Source of the DNA: Coleofasciculus chthonoplastes F2-STO-03
GTDB taxonomy: Bacteria; Cyanobacteriota; Cyanobacteriia; Cyanobacteriales; Coleofasciculaceae
Direction of reading: 5' to 3'
NCBI GenBank assembly: GCA_040222015.1
Contig: JAVJWO010000179.1
Location: forward strand, 26,751 to 90,750
DNA length: 64,000 nt
The position numbers and the translations under genes are program-made. A model generated the notes under the pieces. That model worked only from the letters and a program-made list of their open reading frames with translations, was not told the origin of the DNA and searched no databases. Shown here one piece after another: positions 1-64,000 of this stretch (positions are counted from its first letter, which is position 1; each line of letters opens with the position of its first letter).

Positions 1-4
1 AGTC

Positions 5-1138
5 ATGGCAGCGGGAGAAGACTCAAATGGTGTACCTGGGTTTCGCTTCTCCTTTGATCCAGAGGATGTGCAAAAAGCTTGGGTGTCTCTTTATCCTCGA
101 TTATTATTAGCCAATCCCCATCAACTGAGTTATTTAGATACATTAGTTAAGCAGTTTGCGCCTCAGACCCCCGATTATAAAATTGTTATGCAATTCGGGC
201 GTCAGTTGCTGCAAAATATGCCGGAATATTCTGCCGAACCGAAGAATGAAACGATAGCAGTAACACCGATTAATTCAGTTACTCAAGTCTCTACAGACCC
301 GGCGTACAGTGAGACAATTGAAGACCGGGATTGGCACCCCTTAGCCAAGTCAGAAACCCGTGTTAATCATCGAGTGTCCCAACTCCGTGAATCCGCCCCG
401 GATGTGGAACTTCTGCAAGCTTTAACTCATGAAGTTCGCACACCACTAACGACGATTCGCACCCTAACTAAATTATTATTAAAACGTAAAGATTTAGCGC
501 CAGAAGTGATTCGGCGTCTGGAAATCATAGATCATGAATGTACAGAACAGATTAACCGCATGGAGTTAATTTTTAGAGCCGTTGAATTAGAAACAAAAGC
601 GGTGAAAGAAGCCCCGGTTAATCTCACATCAATGTCATTGACTCAAATTTTCCAGACTAGTATTCCTCACTGGCAAAAGCAGGCACAGCGACGTAATGTC
701 AGTTTGAATGTCGTATTGCCGCAAAATCTGCCCACGGTGGTGAGTAATCCTTCGATGTTAGATCAGGTGTTGACAGGTTTAGTGGAGAATTTTACCCGTA
801 CCTTACCCGCCGGTGGTCATATTCAGGTGCAGGTAACTCCCGCTGGAGACCAGTTAAAGTTGCAATTTCAGTCCCAACCTAACCCAGACAATTCGGGTAA
901 TTTGGATAAATTTGGACAGTCAACCTGTCAAACGTTAAAGTCAATTGGTCAGTTATTAATGTTTCAGCCAGAAACAGGCAGTCTGAGTTTGAATCTAAAC
1001 GTGACCAAGCATTTGTTCCAAGCCTTGGGCGGTAAACTAATTGTGCGTCAGCGACCCCAAGCCGGGGAAGTGATGACGATATTTTTGCCTTTGGAAGTTG
1101 GGAATAATTGCGGGAATCAAGAGGGAATATTGGTGTAG
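5..1138 (+). CDS. Sensor histidine kinase-like protein (HisKA with His, degenerate HATPase); probably N-terminally truncated by the window edge
   Basis: H-box LTHEVRTPLTTI. The ATPase region lacks canonical G1/G2 boxes (LVENFTR..., GSLSLNLNVTK). The frame is open to the window start. Confidence 0.8.
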   Translation: MAAGEDSNGVPGFRFSFDPEDVQKAWVSLYPRLLLANPHQLSYLDTLVKQFAPQTPDYKIVMQFGRQLLQNMPEYSAEPKNETIAVTPINSVTQVSTDPAYSETIEDRDWHPLAKSETRVNHRVSQLRESAPDVELLQALTHEVRTPLTTIRTLTKLLLKRKDLAPEVIRRLEIIDHECTEQINRMELIFRAVELETKAVKEAPVNLTSMSLTQIFQTSIPHWQKQAQRRNVSLNVVLPQNLPTVVSNPSMLDQVLTGLVENFTRTLPAGGHIQVQVTPAGDQLKLQFQSQPNPDNSGNLDKFGQSTCQTLKSIGQLLMFQPETGSLSLNLNVTKHLFQALGGKLIVRQRPQAGEVMTIFLPLEVGNNCGNQEGILV

Positions 1139-1304
1139 CAGTCTCACCGCCAGGGGTTTAAACCCCTGGCTAAAAGCTAAATTCGTGAAAATTGGTTATA
1201 AAGATTTGTCATTTGTCCTTTTTCATACATTCGGTTAAGAGCGGGTTTAGTAATATCTGGGTGGCAAGAAACGATAATGGTAAAATCAGCCCTGACAACC
1301 TGTC

Positions 1305-2705
1305 TCATTTATGATCACCAACAACAGGCAATAATACTTTAAACGTTGATCCTATTCCCACTTGACTGGTCACCGAAATCGAACCTCCACAACGCAATAA
1401 TAATTGCTGCACAATGGTTAATCCCAAACCCGCTCCCATTTTTTCCCCAGGAAGAGGACGTCCTCGATAAAAACTATCAAAAATCTTAGGAATGTCACTC
1501 GCGGCAATTCCATTTCCCGTATCAGTAAATGCCAACTGAACATATTCCCCCTGAAGACTCCCTAGTACCCTCACTTGACCCCCGGCGGAAGTAAATTTGA
1601 GACTGTTGTTCAGTAAATTAATAGCAATTTGCCGTAACCAGGTTTCTAAACAGGAAACCCTGGGCAGATCAGCCGGGATGGTATAACCGAGTTGAATCCC
1701 TTTTTCTTGAGCCAATGGCTGATAGGTACTCACCACACCAGGAATAATCTCTGCCAATTCTACTACCGACTTGACTCCCGCTTGGGGTTCATCGGCTTCA
1801 ACCAGATCCAACAATCCCACAATTAATGAATTTTGGCGATCGCATTCACTGTTGAGAAGCTGTAGGTAACGTTGACGCTGGGCGAGTTTGAGTTGAGGCG
1901 ATTCCAAGAGACTCAGCGCTGTTTTCATATTCGTTAATGGAGTTTTCAGTTCCTGCGCCACTCGCCGTAGGAGTTCGTCTTTATGGCTGAGGTGATGGGT
2001 TAATTGGGTAATGGCGCTATCCTGTCCAGGTTCAGCTGTTGTTACTGACGGGAGAATTTCCGCCGTTCGTTGTAATTGTTTGACCAACACCTGGGTGATT
2101 AACGTCTTCTCATCTGTCGCTTGAACCAAGGAAAATCGGTTGTCCCCTCCAGCAAGTAACTCATCGGGCGTACTATCCGCGATCGCAATACTTCCTCTGA
2201 GTCCCTGCAACACCCGATAGATCACTCGTCGTTCAAACGTACAAATAGCTAGCCATGACTGAGACTGATCAGGACTTTCCCCCTCAGGTAGCTGATATGC
2301 CACAATCAGACTGGTCAATTGCTCAGACAGAACTAATAGAAACGACTCGCGTTTAAGCTGGCTTCCGGCGGCTAGCTGAATGGGGAACAGTTGAGCATCC
2401 GAGTTAACGGCTGGGTTATCCTGAGTCGCGATCGCATCAGAGACTTCACCAAAACAGGTACACCAATAGAGGGTTTGCGGAATACCCCTCTGTTGTGGAT
2501 ATCGCAACAGTTCCTCCCGCCACCCGGCGACGGATGGGAACTTAACCCAGATGGTGGCGGGGATTTTTTCTTCAATCAGTACATCAACCATGGCTCCAAT
2601 CAAGGTTTTGAGTCCCACTGGACTGATTGAGAAAGACTGAGGTGTTGTCAAATTATCCAGCGCTAGCTGGTAAAGGGACAAATCCGGTGTCGGTGGTGGG
2701 TTCAT
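1305..2705 (-). CDS. DICT-type sensor domain histidine kinase-like protein (H-box His replaced by Gln)
   Basis: N-terminal region typical of cyanobacterial DICT kinases. VAQELKTPL at the H-box, with intact N (LLNNSLKF), G1 (DTGNGI) and G2 (GAGLGL) boxes. Start moved to ATG 2705 because the upstream in-frame part is repeat sequence. Confidence 0.8.
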   Translation of the reverse strand: MNPPPTPDLSLYQLALDNLTTPQSFSISPVGLKTLIGAMVDVLIEEKIPATIWVKFPSVAGWREELLRYPQQRGIPQTLYWCTCFGEVSDAIATQDNPAVNSDAQLFPIQLAAGSQLKRESFLLVLSEQLTSLIVAYQLPEGESPDQSQSWLAICTFERRVIYRVLQGLRGSIAIADSTPDELLAGGDNRFSLVQATDEKTLITQVLVKQLQRTAEILPSVTTAEPGQDSAITQLTHHLSHKDELLRRVAQELKTPLTNMKTALSLLESPQLKLAQRQRYLQLLNSECDRQNSLIVGLLDLVEADEPQAGVKSVVELAEIIPGVVSTYQPLAQEKGIQLGYTIPADLPRVSCLETWLRQIAINLLNNSLKFTSAGGQVRVLGSLQGEYVQLAFTDTGNGIAASDIPKIFDSFYRGRPLPGEKMGAGLGLTIVQQLLLRCGGSISVTSQVGIGSTFKVLLPVVGDHK

Positions 2706-2818
2706 TAGGGAGCAGAGGTGCTGGGATGCGGGGGTGCAGGGGGAAGCAATGTAGAGACGTAGCATGCTACGTCTGGGAGCTGGGGAAGTCGCGAGTTAAC
2801 TCAAAACTCTACCTTACA

Positions 2819-2880
2819 CTGTTCCCTGTTCCCTGTTCCCTGTTCCCTGTTCCCTGTTCCCTGACCAATGACCAATGACG
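2819..2880. repeat. Heptamer short tandem repeats (CCCTGTT)n followed by TGACCAA units
   Basis: Directly visible; cyanobacterial STRR type. Confidence 0.9.
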
Positions 2881-2882
2881 AA

Positions 2883-4388
2883 TCAACTAAATCGACCTAA
2901 GAGAGCCTCTCGCGCTTGTTCACGGTCATCGAAGTGTATTTTTTCGGTTCCTAATATTTGATAGTCTTCGTGACCTTTTCCGGCAATTAACACCCCATCA
3001 CCCGGTTTGGCGTCTAAGATAGCTGTGCGAATCGCTGTGGCGCGATCGCTAATTACGATTGGCTCTACAGTCGCCGGAATTCCTTCTAAGATATCTTGAA
3101 TAATCCGTTCTGGGTCTTCAGTACGAGGATTATCTGATGTCACCACCGCGACATCGGCTAATTCTGCGCCAATTTTCCCCATCTTCGGACGCTTGGTGCG
3201 ATCGCGATCGCCTCCACATCCAAATACGCAAATCATTTTCCCCTGAATAAAGGGTCGAGAGGCTTTGAGCAAGTTCTCTAAACTATCTGGCGTATGGGCA
3301 TAATCGACAATTACGCTAATATCCTGATCCGGTTGAAGTTGCACCCGTTCCATCCGCCCTGGTACTCCCGGAAATTGGTTTAAGGTGGTGACTACTGTTT
3401 GTAGATCTAACCCTAAATTTAACACTGCACCAATAGCAGCCAAGACATTGGACAAATTGTACTGACCCACCAGGGGAGAATTGAATGTCACTTCACCTAC
3501 TGGTGTGTGCAGTGTTCCTTTAACACCAATCAATGTATAAGTCAAGTTGCTCGTATACAAATCTGCCGAGGAATCTTGAACACTGTAACTCCAAGTGCGA
3601 TCGCGTCCAACTTGTTCGATTAAGCGCTTACCATACGGATCATCGGCATTAATAATCGCTTTGCCGTGGAGATAATCGGAATTAAACAATAATGCCTTTG
3701 CCGCAAAATAATCCTCCATGTCGCGGTGGAAATCCAAATGGTCTTGGGTGAGATTGGTAAATACAGCGACATCAAACTCACAGCCTAACACCCGACCTTG
3801 GGCTAAGGCGTGGGAACTGACTTCCATCACCCCTAACTCACAGCCTGCTGCTACTGCTGAATGTAACTGCTGTTGTAGTTCTACGGGAAACGGTGTGGTG
3901 TGAACCGCCGTTTGGGAAAATCCTTGCCAACGGGCATAAAGGGTACCAAAAAGGGCAGTGGGACGTTGGGCTTGGGTGAGGATAAATTCAATTAGATGGG
4001 TGGTGGTAGTTTTGCCATTTGTACCCGTGACGCCAACTAACTGAAGCTGGCGGGTGGGGTAGTCATAGAACGCCGCCGCTGCTTGGGCGCAGGCTACCGT
4101 CATGTCAGTGGCACAGATAATGCAGGGCGGTTCAGCATCAGGTTTCGGCTGAGGGGGGTGTTTTTGTGCCGCTTGGGGAGAAATTAACGCCGCGACAGCA
4201 CCCGACGCGATCGCACTTTGCCAAAATTCCCCACCATCGACACGGGTTCCCGGCATTCCAATAAACAAATTGCCGGGTTGACAGGCGTGGGAATTGGTAC
4301 AGATTCCTGTGATTTGGGCGTCAAGTGCTGGATGATTCGGCAGTTGCACGCTATTAGGAATCGCCCTTAGTAAATCATGTAGCTTCAT
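2883..4388 (-). CDS. murE: UDP-N-acetylmuramoyl-L-alanyl-D-glutamate--2,6-diaminopimelate ligase
   Basis: GVTGTNGKTTT, MEVSSHAL, TNLTQDHLDFH, VDYAHTPD, DNPR and GKGHE motifs. An alternative TTG start is at 4394. Confidence 0.97.
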   Translation of the reverse strand: MKLHDLLRAIPNSVQLPNHPALDAQITGICTNSHACQPGNLFIGMPGTRVDGGEFWQSAIASGAVAALISPQAAQKHPPQPKPDAEPPCIICATDMTVACAQAAAAFYDYPTRQLQLVGVTGTNGKTTTTHLIEFILTQAQRPTALFGTLYARWQGFSQTAVHTTPFPVELQQQLHSAVAAGCELGVMEVSSHALAQGRVLGCEFDVAVFTNLTQDHLDFHRDMEDYFAAKALLFNSDYLHGKAIINADDPYGKRLIEQVGRDRTWSYSVQDSSADLYTSNLTYTLIGVKGTLHTPVGEVTFNSPLVGQYNLSNVLAAIGAVLNLGLDLQTVVTTLNQFPGVPGRMERVQLQPDQDISVIVDYAHTPDSLENLLKASRPFIQGKMICVFGCGGDRDRTKRPKMGKIGAELADVAVVTSDNPRTEDPERIIQDILEGIPATVEPIVISDRATAIRTAILDAKPGDGVLIAGKGHEDYQILGTEKIHFDDREQAREALLGRFS

Positions 4389-4621
4389 ACTCAATTAACT
4401 CCTCACGATGAGAGGGATAGGGGCAAAGAAGAACTACAGAGTAGCACTCCTGTGGCTTGTTAGGATTACAGAGACGCGATCGCTATCAGGCGAAACCCAT
4501 TAAATCCCTTAAACTGCGAGGTCGAAAGCAAAAGACGCTAATTTACAGTGTATTGGGACAAAAACCCCAGATCCAACCTCAACCTGATTCGTACACCCAG
4601 TCGGCTGCTGTTTTTTCCGGC

Positions 4622-4885
4622 TTACAAATATTTCTGTAACATTTTCTCTAACTGCGGCACACTCAAACGGGGTGAAGGGCGAGGAAGCGGTGTTTCTTTC
4701 CCGTCTTTGTGATAACACAGCACGGGTACTTGATATTGATAAGCTTGGAACCAATCGTCCCGCTGGGTAATGTTCCGCACCACAAGAAGAAAATCCAATG
4801 TTTGAATTTGTTCGAGCTTTTCTTGTAACCCTTCGCACAGGTGGCAACCCGGTTTGCTGTACAAAATTAAGGTGTCATTTGTCAT
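4622..4885 (-). CDS. Glutaredoxin-like (thioredoxin-fold) protein
   Basis: LYSKPGCHLC CxxC motif and YQYQVPVL; the family is commonly found next to murE in cyanobacteria. Confidence 0.85.
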   Translation of the reverse strand: MTNDTLILYSKPGCHLCEGLQEKLEQIQTLDFLLVVRNITQRDDWFQAYQYQVPVLCYHKDGKETPLPRPSPRLSVPQLEKMLQKYL

Positions 4886-5045
4886 TGGTTATTGGTCAAC
4901 AGCATCTAGAACAATGAAGATGGGGCAGTTTTGAGTGGGAGCGGTTTGGATTAACACCCAACACTCGGACGGCGTCCGGCTGGGTTTCGCTAACGCTAAC
5001 ATCCACCTGTGTCCCATCACCTTTTCCCCAATTCCAATTTTAGAG

Positions 5046-5119
5046 CGCCCTCGGTAGGACTCGAACCCACGGCCAAAGGATTAGAAATCCCTTGCTCTAT
5101 CCACCTGAGCTACGAGGGC
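5046..5119 (-). tRNA. tRNA-Arg(TCT)
   Basis: The reverse complement GCCCTCGTAGCTCAGGTGGATAGAGCAAGGGATTTCTAATCCTTTGGCCGTGGGTTCGAGTCCTACCGAGGGCG folds as a cloverleaf, with anticodon loop TT-TCT-AA and a GTTCGA T-loop. CCA is not encoded. Confidence 0.95.
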
Positions 5120-5564
5120 ATAGATTTATAATACAAAAATTAAACCCCTAACTGGCAAGATTCATTGTAGATCAGGGTAGCAGAAATATAGGATATGGTT
5201 AATGATTGTAACATTGTAACCGACATTGGGTTTTGCTTGTGCAAGGTGTTTGTCCCAATATTTGAGGAAACTAAAGACTCAAGCAGCTTGAGGTCAAGGT
5301 AAACTACTATAGACCAACATACATAACGGATCAAAACTTGTGTCAACTATCCCACTCATAGCTGGGGGCATGGATGAGGTATCCAGCTGCGACAAACAGA
5401 TCAGTTGTCAGTTTAGGAGATTGGCTCACAAACTGGATGTGCTTCTGTTTCACTCGCCCAAGTCCCAGACAAGACAGACAAGACAGACAAGATAGATGGT
5501 TAATTAGATTACAGCTCGTCCTGTAGCACCACCCTAGCCCGGTCAGGAGTCATTTGCCAGTGTT

Positions 5565-6224
5565 ATGTTTATTCTGAAAAGGCAGGATGTTGAAATTTCT
5601 AGCATTCAGCACCCGAAGCGAGAGCAGCAAATCCCGATTCTCAGTTATCAAGGGCAAACCTTTCGCTTGATCAGCGTGTTTCGCGCTCATCAGGAAGAAG
5701 AAGCCCGCTCCTTCTGGCGAGATTTGACAGATAATCAGGGAAAAGCTTGTGTTTTACTAGAAGAAACAGACCGCTTTAGTGTGTGGGGAAAAATTCGTCT
5801 AGAGCAATTAGGTACAGAAGGCGGTCCAGATACCAAAATTGCTCCCTATACCCAAGCCTGTCTCCTACTGCTGCAAACAGTTTACCTGGATGTTGAAGAT
5901 TTACTCGGAAATAGGCAAGCGGGATTGTTTCAGAAGGATATCACGGAAGTCTTTCAACAATGGCATTTTCCCCAAGCCGATTCGCCGGAAGCCGTGAATC
6001 ACTTACTGACCGTCGATCCGCTCAACACCCTGCAAGTTCCACCGTGGGAAGAACACCATCTGATTACCCTATTGCAGGAACTCTATCGCTTGGGCAAGGA
6101 ATACTTTGGCAATGCGAATTTTGCCGAAGGAGTGGGCGATATCTTACAGGATATGCCAGCAAATGAGCAAACTCAGTTTATGGAGTGGCTCAAATCCTCT
6201 CCCCTAGGAAAGTTGTGGCAATAA
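5565..6224 (+). CDS. Conserved cyanobacterial hypothetical protein (Npun_F0813-like)
   Basis: The start MFILKRQDVEI...QIPILSYQGQTFRLISVF matches a family I recognise from filamentous cyanobacteria. Confidence 0.75.
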   Translation: MFILKRQDVEISSIQHPKREQQIPILSYQGQTFRLISVFRAHQEEEARSFWRDLTDNQGKACVLLEETDRFSVWGKIRLEQLGTEGGPDTKIAPYTQACLLLLQTVYLDVEDLLGNRQAGLFQKDITEVFQQWHFPQADSPEAVNHLLTVDPLNTLQVPPWEEHHLITLLQELYRLGKEYFGNANFAEGVGDILQDMPANEQTQFMEWLKSSPLGKLWQ

Positions 6225-6359
6225 TGGAACGTCAAGGATAAATAAATGTATCATGGATGGTTGCCAAGATGGAATTTTAGGACATCAGCCGCTAAGTTTA
6301 TAAATAAGTATTGCTTACGTAATTGCCATTGTTAGAGATTTCAAAATAAAGAAAGCATT

Positions 6360-7400
6360 ATGAGCAGCTCTGTAGATAAGTCATCTGGAACTCAATCCCT
6401 ACTGACAGGTCAGAATATCGTCTATCTAGGAATTGGGTGGGCAGTAGTGTCTATGCTGTTTTTTCTACTGTTTAGCGTAAAACCACCGGGAGAAGAGTAT
6501 CCCTTTTGGTACTCCTTTAGCACATATCTCCTGGAGTGTTTACCCTTCTTAGGAGCTGCATTACTCTGCTATAGAAATTGGCGTAGCCCTCAGATTGCCA
6601 GTGGACGCAATGTCTGGCTGGGAATTGGTTTAGGTATGCTTTTTTACTTTATCGCCAACGTGATATTTGGCGTATGGGAGCTATACTTTGGTCTTGACCC
6701 AGATGTATCCCCTGCCGATTTCTTTTACGTGATTTCTTATATCTGTATTGGTTGGGGCATGATTTTAGCCGTTCTGCCGAGGCGCTTAAATTTAGAGTGG
6801 AAGCAGTGGGTAACGGTGGGATTAATCGCTGCTTTGGGGATTGCTTTAGCCGTTTGGGTTTTATTAGCTCCTCCTGTAGCCGTAGAGTCAGAGGCTAACA
6901 ATTCTGTCTTGCCAACAACTGAGTCAGCAACAGCAAGAGTATCCCCCCGATTGGTGGCTTCTCTTTCACTACGGGTGGCAGTTAGCCCAACTGAAGCTGC
7001 CGCAACGCCTGAAGCTGAGGTTCCAGAAACTGGTAAGTTGCCCGGTTGGGTTATTTCTTTGGATCAAGCCCTCAGTCCTTTATCAAAAACGTTGAATTTT
7101 GTATACATCGTTTTTGATGTCTTCCTACTCATCATTGCCTCAACACTTTTGTTAGCATTTTGGGGGGGGCGCTTTGCCCAATCATGGCGCATGATTGCCG
7201 CAGCAACATTTTCCCTATACATTGCGGATATGGGGTTTAAAGCTTATGGCGCTCTGGCTAAGGCTCGTGGTCAAGAATATGAAAGTGGGGGTCTCCTAGA
7301 TGTCTTCTTTATATTTAGTGCCTTACTTTTTGCCATAGGCGCTGCCCTGGAATATGACGTCTCTAGTCGTTCTCGTCGCGGTTCACGTCGGCGAACTTAA
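6360..7400 (+). CDS. Conserved polytopic membrane protein
   Basis: About 8 hydrophobic segments; conserved-looking RNWRSPQIASGRNVW and LAFWGGRFAQSWR motifs. Confidence 0.8.
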   Translation: MSSSVDKSSGTQSLLTGQNIVYLGIGWAVVSMLFFLLFSVKPPGEEYPFWYSFSTYLLECLPFLGAALLCYRNWRSPQIASGRNVWLGIGLGMLFYFIANVIFGVWELYFGLDPDVSPADFFYVISYICIGWGMILAVLPRRLNLEWKQWVTVGLIAALGIALAVWVLLAPPVAVESEANNSVLPTTESATARVSPRLVASLSLRVAVSPTEAAATPEAEVPETGKLPGWVISLDQALSPLSKTLNFVYIVFDVFLLIIASTLLLAFWGGRFAQSWRMIAAATFSLYIADMGFKAYGALAKARGQEYESGGLLDVFFIFSALLFAIGAALEYDVSSRSRRGSRRRT

Positions 7401-7408
7401 AATTAGCT

Positions 7409-8437
7409 ATGAGTCCAAGAAAACTAACTGAAACCGATAAAAAAAATATTTTGAACTTGTATCGACAGCCAGAAGAGACAACCTCAACCCTGGCTGATCG
7501 TTATGGTGTCAGTAATTCAACGATTAGCCGCCTGCTCAAAAGCACGTTGTTGGAGTCGGACTATGAAGCCCTCATCCAGCAAAAGCGAGCTAATCGCACG
7601 CCAGGATCAGGGACAGCGACGAAGCCAAAACCCAAGCTAGTGGAACGGATTGAACCTAAATCATTGTCGGTTTCTCCCTCTCCCCAACCCTCTATAGAAT
7701 CGGAAGAGGAAGAATCTATAGAATCGGAAGAGGAAGAATCAGAAGACGAAGAATCAGGATTTGAGTATCCCAATCAACGTCGGCGGCGCAAACGCTCTTC
7801 TGTAACTGATCAATCTGATGTAGAATCCCAGGCAAAACAAGGTGAGTTGCCTCTGGAGTTTAATCGAACAGAAACTCAAAGGGATACAGAAGACTCAGAC
7901 GATCTGCTTGAAGAAATGGATCAGGCAGAAACCAGCCACCTAAAGGATTTGTTAGATGAAGATTTAATGGATTTAGACGAGGATTTAGACGAGGATTTAG
8001 ATGAGGATTTAGATGAGGATTTTGAGGAGGATTGGGACGAAGACGAGGATGAGGAAGATAGTGCTATTCCACAACCTCTGACGACGACTCATGTTCCCAG
8101 GGGGGCAAATATTCAGGTTTTACCCCTATCGGAAGCTTCTTTTCCGAAACCCTGCTATTTAGTGATAGACCGAGCCGCCGAGTTAATTGCGCGACCTCTG
8201 CGAGAATTTAGTGACTTGGGAGGTATTCCGGCTGAGGAATTCCAGCAACAAACTTTGCCAGTTTTTGATAATCATAGGGTGGCACGACGCTTTTCCAACC
8301 GTTCCCAGCGCGTGATTAAAGTGCCTGATGGGAAAATGTTGCAGAAAACCTGTTCTTATCTACAAGCCAAAGGCATTACCCGCCTTTTGATTGATGGTCA
8401 GGTCTATTCATTGTTAACAGCACCGTTGTTTGAATAG
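7409..8437 (+). CDS. Hypothetical protein: N-terminal HTH, long acidic linker, conserved C-terminal domain
   Basis: HTH-like TTSTLADRYGVSNSTISRLLK; D/E-rich repeats (DEDL)n; C-terminal PVFDNHRVARRFS. Confidence 0.75.
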   Translation: MSPRKLTETDKKNILNLYRQPEETTSTLADRYGVSNSTISRLLKSTLLESDYEALIQQKRANRTPGSGTATKPKPKLVERIEPKSLSVSPSPQPSIESEEEESIESEEEESEDEESGFEYPNQRRRRKRSSVTDQSDVESQAKQGELPLEFNRTETQRDTEDSDDLLEEMDQAETSHLKDLLDEDLMDLDEDLDEDLDEDLDEDFEEDWDEDEDEEDSAIPQPLTTTHVPRGANIQVLPLSEASFPKPCYLVIDRAAELIARPLREFSDLGGIPAEEFQQQTLPVFDNHRVARRFSNRSQRVIKVPDGKMLQKTCSYLQAKGITRLLIDGQVYSLLTAPLFE

Positions 8438-8549
8438 GGGCAGATGTTGTCATTGGTTATTCGTCCCTCATCCCCTAACCCCTTCTCCCAGAGGTTCCAT
8501 CGATGTGGCACAATAAAAGGCGTGATTTATCGGTTATCAGGTAATCAAA

Positions 8550-9644
8550 GTGAGTCTGACTGCCCAAGCCCCTAAGACTGCTCGTCGCGTCGTTTTTCCG
8601 TTTACCGCCATCGTCGGTCAAGCAGAAATGAAGCTGGCTCTCCTGCTGAATGTCATTGACCCCAAAATTGGTGGAGTAATGATTATGGGCGATCGCGGTA
8701 CGGGTAAGTCCACCACCATTCGGGCGTTGGCTGACTTGTTGCCGGAAATTGAGGTGGTTGCCGACGATCCCTTCAATAGCGATCCCAACGAACCCGACTG
8801 GATGAATAGTAATGGAGAAGTACAATCTGATTCAACAGTCAAGAAAAAAGTTCCGATGGTTGATCTGCCCTTGGGCGCAACCGAAGACCGAGTGTGCGGC
8901 ACGATTGATATTGAAAAGGCATTAGCCGAAGGGGTGAAAGCCTTTGAACCCGGACTGTTAGCTAAAGCTAATCGCGGTATCCTCTATGTCGATGAAGTAA
9001 ATCTACTTGACGATCACCTCGTTGATGTGCTACTGGACTCAGCGGCTAGTGGTTGGAATACCGTCGAACGAGAAGGCATTTCCATTCGCCATCCGGCTCG
9101 TTTTGTGTTGGTGGGTTCTGGCAACCCGGAAGAAGGAGAACTGCGTCCGCAACTCCTGGATCGTTTCGGCATGCACGCGGAAATCCGCACGGTCAAAGAG
9201 CCAACGCTGCGGGTAAAAATTGTGGAGGAACGCGCCGCGTTTGACAAAAATCCCTTGGATTACATCAAAGAACACCAGGAAGTCCAAGAGACATTGCAGC
9301 AGCAAATCGTCACCGCCCAGGCGCAACTGCCCCAAGTTGAAATGGACTATGACATGCGGGTGAATATTTCTGAGATTTGCTCAGAATTGGATGTGGATGG
9401 ATTGCGAGGGGATATTGTCACCAACCGTGCAGCCAAAGCCTTGGCTGCTTTTGAAGGGCGCACGGAAGTCACAGTGGATGATATTCGCCGGGTGATTACA
9501 CTATGCTTACGTCACCGCTTGCGGAAAGACCCCTTGGAGTCGATTGACTCAGGCTACAAGGTACAAAAAGCCTTCGGTCGTGTATTTGGGGTGGAGACGG
9601 AACCAGAAGCCGATGCTGCCATGGCAGTGAGTGGATCTCGCTAA
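8550..9644 (+). CDS. chlI: Magnesium chelatase ATPase subunit I
   Basis: [50 protein letters not shown]. Confidence 0.97.
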
Positions 9645-9846
9645 GGTATATTGGGGAAATTGGCGAACAACCTACACTTGGCTGACGCTAGGTGTAGGTT
9701 TTAAGACGAAGCGATCGCGTCGTTCGCAGTTGCGCTTGTAGTTGCGCTTGTAGTTGCGCTGTCTTCGCCATCAACTGAACACAGCCATCATTAACCCTAT
9801 TTAAAATAATAATTAAACCCGCACCCCCCCATAAAAATCCAGCGCC

Positions 9847-12800
9847 GTGATCCCCATCAACCTCGACCCAATCATCACTGCAATCAGCGCGATCGCACGT
9901 CCAGCCGCCCCCATACTCAAAAATAAGCTAGAACGCGACGAAACCGTCATCAAACTCCTGAAAAAATTTAATCTCGATCCCGAACATCCCCATCCTGACT
10001 TTACCAGTATTTATCAATACGCCTTTGTCGAATATGGCATCGGCAAACCCCAGCCAATTCTCCAACTATTCCGCCAAAAAGAGATTCAACAGGCTTTTCG
10101 CCAAGCCTTCGATCGCAATAACCCCTCCATTCTCCTGCAACAAGGGGAAGCCTTTCTCGACGGATACGCCTTAGGGGATGAAATCCGAGAATTAAGAATT
10201 GACCCCAAGCGCGAATTTGCCGCATTTGCTACCGTATTCATTGAAGTCGCCAAGCGATCGCGCACTCCAGCAGACGTTCTCACCAACCAGAAAATCGACT
10301 CCTTACATAAATCGATGAGAACCCTGCATCAACGGTTGGATAGACTCCCCACCTTAACCGGAATTCGCACCGAGATAGCGCGGTTGGCGACACAAGAATC
10401 TCTATTATCCGCCCAGGAATCATCAACCGAAATCCCTTGTCGGGCGTTTGGTTTAGCCCAAAAGATGAAAGGCTGGTTTGAAACCCTGGGTTATGACTTT
10501 GAACCCTATCAAATCTGGGATGATGCTTATGTTGAATGGATTGTCAACATTCCCGCCCGACGCGGATATGACCGAATTTTGGTCAGGGGGATTGAGGGAG
10601 AAGCCGGAATTCGGGATGTCACCGCCCTGCGAGAGTCAGTGGATACTCAACGCACTGATGAAGGCTGGTTAGTCACCCCACGCCGCATCAGTCGCGCCGC
10701 CCGTGATGCCGTGGAAACGCGGGAAAATCGTGATTTATTTTGTTACACCTTTGATGAATTATTGGATGAAGCCGCAGATTTTCGGGAGTATTTGAACTGG
10801 TTAGAAACAGAGGTAAAACGGCGAGGAATCGATCAAAAGTATGTGCCGTTAGCTTGCAGCAAAGCAGAGATTGATCCGATTACCCAGCGTCAAATTGCCG
10901 TGAGTCGTTACGATGAACGCGATGGCTGGATTGACGGGTATATTGACCTCTGGTTAGATGACCCAACCAAAGAGCATATCTCAATTTTGGGAGAATTTGG
11001 CACAGGCAAAACCTGGTTTGCCTTTCACTATGCCTGGATAGCATTACAACGCTATCAGGAAGCTAAAAAACGCGGCGTTTCCCGTCCTCGCTTACCCTTA
11101 GTGATTACCCTGCGCGACTATGCCAAAGCTGTTGATGTAGAAAATGTTCTCGCGGGTTTCTTTTTTAGTCAGCATAACATTCGCCTGAATAGCAAAGTCT
11201 TTGATCAACTCAATCGCATGGGAAAATTGCTGCTCATATTCGATGGCTTTGACGAAATGGCAGCCAAGGTTGATCGCCAGCAAATGATTAACAATTTCTG
11301 GGAATTGGCGAAGGTAGTCGTACCCGGAAGCAAAGTTCTTTTAACCTGTCGCACCGAACATTTTCCCGAAGCTAAAGAAGAGCGGGCGTTGCTGAATGCG
11401 GAATTACAAGCCTCGACTGCGAATTTGACCGGGGAATCGCCTCAATTTGAAGTGCTGGAATTGGAAAAGTTTGAGGATGAGCAAATCCGTCAATTGTTGT
11501 CATTTCAAGCTCAACCTGCCACCGTTAATCAGGTGATGAAAAATCCGCAGTTATTGGATTTAGCCCGTCGTCCAATCATGACGGATTTGATAGTGGAAGC
11601 CTTACCAGATATTGAAGCAGGTAAACCTGTGGATATGTCCAGGATTTATCTGTATGCCGTGTGGCGCAAGATGGAACGGGATATTAAAGCCGAACGCACG
11701 TTTACATCGTTGGCAGATAAGCTTTATTTTCTGTGCGAGTTGGCGTGGGAGATGTTGTAAACGGATCAGATGAGTTTAAATTATCGGCAATTTCCTGATC
11801 GCATTCGTCGGTTATTTGGTTCAGTGGTTCGGGAGGAAAAGGATTTAGATCACTGGCATTATGACATGATGGGGCAATCGATGCTGGTTCGTAATGCAGA
11901 TGGCGATTATACTCCAGCACATCGTTCGCTATTGGAGTTTTTTGTGGCGTATAAATTTGCCGCCGAGTTGGGGGTATTGGCGGCTGATTTTACTAAGTTG
12001 GCTCAAGCCCAATCTGATATTAATGAAAGTGCTACGCCTGAAAATTATACCTGGTCATCTTATTTTCACCGTCAGATCAATGAGGCGGGGGATATGATTT
12101 ATATTGCGCCGTTAAAGGGATTTAAGAGTGAGTCACTAGCGCATTTATGTCAAACATTAGGACAAGCAAAGTTGACGAAGGCGGTGATGGATTTGATTAT
12201 ACCGATGGTTGATTTAACCTCTCCAACTCCGCTGCTGGAAATTCTGGAAGCGACACAGGGTAAAAGTGAAGATGAAGTGGGATATGTTGGGGGGAATGTG
12301 GCGACACTACTGGTGAAGGTTGATCAGAGTGCGTTGGAAGGTAGAGATCTCAGCCATGCAGTTATTAAAAGCGCTGATTTTACAAGTGTTAGTTTGCGCG
12401 ATGTAAATTTCACTAAAACAAATCTAACTGACTCTTTGTTTGGTAAGAATTTAAGCACTATTTGGTCTGTGGCATTTAGTCCAGATGGACAAGTTTTAGC
12501 TACAAGTGATAATAGTGGTAGAATTCACCTATTTTCAACTAAAAACTACAGAGAATTTTTAACCTGTCAAGGAAGTATAAATCCTGTTTACTCAGTTACA
12601 TTTAGTCCTGATGGAAAAGTCATTGCTGGTGGTGGTACTGAAAAAATACTGAAGTTTTGGAATACCATTACTGGTAAATGCATCAAAAAAATTCATGGAC
12701 ATAGTAATTCAATATCATCCGTTAACTTCAGTCCTATTGGTGACATCGTTGTTAGTGGTGGTTGTGACAATACGGTAAGGTTATGGGATGTCAATACTGG

Positions 12801-14307
12801 TCAATGCCTAAGAGTTTTTCATGGTCATGAAGGTACTGTGAATGCAGTAGTTTTTAGTTCAGACGGCATAGTAATTTATAGTGCTAGCAATGACGGTACG
12901 GTAAGGTTATGGGATGTCAATACTGGTCAATGCCTGAAAGTTTTTCAGATGCATGAAGGTTGGGTAAAGTCAGTAGCCTTTAGTTCAAACAGGAAACTGC
13001 TTGCCACGGGAGGTGAAGATAAAACAGTAAGACTATGGGATGTTAATACTGGTAAGTGCTTAAAGATATTGGAAGGACATAATTTTTTTGTATGTTCAGT
13101 AGTTTTCAGTCCAGATGGAGAGATATTAGCTAGTGGTAGTCATGATCATACAGTGCGATTATGGAATGTTAATACTGGTCAATGCCTAATAATTCTGAAG
13201 GGACATGACGGTTGGGTTCAAGCTATCTTTAGTCCAGATGGGAAGACTGTTGCTACTTACGGTCGTGACCAGGCAGTAAGGCTGTGGGATACCAGTACTG
13301 GTCACTGCTTAAAAAGCCTGCAAGGATTAAATAATTGGATATATTCTGTTGCATTCAGTCCAGATTCCAATACTGTTGTTAATAGTAGTAGCGATAAAAC
13401 ATTAAAATTATGGAATACAAAAACTGGTAAATGCTTAAAAATTTTTCCGGGGCATACAAAAGAGATACATTCAGTAACTTTTAGTCCGGATGGTCATTTA
13501 CTTGCCAGTGGTAGTCATGACGGAACAGTTCGTTTGTGGGAAGTTAGTACAGGTAAATGTTTGAAAAAAATCCTAACTCATAATTGGGTGGCTGCTGTTG
13601 TATTTAGTCCAAATGGTAAGACCATTGCTAGTGGCGGTAGTGATGACATAATTGAAATTTGGGATATAGATACAACTAAATGTCTAAAAAAACTTTGTGG
13701 TCATACTAATTGGATATTTTCAGTTGCTTTTAGTCCAGATGGAGAATTGCTGGTTAGTGGTAGTGGTGATACAACAATAAGGATATGGAATATTAAATTT
13801 GGTATATGTATCAAAGTATTAAACACAAACATGGGTTGGATAAGGTCAGTTAATTTTAGTCCAAATGGACAAATTATTGCTAGTGGGGGTTCCAATGGAA
13901 CAGTTGGCTTATGGGATACTAGCACAGGTAAAATTCTAAAAGCATGCCAAGGTCATACTGATATAGTAGAGTCAGTGACTTTTAGTCCAGATGGTAATAT
14001 TCTTGCTAGTGGTAGTCGTGATCGAACAGTAAGGCTCTGGGATGCTAAAACAGGTGAATATTTCAAAGTGCTGCGGGGTCACACAGATGAGATACATTCA
14101 GTTGCATTCAGCCTAGATGGTAAAACTATTGCTAGCGGTAGTGAAGATAATTCACTTAAGCTCTGCGATGTTCAGACAGGTGAATGTCTGAAAACACTAA
14201 GGGATAGACCCTATGAGGGAATGAATATTACGGGGGTTATCGGTTTAACCGAAGCCGAGAAAACCACACTCAAAACTTTCGGTGCAGTAGAACTAACAAA
14301 AGATTAA
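9847..14307 (+). pseudogene. NACHT NTPase - pentapeptide - WD40 repeat protein, interrupted by an in-frame TAA at 11758-11760
   Basis: ORFs 9847-11760 and 11770-14307 share a frame (EML*TDQMSLNYR). Walker A GEFGTGKT, Walker B LLIFDGFDEM, pentapeptide stretch near 12330-12440, about 14 WD40 repeats. Confidence 0.85.
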
Positions 14308-14375
14308 GAATTTGGAAACCCGCGCAGGCGGGTTTTGTTTGTGTAGCTGCGGTTTCAACCGCCCAGCCAGTTTTC

Positions 14376-14482
14376 ACTGCAATAATTACCCCGTCGTGCA
14401 GTTCATAGCGATGTTCTGAATTCTCTGGATACCAGGCAATAAATTCGTCAAATGTTAATTGTTTCGGTATAGCTTGAATCAT
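14376..14482 (-). pseudogene. Uma2-family endonuclease N-terminal fragment
   Basis: MIQAIPKQLTFDEFIAWYPENSEHRYELHDGVII is a typical Uma2 start; it then runs into a REP-like repeat. Confidence 0.7.
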
Positions 14483-14627
14483 CGTCCCACAACCTGAACA
14501 ATACCTGAGTTATATCATGTCCGCTTGAATACCCACAATCAGGACTGACATTTCAGACGCGGAGCAATTTTTACAGCGTTTTGCAGCATTTTTCTAATCT
14601 CACAATTAAGGTGTGCCACACCACTAT

Positions 14628-14751
14628 TACAGTGTGGCAGAAATAACTGACCCGCTAACATCTCCCCTTGCTCGCCATAGTTCCACGCCTAGGAGTCTCT
14701 ACAACCCCTGATTGCACAAAGGTGGTCAGTTACTTTTGCCGTCATGCACTA
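14628..14751. mobile_element. MITE with terminal inverted repeats
   Basis: GGCAGAAATAACTGACC (14636-14652) pairs with GGTCAGTTACTTTTGCC (14724-14740) with 2 mismatches. A related element is at 31832-31953. Confidence 0.6.
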
Positions 14752-14826
14752 ATATCAACAGGGGAAGCCATCGCTACAATTAAAACGGCGTTGTCCACCC
14801 CAAATCATGCGATCAATGAAACCCCC

Positions 14827-14956
14827 TAAGTAGTCGGACAAAAGAAAACGTCACTGTACTAAGTTTTGTAAACAAACCTTAAACCCTTACAAATGACAAA
14901 TGACAAATGACGAATGACGATTTTCACCGTTCACTTTAAGTATGTCCACCTACTTA
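14827..14956. mobile_element. MITE (TAAGTAG..GGACA TIRs) containing TGACAAA repeats
   Basis: TAAGTAGTCGGACA ... TGTCCACCTACTTA, 14-bp TIRs with 2 mismatches. Confidence 0.65.
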
Positions 14957-15738
14957 TGAAAGAACCACTGATTGAACTAAAGGGAGTCTCCAAGTCCTTT
15001 GGGGGTAACGTCATCCTGGATAATGTTGATCTGACGATTTATCAGGGCGAAGCCTTAGGTATCATTGGACCCTCTGGGACGGGTAAATCTACGATTCTAC
15101 GCATGATGGCGGGTTTAATGCCCCTGGATGAGGGTGAAATCTATGTGCAAGGACAAAAGCGTTCGGGTTTAATTGAAGATGCCAAAGACCCAATTGGCAT
15201 CGGTATGGTGTTCCAGCAGTCTGCTCTGTTTGACTCCCTAAGTATCCGTGAAAATGTGGGGTTTTTTCTTTACCAGCATTCTAAACTGTCTGAGGAGCGC
15301 ATTCGGGAATTAGTAGATGAGAAGCTAGAGATGGTGGGGTTACCCGGAATTGCCGATCAGTATCCGGCTGAACTCTCAGGCGGGATGCGTCGGCGAGTGA
15401 GTTTTGCCCGGGCGATTATGACTAACCCGGATAATCCCCAAGACAACCCGGAAATTTTACTCTATGACGAACCCACGGCTGGACTTGATCCGATCGCGTC
15501 TACTGTGATTGAAGATTTAGTTCGTCAACTGCAATGTGTTGAAGGCGGATGTAAGACTTACGTAATGGTCACTCACCAAGATAGTACCATTCGCCGTACC
15601 GCTGACCGAGTTGTGTTTCTCTACAAAGGCAAGGTACAGTGGCAAGGTTCTATCGGCGAGATTGATACAACCGATAATCCTCTGGTGCGACAATTTTTCA
15701 GTGCCAGTACCAGCGGACCAATTCAGGTGGTTGGTTAG
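14956..15738 (+). CDS. MlaF/TGD3-like ABC transporter ATP-binding protein
   Basis: GPSGTGKST, LSGGMRRRV and LLYDEPTAGLDP motifs; next to an MlaD gene. Start set at MKEPLIELK. Confidence 0.9.
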   Translation: MKEPLIELKGVSKSFGGNVILDNVDLTIYQGEALGIIGPSGTGKSTILRMMAGLMPLDEGEIYVQGQKRSGLIEDAKDPIGIGMVFQQSALFDSLSIRENVGFFLYQHSKLSEERIRELVDEKLEMVGLPGIADQYPAELSGGMRRRVSFARAIMTNPDNPQDNPEILLYDEPTAGLDPIASTVIEDLVRQLQCVEGGCKTYVMVTHQDSTIRRTADRVVFLYKGKVQWQGSIGEIDTTDNPLVRQFFSASTSGPIQVVG

Positions 15739-15833
15739 GATAAAGGCAAGGGCTTGATCGGTCATTTGCCATTGTCATCTATCCCGGCAAATGCCCGCCA
15801 ATTTACCACATAAGGGTACAGTGAGGAGAAACC

Positions 15834-17237
15834 ATGCGATCGCGAACCATTAGAGAAGGCTCCGTTGGCTTATTAATTCTAGTTGGACTCGCCGTGCTTG
15901 CTGGCTTGGCGATTTGGATTCGGGGTTTGAAGTTTGGCAATCGCAGTTACAGCTTTGTCGTTAATTTTCCTAACGTCGCTGGGATGAAAGAAGGAGCCAC
16001 TGTGCGCTATCGGGGGGTTGATGTGGGCAACATTACTGATATTCAAGCCACAACCAACGGCGTTGATGTCACCATCGAAATTGCATCAGAAGACTTAGTG
16101 ATCCCAGAGGATGTTGCCATTGAAGCCAATCAATCGGGTTTAATTGGCGAAACCTCGGTAGATATTACCCCACTTCGGGAAGTGTCCTCGAATATTCAGT
16201 CGATGAACCCTCTGAAGTCTGAATGCAATTCGGATGTGATTATTTGTAGTGGTGAGCAGATTGAGGGTGAGATTGGGGTTAGCTTTATTGAACTTCTCCG
16301 CAATACTGAGCGCTTAACCACCATCTATACCGATCCGCTATTTTTTAATAACATCAACTCTCTCGCCCAAAATGCCTCCCTCGCCGCCAGTGGTATCGCT
16401 CAACTTGCGGGTGAATTATCCTTATTATCGCGTTCCGTGCGTCAAGAAGTCGGCGGATTTTCTCAGGCGTCTGATGCGATCACCACAGCGGCTACCCAGA
16501 CAACTCAACGCATTGGCGATACAGCGGATCAATTTAGTCAGACAGCTGTGCAACTCAATCGATTAATTGCCTCAACAAATGATTTAGTCACCAGAAATCG
16601 AGCAGTTTTAGTCGGAACGTTAACCAGTGTGAGTCAAACCAGCGAACAGTTGGGCGTTCTGTTAAGCGACTTGAGACCAACTCTAGAAAATGTCAACACG
16701 ACGATTGATTTAGTCAATGCACAAGTCGATCAAGCGGATGTCAGCACCATCATTGAAAACGTCGAAACCGCCTCCGAAAATTTAGTCGCCCTCTCCGCTA
16801 ATGCGGCTGAGGTATCTGCTGACTTACGTGATATCTCCAATTCTCTGGACAGTCCCAGCACTGCTATCGTATTGCAACAGCTATTAGATTCAGCACGGGT
16901 AACCTTTGAAAATACGCAAAAGATTACATCAGATTTGGAAGATTTAACGGGTGATCCGGCGTTCCGTCAAAATCTAAAAGAGTTAGTCAATGGACTTAGT
17001 GAACTTGTTTCTTCCACGGAACAATTGGAACAGCAAATTGAGGTGGCACAAGTTGTCGAAGCCGCCAGTGCTGAAATTACAACGGCGGCGGTTCAGGTCG
17101 TGGATAAATCCCGTGAGCTTAATCCACAATCTATTGATGAGGAGTTAACTAAGTCTAAACATCGACTGAATCACCATCACCATATCCTGAAAAAATTGCC
17201 GCCAATTCCTAAAAAGTCAGTGGTGGATACGGATTAA
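15834..17237 (+). CDS. MlaD/MCE-family (TGD2/Ycf22-like) protein
   Basis: MRSRTIREGSVGL anchor, MCE motif GATVRYRGVDVG..., QSGLIGETSVDITP, long helical C-terminus. Confidence 0.9.
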   Translation: MRSRTIREGSVGLLILVGLAVLAGLAIWIRGLKFGNRSYSFVVNFPNVAGMKEGATVRYRGVDVGNITDIQATTNGVDVTIEIASEDLVIPEDVAIEANQSGLIGETSVDITPLREVSSNIQSMNPLKSECNSDVIICSGEQIEGEIGVSFIELLRNTERLTTIYTDPLFFNNINSLAQNASLAASGIAQLAGELSLLSRSVRQEVGGFSQASDAITTAATQTTQRIGDTADQFSQTAVQLNRLIASTNDLVTRNRAVLVGTLTSVSQTSEQLGVLLSDLRPTLENVNTTIDLVNAQVDQADVSTIIENVETASENLVALSANAAEVSADLRDISNSLDSPSTAIVLQQLLDSARVTFENTQKITSDLEDLTGDPAFRQNLKELVNGLSELVSSTEQLEQQIEVAQVVEAASAEITTAAVQVVDKSRELNPQSIDEELTKSKHRLNHHHHILKKLPPIPKKSVVDTD

Positions 17238-17352
17238 GGAGAGCAGGGGGAGCTGGGGGAGCTGGGGAAGCTGGGGAAGCTGGGGACAAATGACGAATGA
17301 CGAATGACGAATGACGAATGACGAATGACGAATGACGAATGACGAATGACGA
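17238..17352. repeat. Tandem GGGG(A/G)AGCT nonamers followed by (TGACGAA)n heptamers
   Basis: Directly visible. Confidence 0.9.
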
Positions 17353-17383
17353 TCTGTGCCGTTAACTTTTATTGTCCTTAATG

Positions 17384-17713
17384 TTAAGTCCAGTCATCTT
17401 GGCTCTCGACAGATTTAGGTTGCTTATAAACGTGACCCTGGCTGTGAATTTGACGGGTTAACTCAAATAACCTGTCTTCGGTTAAACTCCACTGCTGGAG
17501 AATCCGTTCGAGCCCCTGTTGAATCTCTCTAGCGCCAGGAAACCGAGAATAGCGAATCCGTAATCGCGCCAATTCGGTCAACTGATAATCTGTCGGATCT
17601 GCTTTGATTTCCAAGAGACGATCCACTAGGGCGCGATCGCTCTTTTCTTGGGGATGTTGTTGGTCTTTGTTTTCTAAGATTGATGACATAATTGTACTTG
17701 ACTTTTTTGCCAT
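17384..17713 (-). CDS. DUF3288-like conserved cyanobacterial protein
   Basis: DQQHPQ...ELARLRIRYSRFPGAREIQ motif. Confidence 0.8.
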   Translation of the reverse strand: MAKKSSTIMSSILENKDQQHPQEKSDRALVDRLLEIKADPTDYQLTELARLRIRYSRFPGAREIQQGLERILQQWSLTEDRLFELTRQIHSQGHVYKQPKSVESQDDWT

Positions 17714-18059
17714 TATTCTTTATTAGTCCGCTTTAAGTTCCCCGCAAATGTTACAGAGTTTGAAGTTCTGTAACTTAATCCTCAAACAGATGAGAGTGCT
17801 GCGGTAAACTAAGCCTTAATCCATTGTCTGCCTTACTGCGATCGGCGAGAATACTCCTGTCATAATCGTTGATTAGACGGCGAGAGCGATCGCCCGTGTG
17901 TGAGCAGATCCATCTGCAATAATAGATTGCGTACTGTCACAGAACCTACCGTTAACTTGAATAAGGGATAACGGGGGCTTGTTAAAAGTTGGGACTGTGA
18001 CCACCTTACCTGAGTCATCAGGTAAACAGTATGCCATTAGAATCCCTGACTATCCCTAA

Positions 18060-18371
<312 letters not shown>

Positions 18372-18656
18372 GGGTATTTTGAGACCAATCTATACCATTG
18401 TAGGGATACAGGGGCATTGGTATTCGAGCTTTCGCTTGTATGGTAATGCTTCTGCATCTCTACTAAAAATTGCCAATTTTTCAGTAAATTTGAATACAAA
18501 AAGGCAAATTTCGTAGGGACACGATCTGCCGTGTCCCTCGGAAAAATGAATGAATAACGTATGATGAAAAGCTGATCACGGCTAAACCTGGCTTAAGTCA
18601 TGGTAATGATTCTTGACGTTCCCATGGGTTGCCCTCTAGCCTGTATCGAATAAGAT

Positions 18657-18899
18657 GTTCATGAACCGCATCTTACTTCGTGAAGACGCGGATTGCCAGA
18701 GATAACCTGGCAGTAGAGACCTTCCCTGGACGGTCTGTACATGAATAGGGCATGAGTTGGTAAGGGACAATCACTTCTGAACGTTTCTCTAGTTCAGCTT
18801 AAATGTAGGTTCAGGAATCTCTCTTGACTGGGTAAATCCAGGACACACCCTTGCCAATGCCTGAAGAGACGTAAACATTTACACGAGTGGATTATCTCT
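18657..18899 (+). ncRNA. Putative omegaRNA scaffold
   Basis: About 240 nt of multi-hairpin non-coding sequence directly upstream of a PLMP/RRXRR gene, the canonical position of the IscB/IsrB omegaRNA. Confidence 0.7.
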
Positions 18900-20130
18900 A
18901 TGAATCGTGTTCCAGTAGTTAGTAAAGAGGGAAAACCCTTGATGCCCACCAAGCCATCCAGGGCTAGGCGGTGGATAAAAGAGGGCAAAGCGGTCGGGAA
19001 ATGGTCGGACTTGGGCGTATACCACGTTCAACTTACCGCACCATCGCGCCTAGCAGTGCAACCGATTGCTGTTGGGGTAGATCCGGGAAAATCGTACTCT
19101 GGCGTCGGTGTCCAGTCGGCTAAATGTACCCTGCTACAATTGCATCTTATCCTTCCATTTGGTCGCGTTAAAAAGCGGATGGAGACCCGCGCCATGCTAC
19201 GACGGTCTCGGCGAGGCAGAAGGATTAACCGGGACGTTCCGTTTAAACTGCGTAACCACCGCCAATGCAGGTTCGACAATCGCAAACAGTGCAAACTCCC
19301 CCCATCCATTAAAGCCTCACGGCAGTTGGAGTTAAGGGTAGTCAAAGAGTTGGCGGCGATATTCCCGGTAACTGCAATTGGCTATGAGCGAGTTAGAGCT
19401 GACATAGACCAGACCAAACGCAAACGCGCCAAGTCGGGCAAAGGTTTCTCTCCGGTGATGACTGGTCAAAATTGGGCAATATCCCAGATGGAAAAAATCG
19501 CCCTTCGACAAGCTCAGGGTATCACCCCTGTCTACGTCCGCGAAGGCTTCTCAAAGGATGGGAACGGCACATCTCAACTCCGAAGCCAACTAGGTCTAGA
19601 GAAGGATAAGACCAACAAATCTATAGCCAAACCGGAGACCCACGCAGTTGATGGAGTGGCATTGGCTTGCGGGTATTTCATCAAGTATGTCCCGTTTAAT
19701 GGCTCTAACTCTCGCGGTTACACTCACTTTGGCAGCGTCAATATCACTCCCTCCCCATTCAACACCTCGGCTCCGCTCGGTGTTGACGCGCTCGCGGAGC
19801 CGAAGCGTCAAAATCATTACCCGTCCTGGCGCAGTAAAACGGGGGAAAGAGTATGGTTTTTTCCGCCGTCAATTGCACTTTGAAGTGCCGGACAAGTCAG
19901 GAAAAAGGAAGCGCAAAGGTGGGACAATCACCCCGTTTGGAGTTAGGATTGGTGACTTGGTAAAAGCCGAAAAAGCCGGAAAAGTCTATATTGGCTACGT
20001 CGGCGGATTCACTAAAACTAAAGATACCAAAAATATCTCTGTTTGTGACTACACCTGGAAACGTATTGGGCAATTTGCCCCCAGTAAAGTCGAGTTAATC
20101 AGGAGGAATAACGGCTTATGTGTAGCGTAA
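18900..20130 (+). pseudogene. isrB: IsrB-type RNA-guided nickase (PLMP/RRXRR plus split RuvC, no HNH), frameshifted
   Basis: KPLMPTKPSRAR; RuvC-I VGVDPGK; bridge helix RRSRRGRR; RuvC-II IGYERV; RuvC-III THAVDGVALA. The C-terminus (KIITRPG...RRQLH...GYVGGFT) is in another frame because of a 49-bp insert at 19761-19809. Confidence 0.8.
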
Positions 20131-20248
20131 AGGAGATGGACGTCTCCATTCTTCCAGCGTCCCGCTATCCCTCCTCGGATTACTTCGTTGAATCCGAGGA
20201 CTCCCGCGAACACGTTGAAGGCATAATGTTTGAGGAGTGAGCAGTTCA

Positions 20249-22201
20249 ATGTGTGGAATCGTCGGTTATATCGGCACGCAACCAGCAACAGATATTTTAA
20301 TGGCAGGGTTAGAACGACTCGAATATCGAGGCTATGATTCTGCCGGAATTGCCACCGTTTGGGAAGGAGAGATTCAGTGCGTTCGCGCTAAAGGCAAACT
20401 CTACAATTTACGAGAAAAACTGGAACGTACCGATAACCAAGCCCGACTTGGTATTGGACATACCCGTTGGGCAACTCACGGAAAACCGGAAGAATATAAT
20501 GCCCATCCCCATACCGACACCCATCAGCGCGTGGCGGTGGTGCAAAATGGCATCGTGGAAAACTATCGAGAATTACGGGAAGACTTGAAAAAACGGGGAC
20601 ATGAATTCCGTTCTGATACCGATACCGAAGTGATTCCCCACCTGATTGCCGAGTTTCTCCCCGAACCCTCAACCCCGGATTTTCAACACCCGAATGCTTT
20701 TTTAGACGCCGTGCGCCAAGCGGTGAATCAACTCCATGGGGCGTTTGCGATCGCGATTATTTGTGCCGACTATCCCGATGAACTGATTGTCGCACGACAA
20801 CAGGCTCCTTTAATCCTGGGATTTGGTCAAGGGGAATTCTTCTGCGCCTCCGATACTCCCGCCCTCGTCCCCCACACCCATGCGGTATTGAACCTAGAGA
20901 ATGGGGAACTGGCACGGTTAACCCCTCTAGGGGCAGAAGTCTATAACTTTGCTGGGGAACGTCTTCGCAAATTCCCCCGCACCCTCAACTGGAATCCCGT
21001 ACAAGTCGAAAAACAGGGATTCCGTCATTTCATGCTCAAAGAAATTTTTGAGCAACCGGGTGTGGTGCGAACCTGTTTAGAAGCTTATGTTAGCAGTGAT
21101 TGGTCAGCGGGAGAAAATGATGGCAGTAGCGCGATACCTGATCAAAACCCAGTCGCCGGAGACACCCCATCCATAACCACGCCGATACAATTGGGACTTC
21201 CTGAGTCGTTGTATGAAAACTTAGAACACGTCCAGATATTAGCATGTGGTACCAGTTGGCACGCCAGTCTGGTGGGGAAATACCTGATCGAACAATTAGC
21301 TGGAATTCCCACGATGGTACAATATGCCTCAGAATTCCGCTATGCCCCCTCACCCTTAACGCGCAATACCCTCACCATTGGCGTTACTCAATCGGGAGAA
21401 ACTGCTGATACTTTAGCAGCGTTGGAAATGGAAAAACGACGGCGTACTGGTTTAGGACAAGAGTATCAGCCGCGACTGGTGGGGATTACCAATCGTTCCG
21501 AGAGTTCTCTGGCGCATTTAGTCCCGCATATTATTGAGACGTTTGCGGGAATGGAAATTGGTGTGGCGGCAACGAAAACCTTTGTCACTCAATTGGTGGT
21601 ATTTTACTGTTTAGCTCTGGATTTAGCCTATCAACGCCAAACCCTACCCCCGTCACGGATTGCCGAAATTATTGCTGGGTTGCGTCAACTTCCCTCCCAG
21701 ATTGAGTTGGTGTTATCGCGTCAGGAACATTATCTGGAAGAATTAGCCCATGAGTTTGACGAAACCCAAGATTTCATCTTTTTGGGGCGTGGGATTAATT
21801 TCCCCATTGCCTTAGAAGGGGCGTTGAAGCTTAAGGAAGTCAGCTATATTCACGCCGAAGGGTATCCAGCTGGGGAGATGAAACACGGACCCATTGCCCT
21901 CTTAGATGCTAAAGTACCCGTGGTTGCGATCGCGATGCCGGGTACTGTGTATGAAAAGGTGCTATCTAATGCCCAAGAAGCCAAGGCGCGGGATGCACGA
22001 TTGATTGGGGTGACACCCATGCATGATCCAGAAGCGGCTCAAACCTTTGATATTTTATTATCGGTACCCGTTGTTGAAGAATTACTGTCTCCAATTTTGG
22101 CAGTAATGCCTTTACAACTTTTGGCATATCATATTGCGGCGCGACGGGGTTTAGATGTGGATCAGCCTCGGAATTTGGCAAAATCAGTCACGGTGGAATA
22201 A
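20249..22201 (+). CDS. glmS: Glutamine--fructose-6-phosphate aminotransferase (isomerizing)
   Basis: MCGIVG start, EYRGYDSAG, GHTRWATHG, and C-terminal DQPRNLAKSVTVE. Confidence 0.98.
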   Translation: MCGIVGYIGTQPATDILMAGLERLEYRGYDSAGIATVWEGEIQCVRAKGKLYNLREKLERTDNQARLGIGHTRWATHGKPEEYNAHPHTDTHQRVAVVQNGIVENYRELREDLKKRGHEFRSDTDTEVIPHLIAEFLPEPSTPDFQHPNAFLDAVRQAVNQLHGAFAIAIICADYPDELIVARQQAPLILGFGQGEFFCASDTPALVPHTHAVLNLENGELARLTPLGAEVYNFAGERLRKFPRTLNWNPVQVEKQGFRHFMLKEIFEQPGVVRTCLEAYVSSDWSAGENDGSSAIPDQNPVAGDTPSITTPIQLGLPESLYENLEHVQILACGTSWHASLVGKYLIEQLAGIPTMVQYASEFRYAPSPLTRNTLTIGVTQSGETADTLAALEMEKRRRTGLGQEYQPRLVGITNRSESSLAHLVPHIIETFAGMEIGVAATKTFVTQLVVFYCLALDLAYQRQTLPPSRIAEIIAGLRQLPSQIELVLSRQEHYLEELAHEFDETQDFIFLGRGINFPIALEGALKLKEVSYIHAEGYPAGEMKHGPIALLDAKVPVVAIAMPGTVYEKVLSNAQEAKARDARLIGVTPMHDPEAAQTFDILLSVPVVEELLSPILAVMPLQLLAYHIAARRGLDVDQPRNLAKSVTVE

Positions 22202-22683
22202 GTGCCAAACGTTATGTTCTAGAGTAAAAAGAAATGCCGAACAGCTTATTATACAGATGCCCCATCCCCTTGTGGGTGGGGTTGTTGACCGTTCTACTAC
22301 TTAGGTCGAGATGCTTCACTCCGCTGTCGCTCCGTTCAGCATGACATTTCGCCACGATACTTCTATTCCTCACTATCGGCAAAATTGACGTTTTCATAAA
22401 TATCGCTCAAATTGATCTGAAACCCGATTAAACCTAGTAAAACTCACGGATAAAACTTGATAAATCAATACTTTGTTCGTAGTAGGCACGAAGCTTGCCA
22501 GAAGCACTTTAGCGCTTACTATAAACTCTAAAGTCAGTGCTATTCACTTTAATGGTATGTCCCCTGGCGAAGCGCGATCGCATTAGACATGTCAATGATC
22601 GCATTCTTCTATTTTGGCTTATGTTTAGTCAGCCGTGCAATCCTGGGTACAATGATTGGCGTATCTATCATGACTGAACTACC

Positions 22684-23454
22684 ATGAATCAACCGTTACG
22701 GACATTAGGTGTCGCCCCCAATGCTTGGGGAGTGAATGATGCGATCGCGGATCTCACTCGCCCCTCCCTAACCCCTCACCCCATTACCCTCACCACAGAA
22801 ACCAAAAGCCTGCGCCTGGATTTAGTCAAATCTGCCATCCTGATCATCGACATGCAAAATGACTTCTGTCATCCCGATGGCTGGTTAGCCCATATCGGCG
22901 TAGATGTAACCCCCGCCCGTAGCCCAATTGCATCCCTGACAAGCTTGCTTCCCCAGCTACGAGATGTCAACGTTCCTGTGATTTGGGTGAACTGGGGAAA
23001 TCGTCCCGACTTACTCAATATTAGTGCTGGATTGCGCCATGTTTACAATCCTACAGGTGCAGGAATTGGACTCGGTGATCCCTTGCCCAAAAATGGGGCA
23101 AAAGTGTTAACAAAAGACAGTTGGGCTGCCGCAATTGTGGATGGATTAAACCACGAACCCGAAGATATTTATATTGACAAATATCGCATGAGTGGTTTCT
23201 GGGATACTGCCTTAGACAGCATTTTACGCAATATGGGCAAAACCACTCTTTTCTTTGCTGGCGTCAACATTGATCAATGTGTCATGGCAACATTACAAGA
23301 TGCTAACTTCCTGGGGTATGATTGTGTTTTGCTCAAAGATTGTGCGGCAACAACGTCTCCTGATTACTGCTTTAAAGCCACTATTTATAATGTTAATCAA
23401 TGCTTTGGCTTTACCAGCGATTCTCAATTACTTATTAAAGCGATAAAAGCCTAG
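22684..23454 (+). CDS. Cysteine hydrolase (isochorismatase family)
   Basis: IIDMQNDF, KYRMSGFWDT and GVNIDQCV supply the D-K-C catalytic triad. Confidence 0.9.
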   Translation: MNQPLRTLGVAPNAWGVNDAIADLTRPSLTPHPITLTTETKSLRLDLVKSAILIIDMQNDFCHPDGWLAHIGVDVTPARSPIASLTSLLPQLRDVNVPVIWVNWGNRPDLLNISAGLRHVYNPTGAGIGLGDPLPKNGAKVLTKDSWAAAIVDGLNHEPEDIYIDKYRMSGFWDTALDSILRNMGKTTLFFAGVNIDQCVMATLQDANFLGYDCVLLKDCAATTSPDYCFKATIYNVNQCFGFTSDSQLLIKAIKA

Positions 23455-23592
23455 TCCAAAAAGGCAGAAGGTAAGGAGTAAAGTAGCAAGGGAGAAGGAA
23501 ATAATCACGGTTGACGAATGACCAATGATAAATAACAAATAACCAATGACAAATGAACAATGACAAATGAACAATTTTAGGAGAAAATTCCC

Positions 23593-24045
23593 ATGGAATT
23601 CCGTTGTATGATTCCCGTTATGAAATCCCCCAAGGACTACCAATCCTATCGCATTAGTCCCCAGGATAGCAACCGTTTAGCCATTATCTTCGATCCGGCG
23701 ATCGCGGATTCATCATTAACCGTTTGTGTGGAGATTTTTGATCAAGGCGGCAAAACTCCCCCTAATCGTCATCAAATTGCTGTAGAAATGTTTTTTATCC
23801 TTAAAGGGGAAGGAATTGCCCGTTGTGATGGCAAAAATGTGCCATTTCGGGCAGGAGATAGTTTATTAGTCCCGCCAACGGGTATTCATGAAATTATAAA
23901 TACAGGTCAAGGTCGTTTATATGCGTTATGTTTTATGGTTCCTAATGAGGATTTTGTCGAACTTATTCGCAGCGGTATACCTGTAGATTTGGATGAGGAA
24001 GATTTTCGTGTATTAGGACGTACTGATGCTGTGGTTTCGTGTTAG
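23593..24045 (+). CDS. Cupin domain protein
   Basis: TPPNRHQIAVEMFFILKGEG...GDSLLVPPTGIHEIINTG. Confidence 0.88.
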   Translation: MEFRCMIPVMKSPKDYQSYRISPQDSNRLAIIFDPAIADSSLTVCVEIFDQGGKTPPNRHQIAVEMFFILKGEGIARCDGKNVPFRAGDSLLVPPTGIHEIINTGQGRLYALCFMVPNEDFVELIRSGIPVDLDEEDFRVLGRTDAVVSC

Positions 24046-24252
24046 GACACAGGGAATAGGGTAGGGTGGTAGAGATATAGTATACTACGTCTGGAACAGT
24101 CAGGGCGGGTTTTGCACAAATGTTATTATCAATAGCCAAAAGAAAGTTCCATTACCCGCCCCTACAGACGCGCCATGACAGACGCGCCATGACAGACGCG
24201 CCATGGCGCGTCTCTACACACACTTTCCCTTTTTTCCAATCCATAATCCCTT

Positions 24253-24361
24253 GTTGCGCGATCGCGTGATGAATTCCATCAGGATAAATCTTGGCAACCT
24301 CAGGTTGTTGTTTTTCCACTTGATACTCATTCCAGACGGTAACGCGAGGATTGGCTGTCAT
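24253..24361 (-). pseudogene. ThuA-like (trehalose utilization) N-terminal fragment
   Basis: RVTVWNEY..EK..PEVAKIYPDGIH.AIA matches the ThuA start; similarity stops at a HIP1 site just before a REP. Confidence 0.65.
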
Positions 24362-24404
24362 ATTAATATTATCAGTAAACTATTCTTTTTTTTATTATGC
24401 CAAT

Positions 24405-24462
24405 AACAAATGACAAATGACAAATGACAAATGACAAATGACAAATGACAAATGACAAATGA
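24405..24462. repeat. (TGACAAA)n heptamer STRR running into the start codon of the next gene
   Basis: Directly visible. Confidence 0.9.
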
Positions 24463-26198
24463 CCAAAATTCATAAACAAACCGCATCAATATTAACCCGC
24501 GATGGAATTCGCCTAGATGCTGATATTTACTATCCCGATACCGATACCGACTTACCCGTACTCCTGATGCGACAACCTTATGGAAGGGCGATCGCATCCA
24601 CTGTCGTCTATGCCCATCCCTTCTGGTATGCCGCCCAGGGGTATATTGTCGTAATTCAGGATGTGCGGGGACGGGGGACATCTGGGGGAGAGTTTCAGCT
24701 ATTTACCCACGAGGTTGCTGATGGAATTGATACCATTAACTGGGTGTCGCAGTTACCCGGTAGCAATGGACAGGTGGGTATGTATGGCTTTTCCTATCAG
24801 GGGATGACTCAACTGTATGCAGCATCAGCAAATCTGCCCGCGTTGAAAACAATTTGTCCGGCAATGATGGCGTATGATTTATATGCAGATTGGGCGTATG
24901 AAAATGGGGCATTTTGTTTCCACATTAATTTTGGGTGGGGGGTACAGTTAGCCGCCGAAACTGCCAGATTAAAAAATGATCCGATTGCCTATCAAATTCT
25001 CTATGCGGCATCTCGCAATTTGCCCTTTTATGACCTATCTCCCCGATTTATCGAATGTTTAAATAAATATACACCAAATTCTTTTTATGATGAATGGCAA
25101 AACCATCCTGAACCCGGAGACTATTGGCAAAAACTCTCACCCAATCTAGACGGTGTAGACTTGCCGATGCTGCATATTGGTGGCTGGTTTGATCCGTATC
25201 TGCGGGGTAATCTGCGTCTCTATAAAGACCTGGCAAAGCGGAGTAAATTTCCCCAGCATCTGATTATAGGACCTTGGGCGCATCTGCCTTGGGGAAGGAA
25301 AGTTGGGGCAAGAGATTTTGGCGCAGAGGCGGTAAGTCCTGTGGATAGGTTACAAGTGCGTTGGTTTGACCAGTTTCTCAAGGGGATTGATACCGGATTG
25401 TTGGACAAACCGCCTGTCTATTTATTTGAAATGGGGAGTAATCAATGGCGTTATTTTGATTCGTGGTTACAAGATAATCAGAAATCCTATTTTCTTAACA
25501 GTACAGGTTTAGCCAGTGTGCGAGACGATTCCGGGACTCTCCTATCCTGTCCGGTGGAAGACTCACGCTTGGGTGGAGACAAGGCAGAAGGTCAGAAAGA
25601 AGGGAATAATGATAGTTTAGGCGGACTTGATATTATTCCCCAATCTGAATCTCCGGCAAAATTGCCTGTATTACCTGCTGCAACTGATGTATTTGTTCAT
25701 GATCCGTGGCGTCCAGTTCCAGCGTGGGGAGGTCATGCGACAATCCCGGCTGGGTCATTTGATCGGTCTGCAATTGATAGTCGCACCGATGTTTTAACGT
25801 ATAATTCGGCACCGTTTGCTGAAGATTTACATCTAATGGGTGATGTTGCAATTGAGGTTTTTTGCTATTCCGATACATCCAGTTTTGACCTCTGTGCCGT
25901 GTTATCTGAAGTGCTTCCGAATGGGATGGTTTATAATTTCACTCAGGGGTATGCGACTGTAAGTCTGGGTCAAGAAATAAAACCTGTTAGGATTGAACTC
26001 CAGCCGACTTGTATGAAAATTACCAAAGGGAATGGATTACGTTTGAGTCTAAGCGCCGCTTGTTTTCCAGCGTATCCGGTAAATCCAGGAACAGGCGTAT
26101 CCTCTGCTGAAACGTTTATGATGGATGCTCAGATCATTACGGTCACGGTGAATTGTGGTGGAAACTTGACATCAAAACTTTTGTTACCAATCGCTTAA
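24459..26198 (+). CDS. CocE/NonD family serine hydrolase
   Basis: RDGIRLDADIY, QDVRGRGTSGG, nucleophile GFSYQG, GGWFD and IIGPWAH. Confidence 0.92.
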   Translation: MTKIHKQTASILTRDGIRLDADIYYPDTDTDLPVLLMRQPYGRAIASTVVYAHPFWYAAQGYIVVIQDVRGRGTSGGEFQLFTHEVADGIDTINWVSQLPGSNGQVGMYGFSYQGMTQLYAASANLPALKTICPAMMAYDLYADWAYENGAFCFHINFGWGVQLAAETARLKNDPIAYQILYAASRNLPFYDLSPRFIECLNKYTPNSFYDEWQNHPEPGDYWQKLSPNLDGVDLPMLHIGGWFDPYLRGNLRLYKDLAKRSKFPQHLIIGPWAHLPWGRKVGARDFGAEAVSPVDRLQVRWFDQFLKGIDTGLLDKPPVYLFEMGSNQWRYFDSWLQDNQKSYFLNSTGLASVRDDSGTLLSCPVEDSRLGGDKAEGQKEGNNDSLGGLDIIPQSESPAKLPVLPAATDVFVHDPWRPVPAWGGHATIPAGSFDRSAIDSRTDVLTYNSAPFAEDLHLMGDVAIEVFCYSDTSSFDLCAVLSEVLPNGMVYNFTQGYATVSLGQEIKPVRIELQPTCMKITKGNGLRLSLSAACFPAYPVNPGTGVSSAETFMMDAQIITVTVNCGGNLTSKLLLPIA

Positions 26199-26264
26199 GT
26201 TTATCTTATATAGTACTACGCACTAAAATTTTAATATTAACCTTTTCCCTCTTTCGTTTGACCA

Positions 26265-29200
26265 ATGATGAACAAACCACCCTTTCTAGAAACGACCCCC
26301 CAAGATAATCACCAGCAACCGTTGGCACAGCCTCATAAGTCTTGGCGTCCCCGTCATTTTCTAGTCTGGATGGTAGTGGGTCTAACCACCGTGGCGATTG
26401 GCGCTGTCGCCACAGTCAGCTATTTTGGAGTGCGCCAGCTAATCCTAGAAAACATCAAACAAAACGCGCTCAATTCAGTGCAAGCCGAAGCCAGTGAAAT
26501 CGATCGCTGGCTAGCCACGCGCAAGGCTGAAGTCGAAACGATCGCCAGTACCCCGATCCTGCGATCGATGGACTGGTCGCAGATTAAACCGTACTTGCAA
26601 CGAGAAGTCCAACGCAGCCGGGATTTTACCTCGTTTTCTGTGATCAGGGCGGATGGAACCTTTCAAAGCAGCAATGAAGGTCAGGGGAATGTTCAAGATC
26701 GCCAACATTTCCAACAGGCGATGGCGGGAAAAGTGTATGTCTCTGATCCCCTAATCAGTCGGGCGACCGAATTACCGATTATTGCCATTGCCGCCCCGAT
26801 TGTGGCAATGCCCCCTCAGCCTCCCCTAACCGTTGGTACAACGGCGGGTGCGATCGATATTGAGCGCGTGGAAGAAGTTGTTGAAAAGATATCCTATGGC
26901 AAGGATAGCTACGCCTTTGCCCTCAACTCTAGAGGCGTGCCGATTGTTTATCCAGAGGAAAAACCCTTAGGAACTGAAAGAAAACCTGATTCCAGTTTAC
27001 TGGAGTCAACCGAACCGGATCTAGCCGCGATCGCTCGCCAGATGGTGAACCAAGAACAAGGAATTCAACAGGCAAACCTGTTCGGGGAATCCGTTTACGT
27101 GGCGTATGTCCACCTAGAAGAGGCAAACTGGTCGATTGCCTTAGTTATGAACAATGAGAAAATAGAAAGTCCAATCTGGTCACTCAACTTGCTAGCTATC
27201 GTTCTAGTTGCCCTCTTGTTCGTTGCCATATTTTTCATCAGGCGACAGGTGAAACTATTTGAGATGACACGGGCTAAAGCCGCCAAAGAAGCACTGCTCA
27301 ACCGCTTGACCAATCGCATTCATTCCTCACTCGACCTGGATCGCACCTTACCCGCTACTTTAGAAGAATTGACATCGCTGCTGGGCTTAGAACGAGTCAT
27401 TTTCGGCTGGTTGCTCGACAATCAGACGTTAAGAATTGCATATATGTACACGGAGGAGGGTTTATCGAGCGAATGTAGACAGTTAAAGATAGCGACGTCC
27501 AGTAACTTAGAGACTCAGTTACGCAAGGGTGAGACCGTTGACTTTAAAGTATCCATGATCAATGGTCAATCGGATAATGCTGGTTTAGAAAACACCCCAG
27601 ATAACCCTTTCTCGTCCCATCCTGCTACCTCTTCAAAGGAAACCTATATCCTGGAAAATGGTCACTATTCAGCGATTCCCATCCGTCCTCAAACCGGATT
27701 CTTGGGCTATTTAATCTGTATCCACGCCACAAGTTGGTCGTGGAGTCCCAGCGACATCGAACTATTAGAAGCCATTTCTAAACAAATTGCCAGTGCTTGC
27801 ACCCAATCCCATCTCTACACGAAAACCCAAGACCAAATCCAACTTCTCGACAATACCTTAGACTCATTAGAGCGAGAACGCCGACAACTGCAACAAGTGA
27901 TCGCCAGTGCGCCCATGGCAATGGCAATGTTTGACAAGGAAATGCGCTATATGGCTCATTCCCAAAAGTGGCTGATGGTGCAAGGGATTGAGGGGGAATC
28001 CATCATTGGTCGCTGCCATTACGAGATGATCCCAGATGTACCGGAACACTGGAAGCAGATTCATCAACGGGCGCTCACGGGGCAAGTGATCACTAACCCA
28101 GAAGATGTCTGGGAACGTAGCGATGGTTCTATCGTTTACATGCGCTGGGCAATTAACCCCTGGTATACTCCGAATGGTCAAGTGGGTGGGATTGTCATTG
28201 CCACCGACCAGATTAACGAATTAGTCGAAGCCAGAGAAGCGGCACTGGAAGCGGTACGGTTTAAGTCCAAGTTTCTGGCGAACATGAGTCATGAAATTCG
28301 CACGCCGATGAATGGCGTCTTAGGCATGGTGGGACTCCTGTTACAGACTCAACTCACGCCGCGACAGCGAGACTATGCCCAAACGATTCGCCGTAGTGCT
28401 GACCATTTACTGACCATCATCAACGATATTCTGGATTTCTCCAAGCTAGAAGCTGGAGAAATGGAACTCGAAACCATTGAGTTTGACCTAGATGGCTGTA
28501 TCGAATCGGTTCTTGATGTGTTAGCCACTCAAGCCGAAGAGAAGAAGTTAGAATTGGCAACCTTAATTGACCGCCAAGTCCCCCGACAACTCAAAGGTGA
28601 TCCGGCTAGACTGCGACAGGTTCTGTTAAATCTAGCGAACAATTCCCTCAAATTTACCCCCCAAGGGGAAGTGGTTATCCATGTCACGTTAGAAACCGCT
28701 ACCTCCAAAAATGCCACCCTCCACTTTGCTGTGTCGGATACGGGAGTGGGTATTTCCCCAGAAGGGCAAGAAAAACTCTTCCAATCCTTTTCCCAAGTTG
28801 ATAACTCCACCACTCGTCAATATGGTGGCACAGGCTTAGGGTTAGCTATCTGCAAACAGTTGGTCGATTTGATGGGCGGTGAAATCGGCGTGGAAAGTCA
28901 GGTGGGTAAAGGGTCCACGTTCTGGTTTACGGCAAAATTTGACACCCAAACCAACGCTGAATCCCCCACCACTCCCTTTGCCCTCACCCATCTAAAACTG
29001 TTGGTCGTTTCCGAAAGTCGCACTACCCGCCAATCAGTGCGTTACTTAGTCAATACCTGGGGAATTGGGATTGATGAAGCCAACTCCGCAGAACTGTCCC
29101 TAGATGCCCTGCGCCAAGCTGCTGCGGTTAACCAGCCTTATGATGTGGTGATCTGTGATTGGCAACTGCCCCAAATCGAGGATGGGTCCCTGATTAAAAC

Positions 29201-30296
29201 TATTCGCTCTGATTCAGCGTTGAGCCATACCAAAGCCGTGGTGATGACACCGATGAATCAACGGGATCAAGTCGAACAATTACTGTCTATGGGAGCGGCG
29301 AGTTATTTGCTCAAGCCAGTGAGAGCCTCACGGCTATTTGATAGTTTAATGGCGGCTGTAGCGCCCGAAATGATTAAAGAACAGCAGGAGGAAGAACTAG
29401 CACAACATACAACGACTGGGGACTTCACTCATAAACAACCTGCGACTCCTCTGAATATCCTCTTAGCTGAAGATCATCCGATCAATCAACAAGTTATTCT
29501 CAATCAGTTACAGATGTTAGGTTATGAAGCCGACTGCGCCCCCAATGGTCAAGTTGTCCTGGAATTAGTCGAGCAAAATTCCTACGATATCATTCTCATG
29601 GACTGTCAGATGCCTGTTCTGGATGGCTATGCGACTACCACTAAATTGATTGAGCGTTACGGTAGCACTCATCCGATTATTATTGCTCTAACCGCTCATG
29701 CGTTTCCTGAAGATCGAGAACGATGTGCGGCAGTTGGTATGGATGACTATATCAGCAAACCTGTTGATGAGGAAATGTTGAGCGAACGATTAGAGTATTG
29801 GGCAACCCAGATTAGACATGATGGGGACAAAAGGCAAATGGCAGATGGTTCTATGAAGGCAGAGGACAAAGGGCAGATGGCAGAAGGAAACGAGAAGGCA
29901 GAGGACAAAGGGCAGATGGCAGATGGTAAGGAAGACATTAATTCAACACTCAACAATTCCCCAATTAACTGGGAACACCTTGAGCGTGTCACCCTCGGTA
30001 AAAAATCGGCTCAAGAACGACTGTTGCACGCTTTTATCGAACATGCGGAAGCGGATTTAAAAGATATCCAAACCGGAATTGCCGCCGAAGATTATGAACA
30101 AATCTATGCCAAAGCCCATCGGTTGAGAGGATCAAGTGCCAATTTAGGCATGGACGCGATCGCAGAATTAGCCGCCCAACTCGAAAACCATGGACGTTGC
30201 AGTTCTCTAATCGCTATCCAGGAAAACGTTGGCGAGTTAGAACGACAACTGACTACAGTTTGCGACTACATCCGCCACATTAATAGTCAATCATGA
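26265..30296 (+). CDS. Hybrid histidine kinase (Cache, GAF, PAS, HisKA/HATPase, 2 REC, Hpt)
   Basis: Two TM segments around a Cache-like domain; [36 protein letters not shown]. Confidence 0.93.
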
Positions 30297-30349
30297 ATTC
30301 CCTATTCCCTATTCCCCATTCCCTATTCCCTATTCCCTAACAAATAACC

Positions 30350-31612
30350 ATGGCAAAAATTCTTGCAGTTGATGATGATATAACCGTCCAAATCATTCTC
30401 CAAGAATTGTTAGAGAGTGAAGGTCATGAAGTTCTGCTAGCGGATGATGGAGAAGCCGCACTCCGACAAACCAAAAAACTTAAACCTGACTTAATCATCT
30501 GCGATTGGATGATGCCTAAACTCGATGGCTTAGAACTGTGCCGCCGCATCAAGGCAGATCCGCAACTAGCAACCATTTTTCTGATTCTACTAACCATACG
30601 TGAACAAGTCGCCGATCGCGTCCAAGGGTTAGATTCGGGGGCGGATGATTTTCTCTCAAAACCCATTGAACCCAGTGAATTGCAAGCCAGGGTGCGTTCG
30701 GGATTACGGCTGCATCAATTAAACAAACAACTTTCACAAGCCCTCCACCATCTCAAGCAAACTCAATCTCAATTAGTTCAGAGTGAAAAAATGTCCAGCT
30801 TGGGTCAAATGATCGCTGGAATTGCTCATGAAATTAATAATCCAGTTACATTCATTCATGGCAACTTATCCTACATCGAGGACTATAGCCAAGACTTGTT
30901 CGATCTAGTTGAATGTTATCAACAGGAGTATCCCCATCCGAGTCCGCGTCTGCAAGATAAAATAACCGATGTGCATCTTGACTTTTTAAGCCAAGATTTT
31001 CCCAAAGTATTGGCTTCGATGAAAGTCGGTACTGAACGCCTGCAAGAATTGGTGTTATCCTTGCGGAAGTTTTCCCGGCTCGATGAAGCTGAACGGAAAC
31101 CAGTCGATCTTCATGAAGGAATAGAAAGCGCTCTTTTTCTAGTCCAACATCGCTTATCCACTTCCGCCGGACAGCCCGGGATTCAAATCATCAAAGAATA
31201 CGGCAAACTTCTCCCATTTGAATGCTATCCAGGACAACTAAATCAGGTTTTTCTCCACATTATTAATAATGCTATTGATGCTTTAGAAATGGATCAAGAA
31301 AAAGAGCAAGATAACAGCTCTTTACCTCAAACTATCCCAACGATTAAAATTCAAACGACTCTGCAAAACGACGGTCAAGTAATTATTTGTATTATTGATA
31401 ATGGAATTGGCATATCCGACAGTGTAAAACCTCGAATATTTGATCCGTTTTTCACCACAAAACCTGTCGGTAAAGGTAGAGGATTAGGGCTGTCAATTGC
31501 CCATCAAATTGTGGTAAATCAGCATGGCGGTGAATTGGACTGTGTTTCTCAACCGGATGTCGGAACTGAGATGATTATTAAACTTCCGTTTAAAAAATGT
31601 TTGCTAAATTAA
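30350..31612 (+). CDS. REC-histidine kinase hybrid
   Basis: N-terminal REC (VDDD, CDWMMP); AGIAHEINNP; DPFFTTKPVGKGRGLGL. Confidence 0.92.
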   Translation: MAKILAVDDDITVQIILQELLESEGHEVLLADDGEAALRQTKKLKPDLIICDWMMPKLDGLELCRRIKADPQLATIFLILLTIREQVADRVQGLDSGADDFLSKPIEPSELQARVRSGLRLHQLNKQLSQALHHLKQTQSQLVQSEKMSSLGQMIAGIAHEINNPVTFIHGNLSYIEDYSQDLFDLVECYQQEYPHPSPRLQDKITDVHLDFLSQDFPKVLASMKVGTERLQELVLSLRKFSRLDEAERKPVDLHEGIESALFLVQHRLSTSAGQPGIQIIKEYGKLLPFECYPGQLNQVFLHIINNAIDALEMDQEKEQDNSSLPQTIPTIKIQTTLQNDGQVIICIIDNGIGISDSVKPRIFDPFFTTKPVGKGRGLGLSIAHQIVVNQHGGELDCVSQPDVGTEMIIKLPFKKCLLN

Positions 31613-31831
31613 GCTGATTTATAACATCATAAATTATTTTTGCCGCTTTGTACTCTGGAACTCTCTGCCTGGTTTCCGCTACTGATTCTGATCCGAGGAA
31701 TTTTAAAGATTTGTAACAGTCCGCTCACTTTTGCATAAAATTTTCCCTCTATCTGTGACTAAATCAATACAGACTTAAGCCGCACCAAGTCTAATTGCTA
31801 AATTCGGTCTAGTGTCCATCTTGTTTCTCAC

Positions 31832-31953
31832 TAGTGCAAGAAAGCAGAAATAACTGAACAGCTAATATCTCCCCCAGCTTCCCCAGCTCCCTTTGCTCCC
31901 CCTGCTTCATCGTATCTACGAAGCTGCTCAAGTATTTTTGCCGCGCTGCACTA
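31832..31953. mobile_element. MITE with TAGTGC... TIRs (same family as 14628-14751)
   Basis: TAGTGCAAGAAAGCAGAAATAACTGAAC ... GCTCAAGTATTTTTGCCGCGCTGCACTA imperfect inverted ends. Confidence 0.55.
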
Positions 31954-32232
31954 GCGGGATTCTCGTCGCTTGGCTGATTTTTGGATTTCTGGCGTTTGGT
32001 AAACAGGCGAGACGAGCTAGAAAATCGGAAAAAGGGATTGAATAGGGAAAGGGGTTGGCGGTGTAGAGACGTAGCATGCTACGTCTCTACTCTACACCGC
32101 TTCTATCGTACCTATCTTAAAATGAGCATATCCACGAATCAGAAGGTATCTAGTTGGCTTTTTAGTCCCGGATTGCGGTCACGGGGTTTGTAGGAAAGTA
32201 TGCTATCCGTCTGCTTTTACATTGTAAGATCC

Positions 32233-32727
32233 ATGCTCACACATCACCGCTTACCTGTTTGCCTTTCGGTTGTATCGACGGATCTACCGATTTGGTTCAC
32301 GATCGAAACGGCGGCTACGCTGTATCAAAAAGAACGCGATCGCTTTCACTTACTCTTGAGAGAACCCCCACTCCCGGAATGGGAATTCCGACACCCTCCC
32401 CAAACTAGCCCCACGGATGTCGTTAAGCGCACTCCCCAGCGACTCTTGTGGCTAGAAATTTCCCCCTATCGGATGATTATGACGATGCAGGCAAACGATA
32501 ACTTAAGTTATCGTCACCGTTGGGAGCGAGGGGTTTATGGTATCAGTCGCTATTGGCTTCATGAAAAGGCGACAAAGAACCATCAGTCTTTGCAACTGCG
32601 AAATTATACCCGGATGCTGAAACTAGAGGGATACCCCTTACCCCGAAGCTTGGAACTTGACTATGAACTCTGGTCTGGCAAGGTGCGCCTGGGTCACTAC
32701 CTGCTTCGGCTACAGATGTATCATTGA
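32233..32727 (+). CDS. Conserved cyanobacterial hypothetical protein
   Basis: MLTHHRLPVCLS...ETAATLYQK...WLEISPYR...SYRHRWE. Start set at ATG 32233. Confidence 0.75.
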   Translation: MLTHHRLPVCLSVVSTDLPIWFTIETAATLYQKERDRFHLLLREPPLPEWEFRHPPQTSPTDVVKRTPQRLLWLEISPYRMIMTMQANDNLSYRHRWERGVYGISRYWLHEKATKNHQSLQLRNYTRMLKLEGYPLPRSLELDYELWSGKVRLGHYLLRLQMYH

Positions 32728-32840
32728 TGGGATTAAGTTAAGTTCGGTAAACCCAATATTGTTTATTAAGGAACATTAAGATTGAAATAAACTTTCTTAC
32801 GATGCGTGACTTAGTACATTTGCAGAGGGGGAACTTCAGA

Positions 32841-33698
32841 TTAAAATTTTCGTTTGGGAATCGCATATCTGATGCCTCCCTTTTTACCCATAACATCTCC
32901 CTGGTAACGCGGGAGAACATGAATACTGGTGTGCATCATTTTTTGTCCCGCCTCTCGATTCACATTGAATCCCACATTAAACCCATCGGGATGAAATTGA
33001 TCGGTTAAAAACTCTTGGACTTTGTTAACCATGAACCAGCAAGCGGATTGTTCTTTAAAGTCCAGATCAAAATAATTGGCAACATGACGTTTAGGAATCA
33101 CCAGAACATGACCTTTACTAGCTGGATACCCATCGAACATGGCATAAGCTGTGGCTGACTCGGTTAGGACTCGCAGACTTCTGCGGGGGTTACAAAAGAT
33201 GCACTTATTTTCTGAATGTCTTTGATAGTTATAATGAACGTATTCGTAAATTTCGCAATACTCGTCTAGGTGAATGGATTGAAATGGGAGTTTGACTATG
33301 CACTGATAGGTGGGCTTTTTATGAATATAATGTTCTCGAAATCCTTCTTTTTTTAGATCTCGCCTCACGGCATAATAGGCTTTTCCACCGGGTTTTAATA
33401 AATGTGAAACATTCATGAGAACAGTTGCTTGTTCTTCAGCAAAGAGAACATTTAACACATAAAAGCAGAGGATGGTATCAAATTTAATCGTGGGGTATTC
33501 GCGGAAATAGTAGGGGTCATATCCGGTGATATCAAAGCCTTTTTGCCGCAAAAGTTTGACATCATTACCCAAACCACAACCAAAGTCTAAAATTTTGCCG
33601 TGAAGCAGCTTTTTATCAACGAGAAGCTGTCCGGGAAAGGAGAGATAAACTCTGTCTTTAGCGGTGAGATGACTGAATGTATTGGCTTGCTTTTTCAT
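32841..33698 (-). CDS. Bifunctional class I SAM-dependent methyltransferase / HIT-family protein
   Basis: ILDFGCGLG and YDPYY; C-terminal CIFC, DGYPASKGHVLVIPKRHV, GFNVGFN and HTSIHVLPR. Confidence 0.85.
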   Translation of the reverse strand: MKKQANTFSHLTAKDRVYLSFPGQLLVDKKLLHGKILDFGCGLGNDVKLLRQKGFDITGYDPYYFREYPTIKFDTILCFYVLNVLFAEEQATVLMNVSHLLKPGGKAYYAVRRDLKKEGFREHYIHKKPTYQCIVKLPFQSIHLDEYCEIYEYVHYNYQRHSENKCIFCNPRRSLRVLTESATAYAMFDGYPASKGHVLVIPKRHVANYFDLDFKEQSACWFMVNKVQEFLTDQFHPDGFNVGFNVNREAGQKMMHTSIHVLPRYQGDVMGKKGGIRYAIPKRKF

Positions 33699-33955
33699 CG
33701 GACAGGAACTCCCCCAAAAAGCCACAGTTGCCCGCAAACTACAATTAGGTTGGGTTAGATATACCGTAGGGTGGGCAATGCCCACCAACCTTAAATCAGT
33801 GACCTTCGTATTAGGTTAAATGGCACTGACTTTAGAGTTTGTAGTAAGCGCTTAAGCGCTTACTACGAACCCAGCTTAAGTCAGCTACATTCGTATTAGG
33901 TTGGGTTTCGACTTCGCTCAACCCAACCGAAAAAGTAAAATGAGCGGATTAGCGA

Positions 33956-34078
33956 TTAATCGATGATCGCATTGACTAAGACTTCGGCTAGTGTCATATC
34001 CGCCATGTCATCTAGGGTAGCAGTGTCCGCAATATCAAACTTAGCACCTGCTCCTTGCAGTTCATCATCCAGAATCTT
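33956..34078 (-). pseudogene. C-terminal fragment of a vWA paralogue
   Basis: Translates as KILDDELQGAGAKFDIADTATLDDMADMTLAEVLVNAIID*, nearly identical to the C-terminus of 34363-34980. Confidence 0.85.
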
Positions 34079-34081
34079 AAT

Positions 34082-34187
34082 TAGGTTGAATGTCACTGAC
34101 TGGTATGCTGGTGGGCATCGCCCACCCTACGGTATATTAAGAATCTCGGCAATCCCACAATGCTTATTGAGCGTGCCATTGAGCTTA
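34082..34187. mobile_element. MITE carrying a GTAG-type REP (homologue at 40705-40810)
   Basis: Ends TAGGTTGAATGTCAC / GTGCCATTGAGCTTA with internal GTAGGGTGGGCGATGCCCACC. It aligns end to end with 40705-40810 in inverted orientation. Confidence 0.65.
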
Positions 34188-34193
34188 AGTTGA

Positions 34194-34295
34194 TAAGCTG
34201 TCATGCATTTAAATTGGGTATAGGTAGTGAGCAAGATGCTCACACTACAAAAATTTCCCATTCTTGATATTACGGTTTAAAAGCCAAACAGCTTA
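34194..34295. mobile_element. MITE with TAAGCTGT TIRs
   Basis: TAAGCTGTCATGCATTTAAA ... TTTAAAAGCCAAACAGCTTA. Confidence 0.55.
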
Positions 34296-34362
34296 GGGAC
34301 GGTTTAACTGATAACATTATTAATCAAACCAATAACTTTAGTAAACCCGCCCCGCTTAAGGT

Positions 34363-34980
34363 TCAATCCTCAATGGCGTTCAACAAGATTTCAGGTAACG
34401 TCATATCTGCCATATCATCCAGGGTAACGGTGTCAACGATATCGAATTTAGCACCCGCCCCTTGCAACTCATCATCAAGAATCTTGAGAAATCGCGTGGC
34501 TGTGGGATCGTTACCCACTTGAATCATAGAAATGGCTAATTCTTCATCCCGATCCATCTGACGCGACGCTTCCACAATCACTCGCATCACAGCTTTGCGA
34601 TCGTCCGGTTCCCCATCGGTGATGACTAAAATGGTTTCGCCTTCGGGTTTGGTTTGTCCGGCTGATTTGCGCTGAAAGTAGCTATTCAGTGCATCCTGAA
34701 GTACACTAGCCAAGTCAGTCCGTCCCATGGGGTCATTTTCTAAGAAGATTTGTCCCACTTTGTCTGAGATAACGTTATCGTAGCGTTTAAAGCGACTGGA
34801 AAAAAGGTAAACGGTTATACCATCGGGGTCAAACTGTTCACATTTTCGGGCGAGGGCGAGAGTTGATTCTTGGGCGGTATACCAACGGGTTTGCCCACCG
34901 GGTTGATCCGGTGTAGACATGCTGCCACTTTTATCGATGATTAGGGTGTAGTCGCGGTTTTCCATAATTGAATCTGCCAT
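34363..34980 (-). CDS. vWA domain protein
   Basis: MIDAS motif IIDKSGSM; ILVITDGEPD; IQVG. Confidence 0.9.
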   Translation of the reverse strand: MADSIMENRDYTLIIDKSGSMSTPDQPGGQTRWYTAQESTLALARKCEQFDPDGITVYLFSSRFKRYDNVISDKVGQIFLENDPMGRTDLASVLQDALNSYFQRKSAGQTKPEGETILVITDGEPDDRKAVMRVIVEASRQMDRDEELAISMIQVGNDPTATRFLKILDDELQGAGAKFDIVDTVTLDDMADMTLPEILLNAIED

Positions 34981-35562
34981 AACACTGATTTCGCGGATTT
35001 ATATAGAGAGATTGGGCTGGGGATTTGGGATTTTGGTCACACTGATTTCACGGATTTATGAGAGCGATCGGGCTGGGGATGTCCGAGGGTAGTAGCACTG
35101 ATTACACGCTCGGTTTTGGTACTCAAGGGCGGGTGTATGTCAACGCAAGTAGGTTGGGTTGAGGAACGAAACCCAACGAGAGCAGGTGAGCTTGAACATC
35201 TTGTACAAACCTGATCTGCTCCCCTCAACTGTTGATTACTTTTTAGTCTACCTCTATGCGTACCTGAGGTCATACACCTTTTGGTTGAATGTCACCGACT
35301 TAAGGGTGGTGGGCATTGCCCACCCTACGGTATATCCTGACTTTTCACGAGAAGTATAGAAACCTGAGCCGGGGCGGGCGCGAGTCACTTATGGGTGCAA
35401 CCGAAAAGATAGTAGTGAAACCCGCCCCTACAGGATGCTGCTAGCGAATTTAACATTTTGCCCTGGAATGACCGAAATACGTTAGAGCCGCTAACGATTT
35501 TATTGGCTTTGAGCGTTCTTTTATCACATTCGCCAGCAAAGCTACAGGTTACAGGATTAGGA

Positions 35563-36648
35563 TTATTTCCATCCTGCCCGATCCATTAATTTCACGGCTT
35601 CTGGGTTCTTTTCTCCATAACTGACGACATCTAACTCTGATTCTTTGAAGTCGCCAAAGTCAGCCACAACGGGATTGGGTTCCATATCTGTTACGACAGG
35701 ATACTCATTCGCTTGATTGGCAAAGATTTCCTGGGCTTCGGGTGTCACCAGGTACTCTAGAAACTTAACGGCATTCTCTTGGTTCGGTGCATTGGTAACT
35801 ACACCACCACCACTGATGTTGATATGAGTCCCATCGGCGGTTTGATTAGGGAAGAACACGTCTACTTTTTCCGCTACGTCTTGATCTTCCGCGGCATCGG
35901 ATTTTTTGAGACGGGCTACATAGTAATGGTTAACGATCGCAACATCACATTGACCGGCGGCTACGGCTTTAATTTGCGCGGTGTCATTGCCTTCGGGGGG
36001 ACGGGCAAAGTTATCCACTAAGCCTTTGACCCAGTTTTCTGTCTCTTCCATCCCTTTGCCTTCGATTTTAGAGGCGACTAAGGATTGGTTGTAGATATTT
36101 TCGGAACTGCGGATGCACACTCGTCCTTTCCATTCGGGTTCGGCTAAGGCTTCATAAGTGGAGAGTTCCTCTGGCTGAACGTTCTCTTTGTTATAGACAA
36201 TGATTCGCGCCCGTTTGGATAATCCAAACCATTCTCCTTGGGGATCACGGAGATTGGCGGGAACGGCTGATTCTAAGGTTTCTGAGGAAATGGGTTGTAA
36301 CAAGCCTTCCTCTTGTGCCCGCCACAGGCGCCCCACGTCAACGGTAATTAATACGTCCGCCGGACTGTTTTCGCCTTCACTCTTGATCCGTTCGATCAAC
36401 TCATCGGCGTCTCCTTCAATCAGGTTCACCTCGATTCCCGTTTCTTCGGTGAAGTTCTCGTAGAGGGCATCATCGGTGTCATAATGGCGGGCGGAATAGA
36501 GGTTAATTTCTCCCGCATCGGCTGTGTTTTCAGCCGCGCCATCTGTACTTGCAGTATCGGCGGGTTCGTTGGGATTTGAACAGCTTGCAACGACTAACAG
36601 GGCGAGTCCAGAGCAGAGTCCAATTATACTACGTCTAGTAATTTTCAT
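35563..36648 (-). CDS. futA: Fe(3+) ABC transporter substrate-binding protein (FutA/IdiA family)
   Basis: Signal peptide with lipobox-like VASC; LYSARHY, SPADVLITVD, NHYY and HINISG. Confidence 0.9.
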   Translation of the reverse strand: MKITRRSIIGLCSGLALLVVASCSNPNEPADTASTDGAAENTADAGEINLYSARHYDTDDALYENFTEETGIEVNLIEGDADELIERIKSEGENSPADVLITVDVGRLWRAQEEGLLQPISSETLESAVPANLRDPQGEWFGLSKRARIIVYNKENVQPEELSTYEALAEPEWKGRVCIRSSENIYNQSLVASKIEGKGMEETENWVKGLVDNFARPPEGNDTAQIKAVAAGQCDVAIVNHYYVARLKKSDAAEDQDVAEKVDVFFPNQTADGTHINISGGGVVTNAPNQENAVKFLEYLVTPEAQEIFANQANEYPVVTDMEPNPVVADFGDFKESELDVVSYGEKNPEAVKLMDRAGWK

Positions 36649-36774
36649 TAGTGAACCAGTCTTTTTGTGATTTAGGTTGAGTCCCAGTGAGCCGCGACCC
36701 TTGATCAGTGACCCGTTGCTATTGCCAGGGGTTCACTCAGGGTTACGATGCTGCACTGGAGTAGACAGATGATT

Positions 36775-36806
36775 ATTGTACCTGTTAATGCAATTAATTC
36801 TTAATT
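36775..36806 (-). promoter_or_regulatory. Putative futA promoter: -10 TACAAT and upstream Fur-box-like AT-rich site
   Basis: The minus strand reads AATTAAGAATTAATTGCATTAA...GGTACAAT upstream of an iron-uptake gene; by-eye resemblance only. Confidence 0.4.
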
Positions 36807-36940
36807 GAGTTCTAATTAGAGGCTGTTGAATAAGTATTGTGGTGGGGAGAGGCAACTCTTAACAGGGAACAGGGAACAGTTTCAACCCCCTGTTGAGTGC
36901 CTTTTTACTGGACGTATGTACTGATAGGGAGGATAATCTG

Positions 36941-38065
36941 TTGGCAGACGATCGCGCTTATTGGTTAGCTTGGTCACAAGTCCCGCGTGTGGGACCGGTG
37001 TTACTGCGACGCCTACAGCAGCATTTTGACACATTAGCAGAGGCTTGGGCGTCTCCAGCGAGGGAGTTGGGTCAAGTGGAAGGGTTTGGGCGGCAATTAG
37101 TTCAGGCTGTGGAGAAGACGCGATCGCACCTCAATCCCCAACAGTTTCTGGAACAACACTGTATCAAAAATCCCTGTTTCTGGACACCTGCTGATCCGGA
37201 TTATCCCCGCTTATTGTTAGAGATTCCCAGTCCACCGCCTGTATTGTACTATCGCGGACAGGTGGATCAGCAGGAAAATCAGGGGATGAAACCCATGGTT
37301 GCGATCGTCGGAACTCGTGAACCGACGGATTATGGTAAACGTTGGACGAGGAAAATTAGTGCAGCGCTGGCAAAAAAGGGCTTTACTATCGTATCTGGAA
37401 TGGCAGCCGGGATTGATACCGAAGCCCACAAGGGATGTTTAGAGGCGGGTGGGAGAACGGTAGCGGTTTTTGGCACAGGAATTGATGTGATTTATCCACC
37501 CCGGAATAAATTACTGTATGAAACTATTTTAGACCGGGGATTAGTATTAAGTGAATATCCCGCCGGAACCAAGCCGAATCGTCCCCACTTTCCCCAACGC
37601 AATCGCATTATTGCCGGGTTGAGTCGGGCGGTTTTAGTGATGGAAGCGCCAACAAAATCAGGGGCGTTGATTACGGCATATCAAGCCAATGAGTTTTGTC
37701 GGGATGTCTATGCGTTACCGGGTTCCTTGGATAATCCTAATGCGGTGGGATGTTTGGGATTATTGAATCGGGGAGCAAGTGTGATTTTGAGTGAGGGGCA
37801 TTTGTTAGATATGTTGGGGGCGATACCGGAATTAGATACAGGGAAACAGTTGTCTTTATTTGAGCCAGAACCTGTTAAAGCGACGCCGGAGTTAGCGCCA
37901 GAGTTGGCAAAGGTGTTTCAGGTTTTAGGGATTGAACCGACGCCTTTGGATGTGATTGTTCAGGAAACCGGGATGACAGTGGCGGAGATTTCTGGTGTTT
38001 TGTTGCAGTTGGAATTAGAGGGGTTAGTGTCGCAGTTACCGGGGATGTTATATCGGCGAAATTGA
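36941..38065 (+). CDS. dprA: DNA processing protein A
   Basis: VAIVGTR, VSGMAAGIDTEAH, FPQRNRIIAGLS, SGALITA and a C-terminal winged helix. TTG start follows a GGAGGA RBS. Confidence 0.95.
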   Translation: MADDRAYWLAWSQVPRVGPVLLRRLQQHFDTLAEAWASPARELGQVEGFGRQLVQAVEKTRSHLNPQQFLEQHCIKNPCFWTPADPDYPRLLLEIPSPPPVLYYRGQVDQQENQGMKPMVAIVGTREPTDYGKRWTRKISAALAKKGFTIVSGMAAGIDTEAHKGCLEAGGRTVAVFGTGIDVIYPPRNKLLYETILDRGLVLSEYPAGTKPNRPHFPQRNRIIAGLSRAVLVMEAPTKSGALITAYQANEFCRDVYALPGSLDNPNAVGCLGLLNRGASVILSEGHLLDMLGAIPELDTGKQLSLFEPEPVKATPELAPELAKVFQVLGIEPTPLDVIVQETGMTVAEISGVLLQLELEGLVSQLPGMLYRRN

Positions 38066-38138
38066 ATCATTATTTTATCGTAGGGGCGCACAGACGTGCG
38101 CCCGGTTTTAGGTTGTGTACCTGCACGTTTTTATTATT

Positions 38139-38289
38139 TCCCCCTCATCCCCTAACCCCTTCTCCCACCCCCCTCGTTGGAGGACAGAGGATGCTTCGCT
38201 TTTGTTGCACGGGAGAAGGGGAACCGGACTCTCTTGCTCCCCTCTTACTCCCCTCTCCCAAGCTTGGGAGAGGGGCTGGGGGTGAGGGC
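38139..38289. repeat. C-rich/G-rich double-hairpin repeat (same family as the repeats in hsdM and hsdR)
   Basis: CCCCTCATCCCCTAACCCCTTCTCCC...GGGAGAAGGGG-linker-CCCCTCTCCCAAGCTTGGGAGAGGGGCTGGGGGTGAGGG. Confidence 0.75.
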
Positions 38290-38405
38290 TGGAAGTTAGC
38301 GTTCGCGTAGCGTTCTCAAAGGGTAGCGTAACGCACAATAACTTTTGTCGTAAGCGATGCGAACGTTTATAGCGCTAAAGCGCAACTACGAACCTCTAAA
38401 TTGCC

Positions 38406-39044
38406 TTAAAGACTATCTGGATCAATATTCAACTCCCGCAATTTTGCCGCTAACCGTTCAGCGCGTTGCGCTTCTTGTTCTCGCTGTTGTTCTAATTCCA
38501 AATAGGACAAAAACCGTTGCCCATCTGGTCGATATAATTCTAACCCTGTTTCTGTTAATTCAAACCGCACCGTTAAGCGAGGACTGACCCAGCCGGACAT
38601 GGGTTCAATGACTTCTAATAGTCCTTCTATTCTTTGCCAGCCTCTCAAGTCTTTATTGTCTGGATCATAGAGGTAATATTCTTCCACACCATAACGGTTA
38701 TAAAATGCCAGTTTTTTATCCATTTTGGTCTGGCTGTCATGATAGGAACGGATTTCAAAGACAACCTGCGGCGGGATATTATTTTCGCGCCATTGTAGGT
38801 AGGAACGGCGATCGCGTTTCGGTACGCCAAACACAACCATAACATCGGGCGCTTGGGAGATGGTGTTATTGCCTTCAACTGGATACCAAAGTAAATCTCC
38901 GGCTACAAAGACATTCGGGTCATCTTTAAATAAAGCATCACAGCCGCCTTGGATTTTGGTAATCCATTGATATTGAAGGGTGCTGTCTGCCATGGGTTTA
39001 CCATCACTAGAGGGATAAATGATTTCTTCTTTGGCGAGTGTCAT
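38406..39044 (-). CDS. Uma2-family endonuclease
   Basis: YPSSDGKPMADST, APDVMVVFG, PQVVFEIRS and YGVEEYYLYDP. Confidence 0.93.
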   Translation of the reverse strand: MTLAKEEIIYPSSDGKPMADSTLQYQWITKIQGGCDALFKDDPNVFVAGDLLWYPVEGNNTISQAPDVMVVFGVPKRDRRSYLQWRENNIPPQVVFEIRSYHDSQTKMDKKLAFYNRYGVEEYYLYDPDNKDLRGWQRIEGLLEVIEPMSGWVSPRLTVRFELTETGLELYRPDGQRFLSYLELEQQREQEAQRAERLAAKLRELNIDPDSL

Positions 39045-39240
39045 AGTCTTAAAGCCTAAGTTGAATTTACTTAGTTATATGTTGTTGTGTTGTCGTTGAG
39101 GGATATTGATTAAATTGTATCAAAATTTGCATCTCTAATAAGATTATCCTGTAGGGGCGACCCGCTTGCATAAATTGACAATTGTATCTATTCAATTTGA
39201 ACGGGTCGCCCTTTGTTTTTAGGGGAATTATAAACATCTG

Positions 39241-39305
39241 AGTCGGGGCGGGTTTAGTCACATCTGGGTGCAACCAAAAAGATAGTTGTGAAACCCGCCC
39301 CTACA
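39241..39305. repeat. Dispersed REP-like element GGGGCGGGTTT...AAACCCGCCCC
   Basis: Copies at about 1238-1293, 35366-35432, 43837-43901, 51775-51850 and 52981-53033. Confidence 0.8.
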
Positions 39306-39331
39306 CATTTAACACGAATGTCGCTGAATTA

Positions 39332-39408
39332 AGTTCGTAGTAGGCACTTTAGTGCCAGAAGCGCTAAAGCGCTGACTACAAACTCTAAAGTCAGTGCAAT
39401 TTAAGTTA
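39332..39408. repeat. Dispersed GTAG-type REP (GTAGTAGGCACTTTAGTGCC...GCGCTAAAGCGCT.ACTAC)
   Basis: Copies at about 22477-22552, 33812-33870, 38346-38400 and twice in 48218-48350. Confidence 0.8.
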
Positions 39409-39478
39409 ACACTAACGTTGTTTAGATTGGATTCTGTAAATAAAATTTATGGCTAATATTATAGCATATTTAAGTATT

Positions 39479-40579
39479 TTAATTCTCTAATTGTGCCAAT
39501 TTATTCTGAGCAAAATTCCTAACTTGCTCATCAGGATCATTTTCGGCTCTGTCGCGCAGCAAGGGTAGAGTCTGGGGATTATCAGGATATTGTTTGATAA
39601 TGATTTTAAGTGCTAATTGCCGAGGATTCTCTTCCCACTTTTCCTCCCGCACAAAGGGATCATTGAGAGCGCGATCGCGTAATAATTCAAATAGCCATGG
39701 CTCATCCTTCCAGCCTTTTGCTAATTCTTGCACCGCTGCTTGTCGCACAGTAGAATCATCATCAGATTGGGCTTTTTGTTTCAGCCAAGGTAAGGTGTCT
39801 GGAGAATCATGCCAGGTTGTCGCAATTGCCGCAACCGCTTGAATACGAATTTCTCGAACTAAAATGAATTCCCTCATAGAAGATGGTTCGTATTGGGGGA
39901 TGAAGAGTCGCCAGAGTTTCAGTTGGTTATAGGCGCAGCCTGTTGTATCTAAACTTGATAGGTTTAAATTGCTGTAGCGATCGCGTAATCCTTTTTGATA
40001 TTTGGTTAGATTAAAATCGGGAGTAATTCCAGCATTTTCTCGCCCTTGTTGTTCAATGGATTCCTGAATCTCTAATTCTAACATTGCCCTTAACTCTGGC
40101 GAAATCCGAACCAGGCGTTTCACTTCTGTGACATATTGCTTGGCAATCCCATCCCAGTTAAACCCAGTCGGCATATTGGGTGAATAGCGCTGTACCCAAA
40201 TGGTTCTTAATTGATTGGCGTCAATTCCTCGGCAATCTTTTTCAAAGGCTTTTCCCAATAGCGGTTTTACCTCGTCATCTCGGATAAACCGCCCGATTTC
40301 GACTTGATAGGTGTCTCTGACTTCGGCTTCGGTTAACTCACATTCAAATAAGAGTTCATCTTCGATTAGTTTCAAGAATTGGGCTAAAGCTTCCAGTAAG
40401 GATTTCTTGAGGACATCCGGTGAGGCTAATAGTACCCCCTTGCTGAGGCAGTCTTTGAAAAAATCGTTAACGTATTCTTCCAGCTTTTCCTGCTGTAATT
40501 TCAGCCAAATCTGCTTGAGTTCTAAATTTTTAACGATTAAAGTGCCGACACTACTCAAAGCTGTCCCCGGTTCCACCAT
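39479..40579 (-). CDS. NACHT-associated N-terminal domain fused directly to HEAT-like repeats (NTPase apparently deleted)
   Basis: The N-terminus ends in FNLTKYQKGLRDRYSNLNLSSLD...LKLWRLFIPQ, the usual lead-in to NACHT. It then jumps to HEAT repeats (VRQAAVQELAKGWKDEP) with no Walker A/B. Confidence 0.65.
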   Translation of the reverse strand: MVEPGTALSSVGTLIVKNLELKQIWLKLQQEKLEEYVNDFFKDCLSKGVLLASPDVLKKSLLEALAQFLKLIEDELLFECELTEAEVRDTYQVEIGRFIRDDEVKPLLGKAFEKDCRGIDANQLRTIWVQRYSPNMPTGFNWDGIAKQYVTEVKRLVRISPELRAMLELEIQESIEQQGRENAGITPDFNLTKYQKGLRDRYSNLNLSSLDTTGCAYNQLKLWRLFIPQYEPSSMREFILVREIRIQAVAAIATTWHDSPDTLPWLKQKAQSDDDSTVRQAAVQELAKGWKDEPWLFELLRDRALNDPFVREEKWEENPRQLALKIIIKQYPDNPQTLPLLRDRAENDPDEQVRNFAQNKLAQLEN

Positions 40580-40704
40580 GATGCAATTCCTACAGGAAAC
40601 TCATTTTTACCATTTTAGGCAAGAATACTTTTGTCGGTTGGGTTGAGGTAAGTAGGCTGAGACTTCTCGTACTCGCCTAGGAGAACTTGAAGGGTAGAGT
40701 AACC

Positions 40705-40810
40705 TAACTTTAATGGTACTGAAAATTTGCATTTTTGGCTCGCCGAAACTCTTGATATAGCGTAGGGTGGGCATTGCCCACCAACATACCAGTCAGTGCC
40801 ATTCAACCTA
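40705..40810. mobile_element. MITE carrying a GTAG REP (homologue of 34082-34187)
   Basis: TAACTTTAATGGTACTGA ... GTAGGGTGGGCATTGCCCACC ... TCAGTGCCATTCAACCTA. Confidence 0.65.
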
Positions 40811-41852
40811 ACTTCAGTATCAGAAGGCACTCAGGTTGGGGGTATCTGATTGTCCCTTGTTAACGGGCGGGTAATTTCCGCTGCGCTGCACAGGGGTTAG
40901 CCTGTTGGGTAACAAGCGTCAACCCAACCTACTGGCTACTGGCGTGGCTTGAGGTGTAAGTGGGGTGTAGTGACGTGGCTCACTTTATTTGATGAATTAA
41001 CCCCACGCCCGGAAAACCTATAAAATCAGGGGCTAAAGCCCCTACTACGAACATAGACTTTATCCTGATACTATTTCTCGTAATACATTATCCCTAAATG
41101 TATGACAAATGTATGTCATTCTTGTCTGACGATTCGCTGAATAAGTCAGGGTTTCATATAGAGCTTGGTTGGCTTAAAGATAAAATTTTAATTCTGCAAA
41201 TAGAAAATTAATTAACTTGAATACTGTTTTTTATTTATTGCCCATAAATTATAAACAATTGATAAATTTGTTGTCGAAAATCAATCTTGTGCAATAGCAT
41301 GGGAATGATGCAGAAAACAGTCTGATCGGATGAAAAAACTGGGTGTCTATAGTAGTCTGGGTTAAACGCTCCTATAGAATGTATGTCAATCAAAGCCAAT
41401 ACCTCGTCAGGGTATTTGGCTTAAATCTTGGTCAAACCCAGCATTTGTGAACAGGCTGAGTGTTCGTTCTAAATTCAGCCAAAAACGATGATAGGCTCTC
41501 GTCCTACAGATTGGCTAAACCAGGGTTATCTATGATTATGAGCAAACTTAAATTCAACTGAACTAAACAGCAAGTATCCTGCGATGACCTACACCTTGAC
41601 AGACTTACGATTTTGCAGCATACGTTTGGCTTATCCTTTAGGAAAAATGCCCTGAGTTAATTTATCGGTAAAGATGTAACCAATTTCATCCCTGTGCTAA
41701 GAGTATTCGGGTAAAAACCCATCCCCCCTAATCTGGCAAAACAGAAGACTAGGGGAGCTCCAAGGAAATGAATGGACTGTATTTTTTCGCCTCCCGTCTC
41801 CGGAAGGGAGATGGATTTGTTCAACGGAATCTAGAGTGGTAGGTAACCAGCC

Positions 41853-43745
41853 ATGTTGAGGACTTTTCTCAAAAATTTATCCAACCAGAAAAAACTTCAG
41901 AATCAAATCTTATTGCTGCTGTTTTTAAGCAGTCTTATTCCCGTCTCAATCGTCGGACTTTATGGGATATTTTCGTCCTCGACTGCCTTATCTGAATTAT
42001 CGGAAACTAAACTTGAAGACCGAGTTATTGATGATGCCGAAAATATTGGTGCTGTCTTAGATGGGATTAATGAGGACGTTTTATTTTTGAGTAAAATCCC
42101 CGAAATTAAAGGGCTGATTCAAGCGACAGCAGATGGTGGAACGGATACAGAAAGTAACCAATCCTCTGAGGCTTGGACAGACCAAGCTGAAACCATTTTT
42201 ACCAGTTTAATGCAGGCGAAAGCTGAATATATGCAGCTTCGGTTTATTGATGAAAATGGTCAGGAAGTGGTCAGGGTTGATTCCGATGGAACGACAACGA
42301 CAGTTATCCCGAAATCAGAGTTACAAAATAAAGGCGATCGCGGTTATTTTACGGAAACGATGAAACTGGAGCCAGGTGAGGTTTATGTCTCGCCGGTTAA
42401 CTTAAATCAAGAACAAGGAAAAATTGAAACCCCGTTTAAACCAGTAATTCGCTACGCCACACCCGTAGCTGATGCAGCCGGGAATAAACAGGGGATCGTG
42501 ATTGCCAATGTTTTTGCCACAAAGTTCCTGCAATATATCGAAGAGGCTAAATTAAGTCAGGGAGAAACCGCCTTATTAGTTAATTCAGATGGCTACTATC
42601 TCTCCCATCCCGATGATGAGAAAGAATGGGGATTTGATATAGGTACAGATGAAACCTTGGCGAAGGATTATTCTGACCAAATTGTGGAGCAAGTTCTCCA
42701 AGGAAACCAGGGATTAATCGGTGCAGGGAGCAATGAGCTAATCAGCTACGCCACCGTTGATCCAGCGCCGAATCAACCTGGCTTTTTAGTGGCTATCCGT
42801 ACCGTTCCCAAAAGCACAATTTTTGCGTCTGTGACGGCGTTTAAAGTGGTAGCGACGCTGATTATTTTAATCTCCCTCGCCGCTGTGTTACCCGTGGGCG
42901 TTTTCCGAACTCGTCAACTGGCAGATTTAGTTAAACAAATTGTGACTCGTATCTCCACCGCTAGCCAAGAAATCTTTTCTACCTTAGAAGAACAAGAACG
43001 GGTGGCGAGTCAGCAAGCGGCTTCAGTGAATGAAACCACTACCACCATGGATGAGTTAGAAGCCTCCTCCCGACAATCTGCCGAACAAGCCAAGGCTGCT
43101 GTCGCCGCCGCCCAGAAAGCACTGGATCTGACGAAAGGGGGAACCCAAGCGGTAGGTGAAACCCTGGAAGGGATGTACACTCTGGAAAATAAAGTTGGCG
43201 CGATCGCACAACAGATTGTTCGTCTTTCTGAACAGGCAAATCAAATTGGTAGTATTTCCCAGTTGGTGTCTGAATTAGCCAACAAAACCAATATGTTAGC
43301 CCTCAATTCCTCCGTAGAAGCGGTGCGTGCGGGAGAACATGGGAAAGGCTTCTCAGTAGTTGCCAATGAAATTCGCAAATTAGCCGATCAAAGTCAACAA
43401 TCGGCTGACAAAATTGGCATACTGGTGTCCGAAATTCAAAGCGCGATTAACTCAACGGTAATGGTGACAGATGAAGGAACCAAAACCGTGGCATCTGGTG
43501 TGCAAATTGCCCAAAAAACGAATGAAGCGTTCACCGGTGTAGCCGATGCGGTGGACAAAGTGGTGTTAAATAACCAACAAATCTCCCTGAACTTAAAACA
43601 GCAAGTCGATGCAATTCAACAAGTCGTCGAGGCGATGGAAACCATTAATAAGGGGGCAAAAGAAACCGCCACAGGGATTAATCAAACCAAGATCGGGACT
43701 CAGCAACTGAATGAAACCTCTCTGGAATTGCAAGAGATGGTTTAA
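41853..43745 (+). CDS. Methyl-accepting chemotaxis protein with Cache-like periplasmic domain
   Basis: Two TM segments; signalling tip KTNMLALNSSVEAVRAGEHGKGFSVVANEIRKLA. Confidence 0.93.
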   Translation: MLRTFLKNLSNQKKLQNQILLLLFLSSLIPVSIVGLYGIFSSSTALSELSETKLEDRVIDDAENIGAVLDGINEDVLFLSKIPEIKGLIQATADGGTDTESNQSSEAWTDQAETIFTSLMQAKAEYMQLRFIDENGQEVVRVDSDGTTTTVIPKSELQNKGDRGYFTETMKLEPGEVYVSPVNLNQEQGKIETPFKPVIRYATPVADAAGNKQGIVIANVFATKFLQYIEEAKLSQGETALLVNSDGYYLSHPDDEKEWGFDIGTDETLAKDYSDQIVEQVLQGNQGLIGAGSNELISYATVDPAPNQPGFLVAIRTVPKSTIFASVTAFKVVATLIILISLAAVLPVGVFRTRQLADLVKQIVTRISTASQEIFSTLEEQERVASQQAASVNETTTTMDELEASSRQSAEQAKAAVAAAQKALDLTKGGTQAVGETLEGMYTLENKVGAIAQQIVRLSEQANQIGSISQLVSELANKTNMLALNSSVEAVRAGEHGKGFSVVANEIRKLADQSQQSADKIGILVSEIQSAINSTVMVTDEGTKTVASGVQIAQKTNEAFTGVADAVDKVVLNNQQISLNLKQQVDAIQQVVEAMETINKGAKETATGINQTKIGTQQLNETSLELQEMV

Positions 43746-43966
43746 CTGAGCCGGGGTGATGTAGAGACGCGCCATGGCGCGTCTAGGGATCTTGTAGAGA
43801 CGTTCCGGTGGAACGTCTGGAAGCTAGAGCAAATTGTGTAGGGGCGGGTTTCACTACTATCTTTTCGGTTACACCCAGATGTAAATAAACCCGCCCCGAC
43901 TTGACAAATGACAAATGACAAATGACGAATGACGAATGACAAAGGACATAGAGCGAATGACTAATC

Positions 43967-46900
43967 ATGATCATAGAAGACGAAGAACTGCGAAATCTGT
44001 ATAAAACGGCGGGTGAAGAACGGCTAAAGAAACTCACTGTCGGTTTGCACCATCTACAAAAAAATCCAGAGAATGAAACAACCTTAGAACAGTTGCTGCG
44101 AGATGTTCACAGCTTAAAAGGAGACTCCAAAAGTTTAGGCGTTAAGGCTGTAGAAACCCTTGCCGATCGCATAGAATGGACTCTGGGACGGATTAAACGC
44201 CAAAAGCTGGTTTTTTCGCCGTCGGTGAGTCAATGTCTTGATCATGGATTAGATGCAATTCGTCTTTTAATTGCTGAAGCAATAACAGGTAAACCAAGCG
44301 ACGTCAATTTAGCTGAAATACTGGATCATTTTCAACAACTCGCTAGTGAACCCGCAGCGAACGCCGCAGGTAGAGAGATTCCACCAGAACCTCTAGAGAG
44401 AGAGGATATGAGCGCTGAATCATCTGAATTAGCCGAAAGCTATATCGACGATGATGAACTCCGAGAAGTTTATCAACTGGCTAGTCATGAACGGTTACAA
44501 AGCCTAGACGCTGGGTTGCGTCATTTGACAGAACATCCAGACGATGAAGCTATCTGGGAACAGTTGCGCCGAGAAGCCCATAGTATTAAGGGCGATTCTC
44601 GTAGCGTTGGGGTGGAAACCGTGGAAATTCTGGCTCATCCCCTAGAAGAAATTATCGAGAACCTTAAATCCCAACCCACAGCGTTTACCCCAGATGTTAA
44701 CCAAACCTTACATCAAGGATTGGAGGCGATTGGTCAATTAGTCCAAGAAGCGATAACCGGTCAACCTAGTGCGGTGGATATCACTCAGGTGCTGGAACAA
44801 TTTATGCTAGTGCTGGAAAATTGCCAACAATCGGCTGTGGCGTCTCCAATTCAAGCGGAACCCGGGCTTGTCGGGGCTAGTTTTACCAATACCCTTGAGC
44901 CGACAACCGATAACGGAACCAAACCCACCCCGCCTCAACCGTCTCCCCCATCCCAACTCGCCGAAAGCTATATCGATGATGATGAATTACGAGAGGTGTA
45001 TCAACTCACCAGTGGTGAACGATTGCACAGCCTGGAAACGGGGTTAAATGATTTAGCCCAAAATCCAGACAACGACGCAATCTGGGAAGAGTTACGCCGA
45101 GAAGTTCATAGTCTTAAAGGCGATTCTCGCAGCGTTGGCGTGGAAACCGTGGAAATTTTGGCTCATCCCCTAGAAGAAATTATCGAGAACCTTAAATCCC
45201 AACCCACAGCGTTTACCCCAGATGTTAGCCAAACCTTACATCAAGGAGTAGAGGCGATTAGCAAATTAGTCCAAGAAGCGATAACCGGTCAACCTAGTGC
45301 GGTGGATATCACTGAGGTACTAGAACAATTTATGCTAGTGCTGGAAGATTGCCAACAATCGGCTGTGGCGTCTCCAATTCAAGCGGAACCAGGGCTTGTC
45401 TGGGCGGGTTTTACCGATACCCTTGAGCCGACAACCGATAACGGAACCAAACCCACCTCGCCTCAACCGTCTCCCCCACCCCAACTTACCGAAAGTTATA
45501 TCGACGATGATGAATTGCGAGAGGTGTATCAACTCGCCAGTAGCGAACGGTTGCAGATTTTAGAAGCCGGGTTACTGCATTTAGAAAAATATCCCGATGA
45601 TCAAGCGACTTTAGATCAATTATTGCGGGAAGCCCATAGTCTCAAAGGCGATTCTCGTAGCGTTGGTGTCGAATCGGTGGAAACCCTCGTCCATCATATT
45701 GAAGAAATTCTCGATCGCATCAAACATCGACAACTCGGTTTTACGGTCAAAGTCAGTGAAAGCCTCTATGATGCATTAGAAGCCATCCGTCTCTTAGTCG
45801 ATGAAGCGGTAACGGGTCAACTCCAGGGTGTGGATACAGGGCAAGTGCTGAAGAAATTAATCGACGCCATTGAAGCATCAGCCCAATCTCCTCCGGTGAT
45901 ACCTGTATCCAAATCGGCGACACCCTTATCCTCTAATCCCGTCTCTCGTCCGGATTCGGTAACGATTGTGGGGTTACCTGATGTCCAATCTTCACCCTCG
46001 CCACCTCCTCTCAGCGCCACGTTTATTGACGATGAGGAAATGCGGGATGTTTATAAACTTGCCAGCCTTGAACGGTTACAGAAGCTAGAAGCGGGATTAC
46101 TGCAATTAGAAAAGCAGCCGGATGACTCAGCCACATTAGACGAATTATTGCGAGAAGCCCATAGTTTAAAAGGAGACTCTAGAAGCGTCGGCGTTGAACC
46201 CGTGGAAATGTTAATCCACCACATTGAAGAGATTTTGGGTGGGATTAAACTCCAGCCAACTATTTTAACCCCAGAAATTAGCGATCGCTTGTATCGAGGA
46301 TTGGATGCGATAGGTAAAGTCGTACAGGAAGCGGTGACGGGTCAATATCAGGGTGTGAATACTGTGGAGGTTCTCAACCAGTTACTCGAGGTTTCTCTTC
46401 CTAACTTACCGAATGCGGTACCGACTCCCGCCCCACCTCCAGCACCCAAAACCCCAACCCTAAGTGACACCTACCGGATTGATACGATTCGGGTTCCTAC
46501 TCGTGATTTAGATGCGTTAATGGTGCAAGCGGAAGAATTAAATGTGACGAAACTTCGCATCGCTTACGCCGCGTCAGAAATTGAGGAAATGGTGACACTT
46601 TGGCAAGACTGGAAAGCCTTTTATCGTCAATCCGGTGAGGCGACAGCTACGGAAGTTAACCCATTTCAAGAACGCTTAGATCAAAAGATTAACGCCTTAC
46701 GCACCGCCACTCAGGAAAATACCTCCAACCTGGATTTAATTGCAGAGGATTTACGGGAGAGAATTCAAACCCTACGCCAGTTACCTTTGTCTACTATCTT
46801 CCAGTTATTTCCCCGTATGGTGCGGGATTTAGCCCGCAAACAGTCGAAACAGGTAGAGTTAATCATTGAAGGGGGAGATACGACGGCGGATAAAACTATT

Positions 46901-48187
46901 CTGGAAGATATTAAAGATTCTTTAACCCATCTGATTCGTAACGCGATCGATCATGGGATTGAGACACCCGAAGAACGGCAGAAATTAGGCAAACCCCCAG
47001 GGGCAAAAATTTGGCTGCGGGGTAATTTAATTGGGAATACGATTATCATTGAAGTCACCGATGATGGGCGGGGGCTGGATATTGAACAAATTAAGCAGAC
47101 GGCAATTAAACGGAAGCTTTACCAACCCGATGAGTTGGAGAGGATGAATCCCAGCCAAATTTATGACCTAATTTTTGCCCCCGGATTCTCCACCCGCAGC
47201 TTTATTACCGAAATTTCCGGTCGAGGGATTGGCTTAGATGTAGTCCGGACAAACATTGAACGACTCAAAGGCGCGATCGCGATCGAATCAACTCCCAATC
47301 AAGGTAGTACATTCCGCATCCAACTTCGCACCACCTTAGCCACGGTTAATGCCTTATTTGTCGAGGTTCAGGGAATTGTCCAAGCCCTCCCGATTGAATT
47401 CGTCCAAACCAGTTTACTCCTTTCCCCCGATGAAATAGAAACCATTGATGGGCGGGAGACGTTAAACTGGCAAGGTCAAAGGGTTCCCGTCGCCAATCTT
47501 GCCGATGTCTTGGAACTCTCGAACTCCCCCGCCTACGCCCTTATCGCCAAAAAAGAAATACCGCTATCTGACTTGCGATCGTGTATTTTACTCAAGGTTG
47601 GTGATGAAGTTTCGGGATTTTTAGTCGATCGACTTTTGGATACCCAAGAAATCCCCCTCAAACCTCAAAGTTCGTTATTAAAGCGGGTCAAAAATATTTT
47701 GGGTGCAACAATTCTTCCCACTGGGGACGTTTGTATGATTCTCAATCCGGCTGATTTAGTTAAGTCCGGACAAAAGCAAACTACCGCAACTGTTTCTGTT
47801 AAAGCCAATACAGTTATACAAACGAAACCCACGATTCTCTTAGTCGAAGATTCTCTCCCAGTTCGGACTCAAGAACGACGACTTTTAGAAGGGGCGGGAT
47901 ATGAAGTGGTGATTGCGGTTGATGGATTAGATGGCTATACCAAACTTAAAAGCCGTCATTTTGATGCCGTAGTTTCTGATGTGGAAATGCCTCATTTAGA
48001 CGGGTTATCTTTAACCGCAACGATTCGCCAGCATTCTGAATATCAAGACTTACCAATTATTTTGGTCACCACCTTGGATTCAGAAGCCGATCAACAAAGG
48101 GGTGCAGAAGCCGGAGCGGACGCTTACATTATCAAAGGTAAGTTTAACCAAGCGTTCCTTTTAGAAACCATCAGCCGATTGGTCTAA
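43967..48187 (+). CDS. cheA: CheA-like hybrid kinase with five Hpt domains, CheW domain and C-terminal REC
   Basis: Five H-S-[LI]-K-G-D-S motifs; HLIRNAIDHGIE; SGRGIGLDVV; SDVEMP. Confidence 0.92.
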   Translation: MIIEDEELRNLYKTAGEERLKKLTVGLHHLQKNPENETTLEQLLRDVHSLKGDSKSLGVKAVETLADRIEWTLGRIKRQKLVFSPSVSQCLDHGLDAIRLLIAEAITGKPSDVNLAEILDHFQQLASEPAANAAGREIPPEPLEREDMSAESSELAESYIDDDELREVYQLASHERLQSLDAGLRHLTEHPDDEAIWEQLRREAHSIKGDSRSVGVETVEILAHPLEEIIENLKSQPTAFTPDVNQTLHQGLEAIGQLVQEAITGQPSAVDITQVLEQFMLVLENCQQSAVASPIQAEPGLVGASFTNTLEPTTDNGTKPTPPQPSPPSQLAESYIDDDELREVYQLTSGERLHSLETGLNDLAQNPDNDAIWEELRREVHSLKGDSRSVGVETVEILAHPLEEIIENLKSQPTAFTPDVSQTLHQGVEAISKLVQEAITGQPSAVDITEVLEQFMLVLEDCQQSAVASPIQAEPGLVWAGFTDTLEPTTDNGTKPTSPQPSPPPQLTESYIDDDELREVYQLASSERLQILEAGLLHLEKYPDDQATLDQLLREAHSLKGDSRSVGVESVETLVHHIEEILDRIKHRQLGFTVKVSESLYDALEAIRLLVDEAVTGQLQGVDTGQVLKKLIDAIEASAQSPPVIPVSKSATPLSSNPVSRPDSVTIVGLPDVQSSPSPPPLSATFIDDEEMRDVYKLASLERLQKLEAGLLQLEKQPDDSATLDELLREAHSLKGDSRSVGVEPVEMLIHHIEEILGGIKLQPTILTPEISDRLYRGLDAIGKVVQEAVTGQYQGVNTVEVLNQLLEVSLPNLPNAVPTPAPPPAPKTPTLSDTYRIDTIRVPTRDLDALMVQAEELNVTKLRIAYAASEIEEMVTLWQDWKAFYRQSGEATATEVNPFQERLDQKINALRTATQENTSNLDLIAEDLRERIQTLRQLPLSTIFQLFPRMVRDLARKQSKQVELIIEGGDTTADKTILEDIKDSLTHLIRNAIDHGIETPEERQKLGKPPGAKIWLRGNLIGNTIIIEVTDDGRGLDIEQIKQTAIKRKLYQPDELERMNPSQIYDLIFAPGFSTRSFITEISGRGIGLDVVRTNIERLKGAIAIESTPNQGSTFRIQLRTTLATVNALFVEVQGIVQALPIEFVQTSLLLSPDEIETIDGRETLNWQGQRVPVANLADVLELSNSPAYALIAKKEIPLSDLRSCILLKVGDEVSGFLVDRLLDTQEIPLKPQSSLLKRVKNILGATILPTGDVCMILNPADLVKSGQKQTTATVSVKANTVIQTKPTILLVEDSLPVRTQERRLLEGAGYEVVIAVDGLDGYTKLKSRHFDAVVSDVEMPHLDGLSLTATIRQHSEYQDLPIILVTTLDSEADQQRGAEAGADAYIIKGKFNQAFLLETISRLV

Positions 48188-48380
48188 TTGAGTTAAGTTT
48201 CGTTCGTTCGTTCGTTCGTTCGTAGTCGGCACTTTAGTGCCATCAGCGCTGAAGCGCTTACTACAAACCCTGAGACCATTTCTTTCGTTCGTTCGTAAGT
48301 AAGTAGTCGGCACTAAAGTGCCACAAGCGCTAAAGCGCTTACTACAAACGCTTAGACTATAAACGACCAACAAGTAATCA

Positions 48381-49448
48381 ATGACGATTAAAGTTTTATT
48401 AGTTGAAGACTCCAAAATTTCCCTAGTCATTCTCAGACGAATTATCAATGAATTCCCTCAACTTGAGGTCGTCGGAGAAGCGTCAAATGGGTTAGAAGCA
48501 TTGGCGCTAATACCTCAAGTTAAACCCGATGTAATTTGTACCGACTTACACATGCCACAGATGGATGGGTTAGAATTAACCACTGAAGTCATGAGTCATC
48601 ATCCCCTACCCATTTTGGTCTTGAGTGTATCAGTACAACAGGAAGATACCCATCATATCTTTGATGTCCTCGAAGCTGGCGCCGTCGAAATTTGTCCCAA
48701 GCCTCTAGCTGGTTTAACCACAGAAAACCAAGAATTTAGACGGGAATTAGTTAATAAAATTAGTATCATTTCTGGGGTTAAAGTTTTCAAACGAAAACGC
48801 AGATATTCGCTGCCACGCCAAGCCGTTAATCTGAACAATCTGACCACGGCTCCCACCAAATCATACCCGAAGCCTAAAATAATTGCCATTGGCACATCAA
48901 CGGGCGGACCTCCAGCGTTGCAAGAAATTTTTTCGCAACTTCCCGCCAATTTTTCGGTTCCCATACTTTGTGTACAACACATTTGTAATGGATTTTTACA
49001 GGGCTTAATCGATTGGTTATCTCAAACCTGTAAATTGCCGATTCAAATTGCCAAATCGGGAAATAGACCGCAACCCGGAATCATCTATTTTCCTCCCGAA
49101 CAACATCAGCTAAAATTAGATAATCAGGGTAATTTTGTTTGTTCAGATTCCATACCTTTAGACGGACATTGCCCGTCAGTAACGGTCACATTTGAGTCCG
49201 TAGCAAAAGTTTATGGCAAGAAAACAACCGCCATATTATTGACCGGAATGGGCAGAGACGGCGCACAAGGAATGCTGACAGTTACCCAAGCGGGGGGTTT
49301 AACCATTGCTCAGGATGAAGCCACATCAATCATCTTCGGAATGCCCAAGGAAGCCATTGAATTAGGAGGAGCTAGGGAAGTCTTACCTCTGAACGCGATC
49401 GCGCCAATGTTGCTGGAACTTTTACAAAAACAGTCGATTCTACAGTAA
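48381..49448 (+). CDS. cheB: Chemotaxis methylesterase/response regulator
   Basis: REC domain plus GTSTGGP, VQHI and LTGMGRDGA. Confidence 0.95.
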   Translation: MTIKVLLVEDSKISLVILRRIINEFPQLEVVGEASNGLEALALIPQVKPDVICTDLHMPQMDGLELTTEVMSHHPLPILVLSVSVQQEDTHHIFDVLEAGAVEICPKPLAGLTTENQEFRRELVNKISIISGVKVFKRKRRYSLPRQAVNLNNLTTAPTKSYPKPKIIAIGTSTGGPPALQEIFSQLPANFSVPILCVQHICNGFLQGLIDWLSQTCKLPIQIAKSGNRPQPGIIYFPPEQHQLKLDNQGNFVCSDSIPLDGHCPSVTVTFESVAKVYGKKTTAILLTGMGRDGAQGMLTVTQAGGLTIAQDEATSIIFGMPKEAIELGGAREVLPLNAIAPMLLELLQKQSILQ

Positions 49449-49466
49449 ACCGATTAGGTAATCAAT

Positions 49467-50579
49467 GTGTCAACACCCAAACAGTTAAGTCCTAAAATAA
49501 AACAAGGCTTTATTCGCTTAATTGCTCACCATACAGGTTTAGTTATTCGAGAGCGAGATCAAGCCGCTTTACAAGACAAAATTTTCGCCAGGATGAAGGC
49601 AATTAAACTAGCCTTTCCTGAAGATTATTATTTGCTGCTCAATTGTCAAACCAGTGAAGCCAAGCAAGAGTGGAAAAAATTGGTTGTTTTGCTCACTAAT
49701 CTGGAAAGTTACTTCTTTCGGGATAAAGAACAATGTAAATTGCTCAAAACAAAAATATTACCAGAACTGATCCAGCGCCATCAAGCTGATAAAACCTTAC
49801 GTCTTTGTAGTGCGGGATGTTCAACGGGAGAGGAACCCTATTCCCTGGCGATTATGCTGAATGAACTGATTCCTGATATTGATAGCTGGAATTTAGTTGT
49901 TTTTGGCATCGATATTAATCAAGAGGCGCTAGACAAAGCAAAACAAGGAATTTATCGGGCTTGGTCATTAAGAAGTATTGATCCCAAAATCAAACACAAC
50001 TATTTAAAGCCGATCAAGAATCACTACCACATTGATGACAAAATCAAATCATTAGTGAAATGGCAACAAATCAATTTAGTCAAAGATCCTTTCCCACAAG
50101 CTCACTTAGATTTACAAGAGTTTGATTTAATTATTTGTCGAAATGTCTTTATCTACTTTGAATCCTCCGCCATTGCCCAAGTTTTGGATAAGTTTTACCA
50201 CGCCCTCCAGCCCTTAGGCTATCTGATTACCGGGCATTCTGAACTGTATGGTCAAGTTTTAAAGCAGTTTCAAACCAATGTTTTCCCCGAATCCTTAGTT
50301 TATCAACGTCAAACCGAGAGTTTAGTCTATACACCTTTAGGCAATGTCCCTAGTCCGCTAACTTGGGATACTGAAGACGATTACACCTTAGCCTTTAATC
50401 CGGAAACCATCGAAAATGACCTAGAAAAAAATACAATCAAAATGCAGCATGTGGCATTAAATCTACTCAAACAGTTACCGCCTGATGCTCACCTAAAAAA
50501 ATTAGGGAATTTGACAGCATCTGAACTGATAAAACAACTACAATCGTCCTTAAACATTATCGATACAGACTCCCCATGA
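49467..50579 (+). CDS. cheR: Chemotaxis methyltransferase
   Basis: ESYFFRD, SAGCSTGEEPYS and CRNVFIYF. Confidence 0.95.
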   Translation: MSTPKQLSPKIKQGFIRLIAHHTGLVIRERDQAALQDKIFARMKAIKLAFPEDYYLLLNCQTSEAKQEWKKLVVLLTNLESYFFRDKEQCKLLKTKILPELIQRHQADKTLRLCSAGCSTGEEPYSLAIMLNELIPDIDSWNLVVFGIDINQEALDKAKQGIYRAWSLRSIDPKIKHNYLKPIKNHYHIDDKIKSLVKWQQINLVKDPFPQAHLDLQEFDLIICRNVFIYFESSAIAQVLDKFYHALQPLGYLITGHSELYGQVLKQFQTNVFPESLVYQRQTESLVYTPLGNVPSPLTWDTEDDYTLAFNPETIENDLEKNTIKMQHVALNLLKQLPPDAHLKKLGNLTASELIKQLQSSLNIIDTDSP

Positions 50580-51634
50580 CAGACACCTCCTATTTTAGCT
50601 TTGGTTTAAATAATCGGCTGTATGGTATCGGTACAGCTTACGTGGAGGAAGTGTTTCCTCTCCCAGAATTAATTGCCATTCCCGAAGCGCCGCGTGAAAT
50701 GATTGGCGTGGTCAATTTGCGGGGAGAAATGATACCCGTTATCGATTTTAATCAGAGTCTTGGCTTACAATCATCGAACTATCGTTTAACCGACAGTATT
50801 ATCGTTATAAGACGAGAAAAAACCAAAGTTGGGATGATTGTGAATCAGGTTTGTGAAGTCCTGACGATAGCCCCAGATGAAATTACTACTGAACTTGAGC
50901 CGAATCAAACCGTTAGCGAAAATGGCGTCATTGGTGGACTCACCCGCCATGCAGGTGATATCCTTATTTTAAGTGATCCAGAGAATTGGTTAAGCTCAAT
51001 AGATAGCCACACCGTTAAATTAGTGGAGAACTATCTCAACCAAGAACTTAACCGAAATCAATCGAGTGGAGAATTACTTACCAAACAAGCCGTATTTGTT
51101 CCAAATGCGACACCCGAAGAACGAGAGGTTTTCCGAGAACGAGCGAATAGTCTCAAGCTTCCCTTCGAGAGTCAAGATTTAACCAGTGTCAAACCGTTAA
51201 CGATTATTGTCTTAAATGATCAGTTATTCGGGATTGATTTAGGAATCGTGCGGGAGTTTACCGATATCCAACAGGTGACACCGATTCCCTGTTGTCCCCC
51301 TCATATTGTGGGAAACATGAATCTGCGTGGGGAAATTGTCACCTTAGTGGATATTCGCCCGGTGTTGAAATTGCCCTTAACCACGATAACCCGAAGTTCC
51401 AAAGCGCTGATTGTGCAGGTTGAGGAGATTTTGGCGGGTGTGATTGTTGAAGACGTGCGTGAATCGATGTTCCTGCTGAATCGGCTCCAGATCATCGCCG
51501 TGACTCCTGAAATGATTAGCATAAATCCTGACTATTTGCAAGGAAAAGCAGTCTATGGGGAAAAAATGATCAGCATTCTGGATGTACCGAAAATTTTCTT
51601 AACTGGTGGCTTAATTGTAGAACAAGTGGTTTGA
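50576..51634 (+). CDS. cheW: Tandem CheW-domain coupling protein
   Basis: Two CheW motifs: GVVNLRGEMIPVID and GNMNLRGEIVTLVD. Confidence 0.92.
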   Translation: MTDTSYFSFGLNNRLYGIGTAYVEEVFPLPELIAIPEAPREMIGVVNLRGEMIPVIDFNQSLGLQSSNYRLTDSIIVIRREKTKVGMIVNQVCEVLTIAPDEITTELEPNQTVSENGVIGGLTRHAGDILILSDPENWLSSIDSHTVKLVENYLNQELNRNQSSGELLTKQAVFVPNATPEEREVFRERANSLKLPFESQDLTSVKPLTIIVLNDQLFGIDLGIVREFTDIQQVTPIPCCPPHIVGNMNLRGEIVTLVDIRPVLKLPLTTITRSSKALIVQVEEILAGVIVEDVRESMFLLNRLQIIAVTPEMISINPDYLQGKAVYGEKMISILDVPKIFLTGGLIVEQVV

Positions 51635-51637
51635 TGG

Positions 51638-51770
51638 TCTTATGTCTTATGTCTTATGTCTTATGTCTTATGTCTTATGTCTTATGTCTTATGTCTTATG
51701 TCTTATGTCTTATGTCTTATGTCTTATGTCTTATGTCTTATGTCTTATGTCTTATGTCATTCGTCTTATG
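51638..51770. repeat. (GTCTTAT)n heptamer tandem array, about 17-18 units
   Basis: Directly visible. Confidence 0.95.
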
Positions 51771-51875
51771 TAAAGTCGGGGCTGGTGTAGGGTGCGTTAG
51801 CGAAGCGTAACGCACCATTTCAAACGATAATAGTAAAACCCGCCCCGACACAATCTCCCCCATCTCCCTCAATTC

Positions 51876-52826
51876 TCAAGACGAACACAGCAGGTTGATC
51901 AGAGATTGGGGGATCTCTTCAAAATGCTCTAACAAAAAATCCATGATTGCCAGATGGCGCAAATCAACGGGTTTAGGCGGGTAATATCCTTGACCTCGGT
52001 TGAACCAATTCTGTACAGTCCCCAGGGAACGGGAACAGATATGAGACAATTGCTCATACGTGACATCCCATTTGCCATAAAACTGCTTTGGCGTCATCCC
52101 TAATTCACAGTAACAATACAGGTCAATAATGTATTTTTCCCGCTGGTTAATGGGGCGGAGATTGTGTCGCCGTCGGGGATGATAGCGTTCAGTTGGACAT
52201 TGCACAGATAGGGGCGGTATCCCCCGGCGAGAATGGGTGGGATAACGGTAGGAGTTGCCATTCTCTTGATTGGGTTCAACAGTATCAGGTATTTTTTCTA
52301 AATCCGCTTCAGCCGCCGTATCCGTGGTTACCCAACCTGCACTGGGAGAATCAGAGGCGAGTTGGATGATGTAATAAACCATCCATTGATGGTGACTGTA
52401 GTCATAGAAACGCCCCAGAATTACGCCCCAGTCAGGATTAGCGGTTTTCCACTGAACGCGATCGCCTTCTTTATAGCTAGGGGTGGGGAATGGCAAATGG
52501 CGGCTACAGAAATTCTCCCCCAGCTTCCCCTGCTCCCCCAGCTTCCCCTGCTCCCTTATCTCCTCCATCTCCTCACCATGACGCAAGGTATTTAAAGTAC
52601 CAGCGATGAGTTTACCGTTGAGGCTTTGAATCAATTCTTGGATAAATAGCTGTGCGATCGCATGGACTTCTGCATCGGTTAGGTGCATTTGCAATGCATC
52701 GAAGTCAATGTCGCGGTAATGCTTGAGTCGAGAGAGGAGTTGGTTAATGCCAAATTCCGCTAACGCTTGCTGGGCAGTTGTTTCGGGCGTATGGGAATTG
52801 TCGAATTGAGGGGGTAACGGTTTCAT
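51876..52826 (-). CDS. Hypothetical multi-domain protein with C-terminal HTH
   Basis: HTH-like C-terminus MTPKQFYGKWDVTYEQLSHICSRSLGTVQNWF; central beta-rich GDRVQW...DWGVILGRFY segment; in-frame nonamer repeat (EQGKLG)2. Confidence 0.65.
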   Translation of the reverse strand: MKPLPPQFDNSHTPETTAQQALAEFGINQLLSRLKHYRDIDFDALQMHLTDAEVHAIAQLFIQELIQSLNGKLIAGTLNTLRHGEEMEEIREQGKLGEQGKLGENFCSRHLPFPTPSYKEGDRVQWKTANPDWGVILGRFYDYSHHQWMVYYIIQLASDSPSAGWVTTDTAAEADLEKIPDTVEPNQENGNSYRYPTHSRRGIPPLSVQCPTERYHPRRRHNLRPINQREKYIIDLYCYCELGMTPKQFYGKWDVTYEQLSHICSRSLGTVQNWFNRGQGYYPPKPVDLRHLAIMDFLLEHFEEIPQSLINLLCSS

Positions 52827-53163
52827 GGCGTTCTTTTGTTTATGTTGCGATAATATAACTTTATCACAAAAATAATGTTATAACAAAAATAACCAAATGA
52901 AAACCCCTTTGTCTCACCCCCCTTACCCCCCTCGTTCCCCCCTGGCTACAAGAGGGGCTAAGCTTAAGTTGACACCAATGTTTCACTACTATCTTTTTGG
53001 TTACACCCATAAGTAACTAAACCCGCCCCGACTTTACATAAGACATAAGACAATCTTTAATTGTCCCCACCGACTTATAAAGATTGCCAGCGACCCAGCC
53101 CATCGCTTACCCTAAAAAAAGTGAGCCTCAATCCGCTCAATCGGATTACTGGAGATAACGATA

Positions 53164-54828
53164 TTGCCGAAAACCAAAGCCAAAAACAGCGAAACCCTAG
53201 AGCAGAAGTTGTGGAAGTCGGCAGATAAACTCCGCAAAAATATTGATGCTGCCGAATACAAGCATATTCTGTTGGGGTTAATCTTCCTCAAATACATTTC
53301 TGATGCCTTTGAATCCTTACATCAAAAACTCATCGCGGGAGAAGGGGAATATGAAGGAGCCGACCCCGAAGATAAAGACGAATATAAAGCCGAAAACGTT
53401 TTCTTTGTGCCACCAGAGGCGCGGTGGTCAACCCTACAAGCTCAAGCCAAACTCCCCGATATTGGGCAGCGAGTTGATGAGGCGATGGAAGCCATAGAAC
53501 AGGAAAATCCCAAACTGTTAAAAGGAATTTTACCCAAGGTTTATGGTCAACAAAAGCTTGATTCTGCCTCTTTAGGAGGACTGATTGACCTAATCGGCAG
53601 TGCCAAGCTGATTGGGGAGACTAAGGCAAGTAGCGAACAGCTAGAACTTGATATAGACCAAAACGCCCAGAAGCTCCAACAAGCGGATATATTGGGGCAG
53701 GTGTACGAATACTTTTTAGGGCAGTTTGCCCTGGCAGAAGGCAAGAAAGGCGGACAATTCTACACGCCAGAAAGTGTGGTGCGAGTATTAGTAGAAATGC
53801 TAGAGCCGTATCAGGGGCGGGTGTTTGACCCCTGTTGTGGGTCAGGGGGAATGTTCGTTCAAAGTGAAAAGTTCATCGCGGCGCACCGGGGACGAATTGA
53901 TGATATTTCCATCTACGGACAAGAAAGCAACGAAACCACTTATAAACTCTGTCGGATGAATTTGGCGATTCGGGGGATTGATGGCTCTAATATTAAGTGG
54001 AACCCGGAGGGGTCATTTCTCAATGATGCTCACAAGGATTTAAAAGCCGATTTTGTGATTGCTAATCCGCCGTTTAATGATAGCGATTGGGGCGGGGAAT
54101 TGCTGCGAAAAGATGGACGTTGGCGTTATGGTGTACCGCCTGTGGGTAATGCTAACTTTGCTTGGGTGCAGCATTTCCTCTATCATTTGGCTCCGACGGG
54201 GGCGGCGGGGTTTGTGTTGTCGAATGGCTCGCTGTCGTCGAATACGGGGGGCGAGGGGGAGATTCGCCAAGCTTTAGTCGAAGCGGATTTAGTAGACTGT
54301 ATTGTGATGTTGCCGACGCAGTTGTTTTATAACACGGGAATTCCGGCTTGTTTGTGGTTTCTCAGTCGTTATAAGAATGGGAATAAGAATCGCAATCGCC
54401 AAGGAGAGGTGTTATTTATTGATGCGTCGGAGTTGGGCTATATGGTTAATCGTCGCAATCGAGCGTTTACTGATGAAGATATCGGTAAGATTGCGGGGAC
54501 GTATCATACTTGGAAGCGGAAGCCCTCCCCTAGCCCCTCTCCCTCCCCTAGCCCCTCCCAAAGGGAGGGGCACAGGGGGGATTACAAGGATATTAAAGGG
54601 TTTTGTAAGTCGGCGACGTTGGCGGATATCCAGAAGCACAATTTTGTGTTAACGCCGGGGCGTTATGTGGGCATTCCTGAAGAAGAAGATGATGGTATAC
54701 CTTTTGAGGAGAAAATGGGGGAGTTGACGGCACAGTTGGCGGCGCAGATGCAGGAGGCGGCACAATTAGATGAGGAGATTAAGGTACAGTTAGCGAAGGT
54801 GGGGTTTGATTTGGAGGTGGAATCATGA
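53164..54828 (+). CDS. hsdM: Type I restriction-modification methyltransferase subunit
   Basis: [31 protein letters not shown] and LTPGRYVG. Confidence 0.96.
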
Positions 54829-55064
54829 CATTACAGGAAATTCTTGAGGCGGTGGATGAGTTGTCTGTGGTTGAGCAAACTTCACTGTTTAATGTGCTTC
54901 AGGTAAAATTAGCTCAAGCTTCTCAATCTAGCTCAAATGGGGAAACGTTTTGGGCAATGACTTTAAGGTTTCGAGAACGGATAGAGCGAGAAGGGATTGA
55001 GTTTACTGATGAGGATTTCGCGGATTTGCGAGACCGTAGTCCGGGGCGGGAGGTCGAGCTATGA
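54825..55064 (+). CDS. Putative antitoxin (VapB-like)
   Basis: 79-aa ORF overlapping the PIN gene by ATGA; C-terminal [12 protein letters not shown] is typical of cyanobacterial antitoxins. Confidence 0.75.
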
Positions 55065-55492
55065 CAGCGCAATTTATTCTAGATACCAATGTAATTTCTG
55101 AAGTTAACAAGAAGGTTCCTAACCAATCTGTAGTTGCCAAGATGGATTTGTATGAGGGTAAAGTGGCAACGGCATCCGTGGTCGTGCATGAGTTGCTCTA
55201 CGGAACGTTGCGGATGCCGCCTGAGTCAGCAAAACGAACATTTTTGTTAGATTATCTGGCTGAGTTGCCATCAAAGATGATTGTTTTTGACTATGATCTC
55301 AACGCGGCTCGCTGGCACGCTGAGGAGCGAGCAAAACTATCTAAGATTGGGAAAACGCCTGCATTTGTTGATGGGCAAATTGCCAGTATTGCTTTCTGTA
55401 ATGGGTTGGTTTTAGTGACCAGGAATGAAACAGATTTTCAAGATTTTGAGGGTTTATCTGTTGAAAATTGGTTTGTCGTGGAGGAGGAATGA
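55061..55492 (+). CDS. vapC: PIN-domain toxin (VapC family)
   Basis: ILDTNVISE, HELLYG, FVDGQIASIA and LVTRNETDF. Confidence 0.92.
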   Translation: MTAQFILDTNVISEVNKKVPNQSVVAKMDLYEGKVATASVVVHELLYGTLRMPPESAKRTFLLDYLAELPSKMIVFDYDLNAARWHAEERAKLSKIGKTPAFVDGQIASIAFCNGLVLVTRNETDFQDFEGLSVENWFVVEEE

Positions 55493-55569
55493 TGGAGCAT
55501 ATGAAGGAGGCAGAGGTGCTGGATCAGGAGATTAAGGCGTGGTTGGTAAAGGTGAGGTTTGAGGTATGA
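55489..55569 (+). other. 26-aa mini-ORF, a diverged duplicate of the HsdM C-terminus that links vapC to hsdS
   Basis: MMEHMKEAEVLDQEIKAWLVKVRFEV* versus Hsd[31 protein letters not shown] overlaps at both ends. Confidence 0.7.
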
Positions 55570-56768
55570 GTGATTGGAAGGAGATAACCCTAGGAGATCT
55601 CGTCACATTTCAACGAGGACATGACTTATCTCAGAAACAGTTTCTAGGTGGGAAATATCCTATTGTCAGCTCCTATGGAATTATCGGATATCACAATAAA
55701 TCCACAACATCAGGGCATGGAGTGACCATCGGGCGTAGCGGTAACAGCATAGGAAAGCCCTTCTTTGTCGAGTCGGAGTTTTGGGCACACAACACAACTC
55801 TATATGTCAAAGAGTTTCATGACAGCTTTCCAAGATTCGTGTACTACTTGCTTCAAACAATTAACTTTAGGGCTTTAGATTCGGGTAGTGCTGTTCCCTC
55901 ACTGAATAGAAATTATATTCATCCTCTGCCTATTAAAGTCCCAGAATATGATGAGCAGAAGAAGATAGCTGATGTTCTAAACTGCCTCGATCGCAAGATT
56001 GAAAACCTCCGTAAACAAAACGATACACTAGAGGCGATCGCGCAAACTCTATTTAAACATTGGTTCGTCGATTTCGAGTTCCCCAACGCCGACGGCAAGC
56101 CCTACAAATCCTCCGGTGGCGCAATGGAACCTTCAGAGTTAGGCGAAATTCCCGCAGGCTGGCGCGTTGTTCGGATTGAAGAAATTGCTGACAGGATTGC
56201 CATGGAACCGTTTGGGTCTCGAATAAAAACCGATAATTTTGTAGATAGCGGTGTGCCTGTGATCAGAGGTGGAAATCTAGTCAATGGTTTTAACGAAAGC
56301 GATTTTGTCTATATTACCGAAGAAAAAGCTGACGATTTGAAGAGTTCTAATGCTTTCCCTGAAGATATTATATTCACTCATAGAGGAACATTAGGTCAGG
56401 TAGGTTTCATCCCTACCAACTCACAATATCCTCGCTATGTCGTATCCCAAAATCAAATGCTTCTTAGTGTTAACAAGAAACTTGTAAGCTCTAGATATGT
56501 CTACCGATTCTTCTGCTCTAAAGGAGGATTAAACGCAATTCTCGCCAACACAAATACTACGGGTGTTCCTTCAATTGGAAGACCTACAACGACTCTGAAA
56601 TCAATTCAATTAGTAATACCAGAAAAAAGCATTTTAAGTCAATTTGATTCCTTAATAAGAGTGGCAGATTTAAAAAAAGAGGCAAACAGCCAACAAATGA
56701 AAACCTTGGCTGAGACTCGTGATTTCCTTTTGCCTAAATTGATGAATGGTAAAATTTGCATAGCCTAA
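55566..56768 (+). CDS. hsdS: Type I R-M specificity subunit
   Basis: Two TRDs; conserved EQKKIADVL..LDRKIE, SELGEIPAGW and RDFLLPKLM. Confidence 0.95.
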   Translation: MSDWKEITLGDLVTFQRGHDLSQKQFLGGKYPIVSSYGIIGYHNKSTTSGHGVTIGRSGNSIGKPFFVESEFWAHNTTLYVKEFHDSFPRFVYYLLQTINFRALDSGSAVPSLNRNYIHPLPIKVPEYDEQKKIADVLNCLDRKIENLRKQNDTLEAIAQTLFKHWFVDFEFPNADGKPYKSSGGAMEPSELGEIPAGWRVVRIEEIADRIAMEPFGSRIKTDNFVDSGVPVIRGGNLVNGFNESDFVYITEEKADDLKSSNAFPEDIIFTHRGTLGQVGFIPTNSQYPRYVVSQNQMLLSVNKKLVSSRYVYRFFCSKGGLNAILANTNTTGVPSIGRPTTTLKSIQLVIPEKSILSQFDSLIRVADLKKEANSQQMKTLAETRDFLLPKLMNGKICIA

Positions 56769-56774
56769 AAGTCC

Positions 56775-57797
56775 ATGCTTTATAATGAAAACCCTGAATT
56801 CAATGATTATATAGATCAACATTATGGAGATGTTGTTATAGGGGATTTTTGCCGTCCAGCCAGCCTTGTCTTGTTTGAGATGGACGACATAGAATACCGA
56901 AGCCTTTATAATCAATACCTAGATGAACAAAAGATATCAGTTTTAGACCAGGTAATTGATGTTTTTCCTGCACCTATAGCATTCCATTATGAGCGAGCCT
57001 TACACGGATATGACAATTACACTCAAAGATTACATTACTTGCGATCAACATGGGAAGCAATAATACTTTTTATATATGCACTGACAGTAGGTGAAATTAT
57101 TGATAAATCTCTAAGCATAAGCTCAGTAAAAATATTTAAAAATCAGCGTATTTCTTGTGATGGAGGAGGTCTTCTTAGCGACAAATTGGGTTATAAAATT
57201 GAAGTAGTTGAGAAAATACTTGATTTTAATAATAATGGCTGTCATGGCTTGATTGTTGGAGATTTAATACCGATATCTGTTATCTCTATTCTTAGAGATC
57301 TAAACAGTACCCGTAATTCCATTTCTCATACATCTGCACTTAGTGAAGAACAGGCAAAAGAGCTTTTTGAAGAAAATCACCCAAATGTAAAGGAGCTTCT
57401 TTTTGAGCTTAGAAAATTGTCAAGCTTATCATTACTTAAATTCAAGTCTACTATTACATCCATTACTAAAATTAGATTTTCTCGATTCAGAGGATTTTCC
57501 TTAAGGGATAGAAACTATGAAAAAGACGTGGATCGGGAATTCATGAACAAAAATTTAGTAAATCTTAGAGATGAATACCTGTTTTGTGAATTTGAGGATG
57601 ATGACCAGGTAATTTGTTTGTCACCTTTTGCTTCTACATTGAATCATAACGGACAGAATTGTATTGCATGGTACAAAAAGCTAGATAATTCAGCGAGTAA
57701 GTATTTCTTTGAAATAGTATCTGATTCCCCTGTCGAAATTGATTTAGATGCCAACATTTTTGAAAAACCTATACAGGCTTTGAGGGATTTACTGTGA
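56775..57797 (+). CDS. Hypothetical protein with RxxxxH (HEPN-like) motif
   Basis: 340-aa AT-rich ORF with LNSTRNSISH (codons 57312-57329); it overlaps the hsdR start (GTGA). Confidence 0.6.
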   Translation: MLYNENPEFNDYIDQHYGDVVIGDFCRPASLVLFEMDDIEYRSLYNQYLDEQKISVLDQVIDVFPAPIAFHYERALHGYDNYTQRLHYLRSTWEAIILFIYALTVGEIIDKSLSISSVKIFKNQRISCDGGGLLSDKLGYKIEVVEKILDFNNNGCHGLIVGDLIPISVISILRDLNSTRNSISHTSALSEEQAKELFEENHPNVKELLFELRKLSSLSLLKFKSTITSITKIRFSRFRGFSLRDRNYEKDVDREFMNKNLVNLRDEYLFCEFEDDDQVICLSPFASTLNHNGQNCIAWYKKLDNSASKYFFEIVSDSPVEIDLDANIFEKPIQALRDLL

Positions 57798-60700
57798 ATT
57801 ACACAAGCGAAGACAAAATCGAACGATACAACCTCCAACTTTTGCAAGCCCTCGGCTACAGCTACAAAAACGGTTACGACATCCAACCCGACGGCATAAC
57901 CCCTGAACGGCAAAGCTTTAGCGACGCATTGCTGGTAGACCGCCTCAGCCAAGCCATCAGCCGCATTAACCCCCACATTCCCCCCGATATCCGCAATCAA
58001 GCCCAACGGGACTTACAAAACATCGCCAGCCCTGACCTGATCAACAATAACGAAACCTGCCACCGCTACCTCACCGAAGGCATCACCGTTGAATATACCA
58101 AAAACGGCGAAACCAAAGGCGAACAACTCTGGCTGATTGACTGGGAAACCCCCGAAAACAACGAATTTCTCGCCGTTAACCAATTCACCATCATCGAAGA
58201 TAACCACCAACGCCGCCCCGATATTATCCTATTTATTAACGGATTACCCTTAGTCGTCATCGAACTGAAAAACGCCGCCGATACCAAAGCCAACCTCTAC
58301 GCCGCCTATAACCAACTGCAAACTTATAAACAGGAAATCCCCAGCTTATTTACCTATAACGCCCTGCTGATTATCTCCGATGGACTGTCAGCCCGTGCGG
58401 GTTCCCTTTCTGCCGACTATAACCGCTTTAGCCAGTGGAAACGCAAACTCCCCAACGGCGACATCGACAACAACCCCGACACTAACGAACTGGAAATCCT
58501 CAGCCAAGGGATGCTGAATAAACACACCCTACTTGACCTAATCCGCCATTTCACCGTCTTTGAACAAACCAAAACCATAGACCCAGAAACCGAGGTTGTT
58601 CATCTGCAAACCCTCAAGAAAATCAGCGCTTATCACCAGTATTACGCTGTGAATAAAGCCGTCGAAAGTGTCTTGCAAGCGTGCGGAATCCCCTCCCCTA
58701 ACCCCTTTCCCTCCCCTAACCCCTCCCAACGGGAGGGGTATATGAAAGTCCCTCGCCCTTTGGGAGAGGGATTTAGGGAGAGGGCAGATCATCGCCCTTT
58801 GGGAGAGACATCTAGGGAGAGGGCAGATCATCACCCTGGGGGAGAGACATCTAGAGAGAGAGCAAATCCAACAGCTTATCGGGGTGGATTACCCGTAACA
58901 ACACTACTCAAACGAGCGCGAGAACTCCGTAAAAAACAGACTCCTGCCGAAATTATATTTTGGGAAACCGTCAGGGCTAAACGATTCTGTGGGCTAAAAT
59001 TTCGTCGTCAACATCAGATAGGACATTACATCGTCGATTTTTACTGCCATCAACACCAATTAGTGATTGAATTAGATGGTGGAGTGCATGAACAACCCCA
59101 ACAAAAAAAACGCGATCGCGAAAGAGAGAATTATCTTAAATCCCTGGGTCATACCGTTCTACGCTTCCCCAATCAGGCGATTTTCAATGATCTTGAATCG
59201 GTTTTGCGATCGATCCTTCAGCATCTTGGTTTGCCCTTTCCCTCCCCTGACCCCTTTCCCTCCCCTAGCCCCTCCCAACGGGAGGGGAATATGAAAGTCC
59301 CTCGCCCTTTGGGAGAGGGACTTAGGGAGAGGGGCGGAGTCCTTTGGCATACCCAAGGGAGCGGTAAATCCCTGTCCATGGTCTTCCTCAGTGGTAAACT
59401 CGTTCTGGCATTAAATAACCCCACCCTAGTTATCTTGACCGATCGCAACGACCTCGACGACCAACTCTTTGATACCTTCGCCGGCTGTCGTCAACTGCTG
59501 CGTCAAGAACCCCAACAAGCCGAAAACCGCCAAGCCGTCCGGGAACTCCTCAACGTCGCCTCTGGGGGGATTATCTTTACCACCGTTCAGAAATTCGCCC
59601 CCGAAGACGGCGAAACCCTTTATCCCAAAATTAGCGATCGCGCCAACATTGTTGTTTTAGCCGACGAAGCCCACCGCAGTCAATACGGATTCAAAGCCAA
59701 ACAAGTTACCCTCAAAGACGCAGACGGAAACGAAATCGGCAAAGCCACCCGCTACGGCTTCGCCAAATACATCCGCGATGCCCTCCCCAACGCCACCTTT
59801 GTCGGTTTCACCGGAACCCCCATCGAACAAAGCGACAAAAACACCCCGGAAATCTTCGGCAACTACATCGATATCTACGACATTGCCCAAGCCGTTAAAG
59901 ATGGCGCAACCGTCCCCATTTACTACGAAAGCCGCTTAGTCCCAGTAGATCTCGACGCCCAAGGGCGGAAATTACTCGATGAACTGGACGAAGACCTCAG
60001 TTTTGAAGACCTCAACACCACCCAAAAAGCCAAAGCCAAACAAACCCAAATTGAAGCGATTGTCGGGTCGAGCCAACGTCTTACCACCATCGCCCATGAT
60101 ATCATCACCCACTTTGAACAACGCCAAACCGCCAATCGCGGCAAAGGGATGATTGTCACCCTCAGCCGTCAAATTGCCGCCAACCTCTACGACAACATAA
60201 TTAAACGGCGTCCTGATTGGCATAGTGACGACCTTAACCACGGCAAAATCAAAGTCGTAATGACCGCCAGTGCTTCCGATGAAGGCAATCTGGTACAACA
60301 TCATACCAGTAAACGCGATCGCCAAATCCTCGCCCAACGCCTCAAAGACCCCGAAAACGACCTCGAACTGGTTATCGTCTGCGATATGTGGCTGACTGGG
60401 TTTGATGCCCCTTGTCTCCACACCATGTATATGGATAAGCCCATGAAAGGGCATAATTTAATGCAGGCGATCGCGCGAATCAACCGAGTTTACTATGAAA
60501 AGCAAGGCGGCTTAATTGTCGATTATCTCGGCGTCGCCAGCGAACTCAAAAAAGCATTATCCTTTTATTCCCAAAGCGGCGGTAAAGGTCAACTCACCCT
60601 CGACCAAGACGTCGCCCTAGGCTTATTTTTAACCCAACTGGAAATCGTCGAGCAAATCCTCGCTGATTACGACTACCCCTCTTATTTCAGCGCTGAAATT

Positions 60701-61570
60701 GCCGAAAAGCTAAATATTCTCAAAGGAGCGACCAATTATGCCGCTCATCCAGACATTAAAGGGCGATTTTTAGACGCTGTTACCGCCTTATCGCGGAGTT
60801 ACGCCTTAATCGCTCATCATCCCCACGCGATCGCGCAAGCCGAAAAAGTGTCCTTCTTCCAAGCCATTAAAGCCAGCTTGCGTAAACTCGAACCTAGTGA
60901 TGGTAGTCTCAGCGATCGGGAACTAGAAACCGCCATTCGTCAAGTCGTTGACCAAGCCCTAGTATCCGATGCTGTTGTTAATATCTTTGACGAAGCAGGC
61001 ATTCAAAACCCCGATGTATCGATTATCTCCGAACAGTTTTTAGCCGAAGTCGAAGGCATGGAACACCAAAACCTCGCCGTTGAGGTGTTGAAAAAGCTCC
61101 TCAAAGAAGAAGTTAAAGCCAAAAGCCGGACTAACATCGTTCAAAGTCGCAAGTTAGCCGAAATGCTCGAACATACCTTGCGTCGCTACCAAAACCAAGT
61201 AATTAGTGTCACCGATGTGATTCAAGAACTGCTCCAGATGGCGCGAGATGTACAAGCAGCCACCCAACGGGGAGAAGACTTGGGGCTAGAACCCTACGAA
61301 CTCGCCTTTTATGACGCCCTCGCGCAAAACCGAAGCGCTCAAGACGTGATGGGAGTTGACCAACTGTGGGAATTAGCCAGGGTATTAGTCAGCCGCATTC
61401 GTAAAAATGTCTCCATCGACTGGAATCTCAAAGAGAGTGCCAGAGCCAGAATGAAAGTGATGGTCAAGCGTTTACTGCGACAATATGGCTATCCACCAGA
61501 TATGCAAGCGTTGGCGATTGAACTGGTCTTAGAGCAAGCCAAAGTATTTACAGAGTCAGGACTACTGTAA
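57794..61570 (+). CDS. hsdR: Type I R-M restriction subunit with in-frame DUF559-like endonuclease insertion
   Basis: RPDIILFINGLPLVVIELK nuclease motif, HTQGSGKS, DEAH, MWLTGFDAP and QAIARINR. An insert of about 215 aa lies just before Walker A. Confidence 0.94.
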   Translation: MNYTSEDKIERYNLQLLQALGYSYKNGYDIQPDGITPERQSFSDALLVDRLSQAISRINPHIPPDIRNQAQRDLQNIASPDLINNNETCHRYLTEGITVEYTKNGETKGEQLWLIDWETPENNEFLAVNQFTIIEDNHQRRPDIILFINGLPLVVIELKNAADTKANLYAAYNQLQTYKQEIPSLFTYNALLIISDGLSARAGSLSADYNRFSQWKRKLPNGDIDNNPDTNELEILSQGMLNKHTLLDLIRHFTVFEQTKTIDPETEVVHLQTLKKISAYHQYYAVNKAVESVLQACGIPSPNPFPSPNPSQREGYMKVPRPLGEGFRERADHRPLGETSRERADHHPGGETSRERANPTAYRGGLPVTTLLKRARELRKKQTPAEIIFWETVRAKRFCGLKFRRQHQIGHYIVDFYCHQHQLVIELDGGVHEQPQQKKRDRERENYLKSLGHTVLRFPNQAIFNDLESVLRSILQHLGLPFPSPDPFPSPSPSQREGNMKVPRPLGEGLRERGGVLWHTQGSGKSLSMVFLSGKLVLALNNPTLVILTDRNDLDDQLFDTFAGCRQLLRQEPQQAENRQAVRELLNVASGGIIFTTVQKFAPEDGETLYPKISDRANIVVLADEAHRSQYGFKAKQVTLKDADGNEIGKATRYGFAKYIRDALPNATFVGFTGTPIEQSDKNTPEIFGNYIDIYDIAQAVKDGATVPIYYESRLVPVDLDAQGRKLLDELDEDLSFEDLNTTQKAKAKQTQIEAIVGSSQRLTTIAHDIITHFEQRQTANRGKGMIVTLSRQIAANLYDNIIKRRPDWHSDDLNHGKIKVVMTASASDEGNLVQHHTSKRDRQILAQRLKDPENDLELVIVCDMWLTGFDAPCLHTMYMDKPMKGHNLMQAIARINRVYYEKQGGLIVDYLGVASELKKALSFYSQSGGKGQLTLDQDVALGLFLTQLEIVEQILADYDYPSYFSAEIAEKLNILKGATNYAAHPDIKGRFLDAVTALSRSYALIAHHPHAIAQAEKVSFFQAIKASLRKLEPSDGSLSDRELETAIRQVVDQALVSDAVVNIFDEAGIQNPDVSIISEQFLAEVEGMEHQNLAVEVLKKLLKEEVKAKSRTNIVQSRKLAEMLEHTLRRYQNQVISVTDVIQELLQMARDVQAATQRGEDLGLEPYELAFYDALAQNRSAQDVMGVDQLWELARVLVSRIRKNVSIDWNLKESARARMKVMVKRLLRQYGYPPDMQALAIELVLEQAKVFTESGLL
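58691..59333 (+). mobile_element. DUF559/Vsr-like endonuclease cassette bounded by 94-bp direct repeats
   Basis: Repeats 58691-58784 and 59240-59333 (4 mismatches, 549 bp apart) enclose RARELRKKQTPAE..W...KFRRQH.IG.YIVDFYC...VIELDGGVH...RD...G..VLRF.N. Confidence 0.75.
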
Positions 61571-62219
61571 TACAAAAATTTCCATATCTGTCTTACCCGA
61601 CTCTGCGTAGGAAGAACTTAGAGGACAAATTCACAACCCTTGTGTCGTCTATATTTCGTCTATTGCTCGACATATCAATATATTGCAATATATCACAAAC
61701 TGTTTTGTATTAACACTGAAAGTGTAATACTAAAACTATCTAATTTTGCCGACAAATTCAGAAACTAGCTAATCTAAAGAAGATAATTATAACACACAAA
61801 TAAAACTATTAGTATTCTCTTAATTAAAATTTTTATTTTACGAGTATTTGCTTAAATATACTTTGAGTTATTTTCACAATTCAGTCTTCTGCCTGAAGGT
61901 AGAGGCTATCCCCCAAAACGAACAACTATTGTTAGTTTTAATGCTTTTCCGCCATTTTCCGGTAAATCAGCCTTGTTTCGACAAAAACTCTATATATAGC
62001 GCTTTTTGCGTTTACACCCCCTACATCTATTGCTTTTTCCGCTTATTTTGCCTAAACATTTAAGTCAAAATGAATCATTTTACATAAATAAACTGTAAAG
62101 TAATACTTTTATTTTTTTAAAGAAATGATGAAGTTTGCCAAAAGATATACAAAGAGGTTGCAAAAGTTAAAACTTATTGGTTAATATGCTATTCAGAACG
62201 AAAAAACAGGGAAACTTGC

Positions 62220-63650
62220 ATGTCAAACTCGGCTTTGCCTCAAGATGATTCAATGCATCTCACCGATTCAAGCACAAGCAAAACAGGCAATAAAACAACT
62301 AAAAAATTTTTAATTGGCACCCTTGCCGTATGTATTGGTGTCATTGGTTTAGGAGGAGCTGGACTGGCGTATCGACAAACCACACGATATAAAGTCAGCG
62401 ATGCAATGGAGGTTAATCTCAAGGAATTAACCAATACTCAATATCCCGCCAATACCTCAGGTTTAAGTCAAAAATTCCGCCGCTATAACGATCGCACTTT
62501 AACCGTGGTTAAACGGGATGACACCCATGTCGATTTTGTCCTAGAACCGAATAACGATCACACCGCTAAAATCGTTATTAAAAATATTGACTTAGAACTT
62601 TTAACCCCGAAAGTCCCTGAATGGACTAAAAACGATGAAGGCTTAGAAGTCATTGCCTTTACTGACCGCGAATGGAACCGTCAACAGGTCAGTTTTCCGG
62701 CGGACTCCGAGCATATTGAAATTAGTGGCGGCGATGGATTTGAAAAAGAAAACCTCTACCAAGTCGCCTTAGCCAATAACTGTATCAATGGTGGATTGTG
62801 GGAAGTGATTCTCACCACCCAAGAAGATGGCAATAAAGCCATGTACTACCAAGGATGGTTCGACTTTCCCTTGGGAATTTACAAGCAAGTCTTTGAAAAA
62901 ATCAACAATATATCCTATTGGAAATACTGGCGACGCATGGAACATTGGCAAGATCCCAGTGGCACCGTGGTCAAAACTGACTTGCTGCGAGATGTCATCG
63001 ATGAACAAGAGGTTCAAGCCGATTTCCCGCTGGATGAAAAAATAATTGTCTCCGGTGAGCAAGTCCGCAAAGTCCGCACCGTTCTCGCCAATAACTTGCA
63101 AACTTGGGGCGATTTCTATAGCGGTGAACATGAGATTCAATTTGGCTCCTTTGTTCCCCCTGGATACTATAATACGGATAAACCTTGGGGAAATGAATTC
63201 TGGCGCATTGGTCAATTTGACAAAGCCGTTCTCCGGAATATTGACCCTGTAGGTGTTGATGAAACATTACAGGAACTGGAGTTGACATTCACGGATACGA
63301 AAACTAATGAACAGAACAAGTTGTTTATTAGTGGTGTCAATATCAAAGACCTACCGCAGTTACCTGTAGAAAACTACAACAACGGGTTATATATGCCCCT
63401 AGGGATTGGTATTCCTCCGTTCTATCAAGACTACGAAGAACTGAAAGCCAACCATCCCGATAAGAGTCCTTATTTCAGCGTATTACTGGATTCTAAGGGC
63501 GGGTGGATTGACCATCACAAAGTTGCCCTAGATGGCGTGGTTATGCACCTTGATGAGGATAACCCAGAACTGTTGCATCTGTACTTCTTATCCTACGAAC
63601 GGATGACCCTAATTGCCCACTTCAAAATTGATGTGAAATCCCTCAATTAG
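62220..63650 (+). CDS. Hypothetical membrane-anchored/exported protein
   Basis: 476-aa ORF with a single N-terminal hydrophobic segment; no family recognised. Confidence 0.75.
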   Translation: MSNSALPQDDSMHLTDSSTSKTGNKTTKKFLIGTLAVCIGVIGLGGAGLAYRQTTRYKVSDAMEVNLKELTNTQYPANTSGLSQKFRRYNDRTLTVVKRDDTHVDFVLEPNNDHTAKIVIKNIDLELLTPKVPEWTKNDEGLEVIAFTDREWNRQQVSFPADSEHIEISGGDGFEKENLYQVALANNCINGGLWEVILTTQEDGNKAMYYQGWFDFPLGIYKQVFEKINNISYWKYWRRMEHWQDPSGTVVKTDLLRDVIDEQEVQADFPLDEKIIVSGEQVRKVRTVLANNLQTWGDFYSGEHEIQFGSFVPPGYYNTDKPWGNEFWRIGQFDKAVLRNIDPVGVDETLQELELTFTDTKTNEQNKLFISGVNIKDLPQLPVENYNNGLYMPLGIGIPPFYQDYEELKANHPDKSPYFSVLLDSKGGWIDHHKVALDGVVMHLDEDNPELLHLYFLSYERMTLIAHFKIDVKSLN

Positions 63651-63740
63651 TCCATCGTCGTAACTCACCAATAAATAAGATACCCGATTTCTCTCAGAAG
63701 TCGGGTATCTGAAACTGTCATATCCAGCACAAACGCCACA

Positions 63741-63839
63741 TATAGCAATCCTATTTAGGGGCTGCTGAATAAAATGAAACCCTTGCTATACCTTAGTTTC
63801 AAGCTTTTTGATTGTTGCATCCTATTTAGGATTGCTATA
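63741..63839. mobile_element. MITE with TATAGCAATCCTA TIRs (IS630-like ends)
   Basis: TATAGCAATCCTA ... TAGGATTGCTATA, 13-bp perfect inverted ends with TA termini. Confidence 0.6.
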
Positions 63840-64000
63840 TAGTAGGGGCACGGCAGTGCCCACCCGTGTCAACTTAAGGTAGAAAATCAATGCTGGCAAG
63901 GTTTTAAGCTGTGTCTATTTACTCCTCGACATTTCCCCCTCATCCCCTAACCCCAACTCCGGACCCCCCTCGTTCCCCCCTACCCCCCTCGTTCCCCCCT

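Follow-up and report, generated by a model that had tools for sequence, protein, structure and literature searches.

A DUF559 nuclease domain between BoxC/triplex-type repeats, inserted in frame in a cyanobacterial HsdR, as a likely selfish mobile cassette

The type I restriction subunit HsdR of Coleofasciculus chthonoplastes F2-STO-03 contains, inserted in frame, a DUF559 domain enclosed by hairpin repeats of the BoxC/triplex type, which together are likely a selfish mobile cassette that would not be removed by splicing and would spread by homing-like gene conversion. Sequence comparison bears out the anatomy of the cassette, its three allele states, its patchy spread, the selection on its domain, its recurrence in several hosts and its co-occurrence with the repeats across genomes. 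The window is the whole stretch of 64,000 nucleotides that was analysed (contig JAVJWO010000179.1, positions 26,751 to 90,750), the features of which are collected in Table 1.

Table 1. Features of the type I locus, the cassette and related repeats (positions in the window)
Feature	Position	Strand	Remarks
Partial intergenic L unit	8459..8496	.	C165 subtype
Intergenic L-R doublet	38136..38289	.	different subtype, extra piece in first hairpin loop
hsdM of hsdR's type I locus	53164..54828	+	ORF and profile match
Solo L unit in hsdM	54523..54570	+	in frame; YHxW-R/K site
hsdS of hsdR's type I locus	55566..56768	+	insert-free; ORF and profile match
hsdR, type I restriction subunit	57794..61570	+	1258 aa, open frame; ORF and profile match
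Left 94-bp doublet in hsdR	58691..58784	+	duplicated tail 58691-58708; L unit 58709-58738; 11-bp spacer; R unit 58750-58784
Two degenerate tandem copies (92%, 74%) of the 39-bp R half-unit	58792..58869	+	
DUF559 domain with YRGG leader	58877..59236	+	Vsr/EDxHD-like nuclease fold; Pfam part 58907-59227
Right 94-bp doublet in hsdR	59240..59333	+	L unit 59258-59287; R unit 59299-59333
Partial intergenic L unit	63931..63968	.	C165 subtype

The insert measures 217 aa, close to the approximately 215 extra residues of the first-pass annotation, and is bounded by VLQA and GGVLW of HsdR. The two 94-bp copies differ by four mismatches, lie 549 bp apart and are both read in frame 0 of the hsdR ORF; as had been proposed, their recombination would keep the frame, as in-silico removal of one repeat together with the spacer leaves an open HsdR frame of 1075 aa. 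The right copy stops immediately ahead of GGVLWHTQGSGKS, and the Walker A motif, which is intact together with the DEAH motif, follows immediately after the insert. HsdR's own nuclease motif is equally intact and aligns with that of EcoR124I, and the closest HsdR, from Coleofasciculus, is 98% identical downstream. No intron was found at the insert, where Rfam gave only chance hairpin matches. The double hairpin first described is recovered for each 94-bp copy on the + strand as a two-hairpin fold (z approximately -3.2, 0 of 200 shuffles), and the degenerate half-units behind the left copy and the solo unit in hsdM are present as annotated. The position of this solo unit is the site of a full cassette in other HsdM proteins.

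DUF559 is a very common domain. The copy between the repeats is complete, as initially claimed, with the Pfam profile (PF04480) covering aa 372-478 of HsdR at E 2e-36 and 124.5 bits against a curated cut-off of 20.6. A profile search matches the insert to 3hrl (E 7e-20), as does the predicted structure of the insert domain (TM 0.88), for which EcoR124I was also matched. In the alignment-based model of HsdR (mean pLDDT 68; a single-sequence fold reached 35 only), both repeat peptides stay below a pLDDT of 50 and the DUF559 domain reaches 72-92; the repeat peptides are accordingly modelled as low-confidence linkers and the domain is predicted to be well folded, in a predicted surface loop. The catalytic motif D..E-x-D-G-x-x-H (D..ELDGGVH in the window) is intact and is kept in 177 of 180 embedded DUF559 domains, while dN/dS, by simple counting over 118 codons, amounts to 0.14, 0.06 and 0.06 in the three diverged pairs that are not saturated (downstream-flank values discarded where indels intervene). 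By these counts the embedded domain is under purifying selection, of which host use or a mere folding constraint could be alternative causes.

With respect to the repeats, each 94-mer joins two units in inverted orientation across the 11-bp spacer: in the L unit a C-rich tail precedes the hairpin, and in the R unit the hairpin is followed by a G-rich tail. The source genome contains 172 such tailed units, compared with 5 in the reversed-genome control, of which 24 fall within 13 long ORFs; close neighbours are arranged L-R in 33 cases and R-L in one. Units expand in tandem and nest inside one another's hairpin loops. The same 7.7-Mb genome harbours 6037 HIP1 sites.

The repeat is of a known kind: it matches the BoxC/TM triplex motif in a relaxed form. 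The strict consensus, as available from part of Holder et al. 2015 (PMC4666352), demands a second loop of 3 nt and is not matched by the cassette R units with their second loop of 5 nt. Relaxation of the last spacer from 3 to 3-5 nt recovers both cassette R units and the intergenic doublet (at 38251-38288), which makes three matches in the window and none in 100 shuffles. In the source genome the strict consensus finds 4 sites and the relaxed one 88, with none in the reversed control. Among GTDB DUF559 loci, a relaxed match lies within 300 bp in 14 of 67 (strict: 7), and the farther flank of 154 kb yields three relaxed matches and no strict one. Judged by its three-block layout of hairpin and purine tail and by the relaxed consensus, the cassette repeat is of the known BoxC/TM triplex kind.

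This kinship extends to Escherichia coli K-12, where ycjD is annotated as DUF559 and is 43% identical to the window's domain. A full TM motif is located approximately 170 bp past the ycjD stop, before fabI, and a decayed hairpin lies at the stop itself. According to the available part of PMC12817139, ycjD occupies the sapF-fabI site in some E. coli phylogroups and another operon in others. Among 15 of 74 plasmid matches to the ycjD region, all are repeat-only except two chromosome-sized records.

The empty, solo-repeat and full HsdR alleles anticipated by the first-pass annotation all exist. At the window's site, 59 of 116 HsdR rows are full, five are repeat-only and 22 are empty with a short loop, and the further 30, which share the end peptides, possess the cassette at a second site approximately 35 aa upstream. 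As the DUF559 domain was part of the query, carriers are over-represented in this set. When loci are drawn by their upstream flank only, the cassette is present in 3 of 13 from cyanobacteria, the window's among them, and in 2 of 80 from metagenomes, not counting six metagenome loops that were flagged as 'SOLO?' by pattern and turned out to be ordinary loops on inspection. Among 51 family genomes, the hsdR of the window recurs in only one (G002), with a full allele.

Full and repeat-only alleles are interspersed with empty ones. Three pairs each have a different empty allele as sister: the window with P0001 (support 98), P0002 (full) with P0013 (repeat-only; support 99) and P0004 (full) with P0022 (repeat-only; support 99). 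The repeat-only P0012 is 97% identical to the empty P0081. One clade of insert-bearing HsdRs is rejected with p-AU 1.6e-8 for the upstream and 8e-29 for the downstream flank (34 of 37 clade rows, 14 of them insert-bearing; quick trees under LG+G4), and because this holds for both flanks, the insert state has moved independently of either. On the flank trees of the window's clade, 11-12 changes of insert state are counted. Such patchy trees would fit gain of the cassette and, as well, its repeated loss via recombination with empty alleles.

P0013 joins the left start to the right end in the exact pattern expected from pop-out, and its identity to P0002 is 99.2% on one side of the insert and 99.7% on the other, although it could be an assembly collapse of P0002. 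The excision product that the first-pass annotation called for did not appear, as no 549-bp skip occurs in eight read runs (8 of 24 listed, all as contigs; 6 DNA, 2 RNA); as the contigs break at the repeats, these data bear on excision in neither direction. The nuclease part of the cassette is covered in all six DNA runs. Joints of 58795, 58824 and 58832 to 59333 were considered as excision and are best read as alleles with extra right-end half-units, as in G002. Each of the two RNA runs yielded a single short contig, too little for a statement on expression or splicing. Comparison of five other repeat loci with same-genus genomes provided no clean insertion junction or target duplication, the junctions being ragged and nested, and no near-identical empty and full pair of hsdR DNA was found among the cyanobacterial and metagenome loci.

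In each of the five alleles with doublets at both ends, the left doublet most resembles the right one of the same cassette (0.90 vs 0.70), which indicates that the two ends of a cassette exchange sequence. The 94-bp direct repeats, originally regarded as the defining ends of the element, do not generalize: a doublet on both sides is found in 6 of 123 DUF559 loci, the ends of the basic unit are inverted, and the common embedded form displays one inward-facing unit per side. As simpler alleles exist (L087 with one L, nuclease and one R; L041 with the left doublet only), the direct repeats are likely a derived state. The tails point mostly outward in embedded copies (15 vs 6) and inward in free-standing DUF559 genes (19 vs 6). 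Between the source genome and G002, mismatches number 2 in 300 in the nuclease tract, 34 in 300 upstream and 24 in 600 downstream; low divergence is not confined to the nuclease, with 1 in 300 at 60494-60793.

The nearest longer relatives of the domain, drawn from the best 120 of 916 matches, occupy at least four sites in HsdR and two in HsdM and are also found in HsdS and LeuRS, with the same end peptides, and the YRGG-leader group, to which the window's nearest relatives belong, is almost wholly found within HsdR, HsdM and HsdS. This preference, together with the purifying selection on the embedded domain and the occurrence of repeat-only alleles with the pop-out pattern, can be taken to indicate a domesticated removable add-on, a second nuclease for the type I complex (R, M or S) that is switched off by pop-out. 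However, such a role is unlikely, as sampling by flank mostly delivers empty alleles, the independent insertion positions are many, direct repeats are the minority form, the reads of the eight runs, with their contigs broken at the repeats, display no switching, and other DUF559 groups with the same ends occur in UvrA, PriA, IspE, PrmA and LeuRS.

The more distant hosts of the cassette, in a scan of 15 of 38 frames with three added ones included, comprise besides UvrA, PriA, IspE and PrmA an MpaA-like amidase and a PglX-like methylase, and a distant DUF559 relative is also situated at the end of HydE. In the source genome, all four DUF559 copies adjoin such repeats. The second in-frame cassette of this genome sits in a methyltransferase-like ORF of 1123 aa, which is presumed from its motifs to be MmeI-like.

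The expected enrichment of the repeats at DUF559 flanks is evident far beyond the window. In cyanobacterial relatives, a C-rich hairpin lies within 300 bp in 27 of 30 aligned DUF559 loci (32 fetched), compared with four hairpins in approximately 47 kb of farther flank. A GTDB set made up of the best 80 of at least 593 loci is biased to close relatives and covers many phyla and one archaeon; of its 70 loci with both flanks, 52 have such a hairpin within 250 bp on at least one side and 37 on both sides, against 14 of 261 control ORF ends in the same loci. On the whole, 9 of 123 DUF559 loci are hairpin-free on both sides. Neither of the two sequence patterns named beforehand as contrary, DUF559 domains being repeat-free elsewhere and HsdRs all having the domain without repeats, was encountered.

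Repeat copy number, too, tracks DUF559 as predicted. In one family of 132 genomes, 28 of 58 with a full-length DUF559 and 1 of 74 without reach at least ten motif matches, with the same direction of contrast in nine of ten genera; in the window's class (135 genomes) the contrast is weaker, with 52 of 82 genomes with strong DUF559 and 15 of 53 without. These figures stem from 300 phylum genomes (strong DUF559 meaning E <=1e-16; 33 genomes of smaller families excluded), and the counts include overlapping matches and DUF559's own flanks. As kin are not independent, their significance is overstated. The hairpin type follows the nuclease tree: 98 of the 139 rows carry a label, and 13 changes compare with 23 or more in 300 shuffles, the typing being crude and kinship inflating the result.

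These associations bear on the possibility that the repeats move or recombine by themselves, through triplex or hairpin instability and host recombination, with DUF559 as passive cargo. In E. coli, where no mobility gene was found, TM sites are tied to instability, as far as the available part of PMC4666352 goes, the tandem expansion and nesting of the units point the same way, and 15 of the 53 genomes of the class without a strong DUF559 match are nevertheless repeat-rich. On the other hand, no other cargo accounts for one family being flanked in 52 of 70 loci, and neither the conserved catalytic motif with its low dN/dS, the repeat load tracking DUF559 within genera nor the agreement, kinship-inflated as it is, of hairpin type and nuclease tree would be expected of a bystander, which renders passive carriage quite improbable.

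Within the source genome, the hsdR copy stands apart from the dispersed repeats. The flanks of the window cassette have an exact 18-mer in common with one other genome locus only, the solo unit in hsdM. In contrast, the 3' flank of the free-standing DUF559 on contig C165 has an 18-mer common to 63 loci, and the flanks of the cassette on contig C130 have 18-mers common to 85 loci, the window's intergenic repeats included. The intergenic doublet matches the flanks of both these DUF559 loci. The intergenic relatives initially listed at 8465-8490, 38139-38289 and 63934-63954 hence belong to the same repeat superfamily, but have their 18-mers in common with the two other DUF559 loci and not with the hsdR cassette. 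As relatives of the window's domain above approximately 65% identity are embedded in HsdR or are apparent HsdR fragments, and as the flank 18-mers are equally confined, this cassette lineage appears faithful to the type I locus site and is no likely genome-wide spreader. The proposal that DUF559 spreads a repeat family fits an association reaching far beyond the locus, whereas the window copy itself, to judge from its 18-mers, is not likely the source of the dispersed repeats of its own genome.

Cumulatively, these observations favour a selfish cassette that homes between alleles. It would be translated, unspliced, as an extra HsdR domain, and the putative nuclease would nick or cut at or near the hairpin/triplex ends, or the empty allele, upon which repair could copy the cassette into the hsdR allele. 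Recombination between the two ends may keep them alike and may sometimes drop the nuclease to give rise to a repeat-only allele, while free-standing DUF559 genes might, by analogy with RAYTs and REPINs, seed dispersed repeat-only copies. Target recognition is the weak point of the homing-like reading because the domain has no NUMOD DNA-binding part; recognition of the folded ends, rather than of an empty site, would fit the nesting of units in hairpin loops.

In a more general form, for which the chances appear evenly balanced, DUF559 would be the mobiliser of BoxC/triplex repeats and would, together with inverted triplex-forming ends, make up a new class of bacterial and archaeal mobile element without transposase or splicing, which homes between alleles as a translated loop domain of restriction and housekeeping proteins and seeds repeat-only copies throughout the genome, with ycjD as the resident copy of E. 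coli. That DUF559 is instead a nickase of very-short-patch mismatch repair with the repeats as incidental neighbours is very improbable: the Vsr-like fold (PMC3424549, in part) and the proposal that VsrA, a Caulobacter DUF559 protein whose gene is not linked to its methylase, repairs T:G mismatches (PMC12907096, in part) speak for it, but VsrA activity is a proposal in that source, a cytosine-methylase PCQ motif is found within 1.5-2 kb in 0 of 140 DUF559 loci (a crude motif test, linkage not being obligatory), none of the nine PCQ motifs of the source genome is on a DUF559-bearing contig, and the repeats and in-frame inserts are left unaccounted for.

The link of DUF559 to BoxC/TM provides both with a testable function, also in E. 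coli K-12, where ycjD lies beside BoxC. BoxC/TM is present in more than 260 genomes and linked to instability, with no mobility gene nearby and its origin left open in the accessible part of PMC4666352; if the link is true, DUF559 would be a candidate mover for these repeats. It would also represent a mode of selfish DNA that avoids harm without splicing, by translation as a separate domain on floppy repeat-coded linkers, and would explain why many restriction and housekeeping proteins bear the odd annotation 'DUF559 domain-containing'.

Among known systems, BoxC/PIT/TM_ECO resembles the cassette repeat in the hairpin with G-rich tail and the occurrence of inverted pairs. The K-12 elements are described as intergenic throughout and without a mobility gene (PMC4666352, in the part available), whereas the cassette repeats form part of a reading frame, in which they would be translated, and enclose a nuclease gene, and they deviate in the 5-nt spacer and in L units with a shorter stem. 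A REPtron (PMC3116915, PMC3733652, both in part) is similarly a small enzyme gene with flanking hairpin repeats, of which dispersed copies exist as well, frequently in inverted doublets, and with a repeat load tied to the enzyme, as for the DUF559 repeats; the dispersed-repeat trait is found in the DUF559 family, with the window's exact subtype confined to its locus. The early comparison with REPtrons therefore stands for an enzyme flanked by dispersed repeats, but not for membership: the REPtron enzyme is an HUH tyrosine transposase and the cassette enzyme has a PD-(D/E)XK Vsr-like fold, a crude HUH motif being found in 0 of 140 DUF559 loci. The cassette repeats also do not carry the GTAG/CGTC tag of REPs, and, unlike in REPtrons, the enzyme gene itself sits, complete and in frame, within host proteins.

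DUF559 falls into the Vsr-like fold group shared with the EDxHD nucleases (PMC3424549, in part), and the EDxHD homing endonuclease I-Bth0305I shares with it the catalytic fold group and patchy full and empty alleles at a fixed site. According to the part of PMC3239194 at hand, I-Bth0305I binds DNA through separate repeats and acts as a dimer; in the cassette, which is NUMOD-free, only a repeat-coded low-confidence peptide precedes the domain. Unlike EDxHD homing enzymes, the cassette involves no group I intron or split intein, is bounded by repeats, stays fused to its host and occupies many sites per gene. Rickettsia palindromic elements also place palindromic repeats in frame inside working genes, but are described as enzyme-free and genus-restricted (available parts of PMC2229807 and PMC10969869), while the cassette carries a folded nuclease domain of 120 aa and spans many phyla. 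The CIR repeats of Caulobacter were considered and the cassette was not assigned there, as they bear GANTC, are intergenic and contain stops in all frames (PMC2229807, in part).

The literature searched, which lacks most subscription papers and the supplement of PMC4666352 (the flanking-gene table of which may name ycjD), contains no DUF559-repeat link or in-frame cassette, and the available parts of PMC3184786 and PMC1189080 contain no DUF559-BoxC link.

Inteins with a homing endonuclease are characterized by a Hint domain and a terminal His-Asn followed by Cys/Ser/Thr. The cassette resembles them as an in-frame, nuclease-bearing insert beside an ATPase motif, and differs in having no Hint domain and no His-Asn end and in residing in a variable loop rather than in a conserved motif. 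DUF559 and the BoxC/TM repeat are each known separately; their pairing and the unspliced in-frame lifestyle fit none of the families against which the cassette was compared.

Repeat units were found sitting within the hairpin loop of other units, once at window positions 38136-38289 when compared with L274 from a genome of the same genus, and a second time at L240 when compared with loci L267-L269, likewise from same-genus genomes. Because units occur inserted in the loops of other units, the hairpin loop may be a cutting or joining site. Units also occur in tandem, with six L units following each other in frame in hsdM of the family genome G002 (L246); in an hsdR from a metagenome (L068), the nuclease has on its left side an in-frame expansion to four complete doublets.

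In protein P0055 and locus L173, the HsdR loop occupied by the window cassette is filled by a DUF559 of another subgroup, whose end repeats also differ, which suggests that one tolerant HsdR loop has been invaded independently by separate DUF559 subgroups. Two separate cassettes per protein are present in P0121-P0126, P0129 and L207, among HsdM, HsdR, LeuRS and IspE. A free-standing DUF559 is encoded elsewhere in the window's own genome, where the 1156-aa frame of the adjacent restriction-modification-like pair holds four in-frame repeat units.

Within the L hairpin stem of each hsdR doublet, GGAGG is located five bases before an in-frame ATG, a possible internal start that would give a nuclease-motor or motor-only product of HsdR. 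This combination is absent from the compared hsdR alleles of other lineages.

Coordinates of features discussed
Feature	Position	Strand	Remark
316-aa ORF	window 51876-52826	-	upstream of hsdM; no Pfam match
PIN-domain ORF	window 55061-55492		between hsdM and hsdS
340-aa ORF	window 56775-57797		between hsdS and hsdR; no Pfam match
In-frame ATG	window 58742 and 59291		one per 94-bp hsdR doublet
GTAG-type/GGGTGGGCAATGCCCACC-type palindromes and 7-bp tandem repeats	window 39241-39310, 43832-43901, 52980-53053, 33758-35351		
Free-standing DUF559	L242 = G000:C52:97000-105000		directly downstream of restriction-modification-like gene pair
G005 region compared with the type I locus	L280:3273-5297		
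ycjD-fabI region, E. coli K-12	L282:2706-3261		

The cargo in both the hsdM-hsdS and the hsdS-hsdR gap of the window differs in G002. The compared genome G005 shares hsdM and the PIN gene with the window, but has a short hsdS-like ORF and, after it, transposon-like ORFs that are TnpB-like by motif; the window hsdR has almost no match in the 10 kb compared. The ORF upstream of hsdM contains in-frame 9-bp tandem repeats. Numerous 7-bp tandem repeats also lie in the window, as do dispersed palindromes that belong to other families, of the GTAG type and the GGGTGGGCAATGCCCACC type.

For the first description of BoxC, a passage of PMC4666352 cites the sequence paper of envM (fabI). At K-12 ycjD, a decayed hairpin at the stop codon is followed by a partial repeat of the ycjD 3' end and then by a full BoxC/TM.
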